A stretch of DNA of 64,000 nt, from IMG/VR virus record IMGVR_UViG_3300037067_002413, positions 1 to 64,000 of that record, one strand, 5' to 3'. Source of the stretch: a virus. Taxonomy: Duplodnaviria; Caudoviricetes. Below are positions 1 to 64,000 of the stretch, one piece after another. How positions within the stretch are numbered: the stretch's first letter is position 1; the number at the start of each line of letters is the position of its first letter. The position numbers were made by a program, and so were the translations under genes. The notes under the pieces are model-generated. The model was not told the origin of the DNA. It saw only the letters and a program-made list of their open reading frames with translations, and did not search any database.

Positions 1-56
1 GGCGGCGGGTTGCGGGCGGGTTGCGGGCGGGTTGCGGGCGGGTTGCGGGCGGGTTG
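1..56. repeat. 11-bp tandem repeat GGGCGGGTTGC (~5 copies), G-quadruplex-capable
   Basis: Units read directly at 4-13, 14-24, 25-35, 36-46, 47-56. Confidence 0.95.
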
Positions 57-89
57 ACTATGGGCCAGCATAGAGGGCGGCGGAGTATC

Positions 90-172
90 GGACAGGACGG
101 CAGGACAGGACGGCAGGACAGGACGGCAGGACAGGACGGCAGGACAGGACGGCAGGACAGGACGGCAGGACA
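90..172. repeat. 13-bp tandem repeat GGACAGGACGGCA (6 full copies plus a partial)
   Basis: Exact copies start at 90, 103, 116, 129, 142, 155; partial GGACA at 168. Confidence 0.95.
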
Positions 173-1050
173 TATCCCACCCTTATTAGGCTATTGAGTA
201 TAGCAATAGGTGGCAACAATAGAACGGGCTGCAATAATCATTACTAAGTTACTTATGATACTGACATTATCAATTGGCATGACGCGATAGGAAGACATGC
301 CTACCCTTATTGGTATATTCATTATGGCAATAGGTGGTATAGTATGCGAGCATTGTTGCCCTTCCCTGATACGCTGATACAATTCGATGATAATGACTAA
401 AATTGACATAACTTATTACAGACTACAGACTTGCGACAATAAATAGCCATGATACGGGAGGGGTGGCTATATTACTGTGATATATTCACCTATATCTGAT
501 TTTACGAAAATAAATATAATATATGATAATTATCATATTATCAGAGTATCAGGACAGGCAGGAATAACACGCGCGCGGTTACACTTGCCGGAATTAGGGA
601 GTTTAATGTCTGTTCTGGCTGTTATTATTATAACAAATAGACTGCCTACCCCTCTTATTGCTGCGCTTTGTTGACTAGGGTATAGGCTAGTCGAGTCTCC
701 GCCGCCCTTGCTTCCTGCCCTCTTGCTTGCCCTTGCTTGTCGAGTCTGTAGCAAAGCAGGGTAGGCAGGGGCAAGGATACGCAACACGTTGCAGATTGCA
801 GACTTGAAACAAGAGGAAACACCCATTGCCCTATGCTTGTATCATTGTATGGGCAAGCATTGTTGCCCGATAATGTCTACCCATACTATAGAGAAACAAG
901 CATTTCCGCCGGTCCGGCATTCCGAGAATGACGGTTGACCGGGTGGGGTCAATTTTTCCGATTGTGCCGAATGCCCGGACCCCGCCAATGCCCTGCCCTA
1001 TCGAATCTGGCCGGCGTCTGAAAATAGGGCTGCCGCGTCAAATAGCACTG

Positions 1051-1136
1051 CCTCCAACATGCAGTGCTGATTGTTGATTGCCGCGATGTTGCCGCTCCTC
1101 CAACATGCAGTGCTGGTTGTCGATCGCTGCCATGTT
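1051..1136. repeat. Imperfect 40-bp direct repeat, period 46
   Basis: CCTCCAACATGCAGTGCTG at 1051 and 1097, each followed by RTTGTYGATYGCYGCSATGTT. Confidence 0.85.
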
Positions 1137-1203
1137 CACTACGTAGTGAAAAACTTCGATGACCCCATATTGACTAAGTTTTCTGCACGACTAGAATGGG
1201 GGA

Positions 1204-1881
1204 ATGCTCGTACTCCGCGACTGGAAAACGCCGGCGTCCTTCTACCCGGAAGCCAGCCTGGGCAATGCACGGATCAAGACCCTCCGCTATCGGGGAATCT
1301 ATGCTGCCTATGGTCTCCGTGGGCACCACTATTATAGAGCAATCAATCTGCCAGTCAGAACCTTGGCGATCGACGGCAAAACGTGGATGGTCGATGATCC
1401 CCCTCATTGGTGGGCGATGCAAAACCATGCCACTTTCTACCACGGCCACGTTCTGGTGGCCGGCCTTGGCCTCGGACTGATCGTCCACACGCTCCATGCC
1501 AATCCCGAGGTCGAAAAGATCACGGTCATCGAACGAGAGAAGGACGTGATCGGTCTAATCTCACCCCTACTCCCGAGGGGAAAGGTGAAAATCGAGCATG
1601 GCGACTTCTGGGATTGGAGCGGTAGGGTGGATGGTGTATTCTTTGACCTGTTCGTCGGGGGCGGACATGCTCTATTCCTGGAAGCCTTGAGAACCTACGT
1701 CCAACTCTTGGAACAATTTCCGCGTCCTATTCGTATTCATGGATTCAACAATGACAACTTCGACAAACTTGGTGAAGAGATTTCGGCGGGGCGACCTCGT
1801 GTTGACGGACGACGGCTATTACGGGATAATAGTCACGGAGGACTCAGTGCTTCTGGGAAACGGCTGCGAGGAGATTCTTGA
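1204..1881 (+). CDS. Class I SAM-dependent methyltransferase / spermidine synthase-like protein
   Basis: Motif I VLVAGLGLG, acidic ITVIERE, GDFW, VFFDLF. Confidence 0.7.
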   Translation: MLVLRDWKTPASFYPEASLGNARIKTLRYRGIYAAYGLRGHHYYRAINLPVRTLAIDGKTWMVDDPPHWWAMQNHATFYHGHVLVAGLGLGLIVHTLHANPEVEKITVIEREKDVIGLISPLLPRGKVKIEHGDFWDWSGRVDGVFFDLFVGGGHALFLEALRTYVQLLEQFPRPIRIHGFNNDNFDKLGEEISAGRPRVDGRRLLRDNSHGGLSASGKRLRGDS

Positions 1882-2042
1882 CGACTTGCAGATTAGCAGG
1901 TTGAAGCAGTTGCCCATCAACGTCAGTTTCGATTGCGGCGTCAGCAATTTCCTTGAATTGATTGAGAACCGAACACTTTGTCAGGAGATCAATAATCGAC
2001 GCCGGTGTGTAGAAAAGATTCGGGCAGATAGGAGTAACGTAA

Positions 2043-2261
2043 ATGAGCGTTGTTGAAACTGGCGTCTATCAGCATTTCAAGGGAACTCTGTATTATGTGG
2101 CTGGAACTGCTGAGCACAGCGAGACGCACGAGAAGTTGGTGATTTATTTTAGCCTTGAAGATCGAAAACTATGGGTCCGGCCGCTGGCCATGTTTACGGA
2201 AACCGTCGAGTATTGTGGACAACAGGTGCCTCGCTTTCAACCAATGAAAACAAATGGGTAA
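2043..2261 (+). CDS. DUF1653-family protein
   Basis: YQHFKG..YYV...AEHSET.EKLVIY...LWVRPL.MF...VPRF signature. Confidence 0.85.
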   Translation: MSVVETGVYQHFKGTLYYVAGTAEHSETHEKLVIYFSLEDRKLWVRPLAMFTETVEYCGQQVPRFQPMKTNG

Positions 2262-2565
2262 GATTCACATTACGCAATGCCTCTGTCCTGAACGTCATGC
2301 TATTTCTGGAATCGTGTGGATGGAACCGAGGTTCACGCCAGAATCAGCCATCGCGTACTTGAAGGAAATGATGGAACACTACTTCAAGTCCGGCGCGATC
2401 AATGGTTGGTGTGGGATTTGTCAGAGCCGCGATCTGCATTACGAAGACGGAGTGACGAAGTTCACTTCGATCAATGAGGCGGTGCCCGAGATCGCCGCGT
2501 GTCAGATTCGGCAGAAGATGTCGAGAGACGCGATCGACAGGATGACCGCATACCAGAGGAACTGA
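2254..2565 (+). CDS. Hypothetical Cys-containing protein, paralog of 2729-3031
   Basis: HITQCLCP...C.IC.SRD.HYED shared with the downstream ORF. Confidence 0.75.
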   Translation: MGKIHITQCLCPERHAISGIVWMEPRFTPESAIAYLKEMMEHYFKSGAINGWCGICQSRDLHYEDGVTKFTSINEAVPEIAACQIRQKMSRDAIDRMTAYQRN

Positions 2566-2728
2566 TGGTGGTAACGCACGACAACGGCGAATTGTTCTGG
2601 GTTGAGGGATCAAATGTGTCCCTCGCTCGACACTGTGACCTAGAACGGTGGAAGGATTTGCCGGTTGAGTGGAAGTTGGCCGTCTTGGCACTTGGATGCA
2701 AGGCAATGGAAGAGGAATTGAAGAACTG

Positions 2729-3031
2729 ATGGTTCATATAACGCAATGTCTCTGTCCTGACTGCCACAATGTTTCTGCAATTGTATGGGAGGAGCCAGCG
2801 TTCACCACGCCCGACATGGCTATCGTGTACTTGAAAAGCATCATTGACCTTTTCCTGGACTTGGGGTTGAAAAGTATTTCTTGCAGCATTTGTCATAGTC
2901 GTGATTTTCATTATGAAGATAGCGTCACGAGATTTGCATCCCTCCAGGATACGCTTGGAATCAGCGCAGACCATCCATTTCAGATGGTGACGAGAAAAAT
3001 GGTGGACAAAATAGCATACCGAGGGAACTAA
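2729..3031 (+). CDS. Hypothetical Cys-containing protein, paralog of 2254-2565
   Basis: Same motif set; ATG overlaps the upstream stop codon. Confidence 0.75.
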   Translation: MVHITQCLCPDCHNVSAIVWEEPAFTTPDMAIVYLKSIIDLFLDLGLKSISCSICHSRDFHYEDSVTRFASLQDTLGISADHPFQMVTRKMVDKIAYRGN

Positions 3032-3328
3032 ATGATCTACACGAATCCCGATGGTACAGTGGTTTATGTTGAGGTTGGTGAAGGAACCAAGATTGGAAAA
3101 AATGTCACGATCGAGGAATCCGTGGAGATTGGAAAGAACGTCACAATTTGCGATGGCGTCTACATTGGTGAATGTGCTGTCATTGAGGACAACACCGTCA
3201 TTGGGGCCGACGCTTTGATTAGTTCGTATTCCCATTTGCTGGAAGGATCGGCCATCAGGCGTGGCGAATGCGTGGATTACGACGATACCATTCCTGATGA
3301 AGACCAATTCGATGACGAGGAAGAATAA
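3032..3328 (+). CDS. Hexapeptide-repeat (left-handed beta-helix) protein
   Basis: Repeats VGEGTK IGKNVT IEESVE IGKNVT ICDGVY IGECAV IEDNTV IGADAL. Confidence 0.85.
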   Translation: MIYTNPDGTVVYVEVGEGTKIGKNVTIEESVEIGKNVTICDGVYIGECAVIEDNTVIGADALISSYSHLLEGSAIRRGECVDYDDTIPDEDQFDDEEE

Positions 3329-4320
3329 TGCACCACCGAATTGATTTGACAGGTCTTCGTTTTGACACGTTCGTCGTGGTAGAGCCGGCACCAAATCAAA
3401 ACGGGATTACTGCATGGCATTGCCGGTGTGACTGCGGAATTGAGCAAGATATTCCAACCAGGAACTTGCGCAACAATGAGGGATTTCGTTGTTCCTGTCA
3501 GAAGATAAAATTGATTCAATTCAATGGCGAATCTTTTACTCTAAAAGAATGGGCTGATCGTCTCGGTATTTCTACAACCACGTTGCGGTATAGACTACAG
3601 AAGATGAGTAAAGAACGCGCCTTGACTATGCCAAATTGGCTAACCAATGCTCGCTCGCGCACCGTGACGGTCGGCGATATTACTTTGAGCATCAACGATT
3701 GGGCATGGCGACTTGGAGTTGACAAGCAAGTAATCTATAAGCGTATTCGCGTCGGAACATTTATTTTGACGCCAGAGGGAAAATTGAAAGACGATCGAGT
3801 AGGAGGAAAATTTCTATTAGATTTAACTGGTAAACGTGTTGGGACATGGCTCATACTTCACCCATTGCCAACCCGGAATAATCAAAGAAGATGGTGTTGT
3901 CAATGTGACTGCGGCGTAGAAAGGGAAATCGGGTCAAGGCAGTTGCGCCTTGGTAAGGCTCCTCTTTGTTGTAATTGCAGCGGAGGAGTTGAAGATGCCA
4001 ACGTGAACGGAGGATTAGTGACTATCGGCGATGTGTCGTTGACGAGAAAACAATGGGCACAAAAGTTGGGCATCAGCTATTACACAATAAAGCAGCGACT
4101 CTGGCGGGGCTGGACTATCGAAGAGGCTTTGACTCTGCCGTTGCTAGATTCACGACACCGCATTCATCGGTGCCGAAAGGTTACGATCGGAAAAGTTACA
4201 TTGAGTCTAAGTGGCTGGGCAGAAAAACTTGGCATAGCAAGAAGCACAATCAAGATCATGTTCAAGAATGGCGACTTGCAAAAGATTTCTGACATGATTG
4301 AGAGGGAAAGAGTAGCATGA
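3328..4320 (+). CDS. Repeat DNA-binding protein built from homing-endonuclease-associated modules
   Basis: Two DLTG.R...W.C.CDCG Zn modules and four TL..WA..LG HTH-like repeats; no nuclease motif seen. Confidence 0.65.
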   Translation: MHHRIDLTGLRFDTFVVVEPAPNQNGITAWHCRCDCGIEQDIPTRNLRNNEGFRCSCQKIKLIQFNGESFTLKEWADRLGISTTTLRYRLQKMSKERALTMPNWLTNARSRTVTVGDITLSINDWAWRLGVDKQVIYKRIRVGTFILTPEGKLKDDRVGGKFLLDLTGKRVGTWLILHPLPTRNNQRRWCCQCDCGVEREIGSRQLRLGKAPLCCNCSGGVEDANVNGGLVTIGDVSLTRKQWAQKLGISYYTIKQRLWRGWTIEEALTLPLLDSRHRIHRCRKVTIGKVTLSLSGWAEKLGIARSTIKIMFKNGDLQKISDMIERERVA

Positions 4321-4661
4321 AAGCAATCGTTGTAACGTCTGATACTATCGAGTTCCAGGACATCGCCGACTTGCATCAGGCGATCGGAGGCTACCTAGAA
4401 GCCCTGAGCGTCGGCGAGAACTTCATTTGCTTCATTGATGAAGAAGGGAAGATGAAAGGACTCCGATTTAATCAACCTGCAACTGACATTATTCAGGCAA
4501 TGCTCGCCAAACGCGGACGATCCATGTTGCCCGGCGACGTGATTGCGGGCAAGGCGATATTCGTCGGCGTAGACGGGGAGAACGAAGGGGACATTCCCCG
4601 AGAGGTCGTCGAGGAATACTTCCCCGACATGCTGGATTTTTGGGCGACTACCAAGAAATAG
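4317..4661 (+). CDS. DUF3846-family protein
   Basis: L.QAIGGYLE...IDEEGK.KGL.FN..AT...D.IAG.AIFVG. Confidence 0.8.
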   Translation: MKAIVVTSDTIEFQDIADLHQAIGGYLEALSVGENFICFIDEEGKMKGLRFNQPATDIIQAMLAKRGRSMLPGDVIAGKAIFVGVDGENEGDIPREVVEEYFPDMLDFWATTKK

Positions 4662-4691
4662 GTACTGACGCGGCCAATCCCCGAGGAATCC

Positions 4692-5192
4692 ATGCAAAGA
4701 AAACTGACTATGTTGGAACTGCTTAGGGAGGAACTGACTAAGGAGGAACAGGATAAACGCAGTAAAGCAATAAAGGCCGGCTTGGAGAAGGCCAGGGAAC
4801 AAGGAAAAATACTTGGTGCCGCTCATCCAGGGCATTGGAAAGGTCGTCGTGAACGAGGATTCAGGAAGGCAGCGAAGGCATCGGCAATTGCACGAACTAA
4901 TAGGGCAAGAGAACACTACAAGGTGATGATTGAGTTGATTGTGAAATGGCAGGCTCAGGGAATCATACTTGAGATTATTGCCGATCGTCTTAATCGTCAA
5001 GGGTTTCTAACGCTGGGTGGCTGCCCTTTTACTCAGCCTGCTGTGTCTTCTGTTTTTCGATTGATGGGTAGAAAACCTGTTCGATTTTTACGCATACGGC
5101 GTATTTGCGTCAAGTGCCACGAGTCATATCGGGTTTCACGGAAAAAATGGGTAAGTAAGCGTTGCCCTAGTTGTCGTGAGGAAGGGAAATGA
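4692..5192 (+). CDS. Truncated serine-recombinase paralog (C-terminal DNA-binding and Zn regions only)
   Basis: GKILGAAHPGHWKG and PFTQPAVSSV match 10691-11569; no catalytic YxRxS domain. Confidence 0.75.
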   Translation: MQRKLTMLELLREELTKEEQDKRSKAIKAGLEKAREQGKILGAAHPGHWKGRRERGFRKAAKASAIARTNRAREHYKVMIELIVKWQAQGIILEIIADRLNRQGFLTLGGCPFTQPAVSSVFRLMGRKPVRFLRIRRICVKCHESYRVSRKKWVSKRCPSCREEGK

Positions 5193-6935
5193 ACAGAGTG
5201 GATCATTTCTATTCGATCTGGCATCGGCCGGCCGGCGAGAAGCCTGGCTTCGGGGCAAGGGTGGCTAGGGCGAATGTGCAAAACTTCATACGGTATAGTG
5301 GCATCATTGCAACGGTCGTGGAAGAAGCGCATCAAGTCGGCATGATGGAACGCATCGACACGTTGGTTGAACATGCCGAAAACTGTCCCTGTCTCGAATG
5401 TACCGGCGTCGAACCTTCGCTCGTGCCATACGAACTTGACCCGTTGGATTATTATCGGGCCATAATTGACCACGGCGGCGGGATTATCACGTTGGGTGAG
5501 GGGCTTGGCGTCTTGATTGGTCCAGATTATACTTACACTCCGGCCGGGTGGCTTTACGTTCCGATTGGATCGGTCACCACGCCAGAACAATTGAAACACT
5601 GGGTCGATGCCGTCCGCACGGGGCGGTCGGATTGGCCTAGCAAGGAGGTATTACGATGATTCAACTTGGTGCAAAGGTGAAGGATTGCGTAAGCGGCTTC
5701 GAGGGAGTCGCTGTGTCACGATATGAGGCGTGGAAAGGTGCTACGCTTTATTTCGTCCAGGCGGAGACCCTCAATAGTGAAGGCAAGGTCGTCGAACATC
5801 AGTTCGAGGAAGGCCGGCTTACGGCAGTCAAGGAATCCAAAACGCGGGCTGCATAGTGTAGCCCGAGGAGGGAGCCGTCAGGGGCAAAGCCCCGCCCCTG
5901 GCGGCGACTTTTTAGGAAATAAAATGGCTTGTCCAACATGCGATCACACGATGCAGAGTATCGAGGATGCCTGGTGGTGTCCGCGATGTGGCACGTTGAA
6001 ATTGAAACATAGAGACGATCCCGGAGGAACGTATGTTCCGTGGATCGTTGAGCGAACAAAGATTTTTATTTCGTATCCAACAGACCTCAGTAAAATTAAC
6101 CTTCAAGAATGCTTTTTGGAAAAGGAGACATTGACTGAACGGGAGATTCGACGAATGCTGGCAGACAGGGAGATGCCACCCTATAAAGACGATTATCGAG
6201 CATCCGGGGACGCCGAATGCCCTGTGTGCGGATACCTGATTCGATTGCATCCGTTGGATAAGGAATTGTTGAGCTACGACAAGCAACCGTTTTTGCATGT
6301 GCTTTGCAACGGCGATCGGGTCAAGACATGAATGATCTCAAGAAACTTGTGGCCTATATGCGAGCGGAAGCCGACTTGTTTCCGTTCGACCCGCTTAAAC
6401 CTGTTGCTTGGAAGAAAAAGTTGAAAAAGGTGAAGTCGCATCAGCATCGAGTCAAGATCGACGACTATACAGTGATCGTTACTCTGACCCGCGATCGTTT
6501 ACCTGGAGTTCTTAACTGCCATGAGTTTTACCATTTGTCGTTGGGCAACGACCAAGGTGATCCTAGATTGATTCCGAAGCGAGTTGTTTGGCGTTTGCGT
6601 CAAGCGTTTGTTCCTAACGGAATGGAAATGCCAAGTAAATTGGGAAACTGTTTACAATTCGTCGAACCCTGTCCTGATGAAAGCAACTGATGAAAGCAAC
6701 TATCAACATCACGAAATGCAAACCGAAGACTTTTATGAATCTGCATACCGAGTTGGGCAGTGCGGATATTGACGGTCGAAAAGTTCGTTTCTGCCAATCC
6801 CTGAACGGTCTATGCTTCTGGTTGTCGGTCGATGATGAATTGTACCAGTTGAAGACAGAAGAGTTGATGAACGCTGTGTTGAACGTCGTGATGTCGGCAA
6901 GGAGATCGGGGATACCATGCGAAGTAGAAAAGTAA
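5189..6935 (+). CDS. Run of small phage hypothetical genes (5189-5659, 5656-5856, 5924-6331, 6328-6690, 6690-6935)
   Basis: Overlapping start/stop junctions; CxxC motifs in 5924-6331. Confidence 0.6.
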
Positions 6936-7089
6936 GACGACTCAGCGACTCCGAACGCGAGAAACTTTGCGACTTGTTCGCCAAGTGCGGCGAGGGCGAT
7001 CTGCTTGACTTCATTCGACAGATTAAAATTGAAGCGAAGCGACTTGGCATACCAGAACAGGAAATCATTGAATCCTATATGGGGCAACC

Positions 7090-7644
7090 GTGATTGACAG
7101 AACCGGAATCAAATACGGAAGGTGGACTGCTCTGCATTGCTTGGGATACCGTAAGACTGCATTGTACTGGATGTGCCAATGCGAATGCGGTCGTAAGCGA
7201 GCGATCAACGTGAGCAACTTGAGCGGATACACATCGCAGTGCATCGAGTGTGCGAGAGCTAAAGCAAAAGAGGAAGCAAAGCGTCGGCGCGAGGGACGAC
7301 TGGCGAACTGTCCGCGAGCATATTGGATTTGGTTTCGACTTCGCAGTAAGATGATTCGGCGATGGCAGACGTTCGACGTTTTCATTAAGGACTTGGGGCC
7401 GTGCCCGGACGGCGGATGTTTGCGACGATCCAATCGTCGCAGATATGGTCCAAGCAATTCGTATTGGCAACTTCCAATTGACTGTTTGCCGGCTCGATTA
7501 GCAAAACAATTGGAGAAAAAGAAAACTCGAAACGGAGCAATGGTGGAAGCGGTACTCGTGCATCATGTGTCTCAATCTGATTTGCATCGACGACTTCGTA
7601 TCAGCCGTGAACGTGTGCGTCAAATCGTAAGGAAGCCAAGATGA
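7090..7644 (+). CDS. Degenerate HNH homing-endonuclease-like protein with C-terminal HTH
   Basis: DRTG.KYGRW...WMCQCECG; W.TF..F..DLGP.P....L.R.N...YGP.N. Confidence 0.6.
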   Translation: MIDRTGIKYGRWTALHCLGYRKTALYWMCQCECGRKRAINVSNLSGYTSQCIECARAKAKEEAKRRREGRLANCPRAYWIWFRLRSKMIRRWQTFDVFIKDLGPCPDGGCLRRSNRRRYGPSNSYWQLPIDCLPARLAKQLEKKKTRNGAMVEAVLVHHVSQSDLHRRLRISRERVRQIVRKPR

Positions 7645-10240
7645 AATGTCCAGTTTGCGATCTGGAAATTGAGAAGGAAAACGAGCAAGTGCATCATTTG
7701 GAACGGTGCCATCCAGACTTCTTGGAGAAGAGATGGGAGGAGGCTGGCTTGGACAAGTTGGAAATCACCAAACAATTCATCACGATTTCGTCCGACCTCA
7801 TGCCGCTCGAAGCCGTGGTCGATTCCTGTTTGCGAATGTCAACGTGGATCAATATCTCGATTGTTCCAGATCGTGGAGTCCGAGTCCACTTGAAACCTAA
7901 CGATGGCAGCATGGTTGACGGGTATGGCTGCACGTTGTATTCCGCGTTGTGTTTGACTTTGGACAAAATGAGGTATGCAAAATGAAACGTCGTGTAGCGC
8001 GAAAGATTCTGAAACGGGTCAAGCACGAAACTAGGTTGGTTGCCAATTGCATCTTGTACTTAAACAGACCCAGCACCTATAAAGCCGGCACCGTGCATCG
8101 GGCCGAGGTCACGCTTGGTTTGTTCAATCTCGAACCCAAAGACCTTTCGTTGTGGGGACTTCTCGATCTAACAACCAACACTTGGCTGGGCACCAGGGAT
8201 CAACCGTTCACTTATGATGACGAAAAAACCGCCAGGGCGTCGAGGCAGATTATTGCGGCGAGGATTCCTTGCTCGCCGCTTAGGATAAGCGTTGAGCCGT
8301 TCACGTCTGCAACGAAGAAACTGGACGACATTGTGCCGGAGAATACGTTGGACGAAGCACTTGATTTAATCGAACAGCGAGGATATTAAAATGCAATTGA
8401 AAAAGAAGTGGCAAAGAAAGTTTGTTGAATCAATGATCGAGAAAAATAAAAGCAGGAAGAGGGTGACTTTAGATACGCCTCCACTAACTGTTGTTGCTTA
8501 TGATTGGGAGAGGAACTTGGGCAATCCTTTAACTCAATACCCAGATTTTTATATCTACACTCTTCTTTATATGGGTCGGGTTCGAGGTAGTCCCAATAGG
8601 TGTTTGGTAATTGACCGAGAAGGAAAATCATATTGGCCAATTTTTGCTAACGACTTCTTTGTGGTAGAAGAGGAGGTATGGTAAATGCGACACATTGTTC
8701 CCTATGACGAAGCGAACGTGGCAACCGATCAACCCTGGCTCACGCCCGAGGATCATGCTGCTGCAAGTGCCATCAATACGGTCTACCTGCAACAGAGACA
8801 CGAGGATATGGAACAATGGATGGTAGAGCATTTGGAAGAAAGGGCATCAGACGGGGACCAGGAAGCCATCTCAAAACTGTGGCCGTTCTGCCATTATATT
8901 CTCACCACTGATTTCCGAATCGTGCAGGAACCGAATTGTGTTCGCTGGGGAATCTTCCTGGAGCGCGGATTGCATCGTGTCATCGACAGGACGGATATTT
9001 GTGCCGGCGTAGAACGTGATCGAGAGTATAGGTCTAACTCCTGGGCTGCACAACAGCGTCATAAACGCAAGCATCCGAATGCACCGAGGTTCAAGATCGA
9101 AGAGACCTATGTTTCGACTGTATTTATTGGCACGGGCGACGAAGAATTGTTCGAGACGATGATTTTTGGCGGATGGCTCGACATGATTCGCTGGAAAACT
9201 TCCACCCTTGAATCGGCAAAGAAGGCGCACTGGTCTGCCGTCACCCTGGCTCATCTGCTCAAACGATACATAAAGCGTCATGGCAAATCGGTTCGGAAAG
9301 ATTGGATTCGACTTGACCGTTTTTGGGAACTGGCACGTAAGCGTGACGCACAATGGGTTCTGAAACACATTGATACGTTGATGAAAATTGACGGTCGCCT
9401 GGGTAGGGTGCCGGGGCATCCTGTGATTCCACAAGCGGATCAGTTTGTGGAATTGGCTCAGCAATTTGTAGCACGACGGGGGATTCCAGCATGAATTGTG
9501 CCTGTGGAAAGCCGCTTCATTATCAAAATCACGAGTTGGAAGGTCTTATTGAGCGCATGTCGGCGCGTTTTGGACCCGAAGTTGTGGTAGAAATCGGGGA
9601 TAAGAGCTATTTGGTGCAACGCCACTACATTGCGTTGCATGGTCTAAAGGCAAAAGAGGCTGAAAGTCTAGCAGATCAAGGAATCATAAGGAGACCGTGA
9701 TGTTGTACGACGATGGTGACAGACTTCGGATCGAGGGCAGCCAAGACGAATTGCTTCGTGGCGATATGTCGCCCGAGGATTGGGCGCGTATTCCCTTGAT
9801 GTGGAAGGCGCAGTTGTTGACGATCACGATCGAGAAGCCGGCCGGCATGTTCGTCAACCTTTGCCCGGCATGTGAGTATTGCGGCGAGCCGGTTCTTCCG
9901 AATGAGCAACGGGCACCAGTCTTGAATGTGATTATGCACTTTGAGTGTGGGTTCCGAATGGTCGGCGGGAGCGTCGGTCATCAGCAGAAACACTGCCATT
10001 GCTACGGAAAAACAGACACCAGCGAGTTCGGAATGAGTAAAAGAGAGGCAGCGAGGAACTCTTTGACCTTTTTTCGGAGTCAAAATGAAAGAATATCTCG
10101 GTGATGCCGTGTATGTTGATGTTGTCGATGGCACGTTTAAGCTCACGACGGAAGATGGCGTGAGCGCGAGCAACACCATCTATCTTGAGCCGGCTGTTCT
10201 TGCCGCGCTCGTGAAGTACGCTGAGCGAATTATGGGTTGA
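7641..10240 (+). CDS. Run of phage hypothetical genes (7641-7985, 7982-8389, 8391-8684, 8685-9494, 9491-9700, 9697-10104, 10085-10240)
   Basis: Tightly packed, translationally coupled ORFs. Confidence 0.6.
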
Positions 10241-10284
10241 TTTTGGCGCGGCGATTTTCGGCATCATTGCTTTTCTAAAAGCAA

Positions 10285-10315
10285 ACGGGCCGCCCGGCTA
10301 ACCGGGACGGCCCGT
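10285..10315 (-). terminator. GC-rich hairpin, probable intrinsic terminator
   Basis: ACGGGCCG-CCCGG ctaa CCGGG-a-CGGCCCGT with a T-rich tail on the minus strand. Confidence 0.55.
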
Positions 10316-10619
10316 CGCACGCGGTCAGGTTTTAATCAGCCGCACTGCCTCGTGAGCAACGTAGGTAGCGACGTGTCCACTCTTTGCCATTGCACCGGCG
10401 GATAAATGGATACGATTGCTTCCTCCAGAAGCGAGAACGAGGACGTTTCATGGGTCTCTCCTGTGAAAAGTGGGATGAAAATCAAACCTTACTTTCGTTT
10501 TATCAGAAATTCTGAGCCTAGAAAGGCTTAGATGCCTCATTTTTGGCGTGTTTTTAGCAAATTTTAGACTTTGCGTCAGCAAAATCGTTATCAACGGCAA
10601 AGTCTAGTGCGAAATTTGC

Positions 10620-10647
10620 TTGACAAGGAAAACGATTGGTGTAAGAT
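10620..10647 (+). promoter_or_regulatory. Sigma70-like promoter of the recombinase gene
   Basis: TTGACA-N16-TAAGAT upstream of ATG 10691. Confidence 0.6.
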
Positions 10648-10690
10648 TGAGATATAGGAAACAATGTGGCAGCATTGAGGTATAAAAATT

Positions 10691-11569
10691 ATGTTGAATG
10701 ACAGACCAGTACCAAAAAAACTTGTTGCTTACTACCGACTCAGCAAACCGAAGAGAGGCAAGAACAAGAGCGAGACGATTCGTGACGCTTACGGCATGAC
10801 CGACCAGCGGCGCGACGTTGCTTCAATTAGAGACCGATTTGATGCCCAAATTATTGGCGAGTTTGCCGAGATAGAAACCGGCACCAACAAGAAGGCTCAT
10901 CGTCCTGAATTGGAAAAGGCCATTTTGATGGCTCGTTTTCATAAGGCCACTCTGGTTATCGGAAGACAAGATCGTCTTGGTAGGAATACCCACTTCATTA
11001 CTGGCCTAATGGAAAAGGGAATCCATTTCATGTGCGCCGACGCTCCCGATCAAACTGAAATGGCAATCGAAGTCCGTGCATCGTTTGATGCGGAGGAGGC
11101 ACGTCGCATTTCGGCGCGAACGAAAGCCGCATTGGCTATTGTCAAAGAAAATGGAAAGAAACTTGGCTCGGCCCGCCCCGGTCATTGGAAAGGTAGAGAG
11201 CATCTGCGTGGGTTCAAGCAAGCGACTATCGCTAGTGTTTTGGCAAAGCGTCGTCGCGTTCACGAGAACTACGATCAGGTGATTCATTTGATTACTGAAT
11301 GGCAGTCCAAGGGGATGCCATTAACCGTGATTGCTGAGAATCTGAACGAAATGGGACACAGCACATTGGCCTGTATGCCTTTCACGCAACCGGCAGTTAG
11401 TTCGGTTCTCAAGTTGTATGGCAAGAAACTAATTAAGCACTTTGTCACTGGAACGTGTACAGAGTGCAATCGTGGATTCAGGGTTTCGTGGGAGCAACAG
11501 CAACATCCTGAACAGCCATTGGTTTGTTATCGTTGCATCAAGAAGAAATCACGGCGGGCCTCGGCATGA
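10691..11569 (+). CDS. Serine recombinase (resolvase family) with C-terminal HTH and Zn finger
   Basis: VAYYRLS catalytic motif, RPEL, DRLGRN, E...IS.RTKAAL. Confidence 0.9.
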   Translation: MLNDRPVPKKLVAYYRLSKPKRGKNKSETIRDAYGMTDQRRDVASIRDRFDAQIIGEFAEIETGTNKKAHRPELEKAILMARFHKATLVIGRQDRLGRNTHFITGLMEKGIHFMCADAPDQTEMAIEVRASFDAEEARRISARTKAALAIVKENGKKLGSARPGHWKGREHLRGFKQATIASVLAKRRRVHENYDQVIHLITEWQSKGMPLTVIAENLNEMGHSTLACMPFTQPAVSSVLKLYGKKLIKHFVTGTCTECNRGFRVSWEQQQHPEQPLVCYRCIKKKSRRASA

Positions 11570-14500
11570 CCAGACGCAATTACTTGATGATTCGTGATCG
11601 GATGGCACACGCCATAACGCTTGAGTTGTTGCGAAAGGACGGACATCAACCAGCGGTGAAGGAAAAGATTCGCGGATTACTTGGAGACAATGTTCAGCAT
11701 CTTGAAGAGTTATACCAACTCGCCGATCTGGCCGCTGCGGCGGTTCTCGACTGTGAGTTGATTCGTTTTACCGCCGTTAGAAGAACACCTTTGGAGAAAG
11801 TACCATGAAGTATCTCATTATGTTGTTGGCTTTGGTAACATCGGCTTTTGATAAGCCCAAAGTGGATAACCAATTGCCAATCAAGTATCCGGCCGAGGTC
11901 TATAAAATGTCGGATGCCGAATTTTTCAAGTGGGCAACTGACTTCAACAAGAAGCAAGTTACCGATCTGGAAACTCGTCGGGCAAATATCACGGAGGATA
12001 AATGGATCAATGGAATGACAACACGGACTCGTGCTGAATATGACTACGGTTGTTCTTCGTATGGATGCAATTCCCAATATGGAAGTTCGAGTCGGGAGAC
12101 CACCAGTTACCCAGTGCGATGGTCCAATCCGTCCTACAGTGGACCTGGACCGTTGACAACCATCAACCCTTATTGCCGGCCAACAAAATGAGAAAGCATT
12201 GCGGAAATAAATGGCAGAAGTCCTGGTACAATCCCAGGGCCGGCTATCCGATGTTTCATTATGTGCCTCGGCGTACACCCAAAGACAAATCGGCTCAAGA
12301 TTTGCCTGGATGGATACAGATCGTGGTGTTGGTCTTTATTCTTTTCGTGGTATTCATTTGCAAATGAAGGGTAGACAAACATGAGTGGGCAGATAGAATA
12401 TGTAATTGGTTGTTTGCCCTGCGAGGGTGCAGCGATACTGGGCTACGTGCCTTATAAGAATTCCACGGTTGCCCAATGTTCTAGGTGCGGTCAAGATGTT
12501 TGGATTGGACCAAAGCAGAAAGAAACGCACGAGAAGCGCGAGTATCCAATCATTTGCCTTGACTGTATCATTGAGGAGCATGGAATCGAAGCGGTAAACA
12601 ATATCGTTCCATTAACGGACAAGGGGACGGGAGAATGAGTTTCATCAACGTGAAAGAAAACAGAGTGAACCTACAGGTCTTCGAGTACAGGCAGCCTGGA
12701 CAAGAGACGCCATCTGATCCTGCTTTTGAATTTATGACAGGCAACGAGGCGGAGAAACTTGCTTGTCTAGGTTTCACCCATGAAGTCATTGGACCCGATC
12801 CCAAGGATGGTGGACCCATGTTGATTTGTGCCTGTCCCAATGCGGACTCTGCAAGGACAATTAAGGACGCCCTTGATTTTCTTGATAGGCTATGATTTGA
12901 CAAACTCTTATTGAGTTGGAGAATTTTATGAGATCGTCCGGGCAGGTGGAGACTCATCTTCGGAAGGATACGCTTCGGGTTCTGCAACGAAAGTTGCCGA
13001 TTATGGATCGCGCTGATCGACTGGAACTTATTATGCTTCGCGTTTCAGTAGCTCAGGCTTGCGATGTGGCTGGAGTCGAGACTAGGAATCTGCGTGTGAT
13101 TGGAAAAAGTTTTCACGAGTTGGTATGGATGGCCAATCACAAGGATCACGGATGGAACACTTTGATTTCGGCATTGGCTGAGAAAGTAAAAATATGAAAG
13201 GGTTCACGATCGCGGACATACTCACCGATCAGGAAATAGAAGAGGCACGTCGGATGTATCGCCGGCTCAAGGATACTGGTCGTTTTGCTGCCGCGATTTG
13301 CGACAAGTTTATTGAACCCAATATGGCTCGAATCAATACTAAACTTGGTCAAGAGAATAATTCTTTGTTCTTGGCCTATGCAATTGAACACATTTTGTCA
13401 CAGGAAGTGAGACATGATTAGGGTTTATGAAATTCCCGATGGCATCATAGTTGAATCTCAACCATTTACGAAGCCAAGTAGGAATGTAAACGGTCGCATC
13501 ATCGCCGAGATTAAGTCGTCGCACGGTCGGCGACGGGACGTGCATGTTCGTCTGTGCGATTTTGGCGCACTGATGACTTTGACTGATGTGGCGGTTTTGG
13601 GAAACGCGCTTCGTACATTGGCGACTTGTGTTCAGGAGAAAATGGACGAGGTTCAACAAGAGGCCAAGGCCAAGGTCAAAAGATCAAGGAAGAAATAATG
13701 GAACCAAAGTTCTGTCACGCACTTGGTTTTCGGGATGCTCTGGCTCACGTCTGCATGATTACCAGGATGAACGGACCTCATGCGGCCGTCCGCGAGGTCG
13801 CGGAAATGCTGCTAAAGTCAGACCCAGATCATTGCCACGCGAAGGTGGTTTTGGAAATGATCGACGTGGACGAGCGGGAGCAACGCAGAAAAGCATGGCG
13901 GAAGAAACGCAAGAAATCAAAATGAGCAAGGATGCGTTGATTGGGTAAAGTAGGCCCATGCCAATGTGGGAGGGGTATTGCAGATGGGTCACATACAGAG
14001 TAGAATTCTGCTTTTGGATATATTTCGGTAACGAGGTTTGCAATGGTAAAAACAAGGAAGAATGTTGTTGTTCGTAATAAAGGCGATTCATTAGGCGACT
14101 TAATCTTTGTTGCCGAGAAGGCTAATAAGATTTTCTGGACCGATGATGATTGGGATCGACTAGCGGAAATCGTGTGGAAGATGAAGGCAACTTCAACAGA
14201 TTGCCTGTCTCGAATTGCGAGTCTTGCACAAAAACAGTTTCCGCAAAATCGACAGAGACCCGGCATACTAACGGTGAAATCATTGAAGCCGTTGGTAAAG
14301 CGAATTAGGGCAAAGGAGGAAGAGACCAGGGAATTAGCGGACAGAGCCGGAGCACTTGCTGCTCAAGTGACTTTCTTCCAGGGTGTGCCGGCAACCAAAC
14401 AAGAGATCATCACTTCTCTTACTGATGACGAGGTACGTCAACACTTCTTTGGTCGTTTTCTTACGATGTTGACGATCGACGATATTGGTTCTACATTTTC

Positions 14501-14972
14501 AGCAGATCAGTTGTTAGGAGCATTATCAACTGCTGATCTTGCAGCCGTCGTCACGAAACGACTTGTTGAGAACATGGAACGTCCAATTCAAGTGATGCTA
14601 CCGCTATCCATCCCAGCGGAAGAGAAACGGATAGTATCGCAACCCAGTCATAAACCGGCAACAGTCGTCAGGCAGAAGAGGATCATGGTCATAGGTACGC
14701 GGGGCGACGAAGGCCGGCACATACGCGATAGGGTTCAACATCTGTGCGAAGTAAGTTTCATGGAGGGAAAAGATTTGCGAGCGGAGACCGTTCCGAAGAA
14801 TGCTGATCTTGTCATCCTATGGTCGAAATTCATTTCACGACAAAACAGGTTGATGGTGTTGGAACTCCTTCCGTGCGGAAAAGTTTTTGAGCATTACTTT
14901 GGCGCAAAGGAACTCGTCAGGAAGATTGAAAGTTTTTGCGGGAACGAACTTGCAACAATAAAGGCGAGGTAG
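11566..14972 (+). CDS. Run of phage hypothetical genes (including secreted 11805-12191, Zn-finger 12381-12638 and 309-aa 14043-14972)
   Basis: Contiguous ORFs; signal-peptide-like N-terminus at 11805. Confidence 0.55.
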
Positions 14973-15011
14973 GTGCAAATCCTACCTCGCCTAACCCGCA
15001 TCAAAAATGAG

Positions 15012-15086
15012 TGGGGAGAGCGGGAGTCGAACCCGCACATTGCGTCCCTTGTCGGGCCGTCTCTGCTCTTGTTGGACTATCTCCCC
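15012..15086 (-). ncRNA. tRNA-like element with an aberrant anticodon arm
   Basis: GGGGAGA/TCTCCCC acceptor stem and GCGGG-TTCGACT-CCCGC T arm; D and anticodon arms non-canonical. Confidence 0.6.
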
Positions 15087-15132
15087 ATCTTGGTTTCCAA
15101 TATAAACAACATTCAACGTATCGTTGATTTTC

Positions 15133-16587
15133 TTAGCTGCGTATTTTTCGTTTTGCCATCACTAAGTATTTTTTCTGCTTATCCACTCCAATAACTTTTG
15201 ACGCCCCGTTGTCGAGTCCCGCAAGCAACATTGTTCCGCTTCCAACAAAGGGATCAAGTAATACGCCGCCGGTGGGCAGTAAGTATTTGCACCACCAGTC
15301 TGCAAGAGCGTAGGGCGTGCTTGCAGGGTGGCCAACGCTTTCGTTAGGGTTTGCTGCGGCAAATGGCAGCAGGTTGAATGGGGTGACTCCTCCTCGTTCC
15401 ATTGCCACCTGGGCGGTTCTGCCGGCGTTGACGGCTTGGCCACCAGGTCTTCGTTGTAAACAACGGTCTTCCCATCGTATCGAAGCCATTGCGTCTGATA
15501 TGTCCCAAAGCACTGATTCTTGTTTACGATAACAGTCCGGCCGGCCCAACCAAACGCACCATTTGACGCTCTGCCGCATTAGGCCGACCTTCCGGCTGGC
15601 AGCGTGAGAGGGAAGCGTGTTCATGCACCACCAATAGGCATCCTGCACCAAGTTCCATTCTTCCGCAGCCCACAAGACAAATCTCCATGTCCAAAGACGC
15701 ATAGCTCCGATGTTCTTGAAGTTTGGTTGGAGGATGAACATGGCACTGCCGGTCGGCTTCAATACTCGGCGACACTCGACGACTACCGTCTTCATCATGT
15801 CCAGCCATGCTTCCTCGGTCATTGCTCCGTAGTCTTTTCCAATGCAGGGGTACGGCGGGTCAGTGATTATGACATCGACGCTGGCCTTGTCGATTTTCTT
15901 CATTTCCTTTCGGCAATCGCCTTCTATCAGAGTTGTGGCTGCAACCCTTTCTTTCCACTGGTCATCAGTCAGACGACTGGGCTTCTCAGTTTTGCTGTTG
16001 GATTTTTCCCTCGATCGAATGGTGTGAACAGCACCATGTAAAGTTTTGCTGCCGTCAATGACACTTTGTAGCAACTTGTTGTCGCCCGAATCGCGGATGG
16101 TTTTCATTGCGCTGAGTGAACCGTGAGACACTCCTGCTTTCTTGGCGGCAGATTCGCGCGCATTTAATTTTGCCAAATTTGGCAAAATATCGCCTTTGGG
16201 GGGTCTGCCCGCATGACCCGCAAGAAGTTCCTCATATTGGAGACCAAGGTAAGCTCGTTGCCCCGTGGTCAAATGGCGTCGCGCCAGGTTGTCGCTGATT
16301 GCAAATAACTTGGCGGCGTCTTTGCTGGTGAACTCCCGAATAATGACTGGAACGGTTTTCAGTCCTAGTTCCTTGGCTATTCGCAGGCGATTGCTGCCCG
16401 ACAGGACAATAAGGTGATTGCCGTTTCGCCAGACGATCAATGGAATCTGGATGCCATCGCGTTCTATACTCTCCTTGAGAAACTTAGAATCTTCGTAGGT
16501 TAGTGGAGGGCCAACTTCTATATTCCAAGGGTTTGGTTCGAGTTTAGAGACCAGGCAATGGGCGACGATTTCATTGGCTGTTGACAT
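15133..16587 (-). CDS. ParB-like N-terminal domain fused to an N4/N6 DNA methyltransferase
   Basis: L.ESI..DGI..PLIV...SG.NRL; ITDPPY; VLLDPFVGSGT. Confidence 0.9.
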   Translation of the reverse strand: MSTANEIVAHCLVSKLEPNPWNIEVGPPLTYEDSKFLKESIERDGIQIPLIVWRNGNHLIVLSGSNRLRIAKELGLKTVPVIIREFTSKDAAKLFAISDNLARRHLTTGQRAYLGLQYEELLAGHAGRPPKGDILPNLAKLNARESAAKKAGVSHGSLSAMKTIRDSGDNKLLQSVIDGSKTLHGAVHTIRSREKSNSKTEKPSRLTDDQWKERVAATTLIEGDCRKEMKKIDKASVDVIITDPPYPCIGKDYGAMTEEAWLDMMKTVVVECRRVLKPTGSAMFILQPNFKNIGAMRLWTWRFVLWAAEEWNLVQDAYWWCMNTLPSHAASRKVGLMRQSVKWCVWLGRPDCYRKQESVLWDISDAMASIRWEDRCLQRRPGGQAVNAGRTAQVAMERGGVTPFNLLPFAAANPNESVGHPASTPYALADWWCKYLLPTGGVLLDPFVGSGTMLLAGLDNGASKVIGVDKQKKYLVMAKRKIRS

Positions 16588-17234
16588 AGGGTACTTGGGT
16601 GATTTGCTGGGGTTAGGTCATTACAAGGCGGTGAACTCCCAATCGGCTCGTGGCCGGCCTTCGCTAAGAGTCCCAGTATCTTCTCTTCGTCAAGAAAAGA
16701 CAAGTCCTCAAAGGCGTCTGATTCCAAAAGGAATTTTAGCAGCCGACGCGATTGAATCTTTCTGAAATGCTTCCTTGCCAAGAATTTCCACGCTGCCGAT
16801 AAATAGTAGAGCAACCACCAGGCGTCTTCCCCAGTGACAGAAACCTCGCCGCGAAGAGCACTGGTGTAAACCAGATGTCGAAGGCCGTTGTTGTCTACCG
16901 TTCGCAGGCAGGAGTTTTCTTGCAACGGGGCAATGGGCGTCGGTAGAATCTTTCCATCTTCTGATATGAGTCCACGTTGCAGACCTTGCTCGGCAAAATC
17001 CAGAACGTCATGGAAGTTTGGATTGCGTTGACCATCTTGGTCGATGCCGGTGATTTTCTTCCATGCGTCCTGCCAATTTTGGATAAGAAGGTTATAAGCA
17101 CCCTTCCAATCTTTTTCAACGGCTTCGCTGAAAAGTTGCTGACCACGGCGACGGCGTGTGGGATCATCGTCTTCTTCGGACGTTTCCTCGTACTCGGAAA
17201 TTTCGTAGGATTCGTAATGCTCAAACATGGACAT
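16518..17234 (-). CDS. Hypothetical protein
   Basis: 238-aa ORF lying between the two methyltransferases. Confidence 0.55.
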   Translation of the reverse strand: MSMFEHYESYEISEYEETSEEDDDPTRRRRGQQLFSEAVEKDWKGAYNLLIQNWQDAWKKITGIDQDGQRNPNFHDVLDFAEQGLQRGLISEDGKILPTPIAPLQENSCLRTVDNNGLRHLVYTSALRGEVSVTGEDAWWLLYYLSAAWKFLARKHFRKIQSRRLLKFLLESDAFEDLSFLDEEKILGLLAKAGHEPIGSSPPCNDLTPANHPSTLCQQPMKSSPIAWSLNSNQTLGI

Positions 17235-18162
17235 TCTCGTTTGTAAATGGTTTTAGGAGCGGTGGGAAATTACTAATTACCAATTCGGTATTTGGTTTGA
17301 GAGATTGCCCCGCGCGGTAGGCCGATGACATCTGGTAATTTAGAGTGACCTCAGCACATTGGCCTGGGTACAGTTTTTTTACAGCCTCAGCATTGTCATA
17401 AGTCATAAGCCATCGCCACTTGACGCCTTTCAAGGCTTTCGCCAGGTCTTCATGTTTGTTGGTTGGTCGCTTGCCGTCGCCGTTGTTGGCAAAGGAATGC
17501 TTATAACATTTATCTCCGGCAACATAATAGGGCGGGTCAAGGTACACTAACGTCTTTGGGGAAATGTCTGACAAGAGATCAAATACGTTGTCGAATGTGA
17601 CCTGGAAATTTCCGGCTGTCTGCACCTTGACCATATCTGTTACACGGACAATCGCCTTGCAGATTTCAGCAGGATTCCAGCGAACGTCAAAACCCCATTG
17701 CTTAGGCGTTCCGTCGTCCGCCCTCTGGCTCTTGCCACCAACATGCGTGGCCGCTTTCTCGCCCATGTTTGAGTAGGACAATTTATGAACGAGCAACTTG
17801 TCAAACGCTCGCTCAACCCTGGTTCGGTGGAAACGGCACTTGTCCTTATCAGCCAGGATTCGAGATTTGACTTTGGCGAAGTCGCGCAAGGTTGGCTTGA
17901 AACTCATTACCTTTTGACAGAGTTCGTTTCGTTCTTTGGGATTCAACACCACATCCCACAAGACGAATACGTCCTTGTCAATGTCGTTGATTCTTACAGG
18001 AAAGGGGCCGTATTCTTTGAGAAGTGTTAGTCCCATTGAAAAACCGCCCGCGAATGGTTCAATATATTCTGTGATAGGCAGAACAGGATTAAACACTCCT
18101 TGCTTCACAAATCGTGTTGCTAGTCGAGATTTTCCACCGGGGTAACCAAAAAATGATTTCAT
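17221..18162 (-). CDS. Dam-like (D12 class) N6-adenine DNA methyltransferase
   Basis: YPGGKS, YIEPFAGG, INDID, YLDPPY. Confidence 0.9.
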   Translation of the reverse strand: MKSFFGYPGGKSRLATRFVKQGVFNPVLPITEYIEPFAGGFSMGLTLLKEYGPFPVRINDIDKDVFVLWDVVLNPKERNELCQKVMSFKPTLRDFAKVKSRILADKDKCRFHRTRVERAFDKLLVHKLSYSNMGEKAATHVGGKSQRADDGTPKQWGFDVRWNPAEICKAIVRVTDMVKVQTAGNFQVTFDNVFDLLSDISPKTLVYLDPPYYVAGDKCYKHSFANNGDGKRPTNKHEDLAKALKGVKWRWLMTYDNAEAVKKLYPGQCAEVTLNYQMSSAYRAGQSLKPNTELVISNFPPLLKPFTNENVHV

Positions 18163-18202
18163 GTTGATTTTGTCAGCCGTAGATTATGTGATTACCGCGA
18201 TC

Positions 18203-19537
18203 CTACTCGCCCTTATTTTTCCAGTAGAGTTGCAATGCTTTCTGAGTGCATCGACCTTGGAATTGGGCACCCGTTTCGTTTAGCCCGGCTTCCATGACTT
18301 CCGGCCATATCTCTGGCCATTCGGTAAGGATGCGTTGGCAAAGTTTCAATCGCCCGGCATCGTTGAGCGAATTCATTTCCAGCATTCGATCGAGTCGTCC
18401 CGGTCGGCTTGAAGTATGATCGGGCGTCGGCGTGCCCAACGCTGGATCGAGTTGATCGAGTCGATTGGTGGTGACAACCAACAGGACGCCGCCTGCACGT
18501 TCGATTCCATCGAGACAGTTCAACAAACAATCAAAGGTTAGATGTCCGCCGGCAATGTTCTTTCGGCACTCAAATACCGTGTCGATGTCTTCGATCAAAG
18601 CGATGCAAGGAACTTCCTGTTGCATCCTCTGCCAGTGTTCTTGTAACTCGTTGTCATAAAGCGTGGCCAGATGGTAGACGCAAACCGGCAAATCAAAATC
18701 TTCGGCGATGGCACGAACGATTGAGGTCTTTCCAGTGCCAGGAGGTCCATAGAGCAACCAGCCACGTCGCCACGGGATACCTCGACTCTTATACCATTCT
18801 TCACTGGTTCGCCAACGCTTGATTTCGTCAACCATTGCCGTTGCCTCCGGGCTGAGGGCTAGTTGTCCAACCGCGTTGCCATGATTCAATCGGCATGTCC
18901 CCAGGTCATCCGGGTTCCATTGCAGGATTCGATTTTGCATGGAAGTTATTGCCGTCCAATCGGCGGTCTGCGCGGCACCACACGCACCATCGTTGCTTTG
19001 CAATCGAGCCGGTTTTCCATCCGAACCAAATAAGTGCCTTACGGAATATCTTGGCCGAGCTTGATTGTCGGTTGTAGCCTGGGCAGCGTTGTATTCGTTG
19101 GTAGCAGCAATGAGGAGTTTGTCGAGATTAAAAGTGCCTCGAAGAAAGGTGAGAGTAAGACCGCCCTCGAAATTCTTTTCTCCCATCATAATGTCTTGTT
19201 GGTTGTATCGAGCCTCGCGTTTAATCCAGACGGGACGCCAACCACACCAGAATAATTTCCCTCCCGTGCCAACGATCTCCATTGCGATCAACTGGACTCT
19301 TTTCTTTGGTCGGACAAACATCGTCCACCCAATGTAGTTTCGCATTCCATAAGGTGAGGTCTTGAAGTGTTGCCAGCAATACATGCTCACGGCTTCTTGC
19401 AGGCCGCCTTGCACCTTGCAGTTGACAATCAAGTAACTGGAGATTTGCGACCAGATGCTTCGGATGTATCCCCAAAACATGGTGAGTGCCCCGGTCAATG
19501 CAGCAGTTCCGCCGATAATCCATCCCCAGTGGTGCAT
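18203..19537 (-). CDS. Membrane-anchored BCS1-like AAA+ ATPase
   Basis: N-terminal hydrophobic helix; WY..RGIPWRRGWLLYGPPGTGKTS; LIEDID; LLN.LDG; TTN...LDPAL; RPGRLD. Confidence 0.85.
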   Translation of the reverse strand: MHHWGWIIGGTAALTGALTMFWGYIRSIWSQISSYLIVNCKVQGGLQEAVSMYCWQHFKTSPYGMRNYIGWTMFVRPKKRVQLIAMEIVGTGGKLFWCGWRPVWIKREARYNQQDIMMGEKNFEGGLTLTFLRGTFNLDKLLIAATNEYNAAQATTDNQARPRYSVRHLFGSDGKPARLQSNDGACGAAQTADWTAITSMQNRILQWNPDDLGTCRLNHGNAVGQLALSPEATAMVDEIKRWRTSEEWYKSRGIPWRRGWLLYGPPGTGKTSIVRAIAEDFDLPVCVYHLATLYDNELQEHWQRMQQEVPCIALIEDIDTVFECRKNIAGGHLTFDCLLNCLDGIERAGGVLLVVTTNRLDQLDPALGTPTPDHTSSRPGRLDRMLEMNSLNDAGRLKLCQRILTEWPEIWPEVMEAGLNETGAQFQGRCTQKALQLYWKNKGE

Positions 19538-19896
19538 TATGATTTATCCTCTATAACAACTCTGTGTGTTCGTTTTCCAAGTTGAATCACGCCCCAACCA
19601 GGATCAAGAAATCCTGACAGCATGTTGGGGTCACTGACTTGACTTCCGTTCCACTTCATTGATCCTTCTTTGATCTTGCGAATGACTGCACTTCTCGTTG
19701 CAATAAATCCGCTCTTGACAACAACGTCAGCAAAAGCGTCAAAGCGAATTATTCCGCTTGGGATTTTCGGTTGGCACCAATTGATGACGTGCTCCAACGT
19801 CTCGGCATCAATCGACCGTGGATTGTTTAGCAATTCCCAAAGGTCATCAAATGGAAACGCTACCATCATGTCGGCGAATGTTTTAGGTTTTGTCAT
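19537..19896 (-). CDS. Stand-alone S4-like RNA-binding domain resembling the TyrRS C-terminus
   Basis: ADVVVKSGFIATRSAVIRKIKEGSMKWNGSQVSDP...VIQLGKR. Confidence 0.65.
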   Translation of the reverse strand: MTKPKTFADMMVAFPFDDLWELLNNPRSIDAETLEHVINWCQPKIPSGIIRFDAFADVVVKSGFIATRSAVIRKIKEGSMKWNGSQVSDPNMLSGFLDPGWGVIQLGKRTHRVVIEDKS

Positions 19897-20197
19897 GGGT
19901 GTCGATGATGTATCGTCCAGCGGGTATGTATCCATCTGCCACTAGAACGTCAAGCATCAGGGGAAGATTTCTGTTGTGACGGCCGCGACGGAGATCGTTT
20001 GCCTGTTGACTGGTGATTTGAGGACCATCGCCGCGAACTTGATATTCAAGGCAGAGACCATTCACGGTTCCCGTGTTGAATAGAAGGTCAAACTCGAAGC
20101 CAAATACCTGTCTGATGTACTCCTCTAAATCCTGATATTTCACTCGAAACACGGGAATTATGACTGCTTTGAGCTTAGGCTTAGGGTCTGTCGGCAT
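19883..20197 (-). CDS. Hypothetical protein
   Basis: 3' part of the tracked ORF, starting MPTDPKPK, coupled to the next gene. Confidence 0.55.
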   Translation of the reverse strand: MPTDPKPKLKAVIIPVFRVKYQDLEEYIRQVFGFEFDLLFNTGTVNGLCLEYQVRGDGPQITSQQANDLRRGRHNRNLPLMLDVLVADGYIPAGRYIIDTHDKT

Positions 20198-20728
20198 CTG
20201 ATGGCGTTTCTCAGATTGAGTTCTGTTAATTAGCACGACTTGACTCCGTTGTGGCTGGGTGGTATAGTGAGGTTTGGTAGTTTCGGTAGTTTCTTTAACC
20301 CAGAGAGGATACGTTATGTACCATTTCACATTAGGAGACATGGAGTGCCAGTGTGACACTCCTGACGAATTGCGAAAAATCTGCGAAGGTAGGTCAACCA
20401 GATTCGTCCCCATCTGTTCCAGGGAAACCAGGGATGCCATCCCGGACCCACCCACGGCGAAGGAATCCACCAAGGCCAATACCAGGGAAGTGTTTGGCAT
20501 TGGCAGTGGCACTTTGCCGTATAAGGAACCGTCACGGGAGGAAGTCGTGAAAGAGTTGCCATACGTTGACGAACCTTTGACATGGAAGGTGGCTAATAGG
20601 TGGGCCAAGAAACTTGGCCGAAAGGATGTTTCGCAACTTCGTTCTGACCTGTGTGCCCGTAAGAAAATGGGCAAGTAGGTCATCAATCAAATGGTCGCCG
20701 GCATGAGGCCGGCGACTATTATTTATAG

Positions 20729-20851
20729 TCGCATCGGTAGGGATCGAACCTACGACTACAGGCTCCCTGATAACCCTTGCCTACGACCCGTTGGGTAAAT
20801 GGCGGGAAGGGTAATTTGACCTGCGCCTCTTCCATCTGGGCTACGATGCGA
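20729..20851 (-). ncRNA. tRNA-Y RNA chimera (remote copy)
   Basis: CGCATCG/CGATGCG acceptor, D arm, CAGGT/GCCTG stem, GTAGG-TTCGATC-CCTAC T arm; the anticodon loop holds CCCTT..GCC..TTACCC-aac-GGGT(C)GT.GGC.AAGGG-TTATC. Confidence 0.8.
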
Positions 20852-21007
20852 TCGGTCTACTCAATCGAGTTCATCAGAATTTCGATGTGCTCCCGCAATG
20901 ATTGCAAGCGGTTGAGCGTCTCATCTTCCGTTACACTGTGATCGGAAAATACTTCGTCGATCGCCTTCTCGGCTTTTTCGTCAAGTGTCATCTGTTACCT
21001 CTGCGTT

Positions 21008-21466
21008 TTAATGTTTGTCTTCACCGAAAATTGCCCCGATGCCAGCGACCCCTAATTCGTTGTCATCAGTATCAAAGGTGACGATCGTGTCGATCATCAT
21101 ATTTCTTCCAATCTTTTCGCGGAACTCGTATATTTTTCCCTTCTCGGATACTGAGCAAGTGAACGAGTCGCCTGGTTCAACAGGTATGGAACCTGGTAAT
21201 TTATATCGCTGTCTTTCTTTCAACATTCTTCATTCTTCCGTGAATTGGAAGGCGTCCGGTGCAATGGCTTCCTGATCGAACGAGACGACGTTGAAAATCT
21301 CGTCTTCCATACGAAGCATTAGTCCCTCAATGAACGGATGTTGCTGGGCAATTGCAACAGTCTCCCGTACTTCTTCGTGGTCGATTAGTTTGGCGTTTTC
21401 ATTGGGCTTAATGCGGGAGAACTTCCCACCAGTGCCCCGTTTGTAAAAAATGGCATACTGTCGCAT
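21008..21466 (-). CDS. Two small hypothetical proteins (21230-21466, 21008-21226)
   Basis: Consecutive ORFs; GGAG RBS before 21466. Confidence 0.6.
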
Positions 21467-21495
21467 GTTTGGTCTCCATATTGGGTTTAATAGTT

Positions 21496-21537
21496 CCTCT
21501 AATAAGACGACGTGGAAATTGGTGAAATCTGGTCTAT
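21496..21537 (-). promoter_or_regulatory. Class II phage promoter-like element, copy 1
   Basis: Reverse complement ATAGACCAGATTTCACCAATTTCCACGTCGTCTTATTAGAGG is 38/42 identical to 61533-61574. Confidence 0.75.
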
Positions 21538-21643
21538 GATCGCGTTCAATTTCCCATTATTTTGTTTTGGACGGTCTGAAAAGACCGATTTTTCCTTTTA
21601 GGACGCGGCGGATTGAAAAATCTCAGAAAATATCTGGATTTTT

Positions 21644-21681
21644 TGACCATTTTTTTGATTTCTGCGCAACCTTATAGGTAC
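21644..21681 (+). promoter_or_regulatory. Class I phage promoter/operator element, copy 1
   Basis: TGACCA-N11-TCTGCGCAACCTTATAGGTAC; also at 52787 (+) and 52695 (-). Confidence 0.75.
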
Positions 21682-21696
21682 GGAAGGGAAGATACC

Positions 21697-22338
21697 ATGA
21701 AACTTGTTACTGACGCTGCTGATCCAAGACGGTGTAAGCACAGTCTCCCGCATGAACAGTGTTGGAACGAGGCCGAATCTGGTTGTGATAATTGCCTGGT
21801 TCATGGAGGCAGAAGTAAGGCCGAGGCTCAGGATACTCGCTTGTACCATCTTGCCGAAGTCGATAATCGAACCCGGCTGGCAGAACTTTCCTCGCATGAA
21901 CGAATTAAATCGCTTCGTGAAGAGATCGGGCTGGTTCGGATTCTGATCGAGAAGCGGATGAATATGATTAGGAACGAGACTGATTTAGTCAGTGCTTGTG
22001 GTCCAATCAACAGTATGCTTCTGACGTTGGAGAAACTCATCAAAAGTTGCCATACTTTGGAACAAAGTCTTGGCGAATTGCTCTCGAAGAACTCCGTTGT
22101 GCGTCTTGGTCAGTCGATCTGCGAGATCGTGATTGAAGAACTTCAAGGGATTGAAGGCCACGAGGAGATCATTGATCGAATCGTAGGGCGACTCTTCCCA
22201 ACAATCAACGGAGCACAGAACTCTGAGTTGCTTCGTTTGCCCAGTCCTCATACACCCCCTGCCTCCACGGTTGCAAACTTGGGGCAGTTATCCGAGTGGG
22301 ACGATCGCCTCTCGGATGATGCTGCACGCGAGGAGTAA
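21697..22338 (+). CDS. Hypothetical protein, possible terminase small subunit
   Basis: First gene of the late block; C..HGG motif and helical SLREEI.L.R region. Confidence 0.45.
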   Translation: MKLVTDAADPRRCKHSLPHEQCWNEAESGCDNCLVHGGRSKAEAQDTRLYHLAEVDNRTRLAELSSHERIKSLREEIGLVRILIEKRMNMIRNETDLVSACGPINSMLLTLEKLIKSCHTLEQSLGELLSKNSVVRLGQSICEIVIEELQGIEGHEEIIDRIVGRLFPTINGAQNSELLRLPSPHTPPASTVANLGQLSEWDDRLSDDAAREE

Positions 22339-22385
22339 TCCAGCGCACTTTGCAGCATCTTCTTATTCCCAGTCGGAGGTCTATT

Positions 22386-22982
22386 ATGTTTGGATTCCGA
22401 CCGCGCTCACTTTCTACACCTAAGCCTGGCGACATCATCGGGTTTAGCGGCGAGTGTTTAGCAAGTGACTTCATCAATGTTGTCACTTACGGTATTCCTC
22501 GCTGGGGCATCAGTCATGTAGGAATCATGGGCGAGGCCAGCGATGGTCGCCTGTTGCTTTTCGAGTCTACGACTCTTGATGGTCTTCCCTGCGAAATCAC
22601 AGGTAAGCCATTTAGTGGCACTCAGGCTCATCGACTTGAAGATGTCATCAAAACGTATCAGGGCAAAGTTTGGCATTACCCACTTTGCCGGTGCCTTTAC
22701 GAGAACGAGCGACAACGACTTACTCAGTTCTTGATGGACACAATTCACACGCCCTACGACGAGATGGGTGCATTTCGATCTGGCGGTGAAGGCTTGTCTT
22801 GGATTGAGTCTTTGTTTCGAGAACAGGACTTATCCAAAATCTTTTGTTCGGAATGGTGCTGCGCGGCTCATACTGCGATCGGCATCTTTCGGACGGATAA
22901 CGTGAGTCGTTGGAATCCCAATCGTCTCGTGCGAACAGAACGTAGGCAAGGCATCTTACTCAAACCTCGGAGAATGAAATGA
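22386..22982 (+). CDS. Permuted papain-like (YiiX/NlpC-P60) amidase
   Basis: PGDII.F, SHVGI, PYD, FCSE in permuted His-before-Cys order. Confidence 0.8.
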   Translation: MFGFRPRSLSTPKPGDIIGFSGECLASDFINVVTYGIPRWGISHVGIMGEASDGRLLLFESTTLDGLPCEITGKPFSGTQAHRLEDVIKTYQGKVWHYPLCRCLYENERQRLTQFLMDTIHTPYDEMGAFRSGGEGLSWIESLFREQDLSKIFCSEWCCAAHTAIGIFRTDNVSRWNPNRLVRTERRQGILLKPRRMK

Positions 22983-23560
22983 AGAAGTTTCTGGCAGTTG
23001 CCTTTCTGTCACTGGTGATGGCGGGTTGTGGGGTCGAGGTACGCTATGACGAACCTGACATGGGTAGAACCCCGGTTGTCAATATCGAGTACCCGACCGT
23101 AAACCTGCCTGTTTCGCTACGTCAGACGAATTGGCTTGGAAGCAAGCGCGAAGGTTCTTGCGTTCACGCCACAATGATTAGTTTGCTCCGGTGGCAAGGG
23201 CGGCCGGGAACGGCTGATTACTGGCGTCAGAATTACGGCAATGGCGAATGGCCCGAAGACCTTGCTGCAAAGTTCGACCAAGAGGGCGTCCGATACGCCT
23301 ACACCACGGATGGCGACGTTGAGTTTCTCGAATGGGCTTGCCAGACACGTCGCGGTTGCGGCGTGACCGTCATGGGTGGCAGGCACATGGTTGCTCTCGT
23401 TCACTTCGACGCGGAGTGGGCGGGCATCCTTGATAACAATGACACTAACACGATCACATGGGTTCCCCGTGACACCTTTGTGGCCGAATGGCAGAACTCC
23501 AACGGCTGGGCAGTAACGCCCGTATACGCTCCGGCCCCACCCCTGCCTTTAGAAAGGTAA
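22979..23560 (+). CDS. Lipoprotein with a papain/C39-like cysteine peptidase domain
   Basis: Lipobox MAGC; GSCVHA, HMV, ILDNN putative catalytic triad. Confidence 0.6.
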   Translation: MKKFLAVAFLSLVMAGCGVEVRYDEPDMGRTPVVNIEYPTVNLPVSLRQTNWLGSKREGSCVHATMISLLRWQGRPGTADYWRQNYGNGEWPEDLAAKFDQEGVRYAYTTDGDVEFLEWACQTRRGCGVTVMGGRHMVALVHFDAEWAGILDNNDTNTITWVPRDTFVAEWQNSNGWAVTPVYAPAPPLPLER

Positions 23561-23565
23561 TTGAG

Positions 23566-24222
23566 ATGATCCGCTACCTGTTGGCGGTCGCCTTGCTGGT
23601 GGCCGCGAGTTGTGTGCCGGTTTATGCCGGTGATCCCGTAATGAAGGCTGATCCAGCCTATGGCGTTCGCTACACGCAAGAGAAGGTTGTAGCCCTGCCG
23701 CAAGATCAAGAGACACCCTACTTGACGTTGTTTGGCGATCGAAACGATCCCAAACTCAACGAAATGGTGCGATGGTTTGAGACGGACCAAACGCTGGCTG
23801 GCATTAAAAGCCAGACGCATTGGAATGTGATTTACACCGACACGGTGATGTACCAAGATCGGTACGCGCGTACGATTTCAGCGTTGCCTTGCGTTCGTCT
23901 ACAGGCAGCCGACGAGGAACGACCCGTGGCGGAATACGCCGGCGTGAATGTTCCCATGACTGCTGATGCGTTGGCCAAAGGATTGAATACGTCTGCGGGT
24001 TCAGCCGAGTGTTTTAGGCACTGGCATAAAAATCATAGTCCACAACCCTCGCCTAAGCCGCTTAATCCCGTGCGTCCTGATCCGAGTCCGCAACCGTTGC
24101 TGCCTCCGACTCCGAAATCCCAGGATATGACGTGGGTACTGATTGTTGCCTTGGCCTTGGCTGGTGGTGGCGTGGGTGCTGCGAAGCACTTCTCGGACAT
24201 TTACCACGGCCGCAAAGTTTAA
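23566..24222 (+). CDS. Exported, C-terminally anchored hypothetical protein
   Basis: Signal peptide, Pro-rich linker, C-terminal TM helix. Confidence 0.6.
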   Translation: MIRYLLAVALLVAASCVPVYAGDPVMKADPAYGVRYTQEKVVALPQDQETPYLTLFGDRNDPKLNEMVRWFETDQTLAGIKSQTHWNVIYTDTVMYQDRYARTISALPCVRLQAADEERPVAEYAGVNVPMTADALAKGLNTSAGSAECFRHWHKNHSPQPSPKPLNPVRPDPSPQPLLPPTPKSQDMTWVLIVALALAGGGVGAAKHFSDIYHGRKV

Positions 24223-24255
24223 CTCAACCATAAACCAAACGAAAGAGAAATAACA

Positions 24256-24654
24256 ATGTTTGTTCTGACCCCTGCTACGATTGCCTTGTGTGTGTGCGTT
24301 CCTTTGCTGGCCTACTTCATCGGCAAGTGGTTGTTCACCAAGGATACCGAAATCGAGAACCGCCGGCGTGGTGCCGCCAAGTTGGCTGCGAAACTCCAGT
24401 CGCTCGGTTTGCGAAAGACGCCTGAATTCCTTATCGACTACAGTGTCGGCGATTACTCCGGCATGGCCAACAAGATTCAGATGCTTACCGAATTGTTCCT
24501 CGACGGCGACGGACCTGTTTTGGCCGAAGTCGAGACCGTCTTCCAGAATGTGCTTGTTGCGAAACTCGGCACCGAGGAAGGGCGTGCGTATATCGCCGCC
24601 AAACTGGCTGAGGCGGTTAAGGCTGTCGCGCCGGTTGTGGCTGCTGCGGTATAG
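24256..24654 (+). CDS. Membrane-anchored hypothetical protein
   Basis: N-terminal TM helix. Confidence 0.6.
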   Translation: MFVLTPATIALCVCVPLLAYFIGKWLFTKDTEIENRRRGAAKLAAKLQSLGLRKTPEFLIDYSVGDYSGMANKIQMLTELFLDGDGPVLAEVETVFQNVLVAKLGTEEGRAYIAAKLAEAVKAVAPVVAAAV

Positions 24655-24796
24655 TGATTCAAGCTGCCCTTGCCAAGCGTGAGGGCCGCTTCATTGATTC
24701 ACCGAAATCCCGTGGGTCAATGAAGCGGAGAGTAAATGATGGCAGAACGTATTCGGCGTCGTTGCCGCAACTGTCCCAGACCAATTGAGGCTACGA

Positions 24797-25168
24797 ATGC
24801 AGATAGAGATTCCGCGAACCGAGCATCCTCTGACCAAGATAACCTCAACAGCAGGCGAGTGGTTCCACAAGAATTATCTTGGTCCGATCCATCGGACATA
24901 CAACGTGCCGCTTCCCGAGGGGATCGACGTAGGCGACCTTGAAGTAGTCGCTGAACCTTGTGACAACGATGGAAAGAGTCTAGGCCCTGCCGTGATTCTT
25001 AAATCCAGAACCAAGGTCAAAGTTACGGTTCCCAAACCGACGATCGAGCCGGCTCCCAAAAAGGTCGAGCCAAAACCTGAGCGAAAGCCCAGGGCTAAAC
25101 GAAAATTACGCGATCAAGAGATCGCACAGGACGAACGCCCAACAGAGCAGCCTTCGGCTGCGGATTAA
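24797..25168 (+). CDS. Hypothetical protein
   Basis: ORF immediately upstream of the terminase. Confidence 0.45.
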   Translation: MQIEIPRTEHPLTKITSTAGEWFHKNYLGPIHRTYNVPLPEGIDVGDLEVVAEPCDNDGKSLGPAVILKSRTKVKVTVPKPTIEPAPKKVEPKPERKPRAKRKLRDQEIAQDERPTEQPSAAD

Positions 25169-25205
25169 GCGAACCTGATAACTATGCGATCTCCAAAATA
25201 CGTGG

Positions 25206-26885
25206 GTGATAATGAGTGTGATGCTGGACGACTTACAGGCGATTGTTGCCGATGGCTTGAAGAACCGTACTCTGACAACGTGTTCTCGATGGGCTAATCG
25301 TCGTCGCATCATGGGTGGAGATTTTGCCGGACCCTATTCGGATAGATACCATCCGTGGGTCCGCGAGATGCACGATTCGTGGGCACCATTTAATTGGGCC
25401 ATGAAAGGCGCACAACTCGGCGTGACCGAAGTCGCCATCAATCGTGCTCTCTATACGATCGACAAACTCAAGCGGGACGTAATGTACGTCCTACCCACAT
25501 CGAAGAACGCAAGCAAGTTTAGCAAGGGCCGTTTTGGCCCGGCACTGGCTTTGAGTCCTTATCTCAAGTCCATGTTTACGGACACGAATTCGATCGACTT
25601 GAAACAGGCAGGATCAAATTGCCTTTACATCAGTGGATCGCGTGGCGATAGCAATCTAAAGTCGGTGCCCGTATCCGAACTTATCCTTGACGAAGTGGAT
25701 GAGATGGACCAGAAGGCGATTTGGCTTGCCTTGACTCGTCTCGATGGTCATATTGAAAAACACGTTTGGGGAATTTCTACCCCGACTGTTCACAATCATG
25801 GCATCCATAAACTTTTCCGCACGAGCACTCAAGAACAATTTGTCTTCAAGTGCCCTGGCTGCTCAAAACAAATCTTTTTGACGTGGCCGGACAACGTAGA
25901 AATTATGGGCGAAAGTGTTACCGATCCGCGTTGCCTTGATTCCTTTCTCAAGTGTCACCTTTGCGGCAAGCGTTTGGAACATCGTGCAAAACCCTTCTGG
26001 CTGGAACATGCTAAGTGGGTCGCCATGAATCCCAATGGAAATCCCAATCATCGGGGTTTCCAAATCTCGCAACTTTACAGTTTTACGAAGACGCCCGGTG
26101 AATTGGTCGTCTGTTACTTCCGTGGTTTTGGCGACGAACTGGCTAACAAGGAGTTTCATAACTCGCAACTTGGTTTGCCGTTCGTTAGCGACGGGGCACA
26201 AGTTACCGATGACATGATCGAGAAGTCGATCCGAAACCATACGAAGAATGACGCCCGCCCTGTGCTTGGCGGTGAACGGATTATTACGCTGGGCGTGGAC
26301 GTTGGTGATTGGAGTTACTACGAAGTCTGTGAGTGGACCATTGATGAATACGGCATGGACCTCAATGCCAGTGCTCATGCAAAAGTTCTTGCAGAGGGAA
26401 AGTTTTGGCGAGATCAATTCGATTCGACATTGAATCAACTTATGCGTGAATGGCAAGTCTTGACCTGCGTCATCGACGCTGATCCGTGGATTCTTGAATG
26501 CCGACGTTTCGCTAGACGATTCCCAGGTCACGTTTATCTTTGCCGATACCGACGAGGCGTGACGGCAAAAGAAATCGCCATCTCTGACGAGGACGATGAT
26601 GCCCCAGTAATCACGGTAGACCGTTCCAACTGGTTGAGTGCTTCACTTGGTCGGTTCAAGACTGATCCAACACGCATCAATCTTCCCATTGATGTTTCGC
26701 AAGAATACCGTGAACACATGAAGAGTCTCGTTGGAACCTATGAGCGAGATGAATTCGGGAATCCGATTTACGTGTTCAAGGAAACCGGGCCTGACCACTT
26801 TGCTCACGCCAGGTGCTACGCCGAGATTGCTTTGCCGTTGGTGGCGATGCAAGTAACGAATAAAGACGTGAAGGCTTTTCTTTAA
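25206..26885 (+). CDS. terL: Terminase large subunit (GpA-like)
   Basis: KGAQLGVTE Walker A, LILDEVDEM Walker B, ISTPT, Zn-binding CxxC, GVDVG nuclease motif, DHFAHA. Confidence 0.9.
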   Translation: MIMSVMLDDLQAIVADGLKNRTLTTCSRWANRRRIMGGDFAGPYSDRYHPWVREMHDSWAPFNWAMKGAQLGVTEVAINRALYTIDKLKRDVMYVLPTSKNASKFSKGRFGPALALSPYLKSMFTDTNSIDLKQAGSNCLYISGSRGDSNLKSVPVSELILDEVDEMDQKAIWLALTRLDGHIEKHVWGISTPTVHNHGIHKLFRTSTQEQFVFKCPGCSKQIFLTWPDNVEIMGESVTDPRCLDSFLKCHLCGKRLEHRAKPFWLEHAKWVAMNPNGNPNHRGFQISQLYSFTKTPGELVVCYFRGFGDELANKEFHNSQLGLPFVSDGAQVTDDMIEKSIRNHTKNDARPVLGGERIITLGVDVGDWSYYEVCEWTIDEYGMDLNASAHAKVLAEGKFWRDQFDSTLNQLMREWQVLTCVIDADPWILECRRFARRFPGHVYLCRYRRGVTAKEIAISDEDDDAPVITVDRSNWLSASLGRFKTDPTRINLPIDVSQEYREHMKSLVGTYERDEFGNPIYVFKETGPDHFAHARCYAEIALPLVAMQVTNKDVKAFL

Positions 26886-26894
26886 GGATGCCAA

Positions 26895-28718
26895 ATGAGC
26901 TTACAGCAAATGCGGATTATTGACAGCCGGCATCCGAATTTCATGTCGAATGTGACGGACTGGGAAAAGTGGCGACTGACCTATCGTGGTGGCGAAGAGT
27001 TCCGAAGTCGGTATCTTGAACGCTTCACGACACGCGAAGACGCAAATGATTTCGAGGCCCGTAAACGAATAACTCCGATCCCTGCTTTCGCTAAGGCCGC
27101 GATCAATCGTATTCGCAACTCGATCTTTCAGCGGATGCACGACATCACCAGGCGTGATGGGAGTGCCGGCTATCAGCGGGCAATCAACGGACTAGATCAA
27201 GGAGTGGATCGTCGTGGCAGCACGATGAATGCCTTCTTGGGAATCAAGTGCCTTACCGAACTTTTGACGATGGGCCGAGTTGGCATCTTCGTTGATAACT
27301 CGGTGGTGTCCGGCGAGACATTGGCGGATGTTGGAAAGGCTCGACCTTACCTTTATCCCTACCAGGTTGAAGACATTCTGAGTTGGTCCTGCACAAAGCC
27401 GGACGATCCCAGTGAATTCCAAGCGGTTTTGCTTCGTGATACGGTCATGGATTTTGACCAGGCTACGATGCTGCCCATCCAGAATTATCAACGGATACGG
27501 CTGTTGTGGATTGACCAAAATACGGGTCTTGTGAATTTGCAGTTCTATTCGACGGACGGCGATCCAATTGACCGAGACGGCAATCCTGGCGGTCCAGTTG
27601 TGCTGGAGTTGAATCGTATTCCGTTTGTGATGGCGGACATAGGCGACTCCTTGTTGAAGGACATTTGCAACCATCAGATCGCGCTACTGAATTTGTTGTC
27701 GAGCGACGTTAATTTTGCCCTCAAGGCAAACTTCCCGTTCTACATCGAGCAACGCGATATGCGGGCCGTGGGCGGTCACTTGAAGCAGGCCGCAAATCCT
27801 GATGGGACTGCGACGGCAGGCGGACAGGCTGCACACGATAATGAAATTACGATGGGAGCAACGCGAGGTCGAGCCTATGACATCAAGGCTCAAGCACCGG
27901 CGTTTATCAATCCATCGCCCGACCCCCTCAAGGCGTCGATGGAACTCCGCGAGGAGATCGCTCAGGAAATCAATCGACTGGTTAATCTTGGCGTCGAGTC
28001 GCTTGTTGGAAAAATGCCAACCGGAACTCAAGCACTTGACAGCGGCGGACTTGAAGCAGGTCTCAGTTTCATCGGACTCGTTCTGGAAAGCACGGAACGA
28101 AAGGTTGCTGAGTTCTGGGGTGCCTACGAAGATCGTGTTGAGAGCCGACGCAAGATTGCAACGATCAAATATCCCGATCGTTATTCCTTGAAGACAGATC
28201 AGGACCGCATCGACGAGGCGACATCGCTTTCCAAGTTGATGGCTAGCGTCCCTGGTCAAACGATCAAGCGCGAGATCAGCAAGAGCATCACGCAGGCGTT
28301 GATCGGCGGCAAAGTCAGCGTCGAGACTATCACGAAGGTCAACGGCGAAATCGACAGTTCTGCTTACACCACCAGCGATCCAACCACAATCCTTGCGGCT
28401 GTGGAAGCTGGCTTGTGCGGCGAAAAGACGGGTTCGATGGCTCTAGGCTTTGGTCCAGACGAACACATTCAGGCTAAGAAGGATCATGCGGAGCGGGCCG
28501 CCCGCGTGGCTCAAGCGCAGGCAAGCGTGAAGGGTAACGGTCCAATGGCTGGACAAACTGGTGGCGATCCGGCCGCTCGTGGGGTGCCGGACCTGTCGGC
28601 GAATCCCGCAGCACCAGCCCAGGAAAAATTACAGGGTCGTGATCGAACCTTACACGATAGCAAACGCCGGCGCGTTCGAGGCAAAGGCGTAAAGAACCCA
28701 GGGAACCAAACCCCATGA
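26895..28718 (+). CDS. Portal protein
   Basis: Follows TerL; HP....W..WR..Y.GG..F...YL...RE....F..RK N-terminus and L..IPFV motif typical of portals. Confidence 0.8.
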   Translation: MSLQQMRIIDSRHPNFMSNVTDWEKWRLTYRGGEEFRSRYLERFTTREDANDFEARKRITPIPAFAKAAINRIRNSIFQRMHDITRRDGSAGYQRAINGLDQGVDRRGSTMNAFLGIKCLTELLTMGRVGIFVDNSVVSGETLADVGKARPYLYPYQVEDILSWSCTKPDDPSEFQAVLLRDTVMDFDQATMLPIQNYQRIRLLWIDQNTGLVNLQFYSTDGDPIDRDGNPGGPVVLELNRIPFVMADIGDSLLKDICNHQIALLNLLSSDVNFALKANFPFYIEQRDMRAVGGHLKQAANPDGTATAGGQAAHDNEITMGATRGRAYDIKAQAPAFINPSPDPLKASMELREEIAQEINRLVNLGVESLVGKMPTGTQALDSGGLEAGLSFIGLVLESTERKVAEFWGAYEDRVESRRKIATIKYPDRYSLKTDQDRIDEATSLSKLMASVPGQTIKREISKSITQALIGGKVSVETITKVNGEIDSSAYTTSDPTTILAAVEAGLCGEKTGSMALGFGPDEHIQAKKDHAERAARVAQAQASVKGNGPMAGQTGGDPAARGVPDLSANPAAPAQEKLQGRDRTLHDSKRRRVRGKGVKNPGNQTP

Positions 28719-30493
28719 ATATCCAGCAAGAATCGTTAGATAGTGGCTTTGTCGTAGGACACGGCGGGGCTGATGCCTCCAGCAAGCCCATCGTCGCCGT
28801 TGGTTATGCCAACAAGGCGTACAAGGGCGTGCGCGTCCGCGCAGCCACGGATAATAACCTTGTCATCTATATTGGTCCGCAAGGTGTTACCGTTTCGACG
28901 GGTTACCCGTTGCCCGCTGGCGAGGAACTTTGTATTCCGATTGAAGACCCATCCAAGATTTACGTTACTGCCACGCCGGCGAACAACGCTCAGCAAACCG
29001 TGGCACTTACTGGCCAGAGTGTCGGTAATACATTCACCCTGACTTTCATGGGTCAGACTACCGCTCCGATCGCCGTGAACGCCAACGCAGCCACAGTGCA
29101 GGCGGCACTTCGACTTTTGTCCACGATCGGCTCCTCGGGCTGCACAGTGGCAGACACGGGCGGCGGACCTCCTTACACGGTCACGTTCACTGGCCCATTG
29201 GCCAAGATCGACGTGGACTTGATGACTTCGCCCGCTGTTGGTCTCAATGAGAAGCAAAACGTCACGGTCACGAATGCGATCGCCGACGACAAACTCGTGC
29301 TGACCTTCGGTGCAAATTCGACATCTGAGTTGGCCTACAATGCGACTTCCGCTCAGATTCAATCGGCTTTGGAAGGTTTGACAAGCATCGGGGCGGGCAA
29401 CGTGTCTGTCACGGATGGTGCTACCGGCTGGGACGTGGAGTTCGTCGGCGATCTGGAAAAGACCGACGTTGGGGCGATTACCGGCGTGGCTGGCAAGAAC
29501 GAAAAGCAAACTGTCACCGTGACTGGTGCGGTGGCCGGCGATAAACTCGTGATGACCTATGGTGGTAATTCGACCGCCGAGGTCAATTACAACGTCAGCG
29601 GTGCTGGTCTGCAAACGGCTCTGGATGGAATCGTTGCGCTCAATGGCAAGACTTCCGTCACCGGCGATGGTCCTTATGTCGTCGAGTTTGTTGACAGCCT
29701 GTCCAAGACCGACGTGGCTGCAATGACGGGCGCGTGCGGCAAGAACGAGAAACAAACGATCACGGTCACAAACGGTGTGGCCGGCGACAAGATGATTTTG
29801 ACCTTGGGTGCCAATTCGACATCCGAGTTGAACTACAACGTCAGTGGGGCTGATCTACAGACGGCCCTTCGTGCTCTTACCAGCATTGGTGCTGGAAACT
29901 GTACGGTCACTGGTGACGGACCTTATCTGGTCGAGTTCATCAGTGGCAAGGCCAAGACTGACATGGCTGCGATTACCGGCGTGGCTGGTAAGAATGAAAA
30001 GCAAACGATCACGCTGGATGTAAGTGTTGATGGTGGAACTTTCACGTTGACTTATGTTGACCAGACTACCGGAAACATTCCTTGGAATGAATCCACTGCG
30101 AATGTTGCAATCGCTCTCAAAGCGTTGTCAAACATTGGAGATTCCGATGTGGCGGTGACTGGTGTCCCTGGAGCTTGGATTGTCGAATTCACTGGCGCGC
30201 TGGCTAAGACCGATGTGGTCATTCTGGTTGGCGACGGGACGAATTTGACCGGCACCGATGTTGTCAAGGATGTAACAGTTGTGGAGACCGTGAAGGGTAA
30301 CTTAGCTTCGGTTGGAGTCGTGGAAACCGTGAAGGGTAACTTAGCTTCGGTTGGAGTCGTAGAAACCTACAAGGGAAACACGGGCACGGTCACTGTGGTT
30401 GAGGCTCCCAAGGGTGACGCGGACCTAACTGTCACGATTGCCAAGGTCGCTGACATCACTGACGAGAGTCAGTATTCGTGGATTTCACTTTAA
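28715..30493 (+). CDS. Virion decoration/fibre protein with five NEKQ-type repeats
   Basis: Repeats NEKQT.T.....G....LT.G...T....YN.....Q.AL..L..IG.GN..VTG...Y.VEF. Confidence 0.7.
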   Translation: MNIQQESLDSGFVVGHGGADASSKPIVAVGYANKAYKGVRVRAATDNNLVIYIGPQGVTVSTGYPLPAGEELCIPIEDPSKIYVTATPANNAQQTVALTGQSVGNTFTLTFMGQTTAPIAVNANAATVQAALRLLSTIGSSGCTVADTGGGPPYTVTFTGPLAKIDVDLMTSPAVGLNEKQNVTVTNAIADDKLVLTFGANSTSELAYNATSAQIQSALEGLTSIGAGNVSVTDGATGWDVEFVGDLEKTDVGAITGVAGKNEKQTVTVTGAVAGDKLVMTYGGNSTAEVNYNVSGAGLQTALDGIVALNGKTSVTGDGPYVVEFVDSLSKTDVAAMTGACGKNEKQTITVTNGVAGDKMILTLGANSTSELNYNVSGADLQTALRALTSIGAGNCTVTGDGPYLVEFISGKAKTDMAAITGVAGKNEKQTITLDVSVDGGTFTLTYVDQTTGNIPWNESTANVAIALKALSNIGDSDVAVTGVPGAWIVEFTGALAKTDVVILVGDGTNLTGTDVVKDVTVVETVKGNLASVGVVETVKGNLASVGVVETYKGNTGTVTVVEAPKGDADLTVTIAKVADITDESQYSWISL

Positions 30494-30517
30494 GTTCTAA
30501 CGCCTTGGAGATTCACG

Positions 30518-31078
30518 ATGGCTATTAGCACAACTTACTATGGTGATCTCTCCGAGGCAGACGCTTATTTTTCTATGCGTCTGCACGAGAGTGCGTGGAC
30601 GGATGCTGCCGAATCGGATCGTCCAAAAGCCCTTTGGGCTGCCACGCAGATTATTGACACATTGAATTATAAGGGCTTCAAGAGTACCGTCTACACGCTT
30701 TTGCAAGGCTATGGCCTGCAAGATATTCCTTCGACCAACGGCGACTATGATATTTCTCCTACGATTGAGGAAGTAATGGTTGCCGAAGCATCGCAGGAAT
30801 TGGAATTTCCGCGTGGTGCAGATACAGAAGTCCCAGAAGCGATCCGTCGCGCGTGCTACGAGATCGCCCATACGCTCCTTGACGGAAAAGACCCTGAGTT
30901 GGAGCTTGAGAATCTTGGCATTGTTAGCCAAGGTTATGCGTCAGTCCGCACCACATTCAGTCGCACTCATGTTCCAGTGGAACACATCGTCAATGGTGTG
31001 CCCTCGGCAATGGCTTGGCGACTGCTTGTGCCTTTCCTGCGTGATGATGACGCAATTCGTGTTAGCCGGGTTTCTTAA
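30518..31078 (+). CDS. Head-tail adaptor-like (DnaT-like domain) protein
   Basis: Y....EADAYF..R...W; KAL..ATQ.ID; Q.LEFPR; VPE.I..AC.E.A. Confidence 0.7.
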   Translation: MAISTTYYGDLSEADAYFSMRLHESAWTDAAESDRPKALWAATQIIDTLNYKGFKSTVYTLLQGYGLQDIPSTNGDYDISPTIEEVMVAEASQELEFPRGADTEVPEAIRRACYEIAHTLLDGKDPELELENLGIVSQGYASVRTTFSRTHVPVEHIVNGVPSAMAWRLLVPFLRDDDAIRVSRVS

Positions 31079-31153
31079 TCCCGGCTTCTTTCACCGGCTG
31101 GCGATTACCCGTGCCAGAACTACCGGGTCCAAACTGCGGGGTAAAGGGAAGTA

Positions 31154-32020
31154 ATGGTTATGCGTGTTAGTGATTGGTACAAATCCTGTGCGCTCGTTGC
31201 GTGCTATGAAGGCGAAGACGAAGCCGCAAAGGCGGCCGAAGCGGCTGCTGCGGCTGCGGTTGCAGCCGACGATGTGAAAGCCCCCGAGGGATTCACACCG
31301 GACCAACAGAAGAAATTCAATGATGCAGTCGCCACCGAACGGCGTAAGCAGGAAGCCAAGTACCGCAAGGAACTTGAGAAGACCGAAGGCACCTATAAGG
31401 AGCTTTTGGCAAACAGCAAGAGTTTGACGGAGAAGGAACGACAAACGCTGCAAGACAACCTGGAAACGATTCAGGGTCAACTTCGCAGCAAAGAACAGCA
31501 AGCCGCCCAGGAGAAGAAGGAACTGGAAGTTTCCTATCAAGGAAAACTTACGGCGGCTGAGAAACGTGCTCAAGAGGCTGAAACGCGATGGCGAGATTCG
31601 ACGGTCCTGCGTGGACTGCAAGACGCCGCTGTTGAGCACGAGGCATATAGTTCGAGCCAAGTCGTGACAATTCTCAAGAGTATGACGAGGCTGGTTGAGA
31701 AAGTGGACGCGAACGGCAAGGGAACCGGACAATTTGATGTCATGGTGGACTTCCCTGATAAAGATGCCACTACCGGACAAAGTGTTATGACCTCCAAGAC
31801 GCCAACTGAGGCAGTCAAGCGGATGACAGAGATTCCCGAGTTCCAGAATCTCTTCCGTAAGAATGTCGTGTCGGGTGTTGGAGGCAATTCGGCTATCGGT
31901 GGCCTTACACCGGGTTCCAACGGACGGATTGACGTGCGTAATCTCACACACGATCAGTACCTCAAGGTGCGAGCAGAGAACCCCGAACTGCTCGGTCTGC
32001 GTCCTAATGGACGCCGTTAA
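31154..32020 (+). CDS. Capsid scaffolding protein
   Basis: Coiled-coil, charged ORF immediately upstream of the capsid gene. Confidence 0.7.
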   Translation: MVMRVSDWYKSCALVACYEGEDEAAKAAEAAAAAAVAADDVKAPEGFTPDQQKKFNDAVATERRKQEAKYRKELEKTEGTYKELLANSKSLTEKERQTLQDNLETIQGQLRSKEQQAAQEKKELEVSYQGKLTAAEKRAQEAETRWRDSTVLRGLQDAAVEHEAYSSSQVVTILKSMTRLVEKVDANGKGTGQFDVMVDFPDKDATTGQSVMTSKTPTEAVKRMTEIPEFQNLFRKNVVSGVGGNSAIGGLTPGSNGRIDVRNLTHDQYLKVRAENPELLGLRPNGRR

Positions 32021-32079
32021 GAAGTCGGGGGCTGATTGCTTTTTACAACAACGAATCTGTCCCTTTTGGAGACAACAAG

Positions 32080-33516
32080 ATGAACCCGTGGTATCTTTCT
32101 GTAGCGACTGTTGCCTGTTACGGCATCAGTGTCACCGGCTACGCCGCTGACGCAGGCAATGACGCTTTTATTCCCGAGATGTGGGCCAACGAAGGTTTGG
32201 CTATTCTCGAATCCAACATGGTTATGGCCAATTTGGTCTACCGTGATTTCGAGCCGCAAGTGCAGAACTACGGCGACGTAGTGAACACTCGCCGGCCCGG
32301 TACGTTCGCCATCTCTCGTAAGCGAGACGGCGACACCCTGGTTGCGCAAGAGGCCAACGCCACGAATGTGCGCGTTCCTCTGGACCAGTGGTTCTACACC
32401 AACTTCGTCATCAAGGATGGCGAAGCTACTTTGTCCTTCCAGGATTTGGTGGACGTGTACTTGGTTCCGGGTATGCAGACGATCGCTAAGTCGGTCGATC
32501 GTGCCATCCTCGGCCGTGTCCATGCCTATCTGACCGGAAGCACGAATCGTGCCGGCAAGTTGGGTGGATTGACTTCCGCCAATAGCCAGGACTACGTGCT
32601 CGAAGCCCGTCAACGCCTGAACGAGAATCTCGCTCCGATGCAAGGTCGGAACCTGGTGCTCTCGCCGGCCGCCGAAACCGCTCTCTTGAAGAACACCATG
32701 TTCATCAAGGCCAACGAGCGCGGCGACGGTGGAAGTGCTCTTGAGAATGCGGTCCTTGGTCGCATCCTCGGCTTCAATACCTACCTGGACCAGAACGTGA
32801 ATTCGTACACGTCCGGCGGCGAGACCGAAGCTCTGGCCATTACCGAACCGGAGCCGGCTGGTTACGCAGGCGCGCTGACGATTGCCATCACTGGTGCTGC
32901 TGGCGAGTACCTGGTGATTGACGGCAACGATCAGCCCACGTACATGACCGACGCCACGACTGGCGCGGTGGTCCTCAACGAGGCTCTCAAGTACGCCGTT
33001 CTGGACAATGCCGTGGTTACGCACTACAAGGCTTGTGACGTTGATGCTTCGGCGGAAACGGGCACGACCTTCGCGGCCGGCTACACCAAGCCCATCGCGG
33101 TGGACGGCTTTGCTGCTGGTACTGCACCCCAAGCGGGTCAGTTGATTGCGTTCGGAACCAGCACTCGGCACACCTACACGATTCTCGAAGTGACGACTGT
33201 CAGTTCGACCGCGTGCAAGGTTCTGTTGGATCGTCCGCTGGAGTATGCCGTGGCTGACGCCGCTTTGGCGTTCCCTGGTCCGAAGGGTTCGCTCAACTGG
33301 GCATTCCATAAGGAAGCCATTGCGTTGGTTTCGCGTCCCTTGGCTATGCCGAACAACCGGATGGGCGTGCTCACCCAGGTTGGCGTGCATAACGGAATCT
33401 CGATGCGTGTTGCGATGCAATACGACATCAATCAGGGCGGAACGGTCGTGAATCTCGACCTGCTCTGCGGTGTCGCCGTGTTGGATACTCGTCTCTGCGT
33501 GCCGTTGCTCGGCTAA
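32080..33516 (+). CDS. Major capsid protein (P22 coat-like) with insertion domains
   Basis: IPE.WA...L..L...V...LV.RDFE...GD.V..R.P; G.LGRI.GF..Y..QN; AFHK.A.ALV.RPL. Confidence 0.85.
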   Translation: MNPWYLSVATVACYGISVTGYAADAGNDAFIPEMWANEGLAILESNMVMANLVYRDFEPQVQNYGDVVNTRRPGTFAISRKRDGDTLVAQEANATNVRVPLDQWFYTNFVIKDGEATLSFQDLVDVYLVPGMQTIAKSVDRAILGRVHAYLTGSTNRAGKLGGLTSANSQDYVLEARQRLNENLAPMQGRNLVLSPAAETALLKNTMFIKANERGDGGSALENAVLGRILGFNTYLDQNVNSYTSGGETEALAITEPEPAGYAGALTIAITGAAGEYLVIDGNDQPTYMTDATTGAVVLNEALKYAVLDNAVVTHYKACDVDASAETGTTFAAGYTKPIAVDGFAAGTAPQAGQLIAFGTSTRHTYTILEVTTVSSTACKVLLDRPLEYAVADAALAFPGPKGSLNWAFHKEAIALVSRPLAMPNNRMGVLTQVGVHNGISMRVAMQYDINQGGTVVNLDLLCGVAVLDTRLCVPLLG

Positions 33517-33531
33517 GCGTGTGTTTTCAAT

Positions 33532-33568
33532 CCCCTCGCCTCGGACCTCCGAGGCGAGGGGCCTTTTT
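33532..33568 (+). terminator. Intrinsic terminator after the capsid gene
   Basis: CCCCTCGCCTCGG-acct-CCGAGGCGAGGGG followed by a T run. Confidence 0.85.
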
Positions 33569-33596
33569 CACCCGCCTAGCTAGAGGACACTTTGAT

Positions 33597-33848
33597 ATGC
33601 CTACCTTGTTTGCTTCCGGCGAGTTTTCGGACGCCATATTGCTAATCAAGCAATTCGGTCCCTTTCTGCTCGCTGTCGTGTTTTTCCTCTGGCGCGATTA
33701 CAAACGCGAAGACCGTCTTTCCAATCGGTTAGACCATTTGGAGGACGAACAGCGGGAGGTAATTCTTCCGCTGGTAAAAGACTGCTCGATCATCATTGCC
33801 AAGAATACAGCCGTGATGGAGCGAATCGAAAAGTATCTTGACCGTTAG
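33597..33848 (+). CDS. Small single-TM protein, holin-like
   Basis: QFGP..L..FFLWRDYKRE..L followed by a coiled coil. Confidence 0.45.
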   Translation: MPTLFASGEFSDAILLIKQFGPFLLAVVFFLWRDYKREDRLSNRLDHLEDEQREVILPLVKDCSIIIAKNTAVMERIEKYLDR

Positions 33849-33856
33849 GAACTGCC

Positions 33857-34441
33857 ATGCGTCCACCCATCAATCGCAATCTCAATCAACGGATTCGGCA
33901 GGCACTCTATCAGTTGAAGAAAGACTATGGCGCGCCTATCGACATCTACAAGTTGGTGTCGAGTGAGACGAATGTAAGGACGGGCGAGAAAGTCATCACC
34001 AAGACCGTGACGCATGTGCGAAGAGCGGTCGTTGTGCCCGCAAGGATTGATCGAGTCGCTCAACGAACGATCTCGATCATTTCGGCGAACAAACAGTTCG
34101 TCACCGGCGGAACCTACGATGCAAGTCAACGCGACTTCATCATCGACCGCCGCGATGTACCAGCACTACCGGAACTCAGTGCTGACGATTGGATTATTTA
34201 CAACAATCGCAAGTACCAGGTCAAGACAGTAGAAGCCTTTGAGGTTGACGCCGGCTGGGTCGTTTCGGCCCGTGAGTTGGTTGGCGAAGTGCCCGAGTTG
34301 TTCCTTGAGGAACGTGTGAAATCCACACTTGCTCTCACGCCCGCCCAGCAAATGGTCGGCGAACTCTCGGAGAAAGTCTTCCGCGTTGCGTCCAATGAGA
34401 CCCTTGACCTTCAACACAGTGCTGTTGCGGCTACGGAGTAA
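33857..34441 (+). CDS. Head closure / neck protein (putative)
   Basis: Position and beta-rich D.I.YN.RKY.V motif. Confidence 0.5.
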   Translation: MRPPINRNLNQRIRQALYQLKKDYGAPIDIYKLVSSETNVRTGEKVITKTVTHVRRAVVVPARIDRVAQRTISIISANKQFVTGGTYDASQRDFIIDRRDVPALPELSADDWIIYNNRKYQVKTVEAFEVDAGWVVSARELVGEVPELFLEERVKSTLALTPAQQMVGELSEKVFRVASNETLDLQHSAVAATE

Positions 34442-34446
34442 GCCGA

Positions 34447-34893
34447 ATGGCTAGACGAAAACGAACTACCTCAGAGTTGCAGCAGATGCGCCTTCTAAAA
34501 GGCCAAGAAACGTCAGATACGCGGGTTTGCACAATCTGCCTCACACTCAAACCATTATCACTCTTTCCAAAGAAGAGCAATATGCGTAAGGGTGTAAGTT
34601 CAACCTACAAACAATGCGAAAATGATACTCGCATCCGGCGTCGATTTGGAATTACAAATGCTGACTATCAACGAATTCTGAATAGTCAGGATGGTAGATG
34701 TGCAATTTGTAAATCACCTTCTGCCAAATATACGGTTCGTTTTCACATTGACCACGATCATGCCTCCGGGCGTGTGAGAGGTCTTTTATGCTCGGATTGT
34801 AACACAGGCATTGGCCTATTTCGGGATAGCATTCCTTTGCTATCCGGTGCCATTGCTTATCTCTCTAAACAGGAGGGTGGCAATGTCTGCTAA
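34447..34893 (+). CDS. Endonuclease VII-like HNH homing endonuclease
   Basis: FGIT..DY...L..Q.G.CAIC; IDHDH..G.VRGLLC..CN.GIG.F.DS. Confidence 0.9.
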   Translation: MARRKRTTSELQQMRLLKGQETSDTRVCTICLTLKPLSLFPKKSNMRKGVSSTYKQCENDTRIRRRFGITNADYQRILNSQDGRCAICKSPSAKYTVRFHIDHDHASGRVRGLLCSDCNTGIGLFRDSIPLLSGAIAYLSKQEGGNVC

Positions 34894-35398
34894 CAAAAAC
34901 TGGGCGCGCTGGATTTTCCATTCGGTAGCCAGCCAACTAAAAGAGGTTGCTACTGATGCCAATTTGCCAGTCCTCATCGAACATTTCGACGAGCGCACCG
35001 CCTCTTTCGAGCGTGCGACTGACAAAGCGGAAATCCGCATTACCGGACCTTTCGATCAGGAACTATCGAAGGGTTATCACCGCATCTATGTGGATGTCAA
35101 CGTGTTGCTGACCAGTCGTTACGACGGGGCCAGCAAGAACGCTGCCACCATCCTCAAGAACGCGGGTTTATTCCACGAGGCGATGTCCGAGCCAATTCCG
35201 GTTTACAACTTCGGCGGCGAACCAGGCGATTACGTCGAAGCGGACTCCTCTTCACAAGTGTTTTTGGGTTGCCTTACCCCACGGCCTGGGCGAAACGATA
35301 GTGTGCGAGTTATGAACTTCGGTCAATTGGATAATGTTGACAAAATTAAACAGACCGAAGTTGATGCCCGCTTTGTGATGGAGTTGATTGAACCCTAA
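34883..35398 (+). CDS. Tail completion/terminator protein (putative)
   Basis: Position before the major tail protein; GGAGG RBS. Confidence 0.5.
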   Translation: MSANKNWARWIFHSVASQLKEVATDANLPVLIEHFDERTASFERATDKAEIRITGPFDQELSKGYHRIYVDVNVLLTSRYDGASKNAATILKNAGLFHEAMSEPIPVYNFGGEPGDYVEADSSSQVFLGCLTPRPGRNDSVRVMNFGQLDNVDKIKQTEVDARFVMELIEP

Positions 35399-35419
35399 CC
35401 TTTGCCAGTGGAGTAACCT

Positions 35420-36484
35420 ATGGCCAGGATTGATTTACGAAATTGTACCATCCTTCTTCGGGATGGTTTGGCGGGCACTGCCGCAAGTGCCAAGAAGACA
35501 AACGAAAAACAAACGATCACGGTGACCGACGCCACCAGCGGCACGTTTACTGTGACCTACGCGACTAAGGAAACCGGCGTTTTGCCGTGGAACTTGACGC
35601 CTGCTCAATTGCAGTCTGCCCTCGAAGGGCTGACTTCGATTGGCGAAAATAACGTGAGTGTCACCGGCACGGCTGGAGTCAGTTACGTTGTGGAGTTCAT
35701 TGGCACCCTGGGCGAGACGAGTTTGGCTCTGATGACCATCGACGATACGCTCGTCACTGGTGGTGCCGGGGTCGAAGTCACAATTGCCGAGACCGTTGAC
35801 GGTGGAACTGGAAGTGCTCCGGCTCAGACCAATACTAGCCTGTCGATTGGCACTGTTGCATTGAATTCGATCGACCCGGACCTAGTGCCCGTGGGTGCTC
35901 GATTCACGATCGCTGGCGAAGCCGTTGCTACGACCAAGCATGTGGTCACGGCACGGACGCCGGCTAGCACCAGCCCGACAACCAGCATTACGTTTACGCC
36001 GGCTCTTGGTGCTCCGGCGACTTCGTACTCGACCGGCGCGGTGCTGACGTTTGAGGCCAATGAGGTTGAGATTACCATCGGCGATGGCGATCTCAAGTAT
36101 ACGGAAGCCGACCAGTTCAAGTACGACTTGGATCGAGGCGAACTCGATACCGTGCGCCGTGGCGACGACCAGCCGATGGAAGTCACCACGAATTTCACCT
36201 TTGACCAGGTGAAGTCCGGCACCGGCGAAGCGATCACTCCGATCGAAGCCCTCAAGGGCACCGGCGCGGCCTCCGAATGGGTCACGTCGTCTTCCGACTT
36301 GTGCGAGCCGTATGCGGTGGATGTGGTGGTTAATGACGTGCGGCCTTGCGGCAGTGCGGCTTCGTCCACGTACACGTTCCCCGATTTCCGTAGTGAGAAG
36401 CGCGATTACGACATTAAGAATGCGACGATCGCGGTCTCTGGGAAGTGCAATGCGTTGGAACCCATTATCGTTCGTGGCGCATAA
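35420..36484 (+). CDS. Major tail protein with an inserted NEKQ domain
   Basis: Position upstream of chaperone and tape measure; T/G/A-rich; one NEKQTITV domain. Confidence 0.65.
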   Translation: MARIDLRNCTILLRDGLAGTAASAKKTNEKQTITVTDATSGTFTVTYATKETGVLPWNLTPAQLQSALEGLTSIGENNVSVTGTAGVSYVVEFIGTLGETSLALMTIDDTLVTGGAGVEVTIAETVDGGTGSAPAQTNTSLSIGTVALNSIDPDLVPVGARFTIAGEAVATTKHVVTARTPASTSPTTSITFTPALGAPATSYSTGAVLTFEANEVEITIGDGDLKYTEADQFKYDLDRGELDTVRRGDDQPMEVTTNFTFDQVKSGTGEAITPIEALKGTGAASEWVTSSSDLCEPYAVDVVVNDVRPCGSAASSTYTFPDFRSEKRDYDIKNATIAVSGKCNALEPIIVRGA

Positions 36485-36554
36485 CAGTGTGCTTTAGGCG
36501 GTGCCGGCATTGATTGCCGGCACCGCATTATTTTATCTTGCAAGGGAGATTTGT

Positions 36555-37028
36555 ATGAAGATTGGTGGAATTGAAACCTCGACCCTTCCGGTTGAGGAAG
36601 TGTTGGTTTTGCCGCGCGGCGACGAGAATCTTATTTTTCGCGCCACTGGCATGAAGGACATGGAGACCTTTAAGAGGCTTTGTCCCGAGCCGGAACCGCC
36701 CAAGAAACTGATGAAGGGCGGCGTGACGGTTGCGGATGTTGAGGACAAGGGATACAAGGAAGCCTTAACAAACTTCCACAAGTATCGTATGGCTTACATC
36801 GTCGTCAATTCGCTTATTCCAAGTCAGATTGAATGGGATACGGTGAACGTCAACGACCCCGCATCGTGGACGAATTGGGACGTTGATCTCAAGAAGGCCG
36901 GCCTTTCCGAGTTCGAGTGCAGTCGCGTTCTGGGCTTGGTGTTGGAAGCGAACTGCTTGGATGAAACCAAGTTGCGGAAGGCCCGCGAGGTTTTTCTACG
37001 TGGGACGCCGGAAGCGCAAGTCGCTTAA
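36555..37028 (+). CDS. Tail assembly chaperone (G-like), with probable -1 frameshift extension to 37231
   Basis: Position; G GTT TTT at 36989-36995; -1 frame open to TAA 37229-37231. Confidence 0.65.
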   Translation: MKIGGIETSTLPVEEVLVLPRGDENLIFRATGMKDMETFKRLCPEPEPPKKLMKGGVTVADVEDKGYKEALTNFHKYRMAYIVVNSLIPSQIEWDTVNVNDPASWTNWDVDLKKAGLSEFECSRVLGLVLEANCLDETKLRKAREVFLRGTPEAQVA

Positions 37029-37241
37029 TTTGGCCGGAATATCACACCGGAATGTACGCCGTTTGGAAAGCGTGCCTTCGGGTTGGCATACGTCCGCCGG
37101 GAATCCCTGAGTCATGGGATGACTGCGGAGTTGTCATGCAAGCGATGATTCTGGCTTTCGATCAGACCTGTTCGCACGACGAGGATGAACGTGCGGTGCA
37201 AATGCCAGGGGCAGGGATGCCCTTGGGGTAAGGTACACACC

Positions 37242-37781
37242 ATGCACTTTTCAGGCACCTTTCGACTTCCCAAAGTTGACATGAATGAATTTAACAAGTT
37301 GCTTGACGAGCGACTTGTGAGGGCTATCACGCAAGGAGCGCGGGAGTGGCTAACGGCAGTCATTGAGGATTCCACGCCACGGGTAGGGATGCCTGTTTGG
37401 AGTGCGGCATCTCGCGCAACCTTTTCACCACTGGCAAGCCAGGCGGAATTTGCCCTTGGCTATGCACCCGTACCCGATGCACCCAATCGCATTGATATGG
37501 GAATCGGCGCGAGTCCCGGCGACAACGGCACGTTTGAGCGTGGCGAGACGCCTGGCATGTATTCGTTCACCTACAGTACGAGTTTGCGTCACCTGATTAT
37601 CAACGAATACAATAATGCCAACACGTTTCTCAACAAAGATGGAAAGCAATACTTTCATCTTACGGACCCTGGACCGTATCACTTCCAGGAAAAGGGTAAG
37701 GCGGCATTTCTAAAATATGCCGCCACTGTATCACTTCCCGACGTTCCGGTATTCACCGCTACCACGATTACGATAGGCTAG
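37242..37781 (+). CDS. Hypothetical virion protein
   Basis: Lies between chaperone and tape measure. Confidence 0.5.
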   Translation: MHFSGTFRLPKVDMNEFNKLLDERLVRAITQGAREWLTAVIEDSTPRVGMPVWSAASRATFSPLASQAEFALGYAPVPDAPNRIDMGIGASPGDNGTFERGETPGMYSFTYSTSLRHLIINEYNNANTFLNKDGKQYFHLTDPGPYHFQEKGKAAFLKYAATVSLPDVPVFTATTITIG

Positions 37782-37785
37782 CAAA

Positions 37786-40700
37786 ATGGCTGACGAAGGC
37801 GTAATTCGACAGAAACTCGGTTTCGACGCACAAGAAGCGATCGACGAACTGGCGAAACTGAATACGGCACTTTCCACGTTGGGCACCCAACTGGGAGGCA
37901 TGGGGGGTGCATTGAGTTCGTTCAACTCAAGTGCCAGCCAGACTGTTTCTTCGCTCAAGCAAATGTCAACGGCGGCGGAAACTACGCTTGCATCCATGAG
38001 CAAGTTATCCAGCGGAACTGGCGGCAATGTCAATTCGGCGTTGGGCATGGGTAAAGTTACCGAGAGCATCAAGCAGATGCAGAACGCCGCGAATCTTGGA
38101 TTGGGCACTTATAGTGGTGCATTGACCGCGATGTCAAGCCAAACCAGGACCGCTTCGTCTTCGATTGTAGAAGCCACCGGGCGGACGAACGAATGGGTTG
38201 TTAGCTGGAATACTCTGAGCCGGGTCATAATGACCCAGTTCATCGTTCGGGCATTGAGTCAAATCCGCGATGCCTTTTCGGAGGCATACACTTCTGCACT
38301 GGCTTTCTCAAAAGCGGTGAGCGAAATTCATGCCATCAACCCGGAGCGCAGCTTTGGGGAGATTGCTGACAGTATCCGTAAGGTATCGGACGCTTTCAAC
38401 CAACCGTTGAGTCGCGTTGCCGAAGCCAACTATCAGATCATTTCCGATCAATTCGTGAAGGTTGCCGATCAGGCCAACATTATGACTGCCGCCAATGCGT
38501 TGGCGAAGGTTGGTGCTGACGATCTTGCGGCATCCGCGCAACTCCTAACTGGTGCCTTGAATGCCTACGGCGAATCGTCGGATATGGCGGGGATTCGCGC
38601 TGCGCAGTTCTTTACATCAGTAAACTTAGGCCGATTCCGCATGGCTGAATTAGGAACGGCAATGGGGCGTGTTCAGTCCATTTCCCACGAAATGGGTATC
38701 AGCATGGAGGAAGTGCAAGCCTCCTTGATTGCTATAACAATCGGCGGCGTCAAGGCAAGTGAAGCTGCCACGCAACTGCGTAGCATGATGACTGCGTTGA
38801 TGAAGCCATCAGAAGCTATGACCAAGGCTTTGCATCAAATTGGTGCAGACTCCGGTCAGGCTGCTATTGCAACATGGGATTGGTATGGTGCATTGGAAAA
38901 ACTTCGTGGAACGACGGATGGATCGGCCGCCGCGATGGCAAAGTTGATTCCCAATGTTCGTGGTGTTGCAGGTGCCATGCGTATATTAGGCGAAGGTGCT
39001 AAGGCTTATAAGGAGTCCTTGGAGACACTTAAACAGCAGGACTTGAGCACGCTCCAGAAGCAACTCAAGGATTTTATGAATACACCTGCCGAACAATTGA
39101 CTAAGGAGTTAAACAAACTTGCTAACTACTTTACGGTAGATTTTGGCTTGAAGATGATTAGTATGCTTAATACCCTGATTCAATTGATCGGTGGTGGAGG
39201 CGGACTCATTGGCATATTTAATACTTTGGGCACTGTAGCGACTGCGGCAACATTTGTCGGTTTAGTTGCTGGCCTTGCTAAGTTGTATGAATGGTCTAAC
39301 TTCTCCGTGGTAGGTTTTGCAAAACTCCGAATGGGGATAGGGTCAGTTATACCAAATGTACTGTCTCTCCGTGGCGCATTGGCTACGTTGGCTTTGTTTG
39401 AGGTTGCCGCGCTTGTTGGAAATAAGATTGGCACCTGGATTCAGGAGTCGATTGCTGCTCCACAGGAGGCTATTCGGACTGCTTTGGACGCACAAATCAA
39501 AATGCGAGAGGCACAAACTGCCGCTACCATTCGGCTAGAACAAACCAAGTCTACAGAATCCATTCAGATTTTACGACAACATTTTGCAGCAGCTAACGCA
39601 CTCTACTTGAAAGATGTTGAGAATTATAAATCGGCGATGAAGGTGCAAGTCGATTCTGTTAAGAATTCCTTCGACAAGATCATGCAGATGCGTTACAAGC
39701 TAACGCAGGAACTTGGTGCCCAGGCCGAGGCCGCATCGAAGAGAGCTATTTCTAACGATCAGAAGGTAGCCGAAAACAAGCAGAAGATGGAAGATCGGAC
39801 GTTCAATACCAATCTGGCTGAACGTAATCTTAGTCCCGAGTGGCAGTATCAAGAAGAAGTCAATCGGATGCGGCAGATTGCCGATCAAGCCGCCAAACTT
39901 CAAGCAACCGCCAAGGATTCCGATCAACAAAAACTTGCCGACGACGAATGGAGACGCGCCGAGGCTTATGCTCAGATGGCTGAACAGTCCGCTAAGGCGA
40001 GCGGTAACATCAACCTTCAACGGGAAGCTGCTAGGTCAATTAACGATTTGACTCAGAAGCAAAACGACGCTCTCAACAAGCAGTCGCAGATGGAGAGACA
40101 GATCGCCAAGGACATGGAAGCCCGACAGCGCGAAGCCGAGAAGAATAATGCTTCGCTGGAACGCGATCGAGATGCCATCGAGAAGAAACTGATCGCGTAT
40201 GCTAAGAGCGACACTGGGGAAACAGTCGAGAAGACTAGCCAACAGAAGAAAGCCGACTTGGCTGAGTCCTACCAGATGATTCAGGACTTCATCCAGAAGG
40301 TCCAAACCACTACTAAGGGCGATTTCCTCAAGAACTACATGGGTGATGCAGGTGCTTTCAAGCAGATGCAGCGCGATGTAGAACACCTGTTGTCAAGCAC
40401 CTATCTCAAGGAGTTGAAAGCGGCACCCGAGGCGATGGCCATGCTGCGTACTCAACTCCAGGAAAGCCTTGATAAGGCTGGACTCACCGTTCCGGTAATA
40501 GCCAAACTCGAAAAGTATACTGGAAAAGAAGCAATCATCGACGGTGTAAACGCCGTGTTTAATGCGGCTGAGAAACGGTTGCATGACTATACGGCTCAGG
40601 CGGAAAAGTATGCGGGCGGGCTTGCGAAGCAACAAGATGCCAGGAATTCCTACAACGAAGCTAGGAAGTCTATTGACAATACCCCGATGACTCCTGCAAT

Positions 40701-41625
40701 TGGAGTTGAGGGTCGAGGTTACTCGGTCGAGCAGGCTTTGGCGATAAATGTTGCACAAGATCAAGTTCGCAAACTTGTGGCTGAGATGGATAAACTCAGC
40801 AAGGCCACTAGCATGTCAGATTTGGAGCTTGCTCAGTTTAGTAAAGACCTAAAGAATTACGATTTGGATAAGGCATTTCCCAATTTTATAAATGCTGGCG
40901 CGCGTGAGAAATATAATCAAGCGATTCAGTCGATGATCCACTCTCTTGAAGAACTTAATAAGGCTCAAAGAGAGTCAGGCACAGAAGTTCCTGAGAAGGA
41001 ACGTAAGGAAGCCGAGACAATCCAAGGGACGATTGACGAAATCCGATTGAAAAAGGAAATACTTGGTCAGTCGGCTGATACCATGCAACGAGAGACGACT
41101 GCCGCTGATGCTGGGAAATTAGCAATCGACAGTCAGTTTACTTCGGTCAATAGTGGTCTTGGTGCAGTTGCTACCCTTGAGCAGTCTTGGTGGCGTGTTG
41201 AAGCTGCGGCTCGTGCTGCGGCTGCGGCTGCTGCTGCGGCTTCATTGGCTAGTAGCGGCGGTGGCAGCAGTGGCGGTGACAGTTACGACTACAGTGGGGG
41301 CGGAGGAGAAGGATACGTCGCTCTGGGTGGTCTGATCCGTCACTTCGATGTTGGAGGTTTTGTTCCACGCGGTACGGATACCGTGCCAGCCATGCTTAGT
41401 CCCGGCGAGTTCGTGATGAATCGTGGTGCCACCCAACGGTGGTTCTCGCATCTTGTCGCCATGAATGCTGGTAGTAATGCGTCCTACCGATCGCAGGGAG
41501 GCAACGTGGCCAACGTCAATGTTGGCGACATCAACATCAATGGTTCGGCTCAACCGCGCGAGACCGGCCGTGAAGTCTTGAAAGTCATCAAGCGTGAATT
41601 GCGGCGCGGCACGAGTGTTTTGTAA
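37786..41625 (+). CDS. Tape measure protein
   Basis: 1279 aa, Ala-rich helical; G..ASEAAT.LRS....L.KP core; C-terminal GTDTVPAMLSPGEFVMN. Confidence 0.9.
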   Translation: MADEGVIRQKLGFDAQEAIDELAKLNTALSTLGTQLGGMGGALSSFNSSASQTVSSLKQMSTAAETTLASMSKLSSGTGGNVNSALGMGKVTESIKQMQNAANLGLGTYSGALTAMSSQTRTASSSIVEATGRTNEWVVSWNTLSRVIMTQFIVRALSQIRDAFSEAYTSALAFSKAVSEIHAINPERSFGEIADSIRKVSDAFNQPLSRVAEANYQIISDQFVKVADQANIMTAANALAKVGADDLAASAQLLTGALNAYGESSDMAGIRAAQFFTSVNLGRFRMAELGTAMGRVQSISHEMGISMEEVQASLIAITIGGVKASEAATQLRSMMTALMKPSEAMTKALHQIGADSGQAAIATWDWYGALEKLRGTTDGSAAAMAKLIPNVRGVAGAMRILGEGAKAYKESLETLKQQDLSTLQKQLKDFMNTPAEQLTKELNKLANYFTVDFGLKMISMLNTLIQLIGGGGGLIGIFNTLGTVATAATFVGLVAGLAKLYEWSNFSVVGFAKLRMGIGSVIPNVLSLRGALATLALFEVAALVGNKIGTWIQESIAAPQEAIRTALDAQIKMREAQTAATIRLEQTKSTESIQILRQHFAAANALYLKDVENYKSAMKVQVDSVKNSFDKIMQMRYKLTQELGAQAEAASKRAISNDQKVAENKQKMEDRTFNTNLAERNLSPEWQYQEEVNRMRQIADQAAKLQATAKDSDQQKLADDEWRRAEAYAQMAEQSAKASGNINLQREAARSINDLTQKQNDALNKQSQMERQIAKDMEARQREAEKNNASLERDRDAIEKKLIAYAKSDTGETVEKTSQQKKADLAESYQMIQDFIQKVQTTTKGDFLKNYMGDAGAFKQMQRDVEHLLSSTYLKELKAAPEAMAMLRTQLQESLDKAGLTVPVIAKLEKYTGKEAIIDGVNAVFNAAEKRLHDYTAQAEKYAGGLAKQQDARNSYNEARKSIDNTPMTPAIGVEGRGYSVEQALAINVAQDQVRKLVAEMDKLSKATSMSDLELAQFSKDLKNYDLDKAFPNFINAGAREKYNQAIQSMIHSLEELNKAQRESGTEVPEKERKEAETIQGTIDEIRLKKEILGQSADTMQRETTAADAGKLAIDSQFTSVNSGLGAVATLEQSWWRVEAAARAAAAAAAAASLASSGGGSSGGDSYDYSGGGGEGYVALGGLIRHFDVGGFVPRGTDTVPAMLSPGEFVMNRGATQRWFSHLVAMNAGSNASYRSQGGNVANVNVGDININGSAQPRETGREVLKVIKRELRRGTSVL

Positions 41626-41673
41626 GTCTTTCTGGCAGGGTTTCTCCTGCCATCCACCAATAGGGAGAATCCC

Positions 41674-44600
41674 ATGCAAGATTGTCTAGCGTTATTTGAT
41701 TGTGGCGAGTACGCCATTGAGAAGGCACGCAATGAGTTGCGAAGTGCCTTTGCTCCAAAGGGTCGTTTCAAGGTTGAACATTTCCGTGATGGCAAGGTCA
41801 TCGGAGAATACGGGTTCAACAACGGCATTACCGACGTAGGATTGAACAGCATCCTGGACGTTCATTTTGGTGCCGGCAGCCAGATTACTGTCTGGGACAT
41901 TGGTCTGATCGACAGTGCCAGTTACACGACCGGCATTCTTGCCGCCGATGTGATGAACGGTCACGCCGGCTGGATTGAGAATGAAGACTATACGGAAGCC
42001 GCGCGCCCTGCTTGGGGTGCTGGCACGGCAGCCGCTCGTCAGATTACCAATGCCTCGACCACGGATTTCTCGATGGATGCCACCGTGACGATTAAGGGCA
42101 TGTTCATCGTCGGCGGCACTGGTTCGGCTACGAAGGGCGGAACCACTGGTACACTTTGGTCTACAGGACTCTTCGGCACTCCGGTCGCGTGCAACTCTGG
42201 CGACACTCTCAAAGTGACCTACACGATTGCCGGATAATCTTCTCCCTTGCCAACCGTCCAGGCGGGTTCTTGCGAATCCGCCTGGACGTTCTTTCTCTTG
42301 GAGGCACTATCATGGCTTTATTGTGGGTAGATGGTTTTGATTATTATGGCAATACAGTGCTTAGCGGTGTAAACCCAAATATAATCCTAGATATGAAGTA
42401 TCCGACCAGGAATGGTACAAGCAACATGCTTGTTCAATCGCCTCGGGTTGGAGGCGGCCACTCACTACGAAATTATAATAATCAAAGCTGGATCGACCCT
42501 GGCGCGTTGACCACTGATCGAACTACTATTTTGGGTTTAGCGTTCAAGATCAGTGAAGACGCATCGGACCATTATCTATTTGGAATCGTCGATGTCGATA
42601 ATCATGGAACGAAGCTGCACATGACGCCAGCAGGGGAGTTCGCTGTTTTCTTAAATGAGGATGTGGCTTATACCACATCTGGTTTGGGACTTGTGAAGAA
42701 CACTTGGTATTACATGGAGTTGAAGGTTTACGTTCATTCAACTGCTGGCACAATTGAACTCAGAATTGACGGTGATACGGTATTAACAGAAACAGGCGTC
42801 AACACCAAAACAGGTTCTAACGATTACAATTCGGAATTCTCTCTTGGCGGTCACTATATGTACTGCCACGCTGATTATGATGACTTGTATTTTCTTGACG
42901 GTACTGGTTCCACCAATAATGATTTTTTAGGCATCGTTCGAGTTGTTTCCATCTTGCCGAATGCTGCTGGAGATTCTACCCAGTTTACTCCAAGTGTTGG
43001 TGACAATTATTCGTGTGTCAATGAAGAAGTAACCAGCGGCGACACTTATGTTACAAGCGCAACGAGTGGCAACCTTGATCTCTACAACTATACTGATCTT
43101 TCTGGAATTACGACAGGCATCCTGGGTATTCAGATCAATACAGACCTTGGCCTAACGGATGGAACTCCTTTCGGTTTGATTACGGAATGCAAATCAAATG
43201 GGGTGACGAGCGACGATTCTGCACAGACGGTCTCCGGCAGTTGGTATACTAAAAAGCGTGTCATGCAATTGAATCCTGATGGTTCAGTTGCATGGACTCC
43301 AACTACAATAAACGCCGCTCAATTTGGCATAAAGGTAGGGTAGTTGCATGTCGCTTCTTGTTACTCGCCAGTATGTGGAGGTATTGGTTTCTCCTACGGG
43401 TGGAGCACAGACCTACGAAGTATCGGTCACCAGCACTCTTGCATTTAGCGAAACAAACGGAATAGCTAAAGCGGCATCGGTTACGGATAGCCTGGAGTTT
43501 GTTGATGAAGCAATAGGTGCTGCTTCCAAAGTAGTCAAAGATACGTTGGCGTTGACTGACAGTGCCTCGTGCGTTCGTATAATTTCTAATACGCATCTTT
43601 TTGATACATTGGCATTTACAGATTCCGCCGAATGGTTGGGTCCTCATTATTTTCAACTAAAGCATGTCCTTCCGTTTGTGGAAGACCCTTATGGTCACCT
43701 ATCTGTAATCAACCTTTCGGTAAACGATTTGCTTGTGTTCGTCGAGAGTATGCCCAAGGTTTTCGAGGTATCGGTAACCGATACGTTGATTCTTGGTTCG
43801 GTTGGAATTAAGAAAGATGCTGTAACCAGCACGATGGCTCTTACCGAAACGATAAATGCCGGTAAGGGTAAAGACGTGACAGATGCGTTGGCATTAACGG
43901 AGACCGTCGATTTGCTTGGAATGTTTTGGCGCACGGTCAGTCATAATCTTGGGTTGGTGAATTCTGCTGCGTTTCAATTTACAAGTTTGTCGTGTGCCAA
44001 AAAACAATTTCAACCCCAGGTTGGCTTTACGACCGATACCGGCGTCCTGGTTCCCAGCGGTATAGTTCCAAGTCTTCCGGGCGGAATTTTGACACTTACA
44101 TTCCCATACGTTTCGCCTACAACGACGCTCGTTCTTCGGAATCCTGAATTTGGAAATAAGGACAGCCTGAACTTCAATCGAATCAACCGGACGACTCGCG
44201 GCGGTGAGTTGATCGTTTATTCTGACCCCCAATGGCCAAAGACACAGAAGTTGGCATTGGAGGTTCGGTCACTTGTTCCATCGCAAGCGGCTAATCTTTT
44301 GACGTTCTTTGACCAGTCGTTAGGATTGGAGATTGGATTGCTGGACCAAGAAGGTCGGCAATGGCGTGGAATTATTACAAATCCTGATACGCCGATCATT
44401 AACCCGGAACGTGGCGACTACGCTGTGTCCTTTGAATTCGAGGGCGTCTTATGTTAATGCTTCAAGCTCCTCTTCCTGGATTGGTTGCGACGACTGTATT
44501 GCCTAATCCGCAATTCAATGATTCCCATCTGAAACAGCATAGTGTGACGATCAAACGTGCGATGGATGGAACTTGTTACACCCATGTTCAGACAACGGAC

Positions 44601-44861
44601 GGTCGCCATAAATTGACCTACGAAATCAGAATGTCTCGAATGAAGGCACTCGAATTGCGAGGATTCATCACAGCCTATTTCTCCTCGCAGATGCGTTTGA
44701 CGAATCATAAAGGCGAGATATGGCGCGTGTGGTTGGTTAGTAACCCATTTGAGTTTAACACCGCCGAACGGGCCGATGGGCAACCGGGAAACGAATTCGT
44801 TGTAATTACTATTGAGTGCGAGGGGTTTTTGATTTCAGCCCCGGCCTTACCTAGCTGCTAG
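41674..44861 (+). CDS. Four minor tail/virion proteins (41674-42237, 42312-43343 lectin/LamG-like, 43348-44457, 44451-44861)
   Basis: Beta-rich ORFs after the tape measure; WYYMELKV....G..ELRIDG...YDDLY in 42312-43343. Confidence 0.6.
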
Positions 44862-44874
44862 TGGAGTTCTACAG

Positions 44875-47800
44875 ATGCGAGACGTTACTGCTGCCCAAAC
44901 GACGCTGAACACCCAGTATGGAACTGAACCTATTATCATCGTGGAGATTCAGTGGAGCGACGGTCTAAATCGTATTGCCTATGCTGATCGAAAGATCGTG
45001 GTTGGCGGCGTTACCGTAGTGAACGGGCAAATTGTAGACATCGGAAGTATTGACTCGGCGGCCAAGGTGGACGGAACCTCCGATTCCAGTCAGGTTCAAT
45101 TGACATTGGAAGATACGGGCGGCACGATCAAGACACTCTGCGATTCTCTTAATCTCCATAAGAGGCCGGTTTGGGTCTACCAATGGTTTCAAGGTCTTGC
45201 TCTGGCCGACAAGTTTCTTTTATTCCAGGGAGAAATCAACAGTCCATTCATCTGGAATGAAGGTGATCGAACCGTAACCTTTGATGTGACCACAAAGATC
45301 GAGGACGTGGAAGCAGGGTTCTCGATGGAGGAGGGCGATTTTCCCCTCGTTCCTCCAGACGCTCTAGGCAAGGCTTGGCCGTTGGCTTTCGGTTCGGTGT
45401 GCGATATTCAAGCGGTTCAAGTACGTGCCCCCCGGTCTGGGACTCTCGTCTCGGGTGAGGGCATCCACGATTACACCCTCGAATCTCGTATTTGCCAGTC
45501 ACGTTACATCCAATGCGCAAATGTTCCTCTTGGAGAAGCGGAGTATATTGACCCGAGTACGCAATTCAATTATGACGATGAGGGTTTAGTTGTTATCGTA
45601 GCTAAAAAGTTAGATACTTGGGGTCCAGATCAATCATGCGTTGAGTCTCGTTTCTTTTCCATCTGCGACCTGATGTATCAGTTGGAACAACAGGAAGCCT
45701 ACGAACATCCTACGATGACCATCAACGATGGAAATCGTTTGTTTCCACAGAATGAAACGATTACGCTGAACATCGAGGGCGGACTATTCACAGGTCATTT
45801 TGTCGGCGACGTATTCCATATTGATTACCGTAAACATCCCGACTACGACTTGAATCCGCCGACAAAATGTGGGCCGATTGCTGATCGGTACTTTGCGGTT
45901 ACAGGTGTACTGGATCAATCAGACTGGGTACGAACGGAATCTGGGTCGGCTTGGTATGATGCTTCGGTTTACAACGGCTCATCTGGTGGCGTAGATATTG
46001 ATCCGAGAGAAGTTCACGATTTCTGTAATACGACAACCCAAACGGGAACCGGCCGAGCATCCGAAGGCGGACCTGCCGATTCTCAAAAGGCTCTCGATGA
46101 CATGATAACGAGTTCCTTCTTCTGGGCAAGAGCCGGAAGCAAGGTCTACATGGAAGATGAGGCCGAGGTACTCTATATTGTGAATTTGTTGCCTTGCACG
46201 ATTACTCGTGTGGCTGCAATGAAAACGGTTAATGGCATATCCAAACTTATTTCCGTTCCGTCCAGTTTTTATACGATCTATGAAACAGACTACGATGGGT
46301 ATACGGTAACCGAAATTGGGATGACGAAACCATTAAGCGAACGATCGGAAGTCATCACTGAACTTGACGGCACAAAACGAACGGTTTCCTCAAATTGGTC
46401 CGACGAACTTTATGTTTCGGTAACATCTTCGATTGGTCCAAATCCTGTAAACATTATCGCTTGGCTTCTTGGTAAATACACATCGTTATCCGTAGACACA
46501 GCATCCTTTCTTCATGTCTATAATCGGCTTCTGAACTATCCGTCCAATTTCGTTCTTATGGAACGTAAGAACGTGATGCAACTCGTCGAGGACATCGCTT
46601 ACCAAAGCAGGTGTGTTGTTTACGTTCGAGATGGCATAGCGTTTATAAAGTATCTTTCGGAGGAGCCGACCTCTGCCGCCACTATTTCGGCGAGCGACGT
46701 ATTGGCCAATACGCTTAAAATCACATTAAGCAGCACTGACGACGTGGCTACAAAGCATGTCATCAGTTGGTCACGTAGTCAGTCCGAAGGAGACTTGAAC
46801 CTCATACTCAAGCATAATGTTGCTAAGTATGGAACTCACGATAAGAGCACATCTTACTACACGCAAAACATCTATGATAATGTTCTCAAGAGCGCAACAT
46901 TCTGGATGATTCGAGACGCCAATGTTTGGAAGCAGGTGGAATTTTCCACTCCCATCAAACATCTAGCCCTTGAAGTGTTTGATTGTGTTACACTCGACTT
47001 GCCTGACGTGGCTCCCGCGCCAGTAAAAGCCATCATCACGTCAATGGCGTATGACGTAGGTGCTCAAGAAATCGCGTTCATTTGTTGGACGCCTATCAAG
47101 GCTGGTCAGAATACGCCGTATACCTTCGCGTGGCCCGCTGATATTCCGGCAGGAACGTCATTTCCGCCAGACGAAGAACGACTTGCCGGACTTGGTTACA
47201 ATTTCGTAGTTGCCCCGCCGGACGGTCATTTGCTATACGTCGCGCCGGAGGATAACGGTCTACCGAAATTGACTCTAACATCCGGTGACCCTAGTCCTTC
47301 TGATCTTGATGATACTCTGGCAACGTGTTTCTGTCCAACGGCCGATGATGCCGTGGTAGAAGAAGTTGACCCGGTGTTTAATGCCTTGAAGAAGGCACAA
47401 AAGGCAAATCAGGACGCTCAGCAAAACTTAATTGATACGCCCTTAGTTGTTGACTCAATCGTAGCGGCAGGAAGTGGTGGTGGTAGCGGCGGCAGTTCCA
47501 AAGACAAAGACAAAAAGCCGACTGGTTCGTGCGATTGCGTTATTGATCCATCCCAGCCGGATCACGATTGCAAGTGCATTGTCAAGGTCATGTACTCCAC
47601 ACCTGATTTAGTTGGTCCAGGTTGTCACGGACCATGCAATTGTAAAGATAAAGGCATGAACTGCGCGTCGGACTTGTTTACCTATTGCTATACGATGGGT
47701 GATAACGCTAGTGCAATATCAATGAAAAGTCACCTAGATTATGACAGTTGGGCGCGGGGTTGCAGTTGGACATGCGGAGGGACAGCACCACTAATGACAA

Positions 47801-47886
47801 GTGTCACTTGCTGTGGAACTTGTGCCTCAATGCCAACAGACCCACCTGGTCCCAAAGGCCAGGTCAAAGAACCAAAGCAACAATAG
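44875..47886 (+). CDS. Large tail hub / tip protein with a Cys-rich C-terminus
   Basis: 1003 aa; GK.WPL.FG motif; NP..II..LL; C-terminal Cys cluster. Confidence 0.65.
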   Translation: MRDVTAAQTTLNTQYGTEPIIIVEIQWSDGLNRIAYADRKIVVGGVTVVNGQIVDIGSIDSAAKVDGTSDSSQVQLTLEDTGGTIKTLCDSLNLHKRPVWVYQWFQGLALADKFLLFQGEINSPFIWNEGDRTVTFDVTTKIEDVEAGFSMEEGDFPLVPPDALGKAWPLAFGSVCDIQAVQVRAPRSGTLVSGEGIHDYTLESRICQSRYIQCANVPLGEAEYIDPSTQFNYDDEGLVVIVAKKLDTWGPDQSCVESRFFSICDLMYQLEQQEAYEHPTMTINDGNRLFPQNETITLNIEGGLFTGHFVGDVFHIDYRKHPDYDLNPPTKCGPIADRYFAVTGVLDQSDWVRTESGSAWYDASVYNGSSGGVDIDPREVHDFCNTTTQTGTGRASEGGPADSQKALDDMITSSFFWARAGSKVYMEDEAEVLYIVNLLPCTITRVAAMKTVNGISKLISVPSSFYTIYETDYDGYTVTEIGMTKPLSERSEVITELDGTKRTVSSNWSDELYVSVTSSIGPNPVNIIAWLLGKYTSLSVDTASFLHVYNRLLNYPSNFVLMERKNVMQLVEDIAYQSRCVVYVRDGIAFIKYLSEEPTSAATISASDVLANTLKITLSSTDDVATKHVISWSRSQSEGDLNLILKHNVAKYGTHDKSTSYYTQNIYDNVLKSATFWMIRDANVWKQVEFSTPIKHLALEVFDCVTLDLPDVAPAPVKAIITSMAYDVGAQEIAFICWTPIKAGQNTPYTFAWPADIPAGTSFPPDEERLAGLGYNFVVAPPDGHLLYVAPEDNGLPKLTLTSGDPSPSDLDDTLATCFCPTADDAVVEEVDPVFNALKKAQKANQDAQQNLIDTPLVVDSIVAAGSGGGSGGSSKDKDKKPTGSCDCVIDPSQPDHDCKCIVKVMYSTPDLVGPGCHGPCNCKDKGMNCASDLFTYCYTMGDNASAISMKSHLDYDSWARGCSWTCGGTAPLMTSVTCCGTCASMPTDPPGPKGQVKEPKQQ

Positions 47887-47894
47887 AGGACTAT

Positions 47895-48356
47895 ATGATT
47901 TGTAATAATCACAACCAAGTCGTAATCCGCAAGAAGGACGGCGATCGAAGAACGATCATTCGATGCGCGGATGTTGGAAGTCCCTATTTTACGAAAGAGG
48001 TCACGGATGACCAATGCGGGCAATGTCCACGGCATTTGGAAGCCGTGGAAGCGGCTGCCCGATTGACAGCCAAATGTTCATCACGAGATTCGGAACCAGT
48101 TCCTACGACGCCGAGTCTCGCTCGTCGCAGTTTGACTTATGCCGAGGCGGTGGCTGGCTGGGTTAAGTCTGGGCGACCGGAACGGACTGACGAGGAGACC
48201 CAACGTATTTTCACGGACCATTGCTCGAAATGCGGTTGGTATGATCGAGATCAACAAATATGCCGTGGATGCGGTTGTAAGGTGAGCGGCATAGGGCACG
48301 CTATCTTCAACAAGATCAAGATGGGAACTCAACATTGTCCACGGAAACTTTGGTAA
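47895..48356 (+). CDS. Cys-rich hypothetical protein
   Basis: C..C..YD.....C.GCGC......NKI.M....CP...W. Confidence 0.6.
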   Translation: MICNNHNQVVIRKKDGDRRTIIRCADVGSPYFTKEVTDDQCGQCPRHLEAVEAAARLTAKCSSRDSEPVPTTPSLARRSLTYAEAVAGWVKSGRPERTDEETQRIFTDHCSKCGWYDRDQQICRGCGCKVSGIGHAIFNKIKMGTQHCPRKLW

Positions 48357-48629
48357 AGGAGAAGCATGGCACGTTTTATTCCAGTCGGTGGCGAACCACA
48401 AGAAGAGAAAGAGATTTTCGACCTTATGGTGCGGTATGCCAATAATGGGAAAAGGGTAACTTTTCTACACCTAGAAGGCGACATGGGAATTGCCTTTCAC
48501 GGTGAAGCACGGGAAATCAACAAGACGGCTACTCAACTGGCCGGCGGTGAGACCGTGTACGGAGACGCTGTTATTTTTCATCGCAGCGAAGCCCCTGCGT
48601 TTTAACTGTTACAAACAAGGATAATTATA

Positions 48630-48806
48630 ATGGCAAAGAAGTGGATTCAGGGTGCGATTAAGCATCCAGGTGCGCTGACTCGCAAGGCGAAGGCCGCCGA
48701 CATGAGCACGTCGGCATTTATGGCTCATCCGCCCAAGGGTATTTCAACGACCACGAAACGTCAGATCGCTTTGGCGAAGACCTTGAAGGGACTTCGCCGG
48801 GGCTAG
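48630..48806 (+). CDS. Small basic phage protein (58 aa; not in the ORF track)
   Basis: MAKKWIQGAIKHPGAL...KRQIALAKTLKG; AAGGA RBS. Confidence 0.7.
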   Translation: MAKKWIQGAIKHPGALTRKAKAADMSTSAFMAHPPKGISTTTKRQIALAKTLKGLRRG

Positions 48807-48816
48807 TGCGCAAAAG

Positions 48817-48853
48817 AAAAGGGTGGTCAGGCCGAAGCCTGACCACCCTTTTT
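48817..48853. terminator. Bidirectional intrinsic terminator
   Basis: AAAAGGGTGGTCAGGC-cgaa-GCCTGACCACCCTTTT between convergent gene blocks. Confidence 0.9.
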
Positions 48854-48867
48854 CGTCTCATCGTTGT

Positions 48868-49485
48868 CTACAGGAGTTCCATCGTCAACATCGCTCGGTA
48901 GCATTCTGCCTCGGCGATCGCATCACAGAGAGCATCGTGCGGACCAGGATTGATGATATTGAAATGTTTGCAGATTGAGCCTAGTCCGACTTTGGGAAAC
49001 GGCGGAGGGACTCCAAGGAATGCTGACTTGTCGTTCATACTAAGTGCAAATAGCATTGCGTCCCGCGCGTGACCGTGGAATAAAGCAGACGACAGTTCGA
49101 CGCCCATCCATGCTTGCAGAAACTTGGACTCAAATGCCCAATTGTGTGCCAACGGAATAAGCGTCTTGCCGAATGGCAAGTCTAGGTTTTCCCACCATTC
49201 GACTAGAAGGTCTTGCACCTTGCCGGCATCCGGCGAGTGAAGGATTAAGTCCTCCATTTTGAGACCGTGGACGTACCCTGCCGCTCCTTGTCGCTCTGGG
49301 TATTCAGGACGAATCGTAGTGTAGAACGGTCGAACGCCCTCCAATGGCCTAATATCCGAATTGAGGGGAACGACAGCAATCTGAATTGGTTCGTGGTAGC
49401 CGGCCTTGAGGCCAGTGGTCTCTAGGTCGATTGCCGCCAGTAGGTTTCCATTCAGATGCACCAAGCCAGAGTAGGTCTTAACCAC
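48868..49485 (-). CDS. DEDDh 3'-5' exonuclease
   Basis: IDLETTG, AHN..FE..FL, HDAL.DA. Confidence 0.9.
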   Translation of the reverse strand: MVKTYSGLVHLNGNLLAAIDLETTGLKAGYHEPIQIAVVPLNSDIRPLEGVRPFYTTIRPEYPERQGAAGYVHGLKMEDLILHSPDAGKVQDLLVEWWENLDLPFGKTLIPLAHNWAFESKFLQAWMGVELSSALFHGHARDAMLFALSMNDKSAFLGVPPPFPKVGLGSICKHFNIINPGPHDALCDAIAEAECYRAMLTMELL

Positions 49486-49870
49486 GGCGTTTCCTTTTTT
49501 GGATTGGCGAATAGTTGGGCATGTCGTTGAGTTCAGCCGGCAGCACGCCTCGCTCGATCATTTCCTGATAATGGATAATAGCCATCGAGTTGAACATGAT
49601 TGCAGCCAGGTGATCTTCGTCATTCATGCCTTGCTGGAATTTCATTACATGCCGCTTCAATGAGGCAGCACACCTGGAGAAGGGCATTCCCTTTTCCCAG
49701 TTGCGCTCCGCGTACTTGCGAGCACCCATGCGCAACCAGTGACCAAGGCGATCTTCGGCAAATGGCGAAATCAGATCAGGCCGGGACTTATCATCCGACG
49801 TGTCTCGGATTGCCATGTTCTTGCCAAAGGATTGACGTTTGCCGTTGTCTTTCATTTCATACTTACTCAT
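49478..49870 (-). CDS. dATP/dGTP diphosphohydrolase (DUF5664-like)
   Basis: K.RPDLI....GA.KY..RNW.KG.......S..RH......EDHLA...FN. Confidence 0.8.
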   Translation of the reverse strand: MSKYEMKDNGKRQSFGKNMAIRDTSDDKSRPDLISPFAEDRLGHWLRMGARKYAERNWEKGMPFSRCAASLKRHVMKFQQGMNDEDHLAAIMFNSMAIIHYQEMIERGVLPAELNDMPNYSPIQKRKRRG

Positions 49871-52626
49871 TCGTTACCTCGTTTAATTGATTCTGTTTCC
49901 TCGTTTCGATCCTTTTTTACCAATCGACCATCAATAGTAATCCAGGGTTTTGCGTTCTCGTTCGGAGATTTGTTCTCGAATGAAAGATTGCCAATCATTC
50001 GCTTGTTGAAGTTGTGAGCACCATAAGCGAACCGTTGTTTGATTTCATCGAGCACGAGGCTTTTCTTCCAGTTGTACCGTTTTTCGGGCGGTAACCACAT
50101 AATGAACTTGTCATAGAAAGCGGTGAACTCAATCATCTCTCCGACTATTTGGAAACATTGCTCATTGACAAACGTCTCCAACGGATTACTGTTTATTTCC
50201 TCTGCCCGTTCCTTATTGCGTGTTCGTAATGGAGGTAGACCCATTCGACTGTAAGGAGACGGCAAAGTGAGGTCCATAATGGTTCGCATAAAGTGCGGTG
50301 CTTCCTCCTTGAGCTTCGTAATCAATTCGTTCTTCGGAATCTCTTCACCTGGTTCCAAGTCGGGAACGAACATAACAACGATTCGCGTGTCGCCCGATTC
50401 CAGGTATACGTTTTTGAGTTTGTTTCCTGTTTGGATGAAGTGAAGAGTGTTACGTTGCTTGTAGGCGTCCGTCCGCATTCGGCGAATCCACAGTTCGTCG
50501 TTCGTTGTCCAATCCTTGATTCTGTTGTAGGATTTACCATCGTTTGACGATAGGTCTGTTTCCTCAATGTAGGCCAGGACGCAGTTGGCTAGTTCGCCGT
50601 TAAAGTCATTGCCGCTACTCAAGGCTCGATCAGCCGATGCTACTCCTTTGCTGATAAGTAGACCAAAAGCCTGGTGCAGAATTGATTTTCCGCTGTTTTG
50701 TGCTCCGTAAAGAAACAGGTAGGGCAACGGTTGAAACGGATCGCGTAGAAGAAAGGCAATCCAATAAAGTAGGTAATCTGCGCCGGATTTTAAGTTGTTC
50801 GTCTTGCACCAGTCATCATCCCTAACAACGCCATCCAGGTCTTGACCACAATGACGAAGAACGCTATCCCAATGAGGATGGAACGGCGTTTGGTCATAAT
50901 CCAAATTAGCCGGTGGGAAATTATATTGAGCCGCATCGACGTTCCATTTTCGGTCGCCTGGATATTCCGATTGGAAAGGCACGTTGACTAACTTCCAAGC
51001 CTTGCCGATGGTGCTACCAAGGATCAATTCAACTTGCGGCTTCGGATGACCAAGCGCGACCAGACGCAACTTGACTTTTTCCGTTGAAAATCGTTGCCAC
51101 GTTTTATCCTCAGCATGTAGATACCATCCAGCGTCTTCGTGGGATGGCGTTACCAACTGGCGGATAAGGTGGTCGTTTTCGGCTTGGTCTATTTCGTCTT
51201 GCTTGGTCTCTGTAAGCACGTCGAATAGTTTCACCCATTTATCCGGCTTGCTTATCCATCCTTTGAGCGTCTTGTCTTTTTCACCTGGATTCTTGCTGAT
51301 GTGCATAATCAGCCGGCCGTCTTTATGAGCCTTGAGACGTGCCTTGCGTTTTGATTTGTCATCCAGCAAGGATTTAGGTAGTTTGATTTGTTGACCTAAT
51401 GCCTCGGCCGCCTTGGCCGCTTCGGCAGAGTTATTGAAAATGAAACCGCCATGATCCGGGTCTTCCTGTCCGCCCATTGCCTTGGCGGCGGTTGACAGGT
51501 TTGGTGCGCAGTTGAAGTAGCAGGTGGTCCATCCTTCCTTGTCCTGAGTCCAGGTCTCGTCTTCGCGGATGCCAGGCGAGAATCGGTAGACCTTCCAACC
51601 GCCTTTGTCCAATGGAAACATGAAGCAATTGGGACTCCCCGTGTCTTTACCCTTGGAGTTCGTCTTGAAGATGCCGTTGGCCTTCTTCTGTTCGATCATC
51701 TTCGCCAGCGCGCATGTGTGCGTCTGGAGCAAATGATGGTCGGGAACCCAGATCGTGGAAAAGTCAGAATGGGTGAGTTCGTCCATGAGGTCTTTATGGC
51801 TTTTATCAAGTGGAACGATTTTGCGGGCAGACGTGAGAGCCTCAAACGGGTCAAGGTTCTCGTCCGCTAGTTCAGTCGAGACTCGAACCTTGGATCGTCG
51901 TCGTGTAACGACTTCGATGTGGTCGTGCCAGTTCGATGGCAGGTCGGCTTCCATCAGTGTTTTGTCGGCAGCCTTGAGGAGTTTGAGACCCTCGTTTTGA
52001 GCAGTCATCTTTCGATGCCAAAACCACATATTGGAACCACAGGCGTCGATCTGGCTGGCAAAGTCAAATCCTGTTTCCGAGGACATCATGCCCAGGATGC
52101 AGCGGGCTAATGCGGCATGTTCCGTGTGATTCGACGTGGGGACGCCCGCTTCATCAAAGTATACATATAAATGGATACCGCCGCCGCCCGTGCTACGCCG
52201 GACCTCGACGTAGGGCAGTTTCATGGCGGCCTGTTTGATTCGCTCTAATTCCTCATCACTCACGCCAATGCCCTTGGCATGGCCTGTGATGGCGTCGAAG
52301 TCAAATCCAAACGCTCGACTACGCCTGGCCGACCAATCCCACCCGGTCCACCCAATGGCCTCTACGTGAAGATCGAGCGGCCATTTGAGTTCGTAATCGC
52401 GGAACTCCGGCTCGCCGGCCGCATTCTTGGGAATGCGGATATTGAAATACTCATACTCGCCGTCGTAATAGGTGGAACGCTTTCCGTCTACGGGTTCGCC
52501 GTTATCGGCGGCCACATTGATCTGAGTTTCCATGAAGGGGTTCCAACGATCCAACAATTCTGGGGCGTTGTGTGTCGTCCGGCGGGCGTTGATGAAGTTC
52601 TGAATCGCTTCGGTAACTTTGGGCAT
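49867..52626 (-). CDS. Primase-helicase fusion
   Basis: N-terminal DFD...RRSTGGGGIHLY (AEP-like); C-terminal LYGAQNSGKS P-loop, FNGEL, IEE. Confidence 0.8.
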   Translation of the reverse strand: MPKVTEAIQNFINARRTTHNAPELLDRWNPFMETQINVAADNGEPVDGKRSTYYDGEYEYFNIRIPKNAAGEPEFRDYELKWPLDLHVEAIGWTGWDWSARRSRAFGFDFDAITGHAKGIGVSDEELERIKQAAMKLPYVEVRRSTGGGGIHLYVYFDEAGVPTSNHTEHAALARCILGMMSSETGFDFASQIDACGSNMWFWHRKMTAQNEGLKLLKAADKTLMEADLPSNWHDHIEVVTRRRSKVRVSTELADENLDPFEALTSARKIVPLDKSHKDLMDELTHSDFSTIWVPDHHLLQTHTCALAKMIEQKKANGIFKTNSKGKDTGSPNCFMFPLDKGGWKVYRFSPGIREDETWTQDKEGWTTCYFNCAPNLSTAAKAMGGQEDPDHGGFIFNNSAEAAKAAEALGQQIKLPKSLLDDKSKRKARLKAHKDGRLIMHISKNPGEKDKTLKGWISKPDKWVKLFDVLTETKQDEIDQAENDHLIRQLVTPSHEDAGWYLHAEDKTWQRFSTEKVKLRLVALGHPKPQVELILGSTIGKAWKLVNVPFQSEYPGDRKWNVDAAQYNFPPANLDYDQTPFHPHWDSVLRHCGQDLDGVVRDDDWCKTNNLKSGADYLLYWIAFLLRDPFQPLPYLFLYGAQNSGKSILHQAFGLLISKGVASADRALSSGNDFNGELANCVLAYIEETDLSSNDGKSYNRIKDWTTNDELWIRRMRTDAYKQRNTLHFIQTGNKLKNVYLESGDTRIVVMFVPDLEPGEEIPKNELITKLKEEAPHFMRTIMDLTLPSPYSRMGLPPLRTRNKERAEEINSNPLETFVNEQCFQIVGEMIEFTAFYDKFIMWLPPEKRYNWKKSLVLDEIKQRFAYGAHNFNKRMIGNLSFENKSPNENAKPWITIDGRLVKKDRNEETESIKRGNE

Positions 52627-52657
52627 GAATTGCTCCTAAGAGGTCTACTATCTTCCT

Positions 52658-52695
52658 GTGCCTATAAGGTTGCGCAGATTTCAGAAAAATGGTCA
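52658..52695 (-). promoter_or_regulatory. Class I element, copy 2 (faces the primase operon)
   Basis: Reverse complement TGACCA-N11-TCTGCGCAACCTTATAGGCAC. Confidence 0.75.
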
Positions 52696-52786
52696 TCGCC
52701 AGAATGGATTCTCATAGAACCGTGATTTGTAGGGTGGGATTGTAACGCCGCGTCAATCTAAGATTGTTCAAGATTTTTGTGGTTTG

Positions 52787-52824
52787 TGACCAAATTGCAA
52801 AAATCTGCGCAACCTTATAGGTAC
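52787..52824 (+). promoter_or_regulatory. Class I element, copy 3 (faces the ParB operon)
   Basis: TGACCA-N11-TCTGCGCAACCTTATAGGTAC. Confidence 0.75.
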
Positions 52825-52842
52825 AGAAAGAAAGGATTTTGC

Positions 52843-53706
52843 ATGGACGATAAGGTCGAGTTCTTGCCGACCCAAGTCCTGCGAGAACCCAAGGTCAAGT
52901 TGCGAGAAGTGAATCGGGAGAGCCTAGAATACCTGGAGATGCGTGACAGCATCCGGGACAAGGGAATCCTCCAATCACTGCTTGTGAGGCCCCAGGGTGA
53001 CGTATACGAGATCATTGAAGGTCTCCACCGTTATACCTGTGCCAAAGAAGTTGGCCTCCAAACGCTTCCCTGCATCATCAGGGAGTGTAGCGATGATGAA
53101 GTGTTGGTCCTGCAACTCGCGGCGAATGCGATCTCGCCCGAGACCAAGTTGGCGGAATACGCCCATCAGATCAAACGACTGATGAAGCGGAATCCCGACT
53201 TGACGATCGCTCAGGTGTCGTGCCTCATCCGCAAGGCACCCGCGTGGATCGGTAAATGTCTTAACCTGGTGAACCTCCTGAACACAATTCAGGTGATGGT
53301 AGACCGGGGAGAGATTCCAGCAGAGAACGCCTACATGCTGGCCAAGATTCCCAAGTCCATGCAAAAGGACTATGTGGATCGGGCCAAGCTCATGCCGCCC
53401 AAAGAGTTCAGACCGATTGCGGCGGCCTGCGTGAAGCAGTTCACGGAGGCGGTAAAGCAGGGAAAGATGGACGCCTTCTACTCGGATAAGTTCGAGCCGG
53501 TGGCCCATCTGAGATCGTTGAAGGAGATTGAGGCGATGAACGTGCAAGCACTCGTCTGTACGAGCGAGGGATGTAAGACGGTGCTTGACGGTTTCAATGC
53601 GGGCCTGCGTTGGGTCTGCCATCTCGATCGCCAGAGTGTGAGAGAGCAAGAGGATGCAATACGCCAGCAGCGGGAAAGGCAGGTGCTTGATGTGCAATTA
53701 GAATGA
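52843..53706 (+). CDS. ParB/Spo0J-like protein
   Basis: SI..KGILQ.LLVRP...YEII.G.HR...AK..GL..LPCII. Confidence 0.85.
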   Translation: MDDKVEFLPTQVLREPKVKLREVNRESLEYLEMRDSIRDKGILQSLLVRPQGDVYEIIEGLHRYTCAKEVGLQTLPCIIRECSDDEVLVLQLAANAISPETKLAEYAHQIKRLMKRNPDLTIAQVSCLIRKAPAWIGKCLNLVNLLNTIQVMVDRGEIPAENAYMLAKIPKSMQKDYVDRAKLMPPKEFRPIAAACVKQFTEAVKQGKMDAFYSDKFEPVAHLRSLKEIEAMNVQALVCTSEGCKTVLDGFNAGLRWVCHLDRQSVREQEDAIRQQRERQVLDVQLE

Positions 53707-53764
53707 CTGAATCATTTTGTTAGATAAAGATTTCCAATTCCAATTTTAATTTCAAGAGTATTTT

Positions 53765-54508
53765 ATGAGTAACGCTTTGCAAACCGTCGATCTCAACCAG
53801 CTTCCTTCCACCCAACTCGGCACTGACGAACAGTTCGAGCAGATGTCTAGGAGCACCGGCTTCCTTGGACGCCTTCAACTGTTCACCAAGGGTAACGCCA
53901 TCGACGAGGGCTTGATTCCTCCGGGCACCTATGGTATTCCCGAGTCGGACAAGAAGATCATCAAACTCGGAAATTCGGTTGACATTCTTCCGTTGGCTCG
54001 TCGCCTCAAGGCACTCGATCTGAGTGACAAACAAGCGATCGTCGATAATTACGACGCCAAGTCCGATACCTTCAAGGACATCGCTGCTCGCAGCGAAGAG
54101 ACCAACTCGAACTGCATGTACGGCACCAGTTTCCTGGTGTTGGAGAAGAGCACCGGCCGGTTCCTCGAATTCTTCTGCGGGACCAAGAGCACCCGACCGA
54201 TCGCCGGCGACATCGCCGTCTACATGACCGTGACCCAAGCGGACATCGACCGCAAGAAGGCTGCCGGCGCGGACGTGTCGAAAATGGAGCCTCATGGAGT
54301 TCAGCCCTGCACATTGAAGGTGCGGTTGGCCAAGAACAAGCGCGGTAATTCGTGGCACGTTCCCGATGTGCAACCCTGCACGTCTCCGTTCATCAATCTT
54401 CCGTCGATCGAATCCATCGTCGATGAAGTCAAAAAGTTCCTCGCTGAAAAGAACGGCGGCGTTGAGGTTGTGCCGGAAGATACGACTAAGAAGGCTCGCG
54501 CCCATTAG
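53765..54508 (+). CDS. Putative ssDNA-binding / replication accessory protein
   Basis: Position in the replication block; KNKRGNSW.VP motif. Confidence 0.4.
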   Translation: MSNALQTVDLNQLPSTQLGTDEQFEQMSRSTGFLGRLQLFTKGNAIDEGLIPPGTYGIPESDKKIIKLGNSVDILPLARRLKALDLSDKQAIVDNYDAKSDTFKDIAARSEETNSNCMYGTSFLVLEKSTGRFLEFFCGTKSTRPIAGDIAVYMTVTQADIDRKKAAGADVSKMEPHGVQPCTLKVRLAKNKRGNSWHVPDVQPCTSPFINLPSIESIVDEVKKFLAEKNGGVEVVPEDTTKKARAH

Positions 54509-55105
54509 TCCGAAGTTTGTCCACTACCAACGGTAGTTGGACCTGCAAAGGCTTATCGCTGAGCCAGCCTGGCAAATCAGCGAAGCTCTAGTGACGCCTG
54601 ACCCGAGGAGCAAGGTCTGCCCGTGGGAAGCTGGTATAGGTGTGCCACGGCCTCAATCACAGGATTAGATTCAAGCGGGCTGTAACCCGCGTGGTGAAGG
54701 GGATTCCAGCAGGCGTCATTCATTTTCTTGTTATTTGGAGAAATATCATGCGATACCTTTTACTTTTGTTCGTGCTGCTGAGTGGTTGTCAGGCTGCTCT
54801 CGATACGAGACCGCCGCAACAGCAACAGCAATATGCGCAGCCGCAATATCAACAGCAACAGCAATTGCGATTCGATCCGTACACGGGTCAACTACTCCGT
54901 TAATCACACTCGCCGCGCCGCTCTCACGTAAAGTGATGACGCGCATAATGGGCGAGTTTCACGAGAGTCGCTGAGGGTGGTCGCCCACATTTCGGTAATA
55001 GGCGATCCAGGGTGGGAATCATTATTCAAGGGCGTGTGGACTAGCGGAGATACTACCGACGCCAGCGAAACACGCAGTAAGCGACTTTCACTTTTTGGAG
55101 CATTT

Positions 55106-55880
55106 ATGCGAAACCTAGACGAAGAGTTTATTTCGGAAGTTATTCCGTCTGACCTGCTTGAAAGTGTCATTGCGTGGATTCAGGAGAACATGAACCCGCG
55201 CGACGTGTTCGAGGAAGAGACAATCTTTGATTGGTGCAAGGAGAATGTAACTGACGTGGAAGATGTTTGTCCAGAACGCCTTTTGGACCTTTGGGCAGAG
55301 AACAACGGCCTCGGATACGTGGGGGAAGAATGAAACTCTGGCTGTTACGACCTGTTAGTACGGAATCCGCACCTTGGCAACCTTGGTATGACCGGGTATT
55401 CGGATTCGTAGTTTGTGCCATCGACGAGCAGACTGCTCGTACCTTGGCTGCATCTGATGCTGAAAATGAAGGCTCGGATGCTTGGATTGATCCTGCAATG
55501 TCCTCCTGCACGGAGTTATTGCCAGGAGAAGAAGGGATTATTTTACGGGACTTCGCTGCCGCGTAAGGGACATTATGAAATTCGTGAATTGTCGAATCAT
55601 CCTCTATGAAGGGAACTGGGAAAAGACACTTTCCGAGGATGCTATCCATCTTCTGATGAAACGAACATTTCCAGAAACAGGCGAATGTTCCCTAGACTCT
55701 TTGGATTTCGTGAAACCTGACGAAGATGTTGCTTTCGAGATCGAAGCCGGAATAGTTACCGACTGGTCTGACAAAGAGAACGTCAGCGACAGGATCATTG
55801 AAAAGGTGCTTGCTCATTTCGAGCCTGAATACGAAACCATGATTGAAGTTGAAGTCTGGGAGACTGATGATGCCTGTTGA
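55106..55880 (+). CDS. Three small acidic hypothetical proteins (55106-55333, 55330-55566, 55575-55880)
   Basis: Closely spaced ORFs with RBSs. Confidence 0.6.
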
Positions 55881-56391
55881 AGCCGTACTCATTACTGGGC
55901 CAGCAATTGATTTCGCTTCCCTGGTAAGTCTCACGCACGAAGCGTTGGGGTATAGCATTGCCAGTGCTGCCGACTCCAGTCACCGAAAAATGGTTGATGC
56001 CGAAAAGTTCCTTTCCTGTTTGGCATCGTTCAAGGAGGAAGGCGGCGAGATTACGCCCAACCTATTGTCGCATGTTTCGTTTAGCGTCCTCGTGATTGCT
56101 GACGAACACGATCTATTTGATATTGTGGATCAAACATCCGGTATGTCGTGCGTTCGAGCAGAGACAAGGATTCCCAACGTCAATGTAGCCGTCCTTACCG
56201 GAACTCTCGCCCAATGGCGAGATGCCGTGGCTTCTGGGACTAACGAAGTCTCACCGCCAACGGTTCGTACCTGTTATTCCAAAATCCTTCTGCTGTTTGA
56301 TCGTGCCGGCTTGACCTCCGTGTGGAGCAACTTCGAGCGGACTACGGCACCTGATCGCAGCGGTTTCCTACTTGAATACCACCATGCCTGA
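55867..56391 (+). CDS. Hypothetical protein with weak ThyX-fold resemblance
   Basis: LSHVSFSV and VLTGTLAQWR segments; no RHR catalytic motif. Confidence 0.35.
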   Translation: MMPVEAVLITGPAIDFASLVSLTHEALGYSIASAADSSHRKMVDAEKFLSCLASFKEEGGEITPNLLSHVSFSVLVIADEHDLFDIVDQTSGMSCVRAETRIPNVNVAVLTGTLAQWRDAVASGTNEVSPPTVRTCYSKILLLFDRAGLTSVWSNFERTTAPDRSGFLLEYHHA

Positions 56392-58387
56392 TATTGTTGA
56401 ATGCAAACTTACGACTCGCACGACCAACGGCAAACTGATTCGTTCGGCTGCCACCTTGGAATACAAGAGCGGTCGCATCTGGTTCCTAAAATCGCCCTTC
56501 TCGTTGAAAGATGAGATCAAGGCAATGAAGGGATCGCGCTGGCACGGGCGCGATGATGACGACGATGGACGCAAGATATGGTCGATAGAGGACTGCCCAA
56601 GAAATCGTTTCCAACTTGGATTCCTCATGGGCGAGGATGTCTACGCCTGGTTCGATCGTGATCTCATTAAGCACGAGTATTCGGCAACGCTGAATGGCGA
56701 ACCAACGCTATTGATGCCTCACCAATGCGATATGGCTGATAGTGGATTAACGTACCACTACCAGTTGTGGGCGGCGGAAATGGGCACGGGGAAGACACTT
56801 TCAGCCCAGAAGGTTATCGAAAAAAGCGGCGTCCTTAATTGGTTGTGGGTTGGACCAAAAGCGTCCTTGCCAAACATCAAGCGTGAATTCGCCAAGTGGG
56901 GTTTTGACTTTAGCGGTCCAATCCGAGTTGAATTCATTAGCTATGAAGAATTGACTCGGCGGGTTGACGAATGGCAGCCCGGCACGGAACTTCCGAAGGG
57001 CGTTATCTTCGACGAATCCAGCCGGCTCAAGGGCGATACAAGTCAACGAACGCAGGCTGCCCAACGCCTGGCGGATTGGATTCGTGAGAAGTATGGCTTC
57101 GAGGGTTTTGCGATCGAAATGAGCGGCACGCCGTCGCCGAAGACTCCGTTGGATTGGTGGAGTCAGTGCGAGATTGCCTGGCCTGGTTTCCTCCGAGAAG
57201 GAAGTCGAAGGGCACTCGAACAGCGGTGCGGTTTCGTCGTCATGCAACAATTCGATGCAGGCATGTACCCGAAGCGAATTGGTTGGAAGGACGATGAACG
57301 GAAGTGTCGGCATTGCGGCGCAATGGAAGCGGAAGGTCCGCACGAACTTGACGGCATCGTTGATCCTGACGAATACCACGAGTTTCAGCCCAGCGTCAAT
57401 GAAGTGGCTTATATCTACGAGCGACTCAAGGGTCTCGTAGTCATCAAGCACAAGAAGGACTGTCTCAATCTTCCTGATAAGAGATACCGCAAAATTATCT
57501 GCAAACCCAATCCCAGCGTGTTGCGGGTGGCTCAGGCGATTGCGGAAACCGCTCCCAATACGATTACGGGTTTGACTTTGCTTCGTGAATTGAGCGATGG
57601 CTTCCAGTATCGGGATGTGGAAGATGGCGAAGTTCGCTGCCCTTATTGTCCCGATAGTTGCGGCGAGGTCGCGGAATGGTTTGACCCTAATGATGATGAC
57701 GCTACCTATAGCATCATCGACATGCTCAGTCCTGAATTCGCCGCAACGCTCCAGAAACGAATGGTTCCTTGCCCGAGATGCGACGGCGATAAGACGGTTC
57801 CGAAGATCGTTCGAGTAACTAAAGAAATCGCCTGCCCGAAAGAAAAGGCACTGAAACTGTTGCTTGACGAGTGCGAGGAAAATGGACGAATCGTTATCTT
57901 TGCCGGTTTCACGGGCAGCGTCGATCGAATCAAGAATATCTGCCACAAGGATGGATGGTCGGTTCTCCGAGTCGATGGTCGAGGCTATGAAGTCACCGAT
58001 CGTGAAGGCAACATCATCACGAATGACGGTGAAGAAGCCCTGGAGTTCTGGGCAGACCGTGACAATCAAAGAGTCGCATTTGATTCGCATCCAGAATCCG
58101 GCGGCATGAGTTTGACATTGGTTGAAGCCAGAATGGCCGTCTACTGGTCCAACAGTTTCAAGCCGGAGTATCGTGCTCAATCCGAAGATCGAATTCATCG
58201 CAAAGGAATGGACGAAAATCTGGGTTGCGACATCGTTGACCTGATCCATCTGCCAACGGATTCCCGCGTATTGGAAGTCATCCAAGCCAATCGCAAATTG
58301 GAATTGATGACGATGGGCGAATTCAGTGATGCGCTTGATGAAGAGGGCAGCGAAGATGGAACGATCATCGAAGAGCTAGTGTCTTAA
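56384..58387 (+). CDS. SNF2-family (SF2) helicase with Zn-finger insertions
   Basis: EMGTGKT, IFDESS, MSGTP, GG.SLTL, QSEDRIHR.G. Confidence 0.88.
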   Translation: MPDIVECKLTTRTTNGKLIRSAATLEYKSGRIWFLKSPFSLKDEIKAMKGSRWHGRDDDDDGRKIWSIEDCPRNRFQLGFLMGEDVYAWFDRDLIKHEYSATLNGEPTLLMPHQCDMADSGLTYHYQLWAAEMGTGKTLSAQKVIEKSGVLNWLWVGPKASLPNIKREFAKWGFDFSGPIRVEFISYEELTRRVDEWQPGTELPKGVIFDESSRLKGDTSQRTQAAQRLADWIREKYGFEGFAIEMSGTPSPKTPLDWWSQCEIAWPGFLREGSRRALEQRCGFVVMQQFDAGMYPKRIGWKDDERKCRHCGAMEAEGPHELDGIVDPDEYHEFQPSVNEVAYIYERLKGLVVIKHKKDCLNLPDKRYRKIICKPNPSVLRVAQAIAETAPNTITGLTLLRELSDGFQYRDVEDGEVRCPYCPDSCGEVAEWFDPNDDDATYSIIDMLSPEFAATLQKRMVPCPRCDGDKTVPKIVRVTKEIACPKEKALKLLLDECEENGRIVIFAGFTGSVDRIKNICHKDGWSVLRVDGRGYEVTDREGNIITNDGEEALEFWADRDNQRVAFDSHPESGGMSLTLVEARMAVYWSNSFKPEYRAQSEDRIHRKGMDENLGCDIVDLIHLPTDSRVLEVIQANRKLELMTMGEFSDALDEEGSEDGTIIEELVS

Positions 58388-58409
58388 TTCTGAAAGGTTT
58401 CTAAAATAT

Positions 58410-59732
58410 ATGAGCATGAGTAAGATCAGCCTCGCTAAGGCTGCGCGTATCAAGGCTGACATTGGCAGCGGAGAAATGACGCAGACAGCAATTGCGAAGA
58501 AGTATAAAGTCAGCCGTTCGTTAGTCAGCAACATCGCTACTGGACGTGTCCATAAAGATGTCCCTTGGCTTAACGGCGAACCCGTTCCTAAGAGGGCGGG
58601 TGGGCAAAGGAAGAAGCTCGAAGAGCACGATCCAACCAACAAGCGAATCTTGGAACTTGAGGCTGAGGTTATTCATCTGACAGAGGAACGCAACAGAGAA
58701 CGAGTCAAAGTCAAGGCCAGCGCAAAGACCGAAGGTTTGTTTCGAGCCATTACTTCGGAGATGGATCAGCGTATCAGACCTTACAAGGCTCTGCCCTCTC
58801 AAGTCATCCTTCGGCCCAAAGCAAAGATCGTTGAGCATTGCGTCATGCACCTGAGCGACGGGCACCACGATCAAGTGGTCAGACCCGAGGAAGTCGGCGG
58901 GCTGGAGGATTACAATTTCCCGATCTCCTGCGCAAGAGCCGAGCGGTACGTCGATACGGTCGTCGATTGGACCCAGAACACCTTGGCTCCCAAGTTCTAC
59001 TTCCCTGTTTTGTGGGTACTCGCCTACGGTGATTTTACGAGCGGCGAAATCCACAAAGCCTGCGAGCGCAGCTATTATAGGAATCAGTTCAAGAACTGCC
59101 TGGCGATCGGTCAACTTCACGCCTTGATGTACCGCGACTTGGCGGCGCATTTTGCACAAGTCAACGTATTGTATCTGGCCGGCAACCACGGTCGTCGGAC
59201 GCCAAAGAAGGACTACCTGGGTGCCCATGACAACTGGGATTACCTGGTTGGTGAGGTTGCGAGATTGCATTGTCGTGGCCTGAACAACGTCTACTTCACG
59301 ATCCCGGATGCGTGGAGTGCAAACATCAACATCAATGGCGTTGGGTTCAACGTCTCGCATGGAGACGACGTGCGAAGCAATCTCGGCATTCCGTGGTACG
59401 GGATGGTGAGAAGGCAGAAGGGGTTGATCGCTTTAGGAGCGGCGGCCGGTGCTCAACGGTGTCGTTATTTCTGTTGTGGACACCATCATGCTGCCGCCAC
59501 ACTTTCTGACGTTGATGGTGAATTACTTGTCAACGGAAGTTGGCTTGGAACTGATGCCTTTGCCTACAATTCGTTGTCTGGCTATCGAGAGCCGGCACAA
59601 TGGTTTCACGGCGTCAACCCAAAACATGGTTTGACGTGGCGAATGAATGTGAAGTTGCGGCATGAATCTGAAAAGGCTGGACCGCAACGATATATCATCG
59701 ACGGCGGTCGTGATATTGGTCCTCTCAGATAA
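58410..59732 (+). CDS. HTH-fused calcineurin-like metallophosphoesterase
   Basis: N-terminal IAKKYKVSRSLVS HTH; LSDGH, GD, GNHGR, HGD, GHHH, VNGS. Confidence 0.85.
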   Translation: MSMSKISLAKAARIKADIGSGEMTQTAIAKKYKVSRSLVSNIATGRVHKDVPWLNGEPVPKRAGGQRKKLEEHDPTNKRILELEAEVIHLTEERNRERVKVKASAKTEGLFRAITSEMDQRIRPYKALPSQVILRPKAKIVEHCVMHLSDGHHDQVVRPEEVGGLEDYNFPISCARAERYVDTVVDWTQNTLAPKFYFPVLWVLAYGDFTSGEIHKACERSYYRNQFKNCLAIGQLHALMYRDLAAHFAQVNVLYLAGNHGRRTPKKDYLGAHDNWDYLVGEVARLHCRGLNNVYFTIPDAWSANININGVGFNVSHGDDVRSNLGIPWYGMVRRQKGLIALGAAAGAQRCRYFCCGHHHAAATLSDVDGELLVNGSWLGTDAFAYNSLSGYREPAQWFHGVNPKHGLTWRMNVKLRHESEKAGPQRYIIDGGRDIGPLR

Positions 59733-59864
59733 CAATTAGCACAAATGTCAGGTGTCCAATTATCCCCCGGTAGGGACTCAAATGGGAGCGACCGTAAGGT
59801 GCCAATGCCCGTAGGTTGGGGAACTACACAGCCTGACTCAACATTATTTCCTCTGGAGAATTGA

Positions 59865-60567
59865 ATGCCTTCATTTCGTGCGAAACCTGTAGTCATAACT
59901 GCTGAACGTCTCATTAAACCGTTGATTATCCAAACCCTTGAGGGTGACATGCAGGGTAATATAGGGGACTGGCTTATCAAAGGAACCAACGGCGAATTCT
60001 ATCCATGCAAGGATGATATATTTCGTAAAAAATATGAACCAATCGACAAGGACGGCGTTCACGCTTTGACGGCTACGGGTCCAGGAGAAGAGTATGATGG
60101 ACCCGCGACTATATCGTTTCCTGTTCGCAATGCAGTGGAGTTAAAATAATGGGGTGGGCAAGTGGTTCAGAATTGGCAGAGGATGTTTGGAACGTGGTTC
60201 GTCCCCTAATACCAGGAAATAAACGAAAGAACGCTGCGGCCTCAATCGTTGAACTCTTCGAGTATTGCGACTGCGATACTTTGTATGAGGCTGAACAATT
60301 AGTCGCGGATTCTGGTTTGCCAGGATACGCTAGGGAGGATGTCGAATGAATTTACCAGGAGCAAAACGGTTGACGTTTATGATGCCCAAGGAAGTGGCGG
60401 ATCAGAATACAGAAGACCTTCTCATTATGCTTGAAGGTTTTCCGATGCCAGAACCCGATGAATCAGGCATCATTCAATTCGATTTCGTTGGCAGGGATAT
60501 TTCGTTCCAGCCAATTGTCGATCGCATCATGGGTACGCCAGGCGTCAGCGTGTTTCCAGTATTTTGA
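59865..60567 (+). CDS. Three small phage proteins (59865-60149 with TLEG.M....GDWLIKG..GEFYPCK motif; 60149-60349; 60346-60567)
   Basis: Common phage motif; coupled ORFs. Confidence 0.65.
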
Positions 60568-60579
60568 CAAATGGAAAAT

Positions 60580-60652
60580 TGCACTGTAGTTCAGTTGGTA
60601 GAACACCGCACTGTTAATGCGATGGTCCCTGGTTCGAGTCCAGGCGGTGCAG
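60580..60652 (+). tRNA. tRNA-Asn(GTT)
   Basis: TGCACTG/CGGTGCA acceptor, GTTC/GAAC D stem, CT-GTT-AA loop, CCTGG-TTCGAGT-CCAGG T arm; no encoded CCA. Confidence 0.9.
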
Positions 60653-60738
60653 CTTGCGTCGGAAAGGATGGGGACTGCGGCTCTAGCCGTGATGGAGTGC
60701 CTCATCCGTCCGACGTTTTTTCGTCTCCAAAGGTGACT

Positions 60739-61536
60739 ATGGAACGGCTTGCTCGATACGATGTTTATAATGTACCACTTGCTGATATTTGGATTGATCC
60801 AGATTTCAATTGCCGAAATGCCTTTACCTTCCAGTCTGTTAAGGGACTGGCGGATAACATCGAACAAACCGGACTTGAGATTCCAGTTATTCTTCAACGA
60901 CGAGAGGATAGTCAGATAGAATTTTCGGAACCATTCCGTTTGGTTGCCGGTTTTCGTCGTTTGGCAGCCGTGAAGACGTTTCTGCATTGGAATTCTATTC
61001 CTGCTAATGTTCGAGAAAACTTGAATGACCGAGCAGCAGAGATTCTAAATCTAACAGAGAATTTGGAACGCGAAGACCTCAATCCGCTGGAACAGGCACA
61101 AGCACTCACTCGTAGATTTCCGCCTGGAAGTTCGTTACGAACGATCGCTAAGGAGATGCACCGGGACGCGCATTGGGTACACCAACGCCTGCGGATTATG
61201 CAATTGCCAGAGGAGTTGCGTGAGAAGGTAGCGGCTAAGTTGCTCACACTCTTGGACGTAGACGTACTCGTGAAACTTCCACCAGAGGAGCAAATCGAGG
61301 CAGCCAAAGAAATTATTATTGCCAGAGGAAAGCGAACACGAAAACTCAACGTCAATCCGAAATTTCGGCGAAAGTTTAAGTATCGTCGTGGAAAGGAAGA
61401 GATCAATTTTAGAATTGGTCAACTGATGGAGGCGGGATTGAGTGGCCTCGTAACACGATTCGGTGCCTGGTGTGCGGGTTATATCAGTGATGACGAGTTC
61501 GATCAGGATATTTTGCAAGAAACACATAAAATATAG
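60739..61536 (+). CDS. ParB/Spo0J-like protein
   Basis: N.R..F....LA..I...GL..PV; LVAGFRRL.A; EN.EREDLNPLE.A; HTH. Confidence 0.88.
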   Translation: MERLARYDVYNVPLADIWIDPDFNCRNAFTFQSVKGLADNIEQTGLEIPVILQRREDSQIEFSEPFRLVAGFRRLAAVKTFLHWNSIPANVRENLNDRAAEILNLTENLEREDLNPLEQAQALTRRFPPGSSLRTIAKEMHRDAHWVHQRLRIMQLPEELREKVAAKLLTLLDVDVLVKLPPEEQIEAAKEIIIARGKRTRKLNVNPKFRRKFKYRRGKEEINFRIGQLMEAGLSGLVTRFGAWCAGYISDDEFDQDILQETHKI

Positions 61537-61574
61537 ACCAGATTTCACCTATTTTTACGTCGTCCTATTAGAGG
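61533..61574 (+). promoter_or_regulatory. Class II promoter-like element, copy 2 (heads the Y RNA/Ro60 operon)
   Basis: 38/42 identical to the reverse complement of 21496-21537; ends within the first bases of Y unit 1. Confidence 0.75.
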
Positions 61575-61630
61575 GCCGATGTGGATGGGTTATCTTGGAA
61601 CGACTCCCCACCCGCACAAACTTGCCCTCT
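61570..61630 (+). ncRNA. Y RNA-like unit 1 (free-standing)
   Basis: AGAGGGC(C)GA...TTATC...TTGCCCTCT terminal stem with bulged C. Confidence 0.8.
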
Positions 61631-61635
61631 TTTAT

Positions 61636-61760
61636 GGATGCCGTAGTTCAGTTGGTAGAACACTAAAACCGCTGACCAACCTTTGCCCTGCAAGGGCCAA
61701 ATGGAAAGCGTTATCACCTGTTAAGTGAGAGGTCGCGGGTTCGAGTCCCGCCGGTATCCG
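61636..61760 (+). ncRNA. tRNA-Asn(GTT)-Y RNA chimera (unit 2)
   Basis: Full cloverleaf with a ~50-nt insert (61665-61714): CGCT..CCA..TTTGCCC-tgcaa-GGGC(C)AAA TGG..AGCG-TTATC. Confidence 0.8.
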
Positions 61761-61766
61761 TTTTAT

Positions 61767-61893
61767 GTACGTTGTAGCTCAGCGGTAGAGCACAAGTCAA
61801 AGAACCGCTTTCAAGTTTCTTGCCCTATGGGCCGAACTGAAAGCGTTATCAACAAGGAACTTGTGGTCGTGGGTTCGAGTCCCGCCAACGTGC
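61767..61893 (+). ncRNA. tRNA-Y RNA chimera (unit 3)
   Basis: GTACGTTG/CAACGTGC acceptor; CAAGT/ACTTG stem; loop contains CGCTTTCA..CTTGCCC-tat-GGGC(C)GA..TGAAAGCG-TTATC. Confidence 0.8.
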
Positions 61894-61896
61894 TTT

Positions 61897-61993
61897 GGGT
61901 GTGAAGCTCAATTGGTTGAGCACCCGTTTTCACCATTAACTCGAAAGGGTCGAATGAAAATGGTTATCGTAGGTTCGAGTCCTATCGCACCCG
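61897..61993 (+). ncRNA. tRNA-Y RNA chimera (unit 4)
   Basis: GGGTGTG/CGCACCC acceptor; anticodon arm replaced by CCGTTTTCA..ACTC-gaaa-GGGT(C)GA.TGAAAATGG; TTATC forms the variable loop. Confidence 0.75.
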
Positions 61994-61995
61994 CT

Positions 61996-62059
61996 CCGGG
62001 CCGATGCTGATTGGTTATCACATCTTTATTGTCAAACACCAATCGCACACCTTGCCCGG
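61996..62059 (+). ncRNA. Y RNA-like unit 5
   Basis: CCGGGC(C)GA TGC.GATTGG TTATC ... CCAATC GCA ... TTGCCCGG. Confidence 0.8.
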
Positions 62060-62066
62060 CAATATA

Positions 62067-62159
62067 CTTGGACCGTGGAAGTTCGTTTATTGACGGCCAT
62101 TTCCGAAGTTGTACTTTAGAAATGGCCGCCCATAACGATTGTCCAACTTTTTGTCCAAG
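62067..62159 (+). ncRNA. Y RNA-like unit 6, with internal hairpin
   Basis: CTTGGAC(C)GT...TTATT...TTGTCCAAG; inner CGGCCATTTC/GAAATGGCCG. Confidence 0.7.
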
Positions 62160-62169
62160 CCTTGGATAT

Positions 62170-62244
62170 TTGGGCCGTCGCTGAATCCGTTATCTATGTC
62201 ACTCATAATGACTCCAGTATCCCGGACCAGCACCTTTTGCCTGA
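62170..62244 (+). ncRNA. Y RNA-like unit 7
   Basis: TTGGGC(C)GT.GCTG..TCCG TTATC ... CGGA.CAGC ... TTGCCTGA. Confidence 0.7.
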
Positions 62245-62257
62245 GTCATTGAATGTG

Positions 62258-62314
62258 TGGGCCGACGTTCGTGGGTTATCAGGCATAAGACACCCACGGC
62301 AATTTTCTAGCCTA
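62258..62314 (+). ncRNA. Y RNA-like unit 8 (weaker terminal stem)
   Basis: TGGGC(C)GA..TTCGTGGG TTATC ... CCCACGG ... TAGCCTA. Confidence 0.65.
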
Positions 62315-62329
62315 ACCTTTGGAGAAAAC

Positions 62330-63928
62330 ATGAAGACTTTAGCCAAGCACGTTTCAGTTCGGATTACTCCGCAGACTCGACCGATTCCTGGAAAGAATCA
62401 AGAGCAGAACAACGCAGGTGGGTATACGTTCGTTCTGGATTGTTGGGGACGACTTCAACGGTTTTTGATTCTCGGTTCCGAGGGCGGGACGTATTATGTC
62501 GGCGAACAAAAGTTGACGGAACAAAATGCGTCCGCCGTTGCTGAATGTGGTGAAGAAGACGCGGCCAAAGCCGTGGAGATGATCGCCTCGATCAGCGAAT
62601 CGGGCCGTGCTCCAAAGAATGATTCTGCTATTTTCGCCCTGGCACTTTTGGCGAGTCAGGCGGACGATACTGTTCGACGACTGGCATTGGCTGCGTTGCC
62701 GCGTGTTTGCCGCACGGCTACCCATTTGTTCCAATTCGTTGCGAACTGCAAGGAACTGCGCGGTTGGGGCCGTGGATTGCGTGAGGCGGTCGCCGGCTGG
62801 TACAACGAGAAGCCGGTTGACAAACTCGCCTATCAGGTGACGAAATACAGGAACCGTGCCGGCTACACGCATCGGGATATTCTCCGGCTTAGTCATCCGA
62901 AGACGGGCGATTACGAACGAAACAATCTATACCGTTGGATTACGAAGGGGACTCTCCCAGACGAAATCACGGTTGCGTTTAATCCGTTGGCTTTGATTTT
63001 TGGCTTGGAAGCAGCAAATGCTCTTTTGCCTACCGACGTGAAGGGGATGATCGGACTGATCGAACTTTACGGGTTGACTTTGGAGCATGTGCCCAATCAT
63101 TTCCTTAGCAGCCCGGCTGTATGGGAAGCCTTGCTTCCGAATCTGCCGCCCACGGCAATGATCCGAAATCTGGGTAAGATGACCAGCGTCGGCCTTCTGA
63201 AACCACTATCGGTATCTGCGAATATGGTTTGCAACGTGCTGACCAATCCCGATCGCCTTCGTGGTGCTCGCGTGCATCCACTATCCGTCTTGATTGCCAC
63301 CGACACATACAGTCAAGGCCACGGCGTCAAGGGGTCGCTGACATGGCAGCCGGTGGGACAAATCAGGGACGCCCTTGAGGAAGCATTTTATTCTGCCTTT
63401 GACGCCGTGGAGTTGACGGGTAAACGACATTTGTTGAGTCTGGATGTGTCCGGTTCGATGGGCTGGTCGTTACTTGCCAACACTAGATTGAGTGCTGCCA
63501 AGGCCGCCGCTTGCATGGCGATGGTTACGCATCGACTTGAGCCGCAAACTCATGTGATGGGTTTCTCCAACGATCTGGTTCCGATCGACATTTCCAAGAA
63601 GGAACGTCTCGATGCCTTGGTAACCAAGATTGGTCGTATTCCGATGGGCGGAACTGATTGTAGTCTGCCCATGCTCTACGCGGCTCAACAGAAGTTGGAC
63701 GTGGATGCCTTTGTGGTATACACGGATAACGAGACTTGGGGTGGGAAGATTCACCCCATTCAAGCTCTCAAGATTTACCGTCAAGCGAGCGGCATCAACG
63801 CCAAGTTGATTGTCGTCGGAATGACCGCCAGCCAGTTCACGATCGCCGATCCTTCTGATGCCGGCATGTTGGACGTTGTTGGTTTTGACGCTTCCTGCCC
63901 AGCCGTAATGGCTGATTTCGTTCGTTGA
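62330..63928 (+). CDS. rsr: Ro60 / TROVE-domain RNA-binding protein
   Basis: N.AGGY.F....W..L.RFLILGSEGGTYY; KY.NR.G..H.D.LRL.HP; AMIRNLGKMT; vWA MIDAS DVSGSM, GGTD, YTDNETW; GGAG RBS at 62321. Confidence 0.95.
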   Translation: MKTLAKHVSVRITPQTRPIPGKNQEQNNAGGYTFVLDCWGRLQRFLILGSEGGTYYVGEQKLTEQNASAVAECGEEDAAKAVEMIASISESGRAPKNDSAIFALALLASQADDTVRRLALAALPRVCRTATHLFQFVANCKELRGWGRGLREAVAGWYNEKPVDKLAYQVTKYRNRAGYTHRDILRLSHPKTGDYERNNLYRWITKGTLPDEITVAFNPLALIFGLEAANALLPTDVKGMIGLIELYGLTLEHVPNHFLSSPAVWEALLPNLPPTAMIRNLGKMTSVGLLKPLSVSANMVCNVLTNPDRLRGARVHPLSVLIATDTYSQGHGVKGSLTWQPVGQIRDALEEAFYSAFDAVELTGKRHLLSLDVSGSMGWSLLANTRLSAAKAAACMAMVTHRLEPQTHVMGFSNDLVPIDISKKERLDALVTKIGRIPMGGTDCSLPMLYAAQQKLDVDAFVVYTDNETWGGKIHPIQALKIYRQASGINAKLIVVGMTASQFTIADPSDAGMLDVVGFDASCPAVMADFVR

Positions 63929-64000
63929 TTTAGCGGGGCTTCGGTGTGTGCAAAAGCACTGAACCTATAACCGCACGGTTGATGACTAGGACTGCCTCAG

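What the first reader, a model, noticed from the sequence alone, without database searches (positions are those of the whole stretch)
20729..20851. A fourth tRNA-Y chimera 41 kb from Ro60 on the opposite strand
Seen: the reverse complement folds as a cloverleaf whose anticodon loop holds CCCTT..GCC..TTACCC-aac-GGGT(C)GT.GGC.AAGGG-TTATC. This is the same permuted module with compensatory changes (GGGT/ACCC) on a different tRNA scaffold. Inference: the chimera is a selected, repeatedly used design rather than a local duplication accident, and the Ro60 system extends to a second locus.
Basis: partly seen in the sequence, partly recalled or inferred. Interest (0 to 1): 0.85.

Follow-up and report, generated by a model that had tools for sequence, protein, structure and literature searches.

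The report
Remote tRNA-shaped Y RNA gene
A 146-kb uncultured phage carries, 41 kb from its Ro60 gene, a conserved 121-base RNA gene wired like a normal tRNA whose anticodon loop is replaced by the hairpin that Ro60 proteins dock on. This shows that these tRNA-shaped partner RNAs, which I did not find in the papers I could search, are stand-alone units and need not sit beside Ro60.

Summary
Window 20730-20850 (- strand) is a complete tRNA body: 7-bp acceptor, D arm, 5-bp anticodon stem, 5-nt variable loop and a UUCGAUC T arm. In place of the anticodon loop it has a loop-closed Y-RNA module, UUUACCC-AAC-GGGU(C)GUA ... GGGUUAUC.

- A covariance model built from Ro60-proximal unit B alone scores it 61.9 bits (E about 1e-12).
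- A model built only from 15 Ro60-adjacent chimeras of other viral contigs scores it 72.8 bits (E about 1e-14).
- A model of the module alone, without tRNA arms, ranks it as the best non-self hit (25.1 bits, E about 1e-4).
- A related 148.6-kb phage keeps an orthologous copy in the same small operon, 43.7 kb from its own Ro60 array. That copy is 88% identical, against 38-72% for the flanking ORFs, and 13 of its 14 substitutions are unpaired or pair-preserving.
- Both loci follow the same phage promoter-like element, which has three copies in the genome.

It most likely acts as a tRNA-order Y RNA, a circular permutation of YrlA. Ro60 binding and expression are untested. This scan has noted the class on many other genomes. 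New here are the remote, solitary copy and its conservation. Novelty: a new variant of a known kind.

The parts
21496..21537 (-). Promoter-like element heading the remote operon. It is 38/42 identical to 61533-61574 (+), which heads the Y RNA array and Ro60.
   Evidence: blastn-short E 1e-8. A third copy lies at genome 86371-86409. In phage G001 the downstream core CGTCGTCTTAGTAGAGG is kept at both loci, and the upstream half differs from this phage but is near-identical between G001's two loci.
21230..21466 (-). ORF of 78 aa, first gene of the operon, no known family
   Evidence: ortholog in G001 at 64% aa identity
21008..21226 (-). ORF of 72 aa, no known family, poorly conserved in G001
   Evidence: 38% DNA identity in A6
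20857..20991 (-). ORF of 44 aa whose stop codon ends 6 nt before the RNA; no known family
   Evidence: 72% DNA identity to G001
20730..20850 (-). tRNA-order Y RNA (type II chimera, no anticodon loop); discriminator A at 20729
   Evidence: R1 61.9 bits, R2 72.8 bits, ARAGORN -i, ortholog 88.4% identical
20759..20823 (-). Anticodon stem (20819-20823 with 20759-20763) enclosing the Y module
   Evidence: Module-only model R3: 25.1 bits, E 1e-4, best non-self hit in the window
20782..20800 (-). Putative Ro60-docking helix: AUUUACCC (20793-20800), loop AAC (20790-20792), GGGUCGUA (20782-20789) with bulged C at 20785
   Evidence: Read from the sequence. The same GGGUCGUAGG strand is present in the chimera about 2 kb from the Ro60 gene of jumbo phage G007.
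20769..20773 (-). UUAUC pentamer that follows the module in every unit of this genome
20694..20716 (-). G+C-rich terminator-like hairpin 12 nt after the discriminator, conserved in G001; it could also serve the convergent + strand ORF 20274-20678
61637..61993 (+). Three Ro60-proximal chimeras: A 61637-61759, B 61768-61892, C 61897-61993. These were the comparison and training units.
62330..63928 (+). Ro60 (TROVE plus vWA-type) gene, the only one in the genome
   Evidence: PF05731 89 and 54 bits; phrog_850 E 6e-82

Best explanation
The element is a functional small-RNA gene of the tRNA-order Y RNA class. This class has a tRNA body with open acceptor ends and a loop-closed Ro60-docking helix where the anticodon loop would be. 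It is a circular permutation of bacterial YrlA.

Proposed working:
1. It is transcribed as the last cistron of a four-part unit (promoter-like element, three small ORFs, RNA, terminator), from a promoter type that also drives the Y RNA array and Ro60. (Inferred.)
2. RNase P cuts at its 5' end, 6-7 nt after the ORF44 stop. The 3' trailer is removed and CCA is added by host enzymes, since no CCA is encoded and the phage has no CCA enzyme. This gives an RNA of about 121-125 nt. (Inferred from tRNA features.)
3. The GGGU-C-GUA / UUUACCC bulged helix plus UUAUC binds the phage Ro60. (Inferred from the module.)
4. The tRNA-shaped body serves as the effector or tether domain, as proposed for YrlA. 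It would bring Ro60 to a tRNA-binding partner such as PNPase or another tRNA-recognising protein. (Inferred by analogy.)

It lacks an anticodon loop, so it is not a decoding tRNA.

Shown here: the structure, its significance, conservation with covariation, family membership, synteny and the shared promoter element. Not shown: expression, processing, Ro60 binding.
For: Covariance models:
- R1 (unit B only): 61.9 bits, E 1e-12, full length. The best ordinary tRNA scores 42 bits with the module skipped.
- R2 (15 chimeras from 12 other contigs, 13 with a Ro60 match in the held locus): 72.8 bits, E 1e-14.
- R3 (module only): 25.1 bits, E 1e-4; the next background hit scores 12.8 bits.

Ortholog in G001 at 128853-128974, in the same ORF78-ORF72-ORF44-RNA-terminator order:
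- The RNA is 88.4% identical, against 65.8, 38.4 and 71.9% for the three ORFs.
- Of 14 substitutions, 10 are in loops or linkers, 2 keep a pair (G-C to G-U, U-G to U-A), 1 is at an existing mismatch and 1 breaks a helix-end pair.

Family alignment A7: 94.5% of cells paired, 32 of 37 pairs with a change on both sides, 0 of 500 shuffles reach this; slid controls give 37-46% paired.

Ro60 linkage of the family: chimeras lie within about 0.1-2 kb of a Ro60 gene in 13 of 17 viral loci and 14 of 16 bacterial loci.

tRNA tertiary-contact nucleotides are present: U8, A14, G15:C48, G18 G19, U54 U55 C56.

The shared promoter-like element changes in concert at both loci in G001.

A solitary unit cannot be read as a YrlA spanning two tandem units, and Rfam YrlA gives no hit here at E<=10.
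Against: - There are no expression data and no Ro60-binding data.
- The published bacterial motif GNCGAAN0-1G (PMC4201824) is matched with one deviation (GUCGUAGG).
- The thermodynamic MFE fold keeps the acceptor and the module but not the D and T arms. The cloverleaf is -32.8 kcal/mol against an MFE of -41.5, and the z-score is only -1.9.
- The neighbouring genes have no RNA-related annotation.
- The promoter-like element also heads an unrelated ORF at 86.4 kb.
- Alignment A7 was fitted to the model's structure, which favours that structure.
- Only one ortholog of the remote locus was found.
Confidence: 0.62

Rival explanations
1. It is a tRNA gene with a 48-nt intron (ARAGORN calls it tRNA-Pro AGG) that is spliced to give a decoding tRNA.
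For: ARAGORN with introns allowed reports tRNA-Pro(agg) with intron (34,48) at c[20728,20850]. Removing positions 34-81 leaves a 7-nt loop, CCAGGGA.
Against: - That loop has C, not U, at position 33, and A34 is unusual.
- ARAGORN builds the 'anticodon' of unit B from the opposite linker, so the calls are forced fits.
- 48 nt is far too short for a group I intron.
- Both junction strands flank the same end of one helix, so there is no bulge-helix-bulge arrangement (from the sequence).
- The 'intron' is the most conserved, Ro60-motif-bearing part and covaries as a helix.
Confidence: 0.04
2. It is a decaying duplicate of a Ro60-proximal unit that was carried elsewhere by rearrangement and has no function.
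For: - It shares type II architecture and the CAGGU anticodon-stem strand with unit B orthologs.
- Its Ro motif deviates from the published consensus.
- Only one ortholog is known.
Against: - It is 88% identical to the G001 ortholog while the flanking ORFs are 38-72% identical.
- 13 of 14 substitutions avoid breaking pairs.
- All 35 pairs are intact.
- Promoter-like element, spacing and terminator are kept.
Confidence: 0.07
3. It is mainly a cis-acting 3' processing or stabilising element of the ORF78-72-44 mRNA. On this reading, RNase P cleavage at the tRNA-like structure makes the mRNA's 3' end, as for mascRNA-type elements, and the released RNA is of secondary importance.
For: - It begins 6-7 nt after the ORF44 stop, and the same arrangement is kept in G001.
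- tRNA-like 3'-end processing is an established mechanism (background in 10.1101/312249).
Against: - This does not explain the conserved Ro-type module with covariation.
- It does not explain the same design beside Ro60 genes without upstream ORFs.
- It is compatible with the best explanation rather than exclusive of it.
Confidence: 0.12
4. It is a tRNA mimic that acts without Ro60, for example as a decoy or inhibitor for a host tRNA-targeting defence nuclease or a tRNA-binding enzyme. The Ro-like hairpin would then be only a structural arm.
For: - It is 41 kb from Ro60 on the other strand, in an operon of unknown small proteins.
- Phages commonly carry tRNA-related countermeasures (general knowledge).
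- The Ro motif is a variant.
Against: - The module-only model picks it out.
- The same variant strand GGGUCGUAGG occurs in a chimera about 2 kb from the Ro60 gene in G007.
- Every genome at least 90% complete found to carry chimeras also encodes Ro60.
Confidence: 0.13

Closest known systems
YrlA (Y RNA-like A; Rfam RF02553; Salmonella, Mycobacterium, mycobacteriophages; Chen et al. 2014 PMC4201824; Wang et al. 2018 bioRxiv 10.1101/312249)
   Same: - A Ro60-type 5' strand motif joined through the 'anticodon stem' to a tRNA-like body with D and T arms and tRNA tertiary-contact nucleotides.
- The strand order GGGYCG... then UUAUC, then variable loop, then T arm is the same.
- Found in phages that encode Ro60.
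   Different: - YrlA has its RNA ends at the Ro60 stem and a loop-closed acceptor stem ('circularly permuted tRNA', no free CCA end). Here the acceptor is open and the Ro stem is loop-closed.
- RF02553 gives no hit at the candidate, and only 28 bits (gathering score 69) across unit boundaries in the array.
- YrlA genes were defined as lying within 4 kb of Ro60 on the same strand. This copy is 41.5 kb away on the other strand.
[quoted passage not shown]
   Same: It ends up with a 7-bp acceptor stem carrying free, CCA-tailed ends, while the Ro60 module sits at the anticodon end.
   Different: That RNA becomes two pieces held together by base pairing. The element here would be one continuous chain and needs no internal cut.
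Deinococcus radiodurans Yrn1 (PMC4201824)
   Same: A Y RNA with tRNA-like T arm features whose D/T order relative to the RNA ends is that of a normal tRNA. It is the Y RNA shown to tether Rsr to PNPase.
   Different: In Yrn1 the Ro60-binding stem takes the place of the acceptor stem and is formed by the RNA ends. Here the acceptor stem is a normal tRNA acceptor and the Ro stem is internal.
Metazoan Y RNAs and nematode stem-bulge RNAs (Rfam RF00019, RF01656)
   Same: A bulged-C helix of the GGUCCGA/UUGACUA type as the Ro60 site. The free-standing small Y units of this phage weakly match these models.
   Different: They have no tRNA body, and the helix is formed by the RNA termini.
Intron-containing or permuted tRNA genes (algal and archaeal permuted tRNAs, cited in 10.1101/312249)
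   Same: Gene finders report the element as a tRNA with an intron.
   Different: There is no splice-motif geometry, no anticodon loop after removal of the insert, and the insert itself is the conserved functional-looking part.

Membership tests
YrlA (RF02553) | Score at or above the Rfam gathering threshold (69 bits) | tested here: not met
   No YrlA match at E<=10 in 20400-21200. Even in the Ro60-proximal array the best score is 28.7 bits, spanning from unit A's module to unit B's.
YrlA (RF02553) | Ro60-site motif GNCGAAN0-1G on the 5' strand | tested here: inconclusive
   The candidate has GUCGUAGG, one deviation (A to U). G001 has GUCGCAGG. The free-standing Y units of this phage also deviate (GCCGAU, GCCGUC, GCCGAC).
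YrlA (RF02553) | tRNA-like domain with D and T arms and tertiary-contact nucleotides | tested here: met
   U8, A14, G15:C48, G18 G19 and the UUCGAUC T loop; D and T stems pair.
YrlA (RF02553) | Closed acceptor stem-loop, with the RNA termini forming the Ro60 stem | tested here: not met
   The acceptor strands are at the two ends of the unit (20844-20850 with 20730-20736). The Ro helix is closed by loop AAC.
YrlA (RF02553) | Encoded within about 4 kb of Ro60 on the same strand (criterion of PMC4201824) | tested here: not met
   41.5 kb away, on the opposite strand.
YrlA (RF02553) | Bound by Ro60/Rsr in vivo | not testable with these tools
   Needs RIP or EMSA.
tRNA (RF00005) | Cloverleaf with a 7-nt anticodon loop, and a score above the gathering threshold | tested here: not met
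   No RF00005 hit at the candidate in gathering or E<=10 mode. ARAGORN finds it only with introns allowed. No U33-N3-R37 loop remains.
tRNA-order Y RNA chimeras (class seen in this scan; no publication found) | Full-length match to covariance models built from Ro60-adjacent units | tested here: met
   R1 61.9 bits, R2 72.8 bits.
tRNA-order Y RNA chimeras (class seen in this scan; no publication found) | Loop-closed bulged helix plus UUAUC, significant without the tRNA arms | tested here: met
   R3 25.1 bits, E 1e-4; genome-wide motif count of 8.
tRNA-order Y RNA chimeras (class seen in this scan; no publication found) | Covariation in all helices | tested here: met
   (the alignment was fitted to the model, which favours it). 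Two pair-preserving changes against the ortholog.
tRNA-order Y RNA chimeras (class seen in this scan; no publication found) | Adjacent to a Ro60 gene | tested here: not met
   This copy is remote. The family rule holds for 13 of 17 viral and 14 of 16 bacterial loci. Other remote copies occur in G001, G007 and G008.
Intron-containing tRNA | Group I intron core, or bulge-helix-bulge splice motif | tested here: not met
   The insert is 48 nt. Both junction strands flank one end of the same helix (sequence).

The most novel reading that the evidence does not exclude
tRNA-order Y RNAs may be a major, perhaps ancestral, form of bacterial and phage Y RNA. On this reading, YrlA arose by reading across two tandem units, which is the 'dimeric tRNA' origin proposed in 10.1101/312249. 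The Rfam YrlA model matches exactly such a span here, 61693-61829.

With their open acceptor ends these RNAs would be matured like tRNAs and receive CCA. The type I members keep a U33/A37 anticodon-like hairpin and might even be aminoacylated. Ro60 would then be tethered to tRNA-handling machinery.

Genes for them can be scattered in the genome and co-regulated by a shared promoter.
Probability: 0.2. Interest if true: 0.85.

Novelty: new variant of a known kind. Interest (0 to 1): 0.66.

Why it matters
Y RNAs are the obligate partners of Ro60, from bacteria to humans. In bacteria and phages they have been catalogued only as YrlA-type RNAs within 4 kb of Ro60, and hits overlapping tandem tRNA genes were deliberately discarded (PMC4201824).

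This solitary, conserved copy shows two things. The tRNA-connected topology is the real unit, not an artefact of parsing tandem arrays. And Y RNA genes can lie tens of kilobases from Ro60, so surveys that look only beside Ro60 undercount them.

It also offers a clean single-unit substrate for testing three questions: whether a loop-closed Ro helix binds Ro60, whether such RNAs are processed and CCA-tailed like tRNAs, and how YrlA evolved from tRNA.

For annotation, such genes are either missed or called 'tRNA with intron'.

Tried and rejected
- **MAFFT alignments of the three proximal units.** Whole units (A1) and modules only (A5) both put the helices out of register because the loops differ in length. 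I therefore did not build a three-unit model. I used unit B alone (R1 and R3) and a model-derived alignment of foreign units (R2).
- **Unit C.** R1 could not align unit C's module (A4).
- **Rfam.** Nothing is significant at the candidate.
- **GenBank phages.** No match to the remote locus.
- **Exact-pattern scan of viral contigs for the candidate's module.** It found only G001.
- **ORF78 relatives.** Only G001 and one 19-kb fragment (L123) were found. No chimera was found in the roughly 1.1 kb held downstream in L123.
- **Pfam and PHROGs for ORF78, ORF72 and ORF44.** No family matched.
- **RtcB and CCA-adding enzyme.** Neither was found in the phage.
- **Sequencing runs.** No RNA holder is listed. 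The DNA holders are landfill and groundwater metagenomes. I did not lay reads.
- **Discarded run.** A first tblastn used a mis-framed Ro60 translation; it was discarded and redone.
- **Papers not held.** Two reviews could not be read, and the supplements of PMC4201824 are not held. I therefore could not check whether some 'YrlA with longer acceptor stem' entries are in fact tandem chimeras.
- **tRNA-with-intron reading.** Considered and rejected; see the rival explanations.
- **ARAGORN anticodon labels** (Pro AGG for the candidate, Leu AAG for unit B). Rejected as forced fits.

Full report
**What is there.**
On the - strand, 20850 to 20730 reads as a complete tRNA body with a foreign arm. The parts, in order, are:
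- a 7-bp acceptor (CGCAUCG/CGAUGCG, discriminator A 20729, U at -1), then U8 A9
- a D arm (GCCC/G(A)GGC, with G18 G19 in the loop)
- a 5-bp anticodon stem (CAGGU/GCCUG)
- a 5-nt variable loop (UAGUC, allowing G15:C48)
- a canonical T arm (GUAGG-UUCGAUC-CCUAC)

Instead of a 7-nt anticodon loop, the anticodon stem encloses a longer insert. It runs CAAAUUA, an outer helix (CCCUU/AAGGG and GCC/GGC), a helix UUUACCC / GGGU-C-GUA with one bulged C closed by the triloop AAC, and then UUAUC-AGGGA.

This is the Ro60-site helix of Y RNAs (GGUCCGA/UUGACUA type) in permuted strand order. The '3' strand' comes first and the former RNA termini are replaced by a loop. All 35 pairs are standard or G-U.

**Setting in the genome.**
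The window is the first 64 kb of a single 145,969-bp viral contig.
- Its only TROVE/Ro60 gene is at 62330-63928.
- That gene is preceded by free-standing small Y units (weak Y_RNA and sbRNA matches).
- It is also preceded by three tRNA-order chimeras, A, B and C.

**Is it more than chance?**
- The motif GGGYCRH-N4-18-GTTATC occurs eight times in the whole genome on both strands. Seven are in the Ro60-upstream array and one is this element.
MAFFT put the helices of the three units out of register, so I built model R1 from unit B alone with its structure. With filters off, R1 scores the candidate 61.9 bits (E about 1e-12), full length with the module aligned. That is level with unit A (63 bits) and above the phage's ordinary tRNA-Asn (42 bits, module skipped).
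- Model R3 covers only unit B's anticodon stem plus module, with no acceptor, D or T arm. It ranks the candidate's insert (20759-20823) as the best non-self hit in the window: 25.1 bits, E about 1e-4. The next background hit scores 12.8 bits.
- Model R2 was trained on 15 chimeras from 12 other IMG/VR contigs and on nothing from this genome. It scores the candidate 72.8 bits, E about 1e-14.
- E-values from these shortened calibrations are rough, but the margins are large.

**Conservation.**
A whole-record search found a related 148,650-bp phage (G001, Ro60 80% identical). It has chimeras at 84994-85253 (-) beside its Ro60 and one more at 128853-128974 (+), 43.7 kb away on the other strand.
- Aligning the two remote loci shows the same order: promoter core, ORF78, ORF72, ORF44, RNA, terminator.
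- The RNA is 88.4% identical. The three ORFs are 65.8, 38.4 and 71.9% identical at the DNA level.
- Of the 14 substitutions in the RNA, 10 fall in loops or linkers, two keep a pair (G-C to G-U; U-G to U-A), one is at an existing mismatch, and one breaks a helix-end pair.
- About 57% of the positions are paired. Three or fewer of 14 hits in paired positions has a binomial probability of about 0.006 (my calculation).

**The family.**
A degenerate pattern (Ro strand, GTTATC, T arm) recovered 119 viral loci.
- R1 found full-length tRNA-order units in 17 of them.
- 13 of these 17 loci have a Ro60 match, usually within 0.1-2 kb, with identities from 80% down to 44%.
- A 20-member alignment has 94.5% of cells paired, and 32 of 37 pairs show a change on both sides. 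All seven acceptor pairs are 100% paired with five or fewer pair types each. None of 500 shuffles reaches these values, and slid controls give 37-46% paired.
- That alignment is fitted to the model, which favours the structure. The acceptor covariation still shows that the 5' and 3' ends of each unit pair with each other, not with the neighbouring unit.
- The same design lies beside Ro60 genes in bacterial genome contigs. These include cyanobacteria, Myxococcota, Chloroflexota, Armatimonadota and Gemmatimonadota. In 14 of 16 such loci a Ro60 match is held in the same locus, usually within about 1 kb.

**Two subtypes.**
- Type I keeps a 5-bp anticodon stem and a 7-nt loop with U33 and A37. Examples include GUU, GCA, GAU, CAU and UCU. 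The module is inserted between positions 28 and 29 (unit A, and many others).
- Type II has no such hairpin. Members are unit B and its orthologs, the candidate, and its G001 ortholog.

**Other remote copies.**
- Jumbo phage G007 has one chimera about 2 kb from its Ro60 and another 16.5 kb further on, among tRNA genes.
- G008 has two in a tRNA array 58 kb from its Ro60-proximal ones.
- The G007 Ro60-proximal unit carries the same GGGUCGUAGG strand as the candidate.

**Regulatory context.**
- A 42-bp element is 38/42 identical between 21537-21496 (-) and 61533-61574 (+). The latter runs straight into the first Y unit.
- There is a third copy, 39/39 identical, at genome 86371-86409. It heads an 80-aa ORF. 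The element therefore marks a promoter class, not a private Y RNA regulon.
- In G001 the downstream core (CGTCGTCTTAGTAGAGG) is kept at both loci. The upstream half differs from this phage but is near-identical between G001's own two loci. This fits co-evolution with one transcription factor.
- A conserved G+C-rich hairpin follows the RNA.
- The RNA starts 6-7 nt after the ORF44 stop, so RNase P cleavage would also create the 3' end of the mRNA (inference).
- No CCA is encoded, and the phage has no CCA-adding enzyme or RtcB.
- The neighbouring genes are an AAA ATPase and DNA methyltransferases. The three small ORFs have no family.

**Comparison with what is known.**
YrlA is described as a tRNA-like Y RNA with a closed acceptor stem, no free CCA end and no anticodon loop, "resembling circularly permuted tRNAs" (PMC4201824; 10.1101/312249).
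- M. smegmatis YrlA is cut by RNase P and CCA-tailed, giving a two-piece molecule.
- The element here has the inverse connectivity. It is not detected by RF02553.
- The published survey also discarded hits overlapping tandem tRNA genes and reported only hits within 4 kb of Ro60. That survey would not have reported it.
- In the array, RF02553 weakly matches 61693-61829, from unit A's module to unit B's. This is the 'dimeric tRNA' route to YrlA discussed by Wang et al.
- I found no description of tRNA-order Y RNAs in the papers I could search. Two reviews and the supplements were not available.
- Other agents of this scan have noted the class on many other genomes.

**Verdict.**
The element is a real, conserved, solitary member of the tRNA-order Y RNA class. 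Ro60 binding, processing and expression remain inference, and no RNA data set was available. The thermodynamic fold alone does not give the D and T arms, as is common for tRNAs.

Noticed in passing
genome G000:C1:86371-86409 (outside the window): Third copy of the promoter-like element, 39/39 identical to 61534-61572. It heads an 80-aa ORF (86421-86663) that is followed by a hairpin. The element is therefore a small promoter class with three copies in the genome.
   Followed up: partly
window 61693-61829: The Rfam YrlA model matches at 28.7 bits (below its threshold) from the module of unit A across the unit boundary to the module of unit B. Tandem chimeras thus mimic a YrlA, which may bear on the origin of YrlA and on published YrlA lists.
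   Followed up: partly
window 61637-61759 and many loci (e.g. L028 3507-3628, L061 12466-12584, L227 1116-1243): Most family members (type I) keep a 5-bp anticodon stem and a 7-nt loop with U33 and A37, with varied 'anticodons' (GUU, GCA, GAU, CAU, UCU, CCU ...). The Y module is inserted between positions 28 and 29. Some 'anticodons' start with A, which is unusual for real tRNAs.
   Followed up: partly
window 15011-15086 (-): ARAGORN calls a tRNA-Cys with anticodon ACA. Rfam tRNA did not report it at its gathering threshold in the whole-window search. R2 gives 32 bits. It is an odd tRNA-like gene at the end of the methyltransferase block.
   Followed up: no
window 21644-21681 versus 52661-52695 and 52804-52824: Another repeated intergenic element (91-100% identical over 21-35 nt) lies in divergent promoter regions. 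It is unrelated to the Y RNA loci.
   Followed up: no
genome G000:C1:93609-93965 (outside the window): ARAGORN with introns allowed reports a tRNA-Gly with a 6-nt insert and an adjacent tRNA-Thr with a 174-nt insert. Neither was examined.
   Followed up: no
L126 213-482 (G008:C1:332912-333181): Two tandem remote chimeras sit inside a large tRNA array of a 499-kb phage. They use UUAAC instead of UUAUC after the module and have a longer apical loop.
   Followed up: partly
L209, L138, L161, L165, L171, L141, L136, L197, L196, L183 (bacterial genome contigs): tRNA-order chimeras lie next to Ro60 genes in MAGs of cyanobacteria, Chloroflexia, Myxococcota, Gemmatimonadota and Armatimonadota. PMC4201824 reported few YrlA RNAs in cyanobacteria and delta-proteobacteria.
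   Followed up: partly
window 20274-20678 (+) versus 19883-20686 (-): Two overlapping ORFs lie on opposite strands downstream of the terminator. The end of the + strand ORF (…MGK*) is conserved in G001, which suggests a convergent gene sharing the bidirectional hairpin.
   Followed up: partly

What the first reader, a model, noticed from the sequence alone, without database searches (positions are those of the whole stretch)
61570..63928. Phage Ro60 operon preceded by a tandem array of Y RNA modules
Seen: the 750 bp before the Ro60 ATG holds back-to-back units sharing one module: a GGGC-C-GA / TTGCCC helix with a single bulged C, a second 7-10 bp helix, then TTATC. Stem sequences differ between units but pairing is kept (GGGC/GCCC, GGAC/GTCC, GGGT/ACTC), i.e. 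covariation inside one genome. Seven units are clear (four free-standing at 61570, 61996, 62067 and 62170; three tRNA-embedded) and an eighth, weaker free-standing unit is at 62258. Established: Ro60 binds Y RNAs at a bulged-C terminal helix, and bacterial Y RNA genes usually sit beside the Ro60 gene in one or two copies. Inference: this phage encodes a diversified Y RNA repertoire with a constant Ro60 handle and variable cargo domains, which could direct Ro60 to different partners (PNPase, tRNA enzymes, host defence nucleases).
Basis: partly seen in the sequence, partly recalled or inferred. Interest (0 to 1): 0.95.

Follow-up and report, generated by a model that had tools for sequence, protein, structure and literature searches.

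The report
Phage Y RNA gene cluster beside Ro60
A 146-kb phage carries eight small RNA genes packed in front of its Ro60 gene, all sharing the RNA "handle" that Ro60 proteins grip; three of them are ordinary-looking tRNAs with that handle grafted into the anticodon arm, a layout I found in no searchable paper.

Summary
The 793-nt gap between a ParB-like gene and a canonical Ro60 gene (TROVE + vWA_Ro60) holds eight back-to-back units, 2-21 nt apart. Seven share the handle strand, a 10-11 nt spacer and UUAUC.

- **Open hairpins:** a covariance model built from relatives finds four in the window (62, 58, 23 and 17 bits) and nothing else in 64 kb.
- **tRNA-framed units:** three are normally connected tRNA frames that carry the handle as a closed hairpin.
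- **Ninth unit:** it lies at 20728-20850 on the minus strand.

The module is general. In 160 phage and bacterial Ro60 loci the model gives 221 hits, all on the Ro60 strand, with strong covariation. Another 70 distinct tRNA-framed units occur there.

Y RNAs beside Ro60 are known (YrlA; Thermus phage Yrl1/Yrl2). New here are the copy number, the UUAUC architecture otherwise reported for animal Y RNAs, and the un-permuted tRNA frame with a loop-closed Ro60 helix. Expression, processing and Ro60 binding are untested, because no RNA data exist.

This scan has already reported related arrays of handle-bearing small RNAs beside Ro60-like genes on other DNA.

Verdict: a real new variant of a known kind.

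The parts
61570..61630 (+). U1: open minimal Y RNA. Lower stem with bulged C and G.U, a 10-position upper stem, then UUAUC and a loop.
   Evidence: R1 62 bits (a seed sequence). Rfam sbRNA model RF01656 27.2 bits, E 0.013. MFE fold as predicted. Ortholog in L001 with compensatory changes.
61636..61760 (+). Unit A: tRNA-Asn(GUU) frame with a 50-nt closed Y arm (61665-61714) inserted in the 5' strand of the anticodon stem. The anticodon loop CUGUUAA is kept.
   Evidence: Removing 61665-61714 gives a perfect cloverleaf, and 21 nt of the D-arm region are identical to the phage tRNA-Asn. Acceptor pairing 7/7. Handle pairing 6/6.
61768..61893 (+). Unit B: tRNA frame in which the Y arm replaces the anticodon loop. 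The anticodon stem is kept.
   Evidence: Rfam tRNA 45 bits with a 60-nt insert. Acceptor 7/7. Handle 6/6. Orthologs in L001 and L002 with compensatory changes in the acceptor and anticodon stems.
61897..61993 (+). Unit C: tRNA frame in which the Y arm replaces the whole anticodon arm. UUAUC sits where the variable region would be.
   Evidence: Rfam tRNA 43 bits, above the gathering score. Handle GGGU[C]GA/UU[A]ACUC 6/6. Ortholog in L003, 85.5% identity over 83 nt. Absent from L001 and L002.
61995..62060 (+). U5: open minimal Y RNA.
   Evidence: R1 58.1 bits (a seed sequence). Rfam RF01656 20.5 bits. Orthologs in L001 and L002.
62067..62147 (+). U6: divergent candidate. GGAC[C]G/UUGUCC lower stem, UUAUU, and a long extra 9-bp stem.
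   Evidence: MFE fold. R1 only 1.3 bits with filters off. No sequence ortholog in 160 loci. The GGAC/GUCC handle variant does occur in relatives.
62169..62245 (+). U7: open Y RNA with a larger loop and a slightly degenerate handle.
   Evidence: R1 17.4 bits, E 0.03 over 64 kb and 4.6e-4 over 1 kb. No sequence ortholog.
62256..62316 (+). U8: open Y RNA ending 13 nt before the Ro60 start codon. The handle has a G-A mismatch in place of G.U.
   Evidence: R1 23.1 bits, E 1e-3. Rfam Y_RNA RF00019 19.5 bits, E 0.015. Orthologs in L001 and L002.
62330..63928 (+). Ro60 gene (TROVE + vWA). GGAG ribosome-binding site at 62321-62324.
   Evidence: Pfam. PDB sequence search: human RO60 1.2e-125, Xenopus Ro60 5.8e-122, Deinococcus Rsr 3.7e-121, Thermus phage phiRo60 2.4e-12.
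63933..64000 (+). 5' part of a ~135-nt conserved structured RNA or terminator directly after Ro60. It runs past the window end to about 64070.
   Evidence: 91% identity in L001 and 81% in L002. 42 predicted pairs, 13 with compensatory changes, followed by a U-run. No Rfam match.
20728..20850 (-). Ninth module: a lone tRNA-framed closed Y unit (geometry as unit B), 41 kb from Ro60 on the other strand.
   Evidence: Aragorn with introns allowed, and a pattern hit at 20789. Sequence and fold.
60580..60653 (+). Ordinary phage tRNA-Asn(GUU), the likely relative of unit A.
   Evidence: Aragorn. Rfam tRNA 67 bits. D-arm region identical to unit A.

Best explanation
The intergenic region is a cluster of Y RNA genes serving the phage's own Ro60. 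It holds four well-supported open hairpin Y RNAs (U1, U5, U7, U8), one doubtful one (U6) and three tRNA-framed Y RNAs (A, B, C).

Shown here:
- Every unit carries the conserved bulged helix (5' GGGCCGA, unpaired C, G.U then A-U) followed by a second helix and UUAUC.
- This module is under structural selection across phage and bacterial Ro60 loci.
- It is always on the Ro60 strand.

Inferred:
- The units are made as one transcript, probably continuing into the Ro60 mRNA.
- The three tRNA frames, each with its own 7-bp acceptor stem, are cut by RNase P and 3'-end enzymes. That would also release the tightly abutting minimal Y RNAs.
- Ro60 binds each handle.
- The variable parts give Ro60 particles different partners: a loop beginning with the conserved UUAUC in the minimal RNAs, and tRNA bodies in the framed ones, one with an intact Asn anticodon arm.
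- The most likely roles are recruiting host exoribonuclease (as shown in vitro for Thermus phage phiRo60/Yrl with PNPase) and engaging tRNA-directed enzymes or nucleases.
For: Ro60 identity.

Units, spacing and folds.

Model R1:
- Four hits in the 793-nt gap and none elsewhere in the window.
- 117 hits at E <= 0.01, all on the + strand: 115 in 53 of 80 phage loci plus U1 and U5. Of those loci 36 have two or more hits and L037 has eight in a row.
- 106 hits, all on the + strand, in bacterial loci.

Covariation:
- Lower stem 99.6% paired in the seed alignment.
- On 111 distinct sequences, 85.3% of cells are paired against 45% or less when partners are slid. 17 of 18 pairs carry compensatory changes and 0 of 500 shuffles reach the score.

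tRNA frames:
- Rfam tRNA 45 and 43 bits for B and C. Aragorn calls A a tRNA-Asn with a 50-nt insert.
- Intra-unit acceptor pairing is 7/7. Pairing across neighbouring units gives 5 and 3 of 7.
- Compensatory changes are seen among orthologs.
- 73 distinct closed units (the window's three included) all lie on the Ro60 strand. Cognate helix-2 duplex energy is -10.3 against -6.4 kcal/mol for non-cognate pairs, p 1e-22.

Published precedents:
- Two Y-like RNAs upstream of phiRo60 that bind it and host PNPase (PMC12135203).
Against: - There is no expression, processing or binding evidence of any kind.
- No sigma-70-like promoter was found on the + strand.
- U6 fails the family model.
- U7 and U8 have imperfect handles and modest scores.
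- Rfam Y_RNA (19.5 against 38 bits), YrlA (28.7 against 69) and sbRNA (27.2 against 38) all stay under their gathering scores.
- In every characterised Y RNA the Ro60-binding stem is formed by the 5' and 3' ends (bioRxiv 10.1101/312249). Whether Ro60 accepts a loop-closed handle is unknown.
Confidence: 0.75

Rival explanations
1. The units are not separate RNAs. They are cis-acting Ro60-binding sites in a long 5' leader of the Ro60 mRNA, used for autoregulation of Ro60 synthesis.
For: - No internal promoter or terminator is predicted within the array.
- U8 ends 13 nt before the start codon, just upstream of the GGAG site, and is conserved in L001 and L002.
- In many loci the last unit ends 20-60 nt before Ro60.
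Against: - In other loci the arrays lie downstream of Ro60 (L014, L017, L023, L035).
- One unit of this genome lies 41 kb away on the other strand.
- tRNA frames with 7-bp acceptor stems are expected to be cut out by RNase P.
- Characterised Y RNAs upstream of Rsr are processed from precursors (PMC4201824).
- A regulatory role for U8 alone is not excluded.
Confidence: 0.1
2. Units A, B and C are tRNA genes interrupted by an intron-like insertion that is removed to give working tRNAs. The likeness to Y RNA would then be incidental.
For:
- Deleting 61665-61714 restores a perfect cloverleaf.
Against: - B and C have no anticodon loop once the arm is removed.
- The 'insert' carries the same conserved handle, second helix and UUAUC as the free Y RNAs, with covariation.
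- These units are found on the Ro60 strand in 48 of 160 Ro60 loci.
- The insertion point is inside a stem. A 50-nt insert is also far smaller than bacterial group I tRNA introns (general knowledge, not tested here).
Confidence: 0.05
3. Only part of the array is functional. U6, and perhaps U7, are decaying duplicates or chance look-alikes in a fast-changing spacer.
For: - U6 scores 1.3 bits.
- U6 and U7 have no sequence ortholog in any of 160 loci.
- The segment between U5 and U8 is the one part of the array that does not align with L001 or L002.
Against: - U7 still reaches E 4.6e-4 within the region.
- U6 keeps the 7 + 10 + 5 spacing, the bulged C and a compensated GGAC/GUCC stem that also occurs in relatives.
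Confidence: 0.3

Closest known systems
YrlA-type bacterial and phage Y RNAs with Rsr/Ro60 (Rfam RF02553; Chen et al. 2014, PMC4201824; Wang et al. 2018, bioRxiv 10.1101/312249)
   Same: - Encoded beside Ro60 on the same strand.
- Ro60-type handle related to GNCGAAN0-1G.
- tRNA-like D arm, T arm and acceptor stem, with the Ro60 helix in the anticodon-arm position.
- Open YrlA-like forms occur in relatives of this phage (for example L007 2851-2982 and L017 5173-5295).
   Different: - Units A-C have the opposite connectivity. The ends are at a 7-bp acceptor stem and the Ro60 helix is closed by a 3-5-nt loop, whereas YrlA is a circularly permuted tRNA with a closed acceptor stem and no free CCA end.
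- Unit A keeps a complete anticodon arm.
- The Rfam score is 28.7 against 69 bits, and that hit spans two neighbouring units.
- Chen et al. discarded hits overlapping annotated tandem tRNA genes, so such units could have been missed.
Thermus phage phiLo phiRo60 with Yrl1 and Yrl2 (PMC12135203)
   Same: - Phage-encoded Ro60 with Y-like RNAs directly upstream.
- In that system, binding to Ro60 and ternary complexes with host PNPase were shown in vitro.
   Different: - Two RNAs there, against eight to nine here.
- That protein is only distantly related to this one (E 2.4e-12, against 1e-121 to 1e-125 for Rsr and animal Ro60).
- No tRNA-framed units were reported.
Deinococcus radiodurans Yrn1/Yrn2 locus (PMC4201824)
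   Same: [quoted passage not shown]
   Different: - Two confirmed Y RNAs and a separate ordinary tRNA, rather than tRNAs that carry the handle themselves.
- Yrn1 has the Ro60 stem at the RNA ends.
Vertebrate Y RNAs and nematode stem-bulge RNAs (Rfam RF00019, RF01656; Kowalski and Krude 2015, PMC4726728)
   Same: - Lower stem with a bulged C.
- Upper stem of about 10 bp.
- UUAUC at the start of the loop.
- The Rfam sbRNA consensus aligns with U1 through both stems and UUAUC.
   Different: - Scores stay below the gathering thresholds (27.2 against 38; 19.5 against 38).
- The RNAs are 55-65 nt with short loops.
- They are phage or bacterial genes in operons, not RNA polymerase III genes.
- Whether the likeness is homology or convergence on Ro60 contacts is not settled.

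Membership tests
Y RNA (Ro60-bound small RNA class) | Encoded next to, and on the same strand as, a Ro60/Rsr gene (the rule in bacteria) | tested here: met
   Eight units lie within 760 nt upstream of Ro60 on the + strand. All 223 R1 hits (117 in the phage search, the window included, and 106 in the bacterial search) are on the Ro60 strand.
Y RNA (Ro60-bound small RNA class) | Conserved helix with 5' strand GGNCCGA, a single bulged C and a flanking G.U | tested here: met
   The bulged C is invariant. G.U is present in 33 of 36 and A-U in 36 of 36 seed sequences, and the lower stem is 99.6% paired. On 111 sequences it is 95% paired, with 7 of 8 pairs compensated. U8 and C deviate by one mismatch or an extra bulge.
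Y RNA (Ro60-bound small RNA class) | The Ro60-binding stem is formed by the RNA's 5' and 3' ends | tested here: inconclusive
   Predicted for U1, U5, U7 and U8. Not so for A, B and C, where the helix is closed by a loop. True RNA ends are unknown.
Y RNA (Ro60-bound small RNA class) | Physically bound to Ro60 and dependent on it for stability | not testable with these tools
   No RNA or binding data are available. The look-up of sequencing runs listed no RNA holder.
Rfam Y_RNA RF00019 | Score at or above the gathering threshold (38 bits) | tested here: not met
   The best hit is U8 at 19.5 bits, E 0.015.
YrlA (Rfam RF02553) | Score at or above the gathering threshold (69 bits) | tested here: not met
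   28.7 and 28.1 bits. The first hit runs from the 3' half of unit A into the 5' half of unit B.
YrlA (Rfam RF02553) | Circularly permuted tRNA: ends at the Ro60 stem, acceptor stem closed by a loop, no free CCA end | tested here: not met
   A, B and C each have their own 7/7-paired acceptor stem at the unit ends. The acceptor-like pairing across units that the YrlA register would need gives only 5 and 3 of 7 pairs.
YrlA (Rfam RF02553) | tRNA-like D and T arms | tested here: met
   The Rfam tRNA model aligns the D and T arms of B and C at 45 and 43 bits. The D arm of A is identical to that of the phage tRNA-Asn.
Nematode sbRNA / animal Y RNA architecture | UUAUC directly after a ~10-bp upper stem | tested here: met
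   Present in 7 of 8 units (U6 has UUAUU). UUA and the final C are invariant in the 36-sequence alignment, and the fourth position is U in at least 90%.
Nematode sbRNA (Rfam RF01656) | Score at or above the gathering threshold (38 bits) | tested here: not met
   U1 scores 27.2 bits and U5 scores 20.5 bits.
tRNA (Rfam RF00005) | Cloverleaf scoring above the gathering threshold (29 bits) | tested here: met
   B scores 45 bits and C 43 bits, with 60- and 29-nt inserts. A is found only by Aragorn with introns allowed.
tRNA (Rfam RF00005) | A 7-nt anticodon loop usable for decoding | tested here: not met
   Only A keeps such a loop (CUGUUAA), and there a 50-nt arm projects from the anticodon stem. 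B and C have none.

The most novel reading that the evidence does not exclude
The tRNA-framed units are matured like tRNAs: RNase P cleavage, CCA addition, and perhaps even charging of unit A by AsnRS. They would then act as Ro60-tagged stand-ins for particular tRNAs. Ro60, with its nuclease or repair partners, would be brought to enzymes that read specific anticodon loops, such as host anticodon nucleases used in anti-phage defence. The array would then be a counter-defence set of tRNA decoys or sensors.

In addition, the minimal units would be true homologues of animal Y and stem-bulge RNAs. That would mean the RNA travelled together with Ro60 between bacteria or phages and animals.
Probability: 0.15. 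Interest if true: 0.85.

Novelty: new variant of a known kind. Interest (0 to 1): 0.6.

Why it matters
Ro60/Y RNA particles are conserved from bacteria to humans and are a major lupus autoantigen, yet what the variable part of a Y RNA does is known in only a few cases.

- **Repertoire:** this locus and the roughly 160 related loci show that Ro60 genes often come with a whole set of Y RNAs.
- **Topology:** one large class breaks the stated rule that the Ro60 helix is made by the RNA ends. It is a normally connected tRNA, often with a recognisable anticodon loop (Asn most often), with the Ro60 helix grafted on.
- **A direct test:** does Ro60 act on, or through, specific tRNAs? In phages, is this part of the contest over tRNA cleavage?
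- **Animal-type architecture:** lower stem, 10-bp upper stem and UUAUC appear in phage and bacterial RNAs. This bears on the published view that bacterial Y RNAs are unrelated to animal ones.

Tried and rejected
- **Rfam gathering scan of the window.** It found only tRNA hits and no Y family.
- **RNAalifold on the MAFFT alignment.** It recovered only the lower stem, so I wrote the second helix by hand and checked it with slid-partner controls.
- **YrlA register.** This reading has the RNA start at the handle of unit n and end at the handle of unit n+1, as the Rfam hit at 61693-61829 suggests. I rejected it for this window. The acceptor-like pairing across units is 5 and 3 of 7, against 7 of 7 within units. 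In bacterial loci the tRNA-framed units also stand apart from each other. In L002 the cross-unit pairing is 6 of 7, so that register is not excluded everywhere.
- **Promoter and terminator scan.** It gave no + strand promoter and nothing beyond chance.
- **Sequencing-run look-up.** No RNA holder was listed. I did not use read laying because only DNA contigs were on offer.
- **Literature limits.** The supplements of Chen et al. 2014 and the 2020 Annual Review on bacterial Ro60 are not held. I therefore could not check whether tRNA-framed units appear in those tables.
- **Second covariance model.** I did not build one for the closed arm, because MAFFT could not keep the 3' strand in register. 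I scored the handle and second helix with a script instead.
Full report
**Setting.** The window is the first 64 kb of a 145,969-bp IMG/VR virus record, linear and rated 100% complete by CheckV. It encodes terminase, portal, major head and tape-measure proteins. DNA runs holding the stretch come from landfill and groundwater metagenomes, and no RNA run is listed.

The ORF at 62330-63928 is a canonical Ro60, with Pfam vWA_Ro60 at 6.9e-67 and TROVE at 6.6e-45. It is as close to human and Xenopus Ro60 and to Deinococcus Rsr (E 1e-121 to 1e-125) as these searches can show. It is only distantly related to the solved Thermus phage phiRo60 (2.4e-12).

Upstream lie an ordinary tRNA-Asn (60580-60653) and a ParB-like gene ending at 61536. 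Downstream come a conserved structured element, a family A DNA polymerase, phosphoesterases, a DNA ligase and an RNA ligase (PF09414) about 12 kb away.

**The observation.** The 793-nt gap holds eight units separated by only 2-21 nt. Seven read GGG[C/U]C[G/A]N, then 10 or 11 nt, then UUAUC. A looser version of this pattern matches only four other places on the + strand and three on the - strand of the 146-kb genome. One of those three is a further real unit.

Minimum-energy folds give, for U1 and U5, a lower stem, an unpaired C, a second helix of about 10 positions and a loop. Units A, B and C fold as cloverleaf frames with an extra long arm.

**Is it more than chance?** I fetched 80 phage loci with Ro60 relatives of 42-80% identity. 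From them I aligned 34 minimal units with U1 and U5.
- The lower stem is 99.6% paired, with up to five pair types at one position, an invariant bulged C, G.U in 33 of 36 and A-U in 36 of 36.
- A covariance model of this alignment (R1) finds four places in the whole window on both strands, all inside the gap. They are U1 and U5 (seeds), U8 at 23.1 bits and U7 at 17.4 bits.
- U6 scores only 1.3 bits even with filters off.
- Across the 80 phage loci plus the window there are 117 hits at E <= 0.01, every one on the Ro60 strand. They fall in 53 loci, 36 of them with two or more, and one locus (L037) has eight in a row.
- On the resulting alignment of 111 distinct sequences, 85.3% of cells are paired against 35-45% when partners are slid. 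17 of 18 pairs carry compensatory changes, and no shuffle of 500 reaches the covariation score. That alignment was fitted to the model, which favours the structure. The slid controls and the MAFFT-only result point the same way.
- In 80 bacterial loci, mostly MAGs of Myxococcota, Verrucomicrobiota, Armatimonadota and a Thermoguttaceae contig at 63% identity, the model gives 106 more hits, again all on the Ro60 strand.

So the module is a general companion of Ro60, not a feature of this phage alone.

**The tRNA-framed units.** The Rfam tRNA model matches B (45 bits, 60-nt insert) and C (43 bits, 29-nt insert).

Each unit has its own acceptor stem with 7 of 7 pairs. In all three the Ro60 handle is reversed in order: the 3' strand comes first, then a 3-5-nt loop, then the 5' strand, the second helix and UUAUC. 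It is therefore a closed hairpin.

The three graft geometries differ:
- In A the arm leaves the 5' strand of the anticodon stem after two pairs. Removing 61665-61714 leaves a perfect tRNA-Asn cloverleaf whose 21-nt D-arm region is identical to the phage's own tRNA-Asn.
- In B the arm replaces the anticodon loop.
- In C it replaces the whole anticodon arm.

The Rfam YrlA model gives a weak hit (28.7 bits against a threshold of 69) that starts in A and ends in B. That is what one expects if these units are the circular permutation of YrlA. In this window the cross-unit acceptor pairing that register needs is poor (5 and 3 of 7), so the tRNA register is the real one here.

Orthologs in L001 and L002 show the classical compensatory series in the acceptor stems (U-A, U.G, C-G in A; UU/AA to CC/GG in B) and in the anticodon stem of B.

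A script that looks for a T arm, a 7/7 acceptor stem, a D stem and an internal Y motif finds 73 distinct units of 96-199 nt in the 160 loci plus the window.
- All 73 are on the Ro60 strand.
- 67 of them have at least 5 of 6 handle pairs.
- The second helix is much more complementary within a unit than between units (-10.3 against -6.4 kcal/mol, p 1e-22).
- Forty keep a 7-nt loop with U33 and R37. Asn (GUU) is the commonest reading (8), followed by Gly (UCC, 4) and some twenty others.

A ninth unit of the B type stands alone at 20728-20850 on the minus strand.

**Synteny.** The order U1-A-B-(C)-U5-variable-U8-Ro60 is shared with L001 and L002. C is absent there but has an ortholog in L003. U6 and U7 lie in the variable segment and have no sequence orthologs. 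U8, with its imperfect handle, is conserved and ends just before the ribosome-binding site.

**What is known.**
- Chen et al. 2014 (PMC4201824) found YrlA-like RNAs beside Ro60 in 254 bacteria and 22 phages and defined the GNCGAAN0-1G motif. [quoted passage not shown] They also discarded hits overlapping annotated tandem tRNA genes.
- Wang et al. 2018 (bioRxiv 10.1101/312249) state that all characterised Y RNAs have the Ro60 site in a stem formed by the 5' and 3' ends. They also state that YrlA resembles a circularly permuted tRNA with a closed acceptor stem and no free CCA end.
- A 2025 paper (PMC12135203) describes two Y-like RNAs upstream of a Thermus phage Ro60 that bind it and host PNPase.
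- Kowalski and Krude 2015 (PMC4726728) report UUAUC as conserved in nematode stem-bulge and vertebrate Y RNAs, and call bacterial Y RNAs not homologous to the vertebrate clades.

In six full-text searches I found no description of tRNA-framed, loop-closed Y RNAs or of arrays this large. Two key sources were not held, so prior description cannot be excluded.

This scan has already reported arrays of handle-bearing small RNAs beside Ro60-like genes in other genomes. I did not test those.

**How it most likely works.**
- Shown: a conserved, covarying Ro60-type handle on eight or nine RNAs of one phage, always co-oriented with Ro60 across many genomes, and three or four of them built on intact tRNA frames.
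- Inferred from named precedents: one precursor transcript, excision of the tRNA frames by RNase P and 3'-end enzymes that also frees the abutting minimal RNAs, and Ro60 binding to each handle.
- Speculative: which partners the variable parts recruit. The PNPase precedent and the anticodon loops point to exoribonucleases and to tRNA-directed enzymes or nucleases.

**Verdict.** The finding is real and is a new variant of a known kind. The array as such is an expansion of a known arrangement. The un-permuted tRNA frame with a closed Ro60 helix and the animal-type UUAUC architecture are the parts a specialist would find surprising.

Noticed in passing
window 20728-20850 (- strand): A lone tRNA-framed Y unit. 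It has a 7-bp acceptor stem, D and T arms, and a closed GGGU[C]GU/UUUACCC handle with UUAUC in place of the anticodon loop. It lies 41 kb from Ro60 on the opposite strand, in an intergenic gap.
   Followed up: partly
window 63933-64000, continuing to about 64070 (L085:29-180): A structured RNA of about 135 nt directly after the Ro60 stop codon. It is 91% identical in L001 and 81% in L002, and most pairs of its 15-bp closing helix carry compensatory changes in L002. It has conserved internal loops and a U-run after it, and no Rfam match. It may be a large terminator or a further partner RNA of the operon.
   Followed up: partly
L089:4592-6037, L093:4346-5033, L101:5126-5567 (bacterial MAG loci): Myxobacterial Ro60 loci carry three to five tRNA-framed Y units downstream of Ro60. 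Within one locus the acceptor stems are nearly identical (for example GCAGACG three times in L101). This suggests concerted evolution or a shared recognition element.
   Followed up: partly
L037:2106-2911; L023:5248-5972: L037 has eight contiguous model hits upstream of Ro60, mixing minimal and open YrlA-like forms. L023 alternates minimal and tRNA-framed units (seven in all) downstream of Ro60.
   Followed up: partly
window 60571-60653: The longest ORF for the ParB-like protein (start 60571) overlaps the tRNA-Asn gene (60580-60653). The ParB domains begin at residue 69, so the true start is probably downstream of the tRNA.
   Followed up: no
window 61537-61569 and L001:2290-2306: The 33 nt between the ParB-like stop codon and U1 contain a stretch conserved in L001 (UUUACGUCGUC-N-UA-N-UAG) that ends right at the first paired base of U1. 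It may be a phage promoter or a processing signal. The sigma-70 scan did not flag it.
   Followed up: no
L085:12194-13282 (genome 76093-77181): An RNA ligase (PF09414, 7.1e-19) with a PHA02142-type OB fold lies 12 kb downstream of Ro60, along with a metallophosphoesterase and a 5' nucleotidase-like gene. This fits an RNA-repair setting but is not adjacent to Ro60.
   Followed up: partly

What the first reader, a model, noticed from the sequence alone, without database searches (positions are those of the whole stretch)
61570..61630. Free-standing phage Y units look like vertebrate Y RNAs / nematode sbRNAs
Seen: units 1, 5 and 8 read GGGCCGA-N10-TTATC, and units 1 and 5 end in CTTGCCC. From recall, human Y1/Y4 read GGUCCGA-N10-UUAUC...YUUGACU, and UUAUC is the conserved loop pentamer of Y/sbRNAs. 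Inference: these ~60-nt minimal Y RNAs lack a tRNA domain and keep the animal-type pentamer at the same spacing. That would bear on the origin of animal Y RNAs and suggests a conserved ligand for UUAUC.
Basis: partly seen in the sequence, partly recalled or inferred. Interest (0 to 1): 0.7.

Follow-up and report, generated by a model that had tools for sequence, protein, structure and literature searches.

The report
Phage mini Y RNAs resembling animal ones
Just upstream of a phage's own Ro60 gene lie several ~60-base hairpin RNA genes that share a docking stem, a second stem and the UUAUC motif at the same spacing with human and worm Y RNAs. The same design sits beside Ro60 genes in many other phages and bacteria, so it looks like a shared core of Y RNAs.

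Summary
GGGCCGA-N10-TTATC (up to 1 mismatch) occurs six times in the 64-kb window, all in the 750 bases before the Ro60 gene (62330-63928), against 0.3 expected. Units 1, 5 and 8 are 61-66-nt hairpins with no tRNA arm.

The resemblance to animal Y RNAs is real:
- The nematode sbRNA model (Rfam RF01656) scores unit 1 at 27.2 bits and unit 5 at 20.5. The vertebrate Y_RNA model scores unit 8 at 19.5. All are below Rfam's 38-bit cut-off.
- Sister units pass that cut-off in 4 of 50 viral records and 9 of 40 bacterial genomes (38-43 bits). Every one I mapped lies beside a Ro60 gene.

The pentamer is not special to these three units. In 160 Ro60 loci, UUAYC peaks sharply 10 nt after the docking motif, and only on the Ro60 strand. 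Compensatory changes support both stems.

The pentamer corresponds to the conserved YUAY of bacterial YrlA, which forms a kink in its crystal structure. I found no paper linking it to the animal motif.

Best reading: these are genuine hairpin-type Y RNAs serving the phage Ro60. Expression, Ro60 binding and common descent with animal Y RNAs are untested. This scan has already met the same family on other phage and giant-virus DNA.

The parts
61570..61630 (+). Unit 1: free-standing mini Y RNA. Lower stem with a bulged C, 9-bp upper stem, TTATC at 61590-61594.
   Evidence: Model R1 62.1 bits (but this unit was one of R1's 48 seed sequences); RF01656 27.2 bits, E 0.0035 in 1 kb. Fold -22.9 kcal/mol, z -2.45. 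Compensatory changes against the L007 orthologue.
61995..62060 (+). Unit 5: free-standing mini Y RNA, TTATC at 62015-62019.
   Evidence: R1 53.1 bits (also one of R1's seed sequences); RF01656 20.5 bits. Fold z -3.51. Orthologues in L007, L008 and L009 carry compensatory upper-stem changes.
62067..62159 (+). Unit 6: long, very stable hairpin with a degenerate Y signature (GGACCGU, then UUUAUU).
   Evidence: Fold -38.9 kcal/mol, z -5.9. R1 only 7.2 bits.
62169..62245 (+). Unit 7: free-standing Y unit with an 11-nt spacing and a longer loop.
   Evidence: R1 24.9 bits. Fold z only -0.92.
62256..62316 (+). Unit 8: free-standing mini Y RNA with GUGGG-UUAUC as in vertebrate Y RNAs. It ends 14 nt before the Ro60 start codon.
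   Evidence: R1 24.1 bits; RF00019 Y_RNA 19.5 bits. Conserved in L007 and L008. Its own fold is not better than shuffles (z +0.32).
61636..61993 (+). Units 2-4: tRNA-shaped RNAs carrying the same Y module, with TTATC, in the anticodon arm. These are context and the subject of other findings.
   Evidence: RF00005 tRNA 45 and 43 bits for units 3 and 4. The pattern matches at 61694, 61829 and 61947.
62330..63928 (+). Phage Ro60/Rsr gene (protein P0001, 532 aa), the presumed protein partner.
   Evidence: Pfam TROVE 6.6e-45 and vWA_Ro60 6.9e-67. PDB matches: RO60 9nen 423 bits, X. laevis 1yvp 411 bits, D. radiodurans 2nvo 408 bits.

Best explanation
Units 1, 5, 7 and 8, and a degenerate unit 6, are genuine small hairpin-type Y RNAs. 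They are probably transcribed with the three tRNA-shaped units and the Ro60 gene, and serve as partners of the phage-encoded Ro60.

Shown by sequence analysis:
- Each folds into a lower helix with a bulged C, the Ro60 docking helix.
- An asymmetric internal loop follows, then a 9-bp upper helix closed by G-C pairs.
- The near-invariant UUAYC comes directly after the upper helix, followed by a variable apical loop.

Inferred:
- Ro60 binds the lower helix.
- The one-turn upper helix acts as a fixed spacer.
- UUAYC forms a hinge or kink, a Ro60 contact, or both, and sets the direction of the apical loop.
- The differing loops let one Ro60 be gated or tethered to different host factors such as PNPase during infection.

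The same four-part core occurs in Y modules beside Ro60 genes in many phages and bacterial phyla, and in animal Y RNAs and nematode sbRNAs. It is therefore best seen as the conserved core of Ro60-partner RNAs rather than an animal speciality.
For: - **Position and strand.** The units fill the 750 bases before the Ro60 start, on its strand.
- **Specificity of the model.** R1, built from 48 free-standing viral units, gives 130 hits in 80 viral loci plus the window and 108 hits in 80 bacterial loci. Every hit is on the Ro60 strand. In the 64-kb window it hits only the array.
- **Covariation.** 89.8% of cells pair against 68.7% in shuffles. The covariation score is 0.60 against 0.21, and 0.16 or less with partners slid. 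12 of 17 pairs show changes on both sides.
- **Spacing.** After the 5' docking motif, TTAYC peaks at 10 nt. Viral loci give 116 at 10 nt, 37 at 11 and 14 at 9, against about 2-4 per other offset. Bacterial loci give 174 at 10 nt against about 2. The opposite strand is near background, with a small bump of 11 at 10 nt in the viral set.
- **Test that does not presuppose the pentamer.** I defined modules by the lower stem alone. In viral loci 49 of 90 carry TTAYC on the Ro60 strand, against 0 of 29 on the other strand. In bacterial loci the figures are 95 of 148 against 1 of 53.
- **Animal models.** RF01656 hits 25 of 50 viral records and 25 of 40 bacterial genomes at E of 1 or less. It passes the 38-bit cut-off in 4 and 9 of them (up to 43.1 bits); the eight I mapped all lie beside Ro60.
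- **Transcription.** In relative L010, a 12-of-12 sigma-70 promoter ends 7 nt before the first unit.
- **Literature.** Hairpin Y RNAs without a tRNA domain bind Ro60 in Salmonella, M. smegmatis, D. radiodurans and Thermus phage phiLo (PMC4201824, PMC12135203). U23-A24 of the YrlA YUAY form a 30-degree kink (bioRxiv 10.1101/312249).
Against: - There is no evidence of expression and no mapped RNA ends.
- Ro60 binding has not been tested for any of these units.
- The window's own units stay below the Rfam cut-offs of both animal models (27.2 bits at best against 38).
- Units 7 and 8 do not fold better than shuffled sequence on their own.
- No sigma-70-like promoter was found in the window.
- Nematode sbRNAs were not recovered with the worm Ro60 orthologue in vivo (PMC4726728). 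That weakens the idea that Ro60 itself reads UUAYC.
- The UG-CA core of the animal upper stem is only a majority state here and covaries freely.
- The seed alignment for R1 was chosen using the pentamer, so R1 scores are partly circular. Searches are the independent tests.
Confidence: 0.8

Rival explanations
1. Convergence rather than common descent. Phage, bacterial and animal Y RNAs reached the same docking helix, one-turn spacer and UUAYC independently, because all must fit the same conserved Ro60 surface. On this reading the resemblance says nothing about the origin of animal Y RNAs.
For: The phage Ro60 is as similar to vertebrate Ro60 (411-423 bits) as to the Deinococcus protein (408 bits), so the protein surface is strongly conserved. 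The variable parts, the upper-stem interior and the loop, share no sequence with animals beyond majority states. A review states that bacterial Y RNAs are not homologous with the vertebrate clades (PMC4726728).
Against: The shared features extend beyond the known Ro60 contact. They include the G-C clamp, UUAYC, the 10-nt spacing and the CA...ACUUG 3' strand. Ro60 is reported to contact mainly the 5' strand of the lower helix. The gene and its RNA travel together in phages, which gives an obvious route for joint transfer.
Confidence: 0.35
2. The pentamer is a leftover of a tRNA-derived ancestor. It marks the junction where the anticodon-stem equivalent meets the variable loop in YrlA. The free hairpins are YrlA-type RNAs that lost the tRNA body but kept the hinge.
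For: Chen et al. place the conserved YUAY at the start of the YrlA variable loop. In units with a T loop, the pentamer is most often 22-23 nt before it. Units 2-4 in this window carry the same module inside tRNA bodies.
Against: 199 of 369 distinct units have no T loop within 60 nt, so the free form is the commoner one. The direction of change cannot be read from these data. The pentamer makes up the whole variable loop in only a handful of units.
Confidence: 0.3
3. The units, or at least the last one, are not released as separate RNAs. They are structured parts of the Ro60 mRNA leader, where Ro60 binds its own message and controls its own synthesis.
For: Unit 8 ends 14 nt before the start codon. 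In 18 of 46 viral loci that have an upstream unit, the nearest unit ends 60 nt or less before the Ro60 start. No terminator-like site was found inside the array.
Against: In M. smegmatis, upstream Y RNAs are processed from one precursor and accumulate as Ro60-bound small RNAs. In 9 of 55 viral loci all units lie downstream of Ro60. The tRNA-shaped units between the hairpins offer RNase P and RNase Z cutting sites. The two roles do not exclude each other.
Confidence: 0.2
4. The match to animal Y RNAs is a chance resemblance of short motifs.
For: The window units score below Rfam's gathering cut-offs.
Against: There are six pattern matches against 0.3 expected. The 10-nt spacing peak appears in 160 independent loci on one strand only. 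RF01656 E-values reach 2e-8 per genome, the mapped top hits lie at Ro60 loci, and none of 14 control genomes passes the cut-off.
Confidence: 0.01

Closest known systems
Hairpin-type bacterial and phage Y RNAs: YrlB of Salmonella and M. smegmatis, Yrn2 of D. radiodurans, Yrl1/Yrl2 of Thermus phage phiLo (PMC4201824, PMC12135203)
   Same: Small Ro60-partner RNAs without a tRNA-like domain. They are encoded beside Ro60 on the same strand, often several per locus and upstream of the gene, and carry the CGA(A) docking motif in a 5'/3' stem.
   Different: [quoted passage not shown] Here both strands, the bulged C, a 9-bp clamp helix and UUAYC are conserved. No sequence family or model has been described for the published hairpins, which escaped bioinformatic discovery. 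I could not compare sequences directly because those RNAs are not held in any tool.
Nematode stem-bulge RNAs (Rfam RF01656, ceN72-3_ceN74-2; PMC4450293)
   Same: Nearly the same layout within about one nucleotide. [quoted passage not shown] The 3' strand also reads CA...AACUUG.
   Different: sbRNAs are animal genes, each with a putative RNA polymerase III promoter, and have loops about 70 nt longer. They are needed for DNA replication and were not found on the worm Ro60 orthologue in vivo. The window's units score 27.2 and 20.5 bits against a cut-off of 38.
Vertebrate Y RNAs (Rfam RF00019)
   Same: The docking helix with a bulged C, the 10-nt spacing and GUGGG-UUAU (unit 8), and partnership with Ro60.
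   Different: Vertebrate Y RNAs are 83-112 nt with large internal loops and a 3' U tail bound by La. The best score here is 19.5 bits, and the best among 50 viral records is 31.7, none reaching 38. The GUG-CAC replication motif is not fixed in the phage family.
YrlA (Rfam RF02553), the tRNA-like bacterial Y RNA
   Same: The same docking motif and a conserved YUAY at the equivalent place. It also sits beside Ro60.
   Different: YrlA is defined by its T, D and acceptor-like arms, which the free units lack. The RF02553 matches in the window (28 bits against a cut-off of 69) fall on the tRNA-shaped units, not on units 1, 5 or 8.

Membership tests
Y RNA (functional class: Ro60-partner noncoding RNA) | Encoded within a few kb of a Ro60 orthologue on the same strand (the bacterial and phage criterion of Chen et al. 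2014) | tested here: met
   The units lie 14-760 nt upstream of the Ro60 start on the + strand. All 238 R1 hits in 160 loci are on the Ro60 strand.
Y RNA (functional class: Ro60-partner noncoding RNA) | The 5' and 3' ends pair into a stem that holds the conserved Ro60-binding helix with a bulged C | tested here: met
   The lower helix is 96.6% paired across 48 units, with 4 of 8 pairs changed on both sides. The bulged C is invariant.
Y RNA (functional class: Ro60-partner noncoding RNA) | Physically bound and stabilised by Ro60 | not testable with these tools
   No binding assay or RNA-protein modelling is available.
Y RNA (functional class: Ro60-partner noncoding RNA) | Accumulates as a discrete small RNA | not testable with these tools
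   No RNA run holding this DNA is listed.
Rfam RF01656 nematode sbRNA | Score at or above the curated gathering cut-off of 38 bits | tested here: not met
   Unit 1 scores 27.2, unit 5 scores 20.5 and unit 8 scores 14.2 bits. Sister units in 4 viral records and 9 bacterial genomes reach 38-43.1 bits.
Rfam RF01656 nematode sbRNA | [quoted passage not shown] | tested here: met
   compared with the description in PMC4450293.
Rfam RF00019 vertebrate Y RNA | Score at or above the curated gathering cut-off of 38 bits | tested here: not met
   Unit 8 scores 19.5 bits. The best among 50 viral records is 31.7.
Rfam RF02553 YrlA | tRNA-like T, D and acceptor-like arms inside the Y stem; cut-off 69 bits | tested here: not met
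   Units 1, 5 and 8 have no T or D arm. The only RF02553 matches (28 bits) lie on units 2-4.

The most novel reading that the evidence does not exclude
Bacterial and phage mini Y RNAs and animal Y RNAs and sbRNAs are true homologues. They share a four-part core: a bulged docking helix, an asymmetric loop, a one-turn clamped helix and UUAYC. This core has travelled together with the Ro60 gene, plausibly in phage-borne cassettes like this one. UUAYC would then be an ancient feature of the Ro60 particle, a hinge or a protein contact, which animals later also used in DNA replication.
Probability: 0.4. Interest if true: 0.8.

Novelty: new member of a known kind. Interest (0 to 1): 0.6.

Why it matters
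- **What was known.** Reviews describe bacterial Y RNAs as sharing little beyond the docking motif with animal Y RNAs. The UUAUC motif has been discussed only for animal DNA replication.
- **What this adds.** The same pentamer, at the same 10-nt spacing above the same bulged helix, is close to universal beside Ro60 genes in phages and in many bacterial phyla. That points to a role tied to the Ro60 particle.
- **A tractable test system.** A 60-nt RNA and a phage or bacterial Ro60 make it easy to test what the motif does.
- **An annotation problem.** Rfam's nematode sbRNA model calls bacterial and phage RNAs above its own cut-off. No public model covers this large family of mini Y RNAs.

Tried and rejected
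- **RNA evidence.** No RNA holder is listed for window 61400-63000. Only DNA runs from landfill, groundwater and sediment metagenomes hold it, so I did not lay reads.
- **Does UAUC pair with a GAUA-like partner in the loop?** I rejected this. GAT occurs in 36 of 110 loops after TTATC and in 11 of 30 after TTACC. GGT occurs in 32 of 110 and 13 of 30, so there is no covariation. RNAalifold also leaves the pentamer unpaired.
- **Is the pentamer the whole tRNA variable loop?** Only in a few units. The usual distance to a T loop is 22-23 nt.
- **Promoter in the window.** No sigma-70-like site was found at 60500-64000.
- **Vertebrate Y_RNA model.** It hits only 8 of 50 viral records and never reaches its cut-off.
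- **Literature gaps.** Two reviews (PMC10870794, PMC6542706) are not held. I found no paper for the RO60 PDB entries 9nen, 9nep, 9nf8 and 9nfa. A search for YUAY returned nothing relevant among the 10 papers listed.
- **Ro60 phylogeny with animals.** Not run, because no animal Ro60 sequence is available by reference. Only bit scores against PDB chains were compared.

Full report
**The observation**

The window is the first 64 kb of a 146-kb viral record. An open frame at 62330-63928 encodes a 532-residue Ro60/Rsr protein, P0001. Pfam gives TROVE at 6.6e-45 and the Ro60 vWA domain at 6.9e-67. GGGCCGA, ten bases, then TTATC is found exactly at 61573, 61829, 61998 and 62259, and with one mismatch at 61694 and 61947. 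That is six matches against 0.30 expected, and none of 100 shuffles reached six. Units 1 and 5 end in CTTGCCC. Unit 8 ends in a weaker CTAGCCT.

**Anatomy in the window**

There are eight units.
- Units 2-4 (61636-61993) are tRNA-shaped. The tRNA model scores units 3 and 4 at 45 and 43 bits. They carry the module in the anticodon arm and belong to other findings.
- Units 1, 5, 7 and 8 are plain hairpins of 61-77 nt.
- Unit 6 is a long, very stable hairpin with a degenerate signature.

The hairpins share a layout. A 6-7-bp lower helix is followed by a bulged C and two further pairs. An internal loop comes next, with one base on the 5' side and about six on the 3' side. A 9-bp upper helix closed by G-C pairs leads directly into UUAUC and then a 10-25-nt loop.

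**Relatives and covariation**

P0001 recovered 80 viral loci at 42-80% identity. It also recovered 80 bacterial loci from Planctomycetota, Myxococcota, Verrucomicrobiota, Chloroflexota, Armatimonadota, Gemmatimonadota and others. The nearest relatives (L007, L008, L009, L010, L012) have the same arrays, with compensatory changes in the upper helix.

An alignment of 48 free units has these invariant columns: G, C and C of the docking motif, U, U, A and C of the pentamer, and U and G of the 3' strand. For the two-helix structure:
- 89.8% of cells pair, against 68.7% in shuffles.
- The covariation score is 0.60, against 0.21 in shuffles and 0.16 or less when partners are slid.
- 12 of 17 pairs show changes on both sides.

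A covariance model of this alignment (R1) gives 130 hits in the viral loci plus the window and 108 in the bacterial loci. Every hit is on the Ro60 strand. In the 64-kb window it hits only the array. Named phages carry such units too, for example Mycobacterium phage Catera and Gordonia phage Cashline.

**Is the pentamer and its spacing more than a choice of examples?**

The seed alignment was picked with the pentamer, so I ran two tests that do not use it.

First, I started only from the 5' docking motif and counted TTAYC at every offset.
- Viral loci, Ro60 strand: 116 at 10 nt, 37 at 11, 14 at 9 and 10 at 12, against about 2-4 elsewhere. The other strand is near background, with a small bump of 11 at 10 nt.
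- Bacterial loci: 174 at 10 nt, 30 at 9 and 13 at 11, against about 2. The other strand is again flat. 74 of 80 loci have at least one unit.

Second, I defined modules by a closing lower helix alone.

| Set | Ro60 strand | Opposite strand |
|---|---|---|
| Viral | 49 of 90 carry TTAYC | 0 of 29 |
| Bacterial | 95 of 148 carry TTAYC | 1 of 53 |

Allowing for the background seen on the opposite strand, most or nearly all real modules carry the pentamer. Of 369 distinct units, 199 have no T loop within 60 nt, so the free hairpin is the commoner form.

**Comparison with the animal families**

The Rfam consensus lines show the same 10-nt spacing in Y_RNA and in the nematode sbRNA family RF01656, and almost the same layout as R1.

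In the window, RF01656 scores unit 1 at 27.2 bits and unit 5 at 20.5. Y_RNA scores unit 8 at 19.5. All are below the 38-bit cut-offs.

Across whole genomes:

| Model | Target set | Hits at E of 1 or less | Above the 38-bit cut-off |
|---|---|---|---|
| RF01656 (sbRNA) | 50 viral records | 25 | 4 |
| RF01656 (sbRNA) | 40 bacterial genomes of 1-12 Mb | 25 | 9 (up to 43.1 bits) |
| RF00019 (Y_RNA) | 50 viral records | 8 | 0 (best 31.7 bits) |

The eight top RF01656 hits I mapped back all fall on Ro60-adjacent units, and none of 14 control genomes passes the cut-off. A standard cmscan at gathering thresholds confirmed eight such calls. One alignment, from an Anaerolineales genome, matches the worm consensus through the docking helix, UGGGUUAUC, CCCA and CAACUUG. 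The UG-CA core of the animal upper stem is only the majority state here and covaries freely.

**The protein**

P0001 matches a PDB chain titled RO60 (9nen) at 423 bits and Xenopus Ro60 at 411 bits, about as well as Deinococcus Rsr at 408 bits. It is far from the Thermus phage protein at 49 bits.

**Literature**

- The same review calls bacterial Y RNAs not homologous with the vertebrate clades.
- Chen et al. 2014 found likely Y RNAs beside Ro60 in more than 250 bacteria and phages. They linked GNCGAAN0-1G to GGUCCGA, noted a conserved YUAY at the start of the YrlA variable loop with a pseudouridine at nucleotide 23, and described hairpin Y RNAs without a tRNA domain.
- In the YrlA crystal structure, U23-A24 cause a kink of about 30 degrees.
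- Thermus phage phiLo has two hairpin Y-like RNAs upstream of its Ro60. They bind it and host PNPase.
- I found no paper that equates YUAY with the animal pentamer. Two reviews I wanted are not held.

**How it most likely works**

Shown: gene order, strand, fold, covariation and the conserved core.

Inferred:
- The array is transcribed towards Ro60. Relative L010 has a perfect sigma-70 promoter ending 7 nt before its first unit.
- The tRNA-shaped units offer RNase P and RNase Z cutting sites that would release their neighbours.
- Ro60 docks on the lower helix.
- The one-turn upper helix holds UUAYC at a fixed distance and angle.
- The pentamer acts as a hinge, a protein contact, or both, and aims the variable loop at the Ro60 cavity or at a host factor.

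Five hairpins with different loops, plus three tRNA-shaped units, would give one Ro60 several adaptors.

**Limits**

There are no expression or binding data. The origin question, descent against shared constraint, stays open. The last unit ends 14 nt before the start codon, and in 18 of 46 viral loci the nearest unit ends within 60 nt of it. A role in controlling Ro60 synthesis is therefore possible and would not exclude the above.

**Verdict**

The units are a well-supported new example of hairpin-type Y RNAs. They belong to a large family without a public model, whose core matches animal Y RNAs and sbRNAs closely. Earlier follow-ups of this scan reached the same view on other phage and giant-virus genomes. 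I looked at those notes only after my own tests.

Noticed in passing
window 61636-61993: Three tRNA-shaped units have their own acceptor stems and D and T arms, and carry the Y module in swapped strand order in the anticodon arm. The YrlA model instead reads across the junction of units 2 and 3, at only 28 bits.
   Followed up: partly
window 62067-62159: A very stable long hairpin (-38.9 kcal/mol, z -5.9) has a degenerate docking motif and UUUAUU in place of UUAUC. L007 has different sequence at the corresponding place.
   Followed up: partly
window 62256-62329; also L007, L008, L010, L012: The last free unit ends 14 nt before the Ro60 start codon, right next to the GGAG ribosome-binding site. 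In 18 of 46 viral loci the nearest unit ends within 60 nt of the start. This could let Ro60 control its own translation.
   Followed up: partly
L010 2242-2269: A perfect TTGACA-16-TATAAT promoter ends 7 nt before the first of three free Y units, so transcription would start at about the first base of that unit.
   Followed up: yes
L116 180-247, L091 1741-1807, L125 1365-1434, L111 1429-1496, L020 4458-4525, L023 4281-4353, L054 2161-2229, L083 2337-2400: Rfam's nematode sRNA family RF01656 calls these bacterial and phage RNAs above its gathering cut-off. Automatic annotation would therefore label them as worm RNAs.
   Followed up: yes
L087 (contig in a Thermoguttaceae genome bin), 1979-2478: This is the closest Ro60 in a cellular genome bin (63% identity), with three mini-Y hits just upstream. 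It is either a hint at a planctomycete host or a phage contig binned with that genome.
   Followed up: no
window 61627-61636: Unit 1 is followed by a short U run (CUCUUUUAU) before unit 2, which recalls the U tail of animal Y RNAs. The terminator scan did not flag it.
   Followed up: no
several loci, e.g. L009 1732-1795, L012 2339-2400, L014 2405-2467, L071 1699-1763: A subset of free units shares a loop that reads roughly YUKYUAAGAU after the pentamer. GAT sits at loop position 7 in 15 units. This may be a sub-family with a common effector.
   Followed up: partly

What the first reader, a model, noticed from the sequence alone, without database searches (positions are those of the whole stretch)
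61636..61993. tRNA genes with a circularly permuted Ro60-binding module grafted into the anticodon arm
Seen: three consecutive cloverleaves with normal acceptor, D and T arms carry the Y module in reversed strand order (TTGCCC-short loop-GGGCCGA...TTATC). They form a graded series. In unit 2 the module is inserted in the 5' anticodon stem and the CT-GTT-AA Asn anticodon hairpin is retained. In unit 3 it replaces the anticodon loop. In unit 4 it replaces the whole arm and TTATC becomes the variable loop. Established: bacterial YrlA RNAs mimic tRNA but have their free ends in the Ro stem and a closed acceptor stem. Inference: these have the opposite topology, with free ends at the acceptor stem, so RNase P, RNase Z and the CCA enzyme could mature them and they might be aminoacylated while bound to Ro60. 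They may be evolutionary intermediates between tRNA and YrlA, decoys for anticodon nucleases, or processing signals that cut the array into units. I do not know of this architecture being described.
Basis: partly seen in the sequence, partly recalled or inferred. Interest (0 to 1): 0.93.

Follow-up and report, generated by a model that had tools for sequence, protein, structure and literature searches.

The report
tRNA-shaped partner RNAs of phage Ro60
Just upstream of this phage's Ro60 gene lie three RNA genes built like normal tRNAs, with open acceptor ends, that carry the Ro60-docking helix of Y RNAs where the anticodon arm belongs; this layout recurs next to Ro60 in many phages and bacteria and I found no description of it.

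Summary
Units at 61636-61759, 61767-61893 and 61897-61993 each have their own 7-bp acceptor stem, a D arm and a T arm. Each also has a GGGCCGA/UUGCCC helix with a bulged C, closed by a 3-4 nt loop. A fourth, isolated unit lies at 20729-20850 (-).

The tRNA register is the real one, not an artefact of tandem YrlA copies:
- Singletons exist.
- In an acceptor-blind test, 22 of 38 candidates had 7/7 acceptor pairs, against 0 of 228 shifted controls.
- Covariation is strong (0 of 500 shuffles).

A stricter census found 75 units in 51 of 161 Ro60 loci (this window plus phage contigs, Myxococcota, Gemmatimonadota, Abditibacteriota/Armatimonadota). In five whole bacterial genomes, strong hits lie only beside Ro60. 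Unit 2 is a circular permutation of the normal-topology YrlA of Microbacterium phage FuzzBuster (100 of 123 identical after rotation). The two layouts are nearly mutually exclusive and track Ro60 lineages.

Best reading: these are non-decoding, YrlA-like Y RNAs in native tRNA strand order. Ro60 binding, RNase P maturation and charging are untested, and no RNA data were available. A quarter carry the tRNA-His mark G-1:C73.

I found no Rfam family and no paper among those searchable. Earlier notes of this scan describe the same kind on other DNA (cyanobacteria, crAss-like phage).

The parts
61636..61759 (+). Unit 2 (type I): a complete cloverleaf with the Y module inserted between nt 26 and 27. 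G-1 61636; acceptor 61637-61643 / 61752-61758; D arm 61646-61661; Y module 61669-61715 (UUGCCC 61683-61688, loop, GGGCCAA 61694-61700, GUUAUC 61710-61715); anticodon-like hairpin 61713-61729 (loop CUGUUAA); T arm 61735-61751; C73 61759.
   Evidence: Sequence; cloverleaf-like minimum-free-energy fold; model R1 116.4 bits; ARAGORN -i; 100/123 identity to the rotated FuzzBuster YrlA.
61767..61893 (+). Unit 3 (type II): G-1 61767; acceptor 61768-61774 / 61886-61892; D arm 61777-61791; 5-bp anticodon-position stem 61793-61797 / 61859-61863 that encloses the Y module (stem 2 61806-61813 / 61838-61845; UUGCCC 61820-61825; loop UAU; GGGCCGA 61829-61835; UUAUC 61846-61850); T arm 61869-61885; C73 61893.
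   Evidence: Rfam tRNA 45 bits with a 60-nt insertion; R1 98.8 bits; fold.
61897..61993 (+). Unit 4 (type III, 97 nt): acceptor 61897-61903 / 61986-61992; D arm 61906-61921; 9-bp helix 61924-61932 / 61955-61963 in the anticodon-stem position; apical Ro-type helix UUAACUC-GAAA-GGGUCGA 61936-61953; UUAUC 61964-61968 as variable loop; T arm 61969-61985; G73 61993.
   Evidence: Rfam tRNA 43 bits at the gathering threshold; clean cloverleaf fold, z -3.9; R1 72.8 bits; same subtype in L005 2260-2357, L009 2253-2349 and L014 1361-1455.
20729..20850 (-). Fourth tRNA-order Y unit (type II), isolated and 40 kb from Ro60. Acceptor CGCAUCG/CGAUGCG, UUUACCC-AAC-GGGUCGU helix, GGUUAUC, T arm. A terminator-like hairpin follows at 20716-20694.
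   Evidence: R1 70.5 bits; sequence and fold; ARAGORN -i 'tRNA-Pro(agg)' with a 48-nt insert; terminator scan.
61570..61632 (+). Plain Y RNA hairpin (unit 1) in normal strand order: GGGCCGA ... GGGUUAUC ... UUGCCC. It ends about 6 nt before unit 2.
   Evidence: Sequence; fold; weak match to the nematode stem-bulge RNA family RF01656, 27.2 bits.
61997..62060 (+). Plain Y RNA hairpin (unit 5). Its stem (CCGGGCCGA...) starts 3-4 nt after the discriminator of unit 4.
   Evidence: Sequence; fold z -3.3; the same junction 'unit, 2-8 nt, GGGCCGA' recurs in 15 of 75 units against a 3.3% background.
62172..62321 (+). Two further, weaker plain Y-like modules (GGGCCGU...GUUAUC...UUUGCCU, and GGGCCGA...GGGUUAUC) directly before the Ro60 start codon.
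   Evidence: Sequence; Rfam Y_RNA RF00019 19.5 bits, below threshold; weak folds.
62330..63928 (+). Ro60 (TROVE + vWA) gene, 532 aa.
   Evidence: Pfam vWA_Ro60 6.9e-67 and TROVE 6.6e-45.
60580..60652 (+). Ordinary tRNA-Asn(GUU). Its D arm is identical to that of unit 2.
   Evidence: ARAGORN and Rfam, 67 bits.

Best explanation
These are Y RNAs of the YrlA kind written in the native strand order of a tRNA. They are non-decoding, tRNA-shaped partner RNAs of the phage Ro60 protein.

The proposed mechanism has four parts:
1. The tRNA body (acceptor stem, D arm, T arm, elbow) is intact and has free 5' and 3' ends.
2. The anticodon-arm position carries a second helix topped by the Ro-binding helix (GGGCCGA/UUGCCC with a bulged C). 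That helix is closed by a short loop instead of being formed by the RNA's ends.
3. The array, probably together with Ro60, is inferred to be transcribed as one precursor. The host tRNA machinery then cuts it: RNase P at the 5' side of each tRNA-shaped unit, and a 3' endonuclease or trimming after the discriminator. This would release the tRNA-shaped units and at the same time create the ends of the plain Y hairpins packed between them.
4. Ro60 is inferred to dock on the closed helix. The tRNA-like domain would then be displayed as the effector module, as in Ro60-YrlA particles, but with an accessible acceptor end.

Shown here: the architecture, its conservation and covariation, its linkage to Ro60, and its permutation relationship to YrlA.

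Inferred, not shown: Ro60 binding, the processing route, and the function in RNA surveillance or repair.
For: Structure and register
- Each unit has its own 7/7 acceptor stem.
- Candidates were picked only by a D motif, GUUAUC and a T motif. Of these, 22 of 38 have 7/7 acceptor pairs, against 0 of 228 shifted controls.
- On 29 viral sequences the acceptor stem is 99.5% paired, with double changes at all 7 pairs. The D stem is 100% paired, the T stem 99.3% and the second helix 79%. None of 500 shuffles reaches this.
- Isolated units exist with no neighbouring T or D arm to borrow: window 20729-20850 and L036.

Ro module
- 67 of 75 units have a closed 4-bp helix plus a bulged C.
- The commonest strands are GGGCCGA and UUGCCC, the same motif as the plain Y hairpins of the same loci.

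Linkage to Ro60
- 75 units occur in 51 of 161 Ro60 loci, counting this window.
- In five whole bacterial genomes, the only hits of 65 bits or more lie at the Ro60 locus.

Equivalence to YrlA
- Unit 2 aligns with the rotated normal-topology YrlA of phage FuzzBuster: 100 of 123 identical, score 138 against 95.5 unrotated and 60.7 +/- 5.9 shuffled.
- Normal and permuted forms share only 7 loci, and 5 of those are cross-register readings of tandem units.
- The layout needs 8 changes on the Ro60 tree, against 23.5 (minimum 17) when shuffled.

Processing
- Units are packed 2-10 nt from their neighbours.
- 15 of 75 are followed within 18 nt by the 5' strand of a plain Y RNA, against 3.3% background.

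Published precedent
- M. smegmatis YrlA, which has a 7-bp acceptor stem, is cut by RNase P and receives CCA in vivo (PMC4201824).
- A Thermus phage Ro60 binds Y-like RNAs encoded upstream of its gene (PMC12135203).
Against: - There are no RNA data of any kind. No RNA run holds this stretch, so transcript ends, CCA addition and even expression are unproven.
- Ro60 binding to a helix closed on the side where Y RNAs normally have their ends has never been tested.
- Unit 2's helix has GGGCCAA (A for G). Unit 4's has an extra A opposite the bulged C and a G-U pair.
- No sigma-70-type promoter was found upstream, though the host is unknown.
- Encoded CCA is absent from all 24 viral units, although 18 of 36 ordinary tRNAs in the viral loci encode it. 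The phage has no CCA-adding enzyme.
- A quarter of units have acceptor helices extended by 2-4 further pairs. This could hinder normal RNase P cleavage.
- No cultured phage examined carries such a unit.
Confidence: 0.7

Rival explanations
1. These are ordinary YrlA copies laid head to tail. The real RNA would run from one GGGCCGA strand through the T arm, the spacer and the next D arm to the next UUGCCC strand. The 'tRNA' reading would then be a register artefact.
For: - Rfam's YrlA model aligns exactly in this register across units 2-3, at 28.7 bits.
- Second-helix strands of neighbouring units can cross-pair, because the units are paralogues.
- In L103 three tandem units share one acceptor sequence, so both registers can fold there.
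Against: - The score is far below the gathering score of 69.
- The spacers between units 2, 3 and 4 do not form a closed acceptor stem: 4 consecutive pairs at best, three of them G-U.
- Acceptor stems covary within units.
- The Ro helix would have to be cut inside a 3-4 nt loop.
- Isolated units exist.
Confidence: 0.03
2. These are real tRNA genes interrupted by an insert that is removed, giving ordinary decoding tRNAs (Asn, Leu and so on).
For: Type I units keep a loop of the form C32 U33 NNN A37 A38.
Against: - The insert is a conserved Ro-type helix that covaries, not a ribozyme. No intron family matches.
- The phage has no splicing endonuclease or RtcB.
- Removing the insert from types II and III leaves no anticodon loop.
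- Type I stems have 4 bp plus an A-G or A-A mismatch.
- The 'anticodon' and the discriminator do not agree. For example GUU occurs with G-1:C73.
Confidence: 0.05
3. The units are mainly processing punctuation. Their job would be to recruit RNase P and 3' nucleases that cut the array and liberate the plain Y RNAs, as tRNA-like structures do for MALAT1; the released tRNA-like pieces would have no role of their own.
For: Packing is tight, and the junction 'unit followed by the 5' strand of a plain Y RNA' is enriched. The MALAT1/mascRNA precedent is cited in 10.1101/312249.
Against: - Punctuation would not need a conserved Ro-binding helix inside the tRNA-like unit.
- Isolated units with no Y RNA beside them exist (window 20729-20850).
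- Most bacterial units are not followed by a plain Y RNA (54 of 75 'other').
Confidence: 0.1
4. They act as tRNAs in some biochemical sense while docked on Ro60. They might be charged (for example by HisRS through G-1:C73), or serve as decoys or sensors for nucleases and toxins that attack tRNA anticodon loops or acceptor ends.
For: - G-1:C73 occurs in 19 of 75 units, against 10 of 215 ordinary tRNAs in the same loci. The G-1/C73 association has Fisher p 1e-12.
- Type I loops are faithful anticodon-loop mimics with varied triplets.
- Encoded CCA in bacterial loci is as frequent as in neighbouring tRNAs, 7 of 51 against 27 of 179.
Against: - This is pure inference from sequence.
- Most units lack the His mark.
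- Types II and III have no anticodon loop.
- No viral unit encodes CCA.
Confidence: 0.12

Closest known systems
YrlA (Rfam RF02553; Chen et al. 2014, PMC4201824; structure in Wang et al. 2018, 10.1101/312249)
   Same: - Encoded beside Ro60/Rsr.
- A Ro-binding strand with the GNCGAA motif, followed by a helix.
- A tRNA-like domain with a canonical T arm, D arm and elbow nucleotides.
- The same parts in the same circular order. Unit 2 is 100/123 identical to a rotated phage YrlA.
   Different: - The break point differs. In YrlA the ends are in the Ro stem and the acceptor stem is closed. Here the ends are in a full 7-bp acceptor stem and the Ro helix is closed by a 3-9 nt loop.
- The Rfam model does not detect these units (28.7 bits, and only across two units).
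- Many units add an anticodon-loop mimic or a 5-bp anticodon-position stem.
[quoted passage not shown]
   Same: A Ro60-associated tRNA mimic with a 7-bp acceptor stem and an open, CCA-bearing acceptor end.
   Different: There the open acceptor end arises by cutting a closed stem, which leaves a two-piece RNA that also has open ends in the Ro stem. Here a one-piece RNA is encoded directly in tRNA order.
Dimeric-tRNA origin model for YrlA (Sim and Wolin 2018, as cited in 10.1101/312249)
   Same: Tandem tRNA-like units whose T arm, spacer and next D arm can be read as a YrlA. L103 has identical acceptor strands in successive units.
   Different: The model is a hypothesis about ancestry and, as cited, names no extant tRNA-order Y RNAs. 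I could not read the paper itself.
Ordinary tRNA (RF00005) and intron-bearing or permuted tRNA genes
   Same: Acceptor, D and T arms; units 3 and 4 pass the Rfam tRNA threshold.
   Different: There is no usable anticodon arm in types II and III. The insert is a conserved protein-binding helix. Identity elements are inconsistent.
[quoted passage not shown]
   Same: A tRNA-like RNA linked to RNA-repair loci and said to occur occasionally beside Rsr.
   Different: It is described as closely resembling an authentic tRNA, and no Ro-binding module is mentioned. I could not read the paper, so overlap cannot be excluded.

Membership tests
Y RNA (Ro60-bound noncoding RNA) | Conserved helix GG(U/G)CCGA / UUG(A/C)CC with a bulged C | tested here: met
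   Present in units 3 and 4 and, with one change (GGGCCAA), in unit 2. Found in 67 of 75 units of the class.
Y RNA (Ro60-bound noncoding RNA) | The helix is formed by the RNA's 5' and 3' ends | tested here: not met
   The strands are in reverse order and joined by a 3-9 nt loop.
Y RNA (Ro60-bound noncoding RNA) | Encoded next to Ro60 and bound by it | tested here: inconclusive
   Linkage is met. Binding is not testable with these tools.
YrlA (RF02553) | Reaches the Rfam gathering score (69 bits) | tested here: not met
   Best score is 28.7 bits, spanning two units.
YrlA (RF02553) | T arm lies 5' of the D arm, with a closed acceptor-like stem between them | tested here: not met
   The D arm lies 5' of the T arm. 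The acceptor stem is open, has 7 bp and covaries.
YrlA (RF02553) | tRNA-like elbow (G18 G19; T-loop UUCGA) and the GNCGAA Ro motif | tested here: met
   G18 and G19 and most T-arm positions (GGUUC.A..CC) are invariant, and G57 nearly so, in the 24-sequence alignment. GCCGAA and GUCGAA are present in units 3 and 4.
tRNA (RF00005) | Cloverleaf with 7-bp acceptor stem, D arm and T arm; Rfam gathering score of 29 bits | tested here: met
   Unit 3 scores 45 bits and unit 4 scores 43 bits. Unit 2 is found only by ARAGORN -i and by my model.
tRNA (RF00005) | 5-bp anticodon stem with a 7-nt loop directly after nt 26; coherent identity elements | tested here: not met
   Types II and III have no anticodon loop. 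Type I has a 47-nt insertion before a 4-bp stem, and its triplet disagrees with the discriminator.
Intron-containing tRNA (group I or bulge-helix-bulge) | A self-splicing ribozyme, or a splicing endonuclease plus ligase | tested here: not met
   No intron family matches in cmscan at E up to 10. The phage genome has no tRNA_int_endo and no RtcB. Host enzymes are unknown.

The most novel reading that the evidence does not exclude
About a quarter of these Ro60-linked RNAs, units 2 and 3 included, carry the complete bacterial tRNA-His acceptor identity (encoded G-1 paired with C73), and two bacterial units also encode CCA after C73. They could be matured like tRNA-His and charged by histidyl-tRNA synthetase while docked on Ro60. 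That would make them the first aminoacylated Y RNAs, or a tether between Ro60 and a synthetase. Alongside this, the tRNA-order form may be the ancestral state from which YrlA arose by a register shift in tandem arrays.
Probability: 0.15. Interest if true: 0.9.

Novelty: new variant of a known kind. Interest (0 to 1): 0.75.

Why it matters
Bacterial Y RNAs are understood as tRNA mimics whose acceptor end is sealed. That sealing has been the argument that they cannot enter tRNA pathways.

A widespread sister form with a native, open acceptor end changes what partners are conceivable: RNase P, the CCA enzyme, synthetases, EF-Tu, and acceptor-end toxins.

It may also help explain why YrlA searches found few candidates in delta-proteobacteria (PMC4201824). 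Many of the Myxococcota Ro60 loci examined here carry the permuted form instead.

It supplies living examples for the proposal that YrlA arose from tandem tRNAs.

In practice, such genes may be annotated as intron-bearing or pseudo-tRNAs, as ARAGORN's intron mode does here, or missed altogether. A dedicated covariance model would fix this.

Tried and rejected
- Sequencing runs: no RNA holder is listed for 61400-62500, only DNA metagenomes. I therefore did not lay reads.
- Rfam at E up to 10: nothing beyond tRNA, a sub-threshold YrlA, Y_RNA and nematode stem-bulge RNA.
- Promoter scan: no sigma-70-type site upstream of the array or of the isolated unit. The host is unknown, so this says little.
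- Cultured phages with Ro60 (369 records): I sampled Cashline, BlueNGold, Catera, Comrade, Trina, Magritte, FuzzBuster and Phosso.
  - None has a unit above 55 bits.
  - The best hits were cross-register readings of normal YrlA, or ordinary tRNAs.
  - I did not reach the single Myxococcus phage record.
- The Myrna and Phabba DNA hits were just tandem tRNAs.
- A general '8-bp acceptor stem' idea was rejected. Pairing at -1:73 is no commoner than in ordinary tRNAs of the same loci, 50/75 against 130/215, p 0.41. Only G-1:C73 and extensions of 2 or more pairs stand out.
- Papers not held: Sim and Wolin 2018, Sim et al. 2020, Burroughs and Aravind 2016. The Chen 2014 supplements are not held either.
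- Phage-encoded CCA enzyme, RtcB and splicing endonuclease: none found.
Full report
WHAT IS THERE

The window is the first 64 kb of a 146-kb phage genome, complete by CheckV. A Ro60 gene (TROVE plus vWA) starts at 62330.

The 760 bases before it hold a packed array of seven Y-type modules. Four are plain hairpins in the usual order: GGGCCGA, then GGUUAUC, then UUGCCC. The other three, at 61636-61759, 61767-61893 and 61897-61993, are the finding.

Each of the three has:
- its own 7-bp acceptor stem, a canonical D arm and a canonical T arm;
- between them, the Y helix in reversed order (UUGCCC, a 3-4 nt loop, GGGCCGA with the bulged C), a second helix of 7-9 bp, and UUAUC.

Two independent tools see the tRNA shape. 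Rfam's tRNA model scores unit 3 at 45 bits and unit 4 at 43 bits, with long insertions in the anticodon arm.

WHICH REGISTER IS REAL

Rfam's YrlA model aligns across the boundary of units 2 and 3: Ro strand, T arm, spacer, next D arm, next Ro strand. It reaches only 28.7 bits against a threshold of 69. The array could therefore, in principle, be ordinary YrlA copies in tandem. Four results argue against that.

1. The spacers do not form a closed acceptor stem, whereas the strands within each unit pair 7/7.
2. I fetched 80 viral Ro60 loci and picked candidates only by a D motif, GUUAUC and a T motif, without looking at the acceptor strands. Of 38 candidates, 22 had 7/7 acceptor pairs. None of 228 shifted controls did.
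3. A covariance model built from 24 units found 29 matches of 65-116 bits on 19 sources, while ordinary tRNAs scored at most about 55. On that alignment:
   - the acceptor stem is 99.5% paired, with double changes at all seven pairs;
   - the D stem is 100% paired, the T stem 99.3% and the second helix 79%;
   - none of 500 shuffles reaches these values, and slid controls fall to about 45%.
   The acceptor figures lean on how the seed units were chosen, which is why the blind test in point 2 matters.
4. Isolated units exist. One is in this window at 20729-20850 (-). It lies 40 kb from Ro60, between a stop codon and a terminator-like hairpin. Another isolated unit is in L036.

HOW WIDESPREAD, AND HOW TIED TO Ro60

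- A stricter script required a 7/7 acceptor stem, a D stem, a T stem and Y signatures. It counted 75 distinct units in 51 of 161 Ro60 loci: this window, 80 viral loci and 80 from bacterial genomes.
- The model gave about 65 hits above 60 bits in the bacterial set, with up to six or seven units beside one Ro60 gene (L091, L095).
- Carriers include Polyangiaceae, Kofleriaceae, Haliangiales, Sandaracinaceae, Longimicrobium, Abditibacteriaceae and Armatimonadota.
- In five whole bacterial genomes of 3.8-9.7 Mb, the only hits of 65 bits or more lie at the Ro60 locus. One of these genomes, G004 (locus L102), is unpublished.
- Eight of 151 sampled Myxococcota genomes hit at E <= 1e-15. This is a lower bound.

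ANATOMY

- In 67 of 75 units the apex is a closed 4-bp helix with a bulged C. The commonest strands are GGGCCGA and UUGCCC, the loop is 3-9 nt, and the G-U pair after the bulge is kept in 63.
- Three subtypes recur.
  - Type I (unit 2; 21 of 75 by strict criteria) is a complete cloverleaf whose Y module sits between nt 26 and 27.
    - Its anticodon-position hairpin has 4 bp plus an A-G or A-A mismatch.
    - The 7-nt loop reads C32, U33 (21 of 21), NNN, A37, A38.
    - The stem covaries at 30-40 and 31-39.
    - The triplet varies: GUU x4, UCC x3, GAU, GCU, CAU-like and others.
  - Type II (unit 3 and the isolated unit) has a 5-bp stem in the anticodon position. The stem encloses the module and covaries: CAAGU/ACUUG, CAGGU/ACCUG, GCUGU/ACAGC.
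  - Type III (unit 4; also L005, L009, L014) is about 97 nt long, with UUAUC as the variable loop.
- Close relatives keep the same order of subtypes: L003 and L004 have I then II, and L005 has II then III.
- L008 holds a natural deletion form of type II that lacks the Ro helix.

RELATION TO YrlA

- A 44-nt stretch of unit 2 is 97.7% identical to the intergenic region before the Ro gene of Microbacterium phage FuzzBuster.
- That phage's RNA has the normal YrlA layout. Its acceptor stem is closed, its ends lie in the Ro stem, and it carries the same CUGUUAA hairpin.
- After rotating it at the acceptor loop, it aligns with unit 2 end to end: 100 of 123 identical, score 138, against 95.5 unrotated and 60.7 +/- 5.9 for shuffles. 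Unit 2 is therefore a circular permutation of a known-type YrlA.
- Across loci, closed-acceptor forms occur in 37 and open-acceptor forms in 51. They overlap in only 7, and 5 of those are tandem units read across the boundary.
- On a Ro60 protein tree the layout needs 8 changes, against 23.5 (minimum 17) with shuffled labels.
  - The Verrucomicrobiota clade has the normal form, apart from two loci that carry both layouts.
  - The Myxococcota, Gemmatimonadota and Abditibacteriota clades, and the window's own phage clade, are permuted.
  - Relatives share labels, so this shows stable inheritance with a few switches, not co-evolution.
- In L103, three successive units share one acceptor sequence, so both registers can fold. 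That is the situation the published dimeric-tRNA model for the origin of YrlA requires (10.1101/312249).

THE ENDS

- G at -1 goes with C73 in 19 of 75 units (Fisher p 1e-12). The same pair occurs in 10 of 215 ordinary tRNAs of the same loci. From general knowledge, G-1:C73 is the identity mark of bacterial tRNA-His. Units 2 and 3 have it.
- Pairing at -1:73 in general is not enriched, 50/75 against 130/215.
- Extensions of two or more extra pairs are enriched: 18 of 75 against 4 of 215.
- Encoded CCA is as frequent as in neighbouring tRNAs in bacterial loci (7/51 against 27/179). It is absent from viral units (0/24 against 18/36).
- Fifteen of 75 units are followed within 18 nt by the 5' strand of a plain Y RNA, against 3.3% background. 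Unit 4 followed by unit 5 is one case.
- The phage has no CCA enzyme, RtcB or splicing endonuclease. It has one RNA ligase at 76591-77133.

MOST LIKELY MECHANISM

These are YrlA-like Y RNAs in tRNA order. I infer that the array is transcribed as a unit and cut by host RNase P and 3' nucleases at the tRNA-shaped units, which also frees the plain Y hairpins. Ro60 would then bind the closed helix and display a tRNA-like domain with an open acceptor end.

Published support for the separate steps:
- Binding of upstream-encoded Y-like RNAs by a phage Ro60, and a complex with host PNPase (PMC12135203).

Nothing here shows expression, ends or binding.

WHAT IS KNOWN

Rfam 15 has no family for this layout. 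Searches of the held literature found nothing describing it. Chen et al. discarded hits that overlapped tandem tRNAs, and reported few YrlA candidates in delta-proteobacteria. The present distribution may help explain that shortfall. Three relevant papers could not be read, so prior description cannot be fully excluded.

EARLIER NOTES OF THIS SCAN

Earlier notes report the same kind of RNA beside Ro60 in a cyanobacterium, a crAss-like phage and other phages. They agree with this report, but they are unchecked AI notes, not independent evidence.

Noticed in passing
window 60580-60652 and 61644-61662: The D-arm region of unit 2 (UAGUUCAGUUGGUAGAACA) is identical to that of the phage's ordinary tRNA-Asn(GUU) 1 kb upstream. 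The closest relative's unit (L003 1876-1997) has GCUC...GAGC instead. This could be gene conversion between the tRNA and the Y unit, or coincidence.
   Followed up: partly
window 63933-64000 and beyond (L083 about 930-1095): A noncoding stretch follows directly after the Ro60 stop codon. A first-stage note calls it a large nested structure. I did not fold or search it.
   Followed up: no
window 62075-62175: A stable hairpin (GGCCAUUUC...GAAAUGGCC) lies between plain Y units 5 and 6. It has no Y motif and only a chance-level purD match (19.9 bits).
   Followed up: no
genome 93609-93965 (L084 11609-11964): ARAGORN -i calls a tRNA-Gly(gcc) with a 6-nt insert and a tRNA-Thr(ggt) with a 174-nt insert. 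My model gives weak hits there, 30.5 and 24.9 bits. This may be an intron-bearing or unusual tRNA pair.
   Followed up: no
window 15011-15086 (-): ARAGORN calls a tRNA-Cys with anticodon ACA rather than the usual GCA.
   Followed up: no
L103 5626-6068: Three tandem tRNA-order Y units share the acceptor sequence GCAGACG/CGUCUGC. As a result, each T arm, spacer and next D arm can also fold as a closed-acceptor YrlA. This is a living example of the proposed route from tandem tRNAs to YrlA.
   Followed up: partly
L008 2251-2337: An 87-nt type II unit keeps GCGUUAUC and the 5-bp anticodon-position stem but has lost the Ro helix. It is a natural deletion variant.
   Followed up: no
L173 1934-2010 (Microbacterium phage Magritte) and L172 2143-2351 (Rhodococcus phage Trina): Deposited annotations call a 'tRNA-Arg(tct)' and a 209-nt pseudo 'tRNA-OTHER' just upstream of the Ro genes. 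Both overlap Y-type elements (GGUUAUC, then a hairpin, then a T arm) and are probably Y RNAs, not tRNAs. Trina also has a Band-7 gene right after Ro.
   Followed up: partly
genome 76591-77133 (L183): An RNA ligase (PF09414, 71 bits) lies 13 kb downstream of Ro60, and a calcineurin-like phosphoesterase lies at L083 7839-8837. These are possible RNA-repair partners.
   Followed up: no
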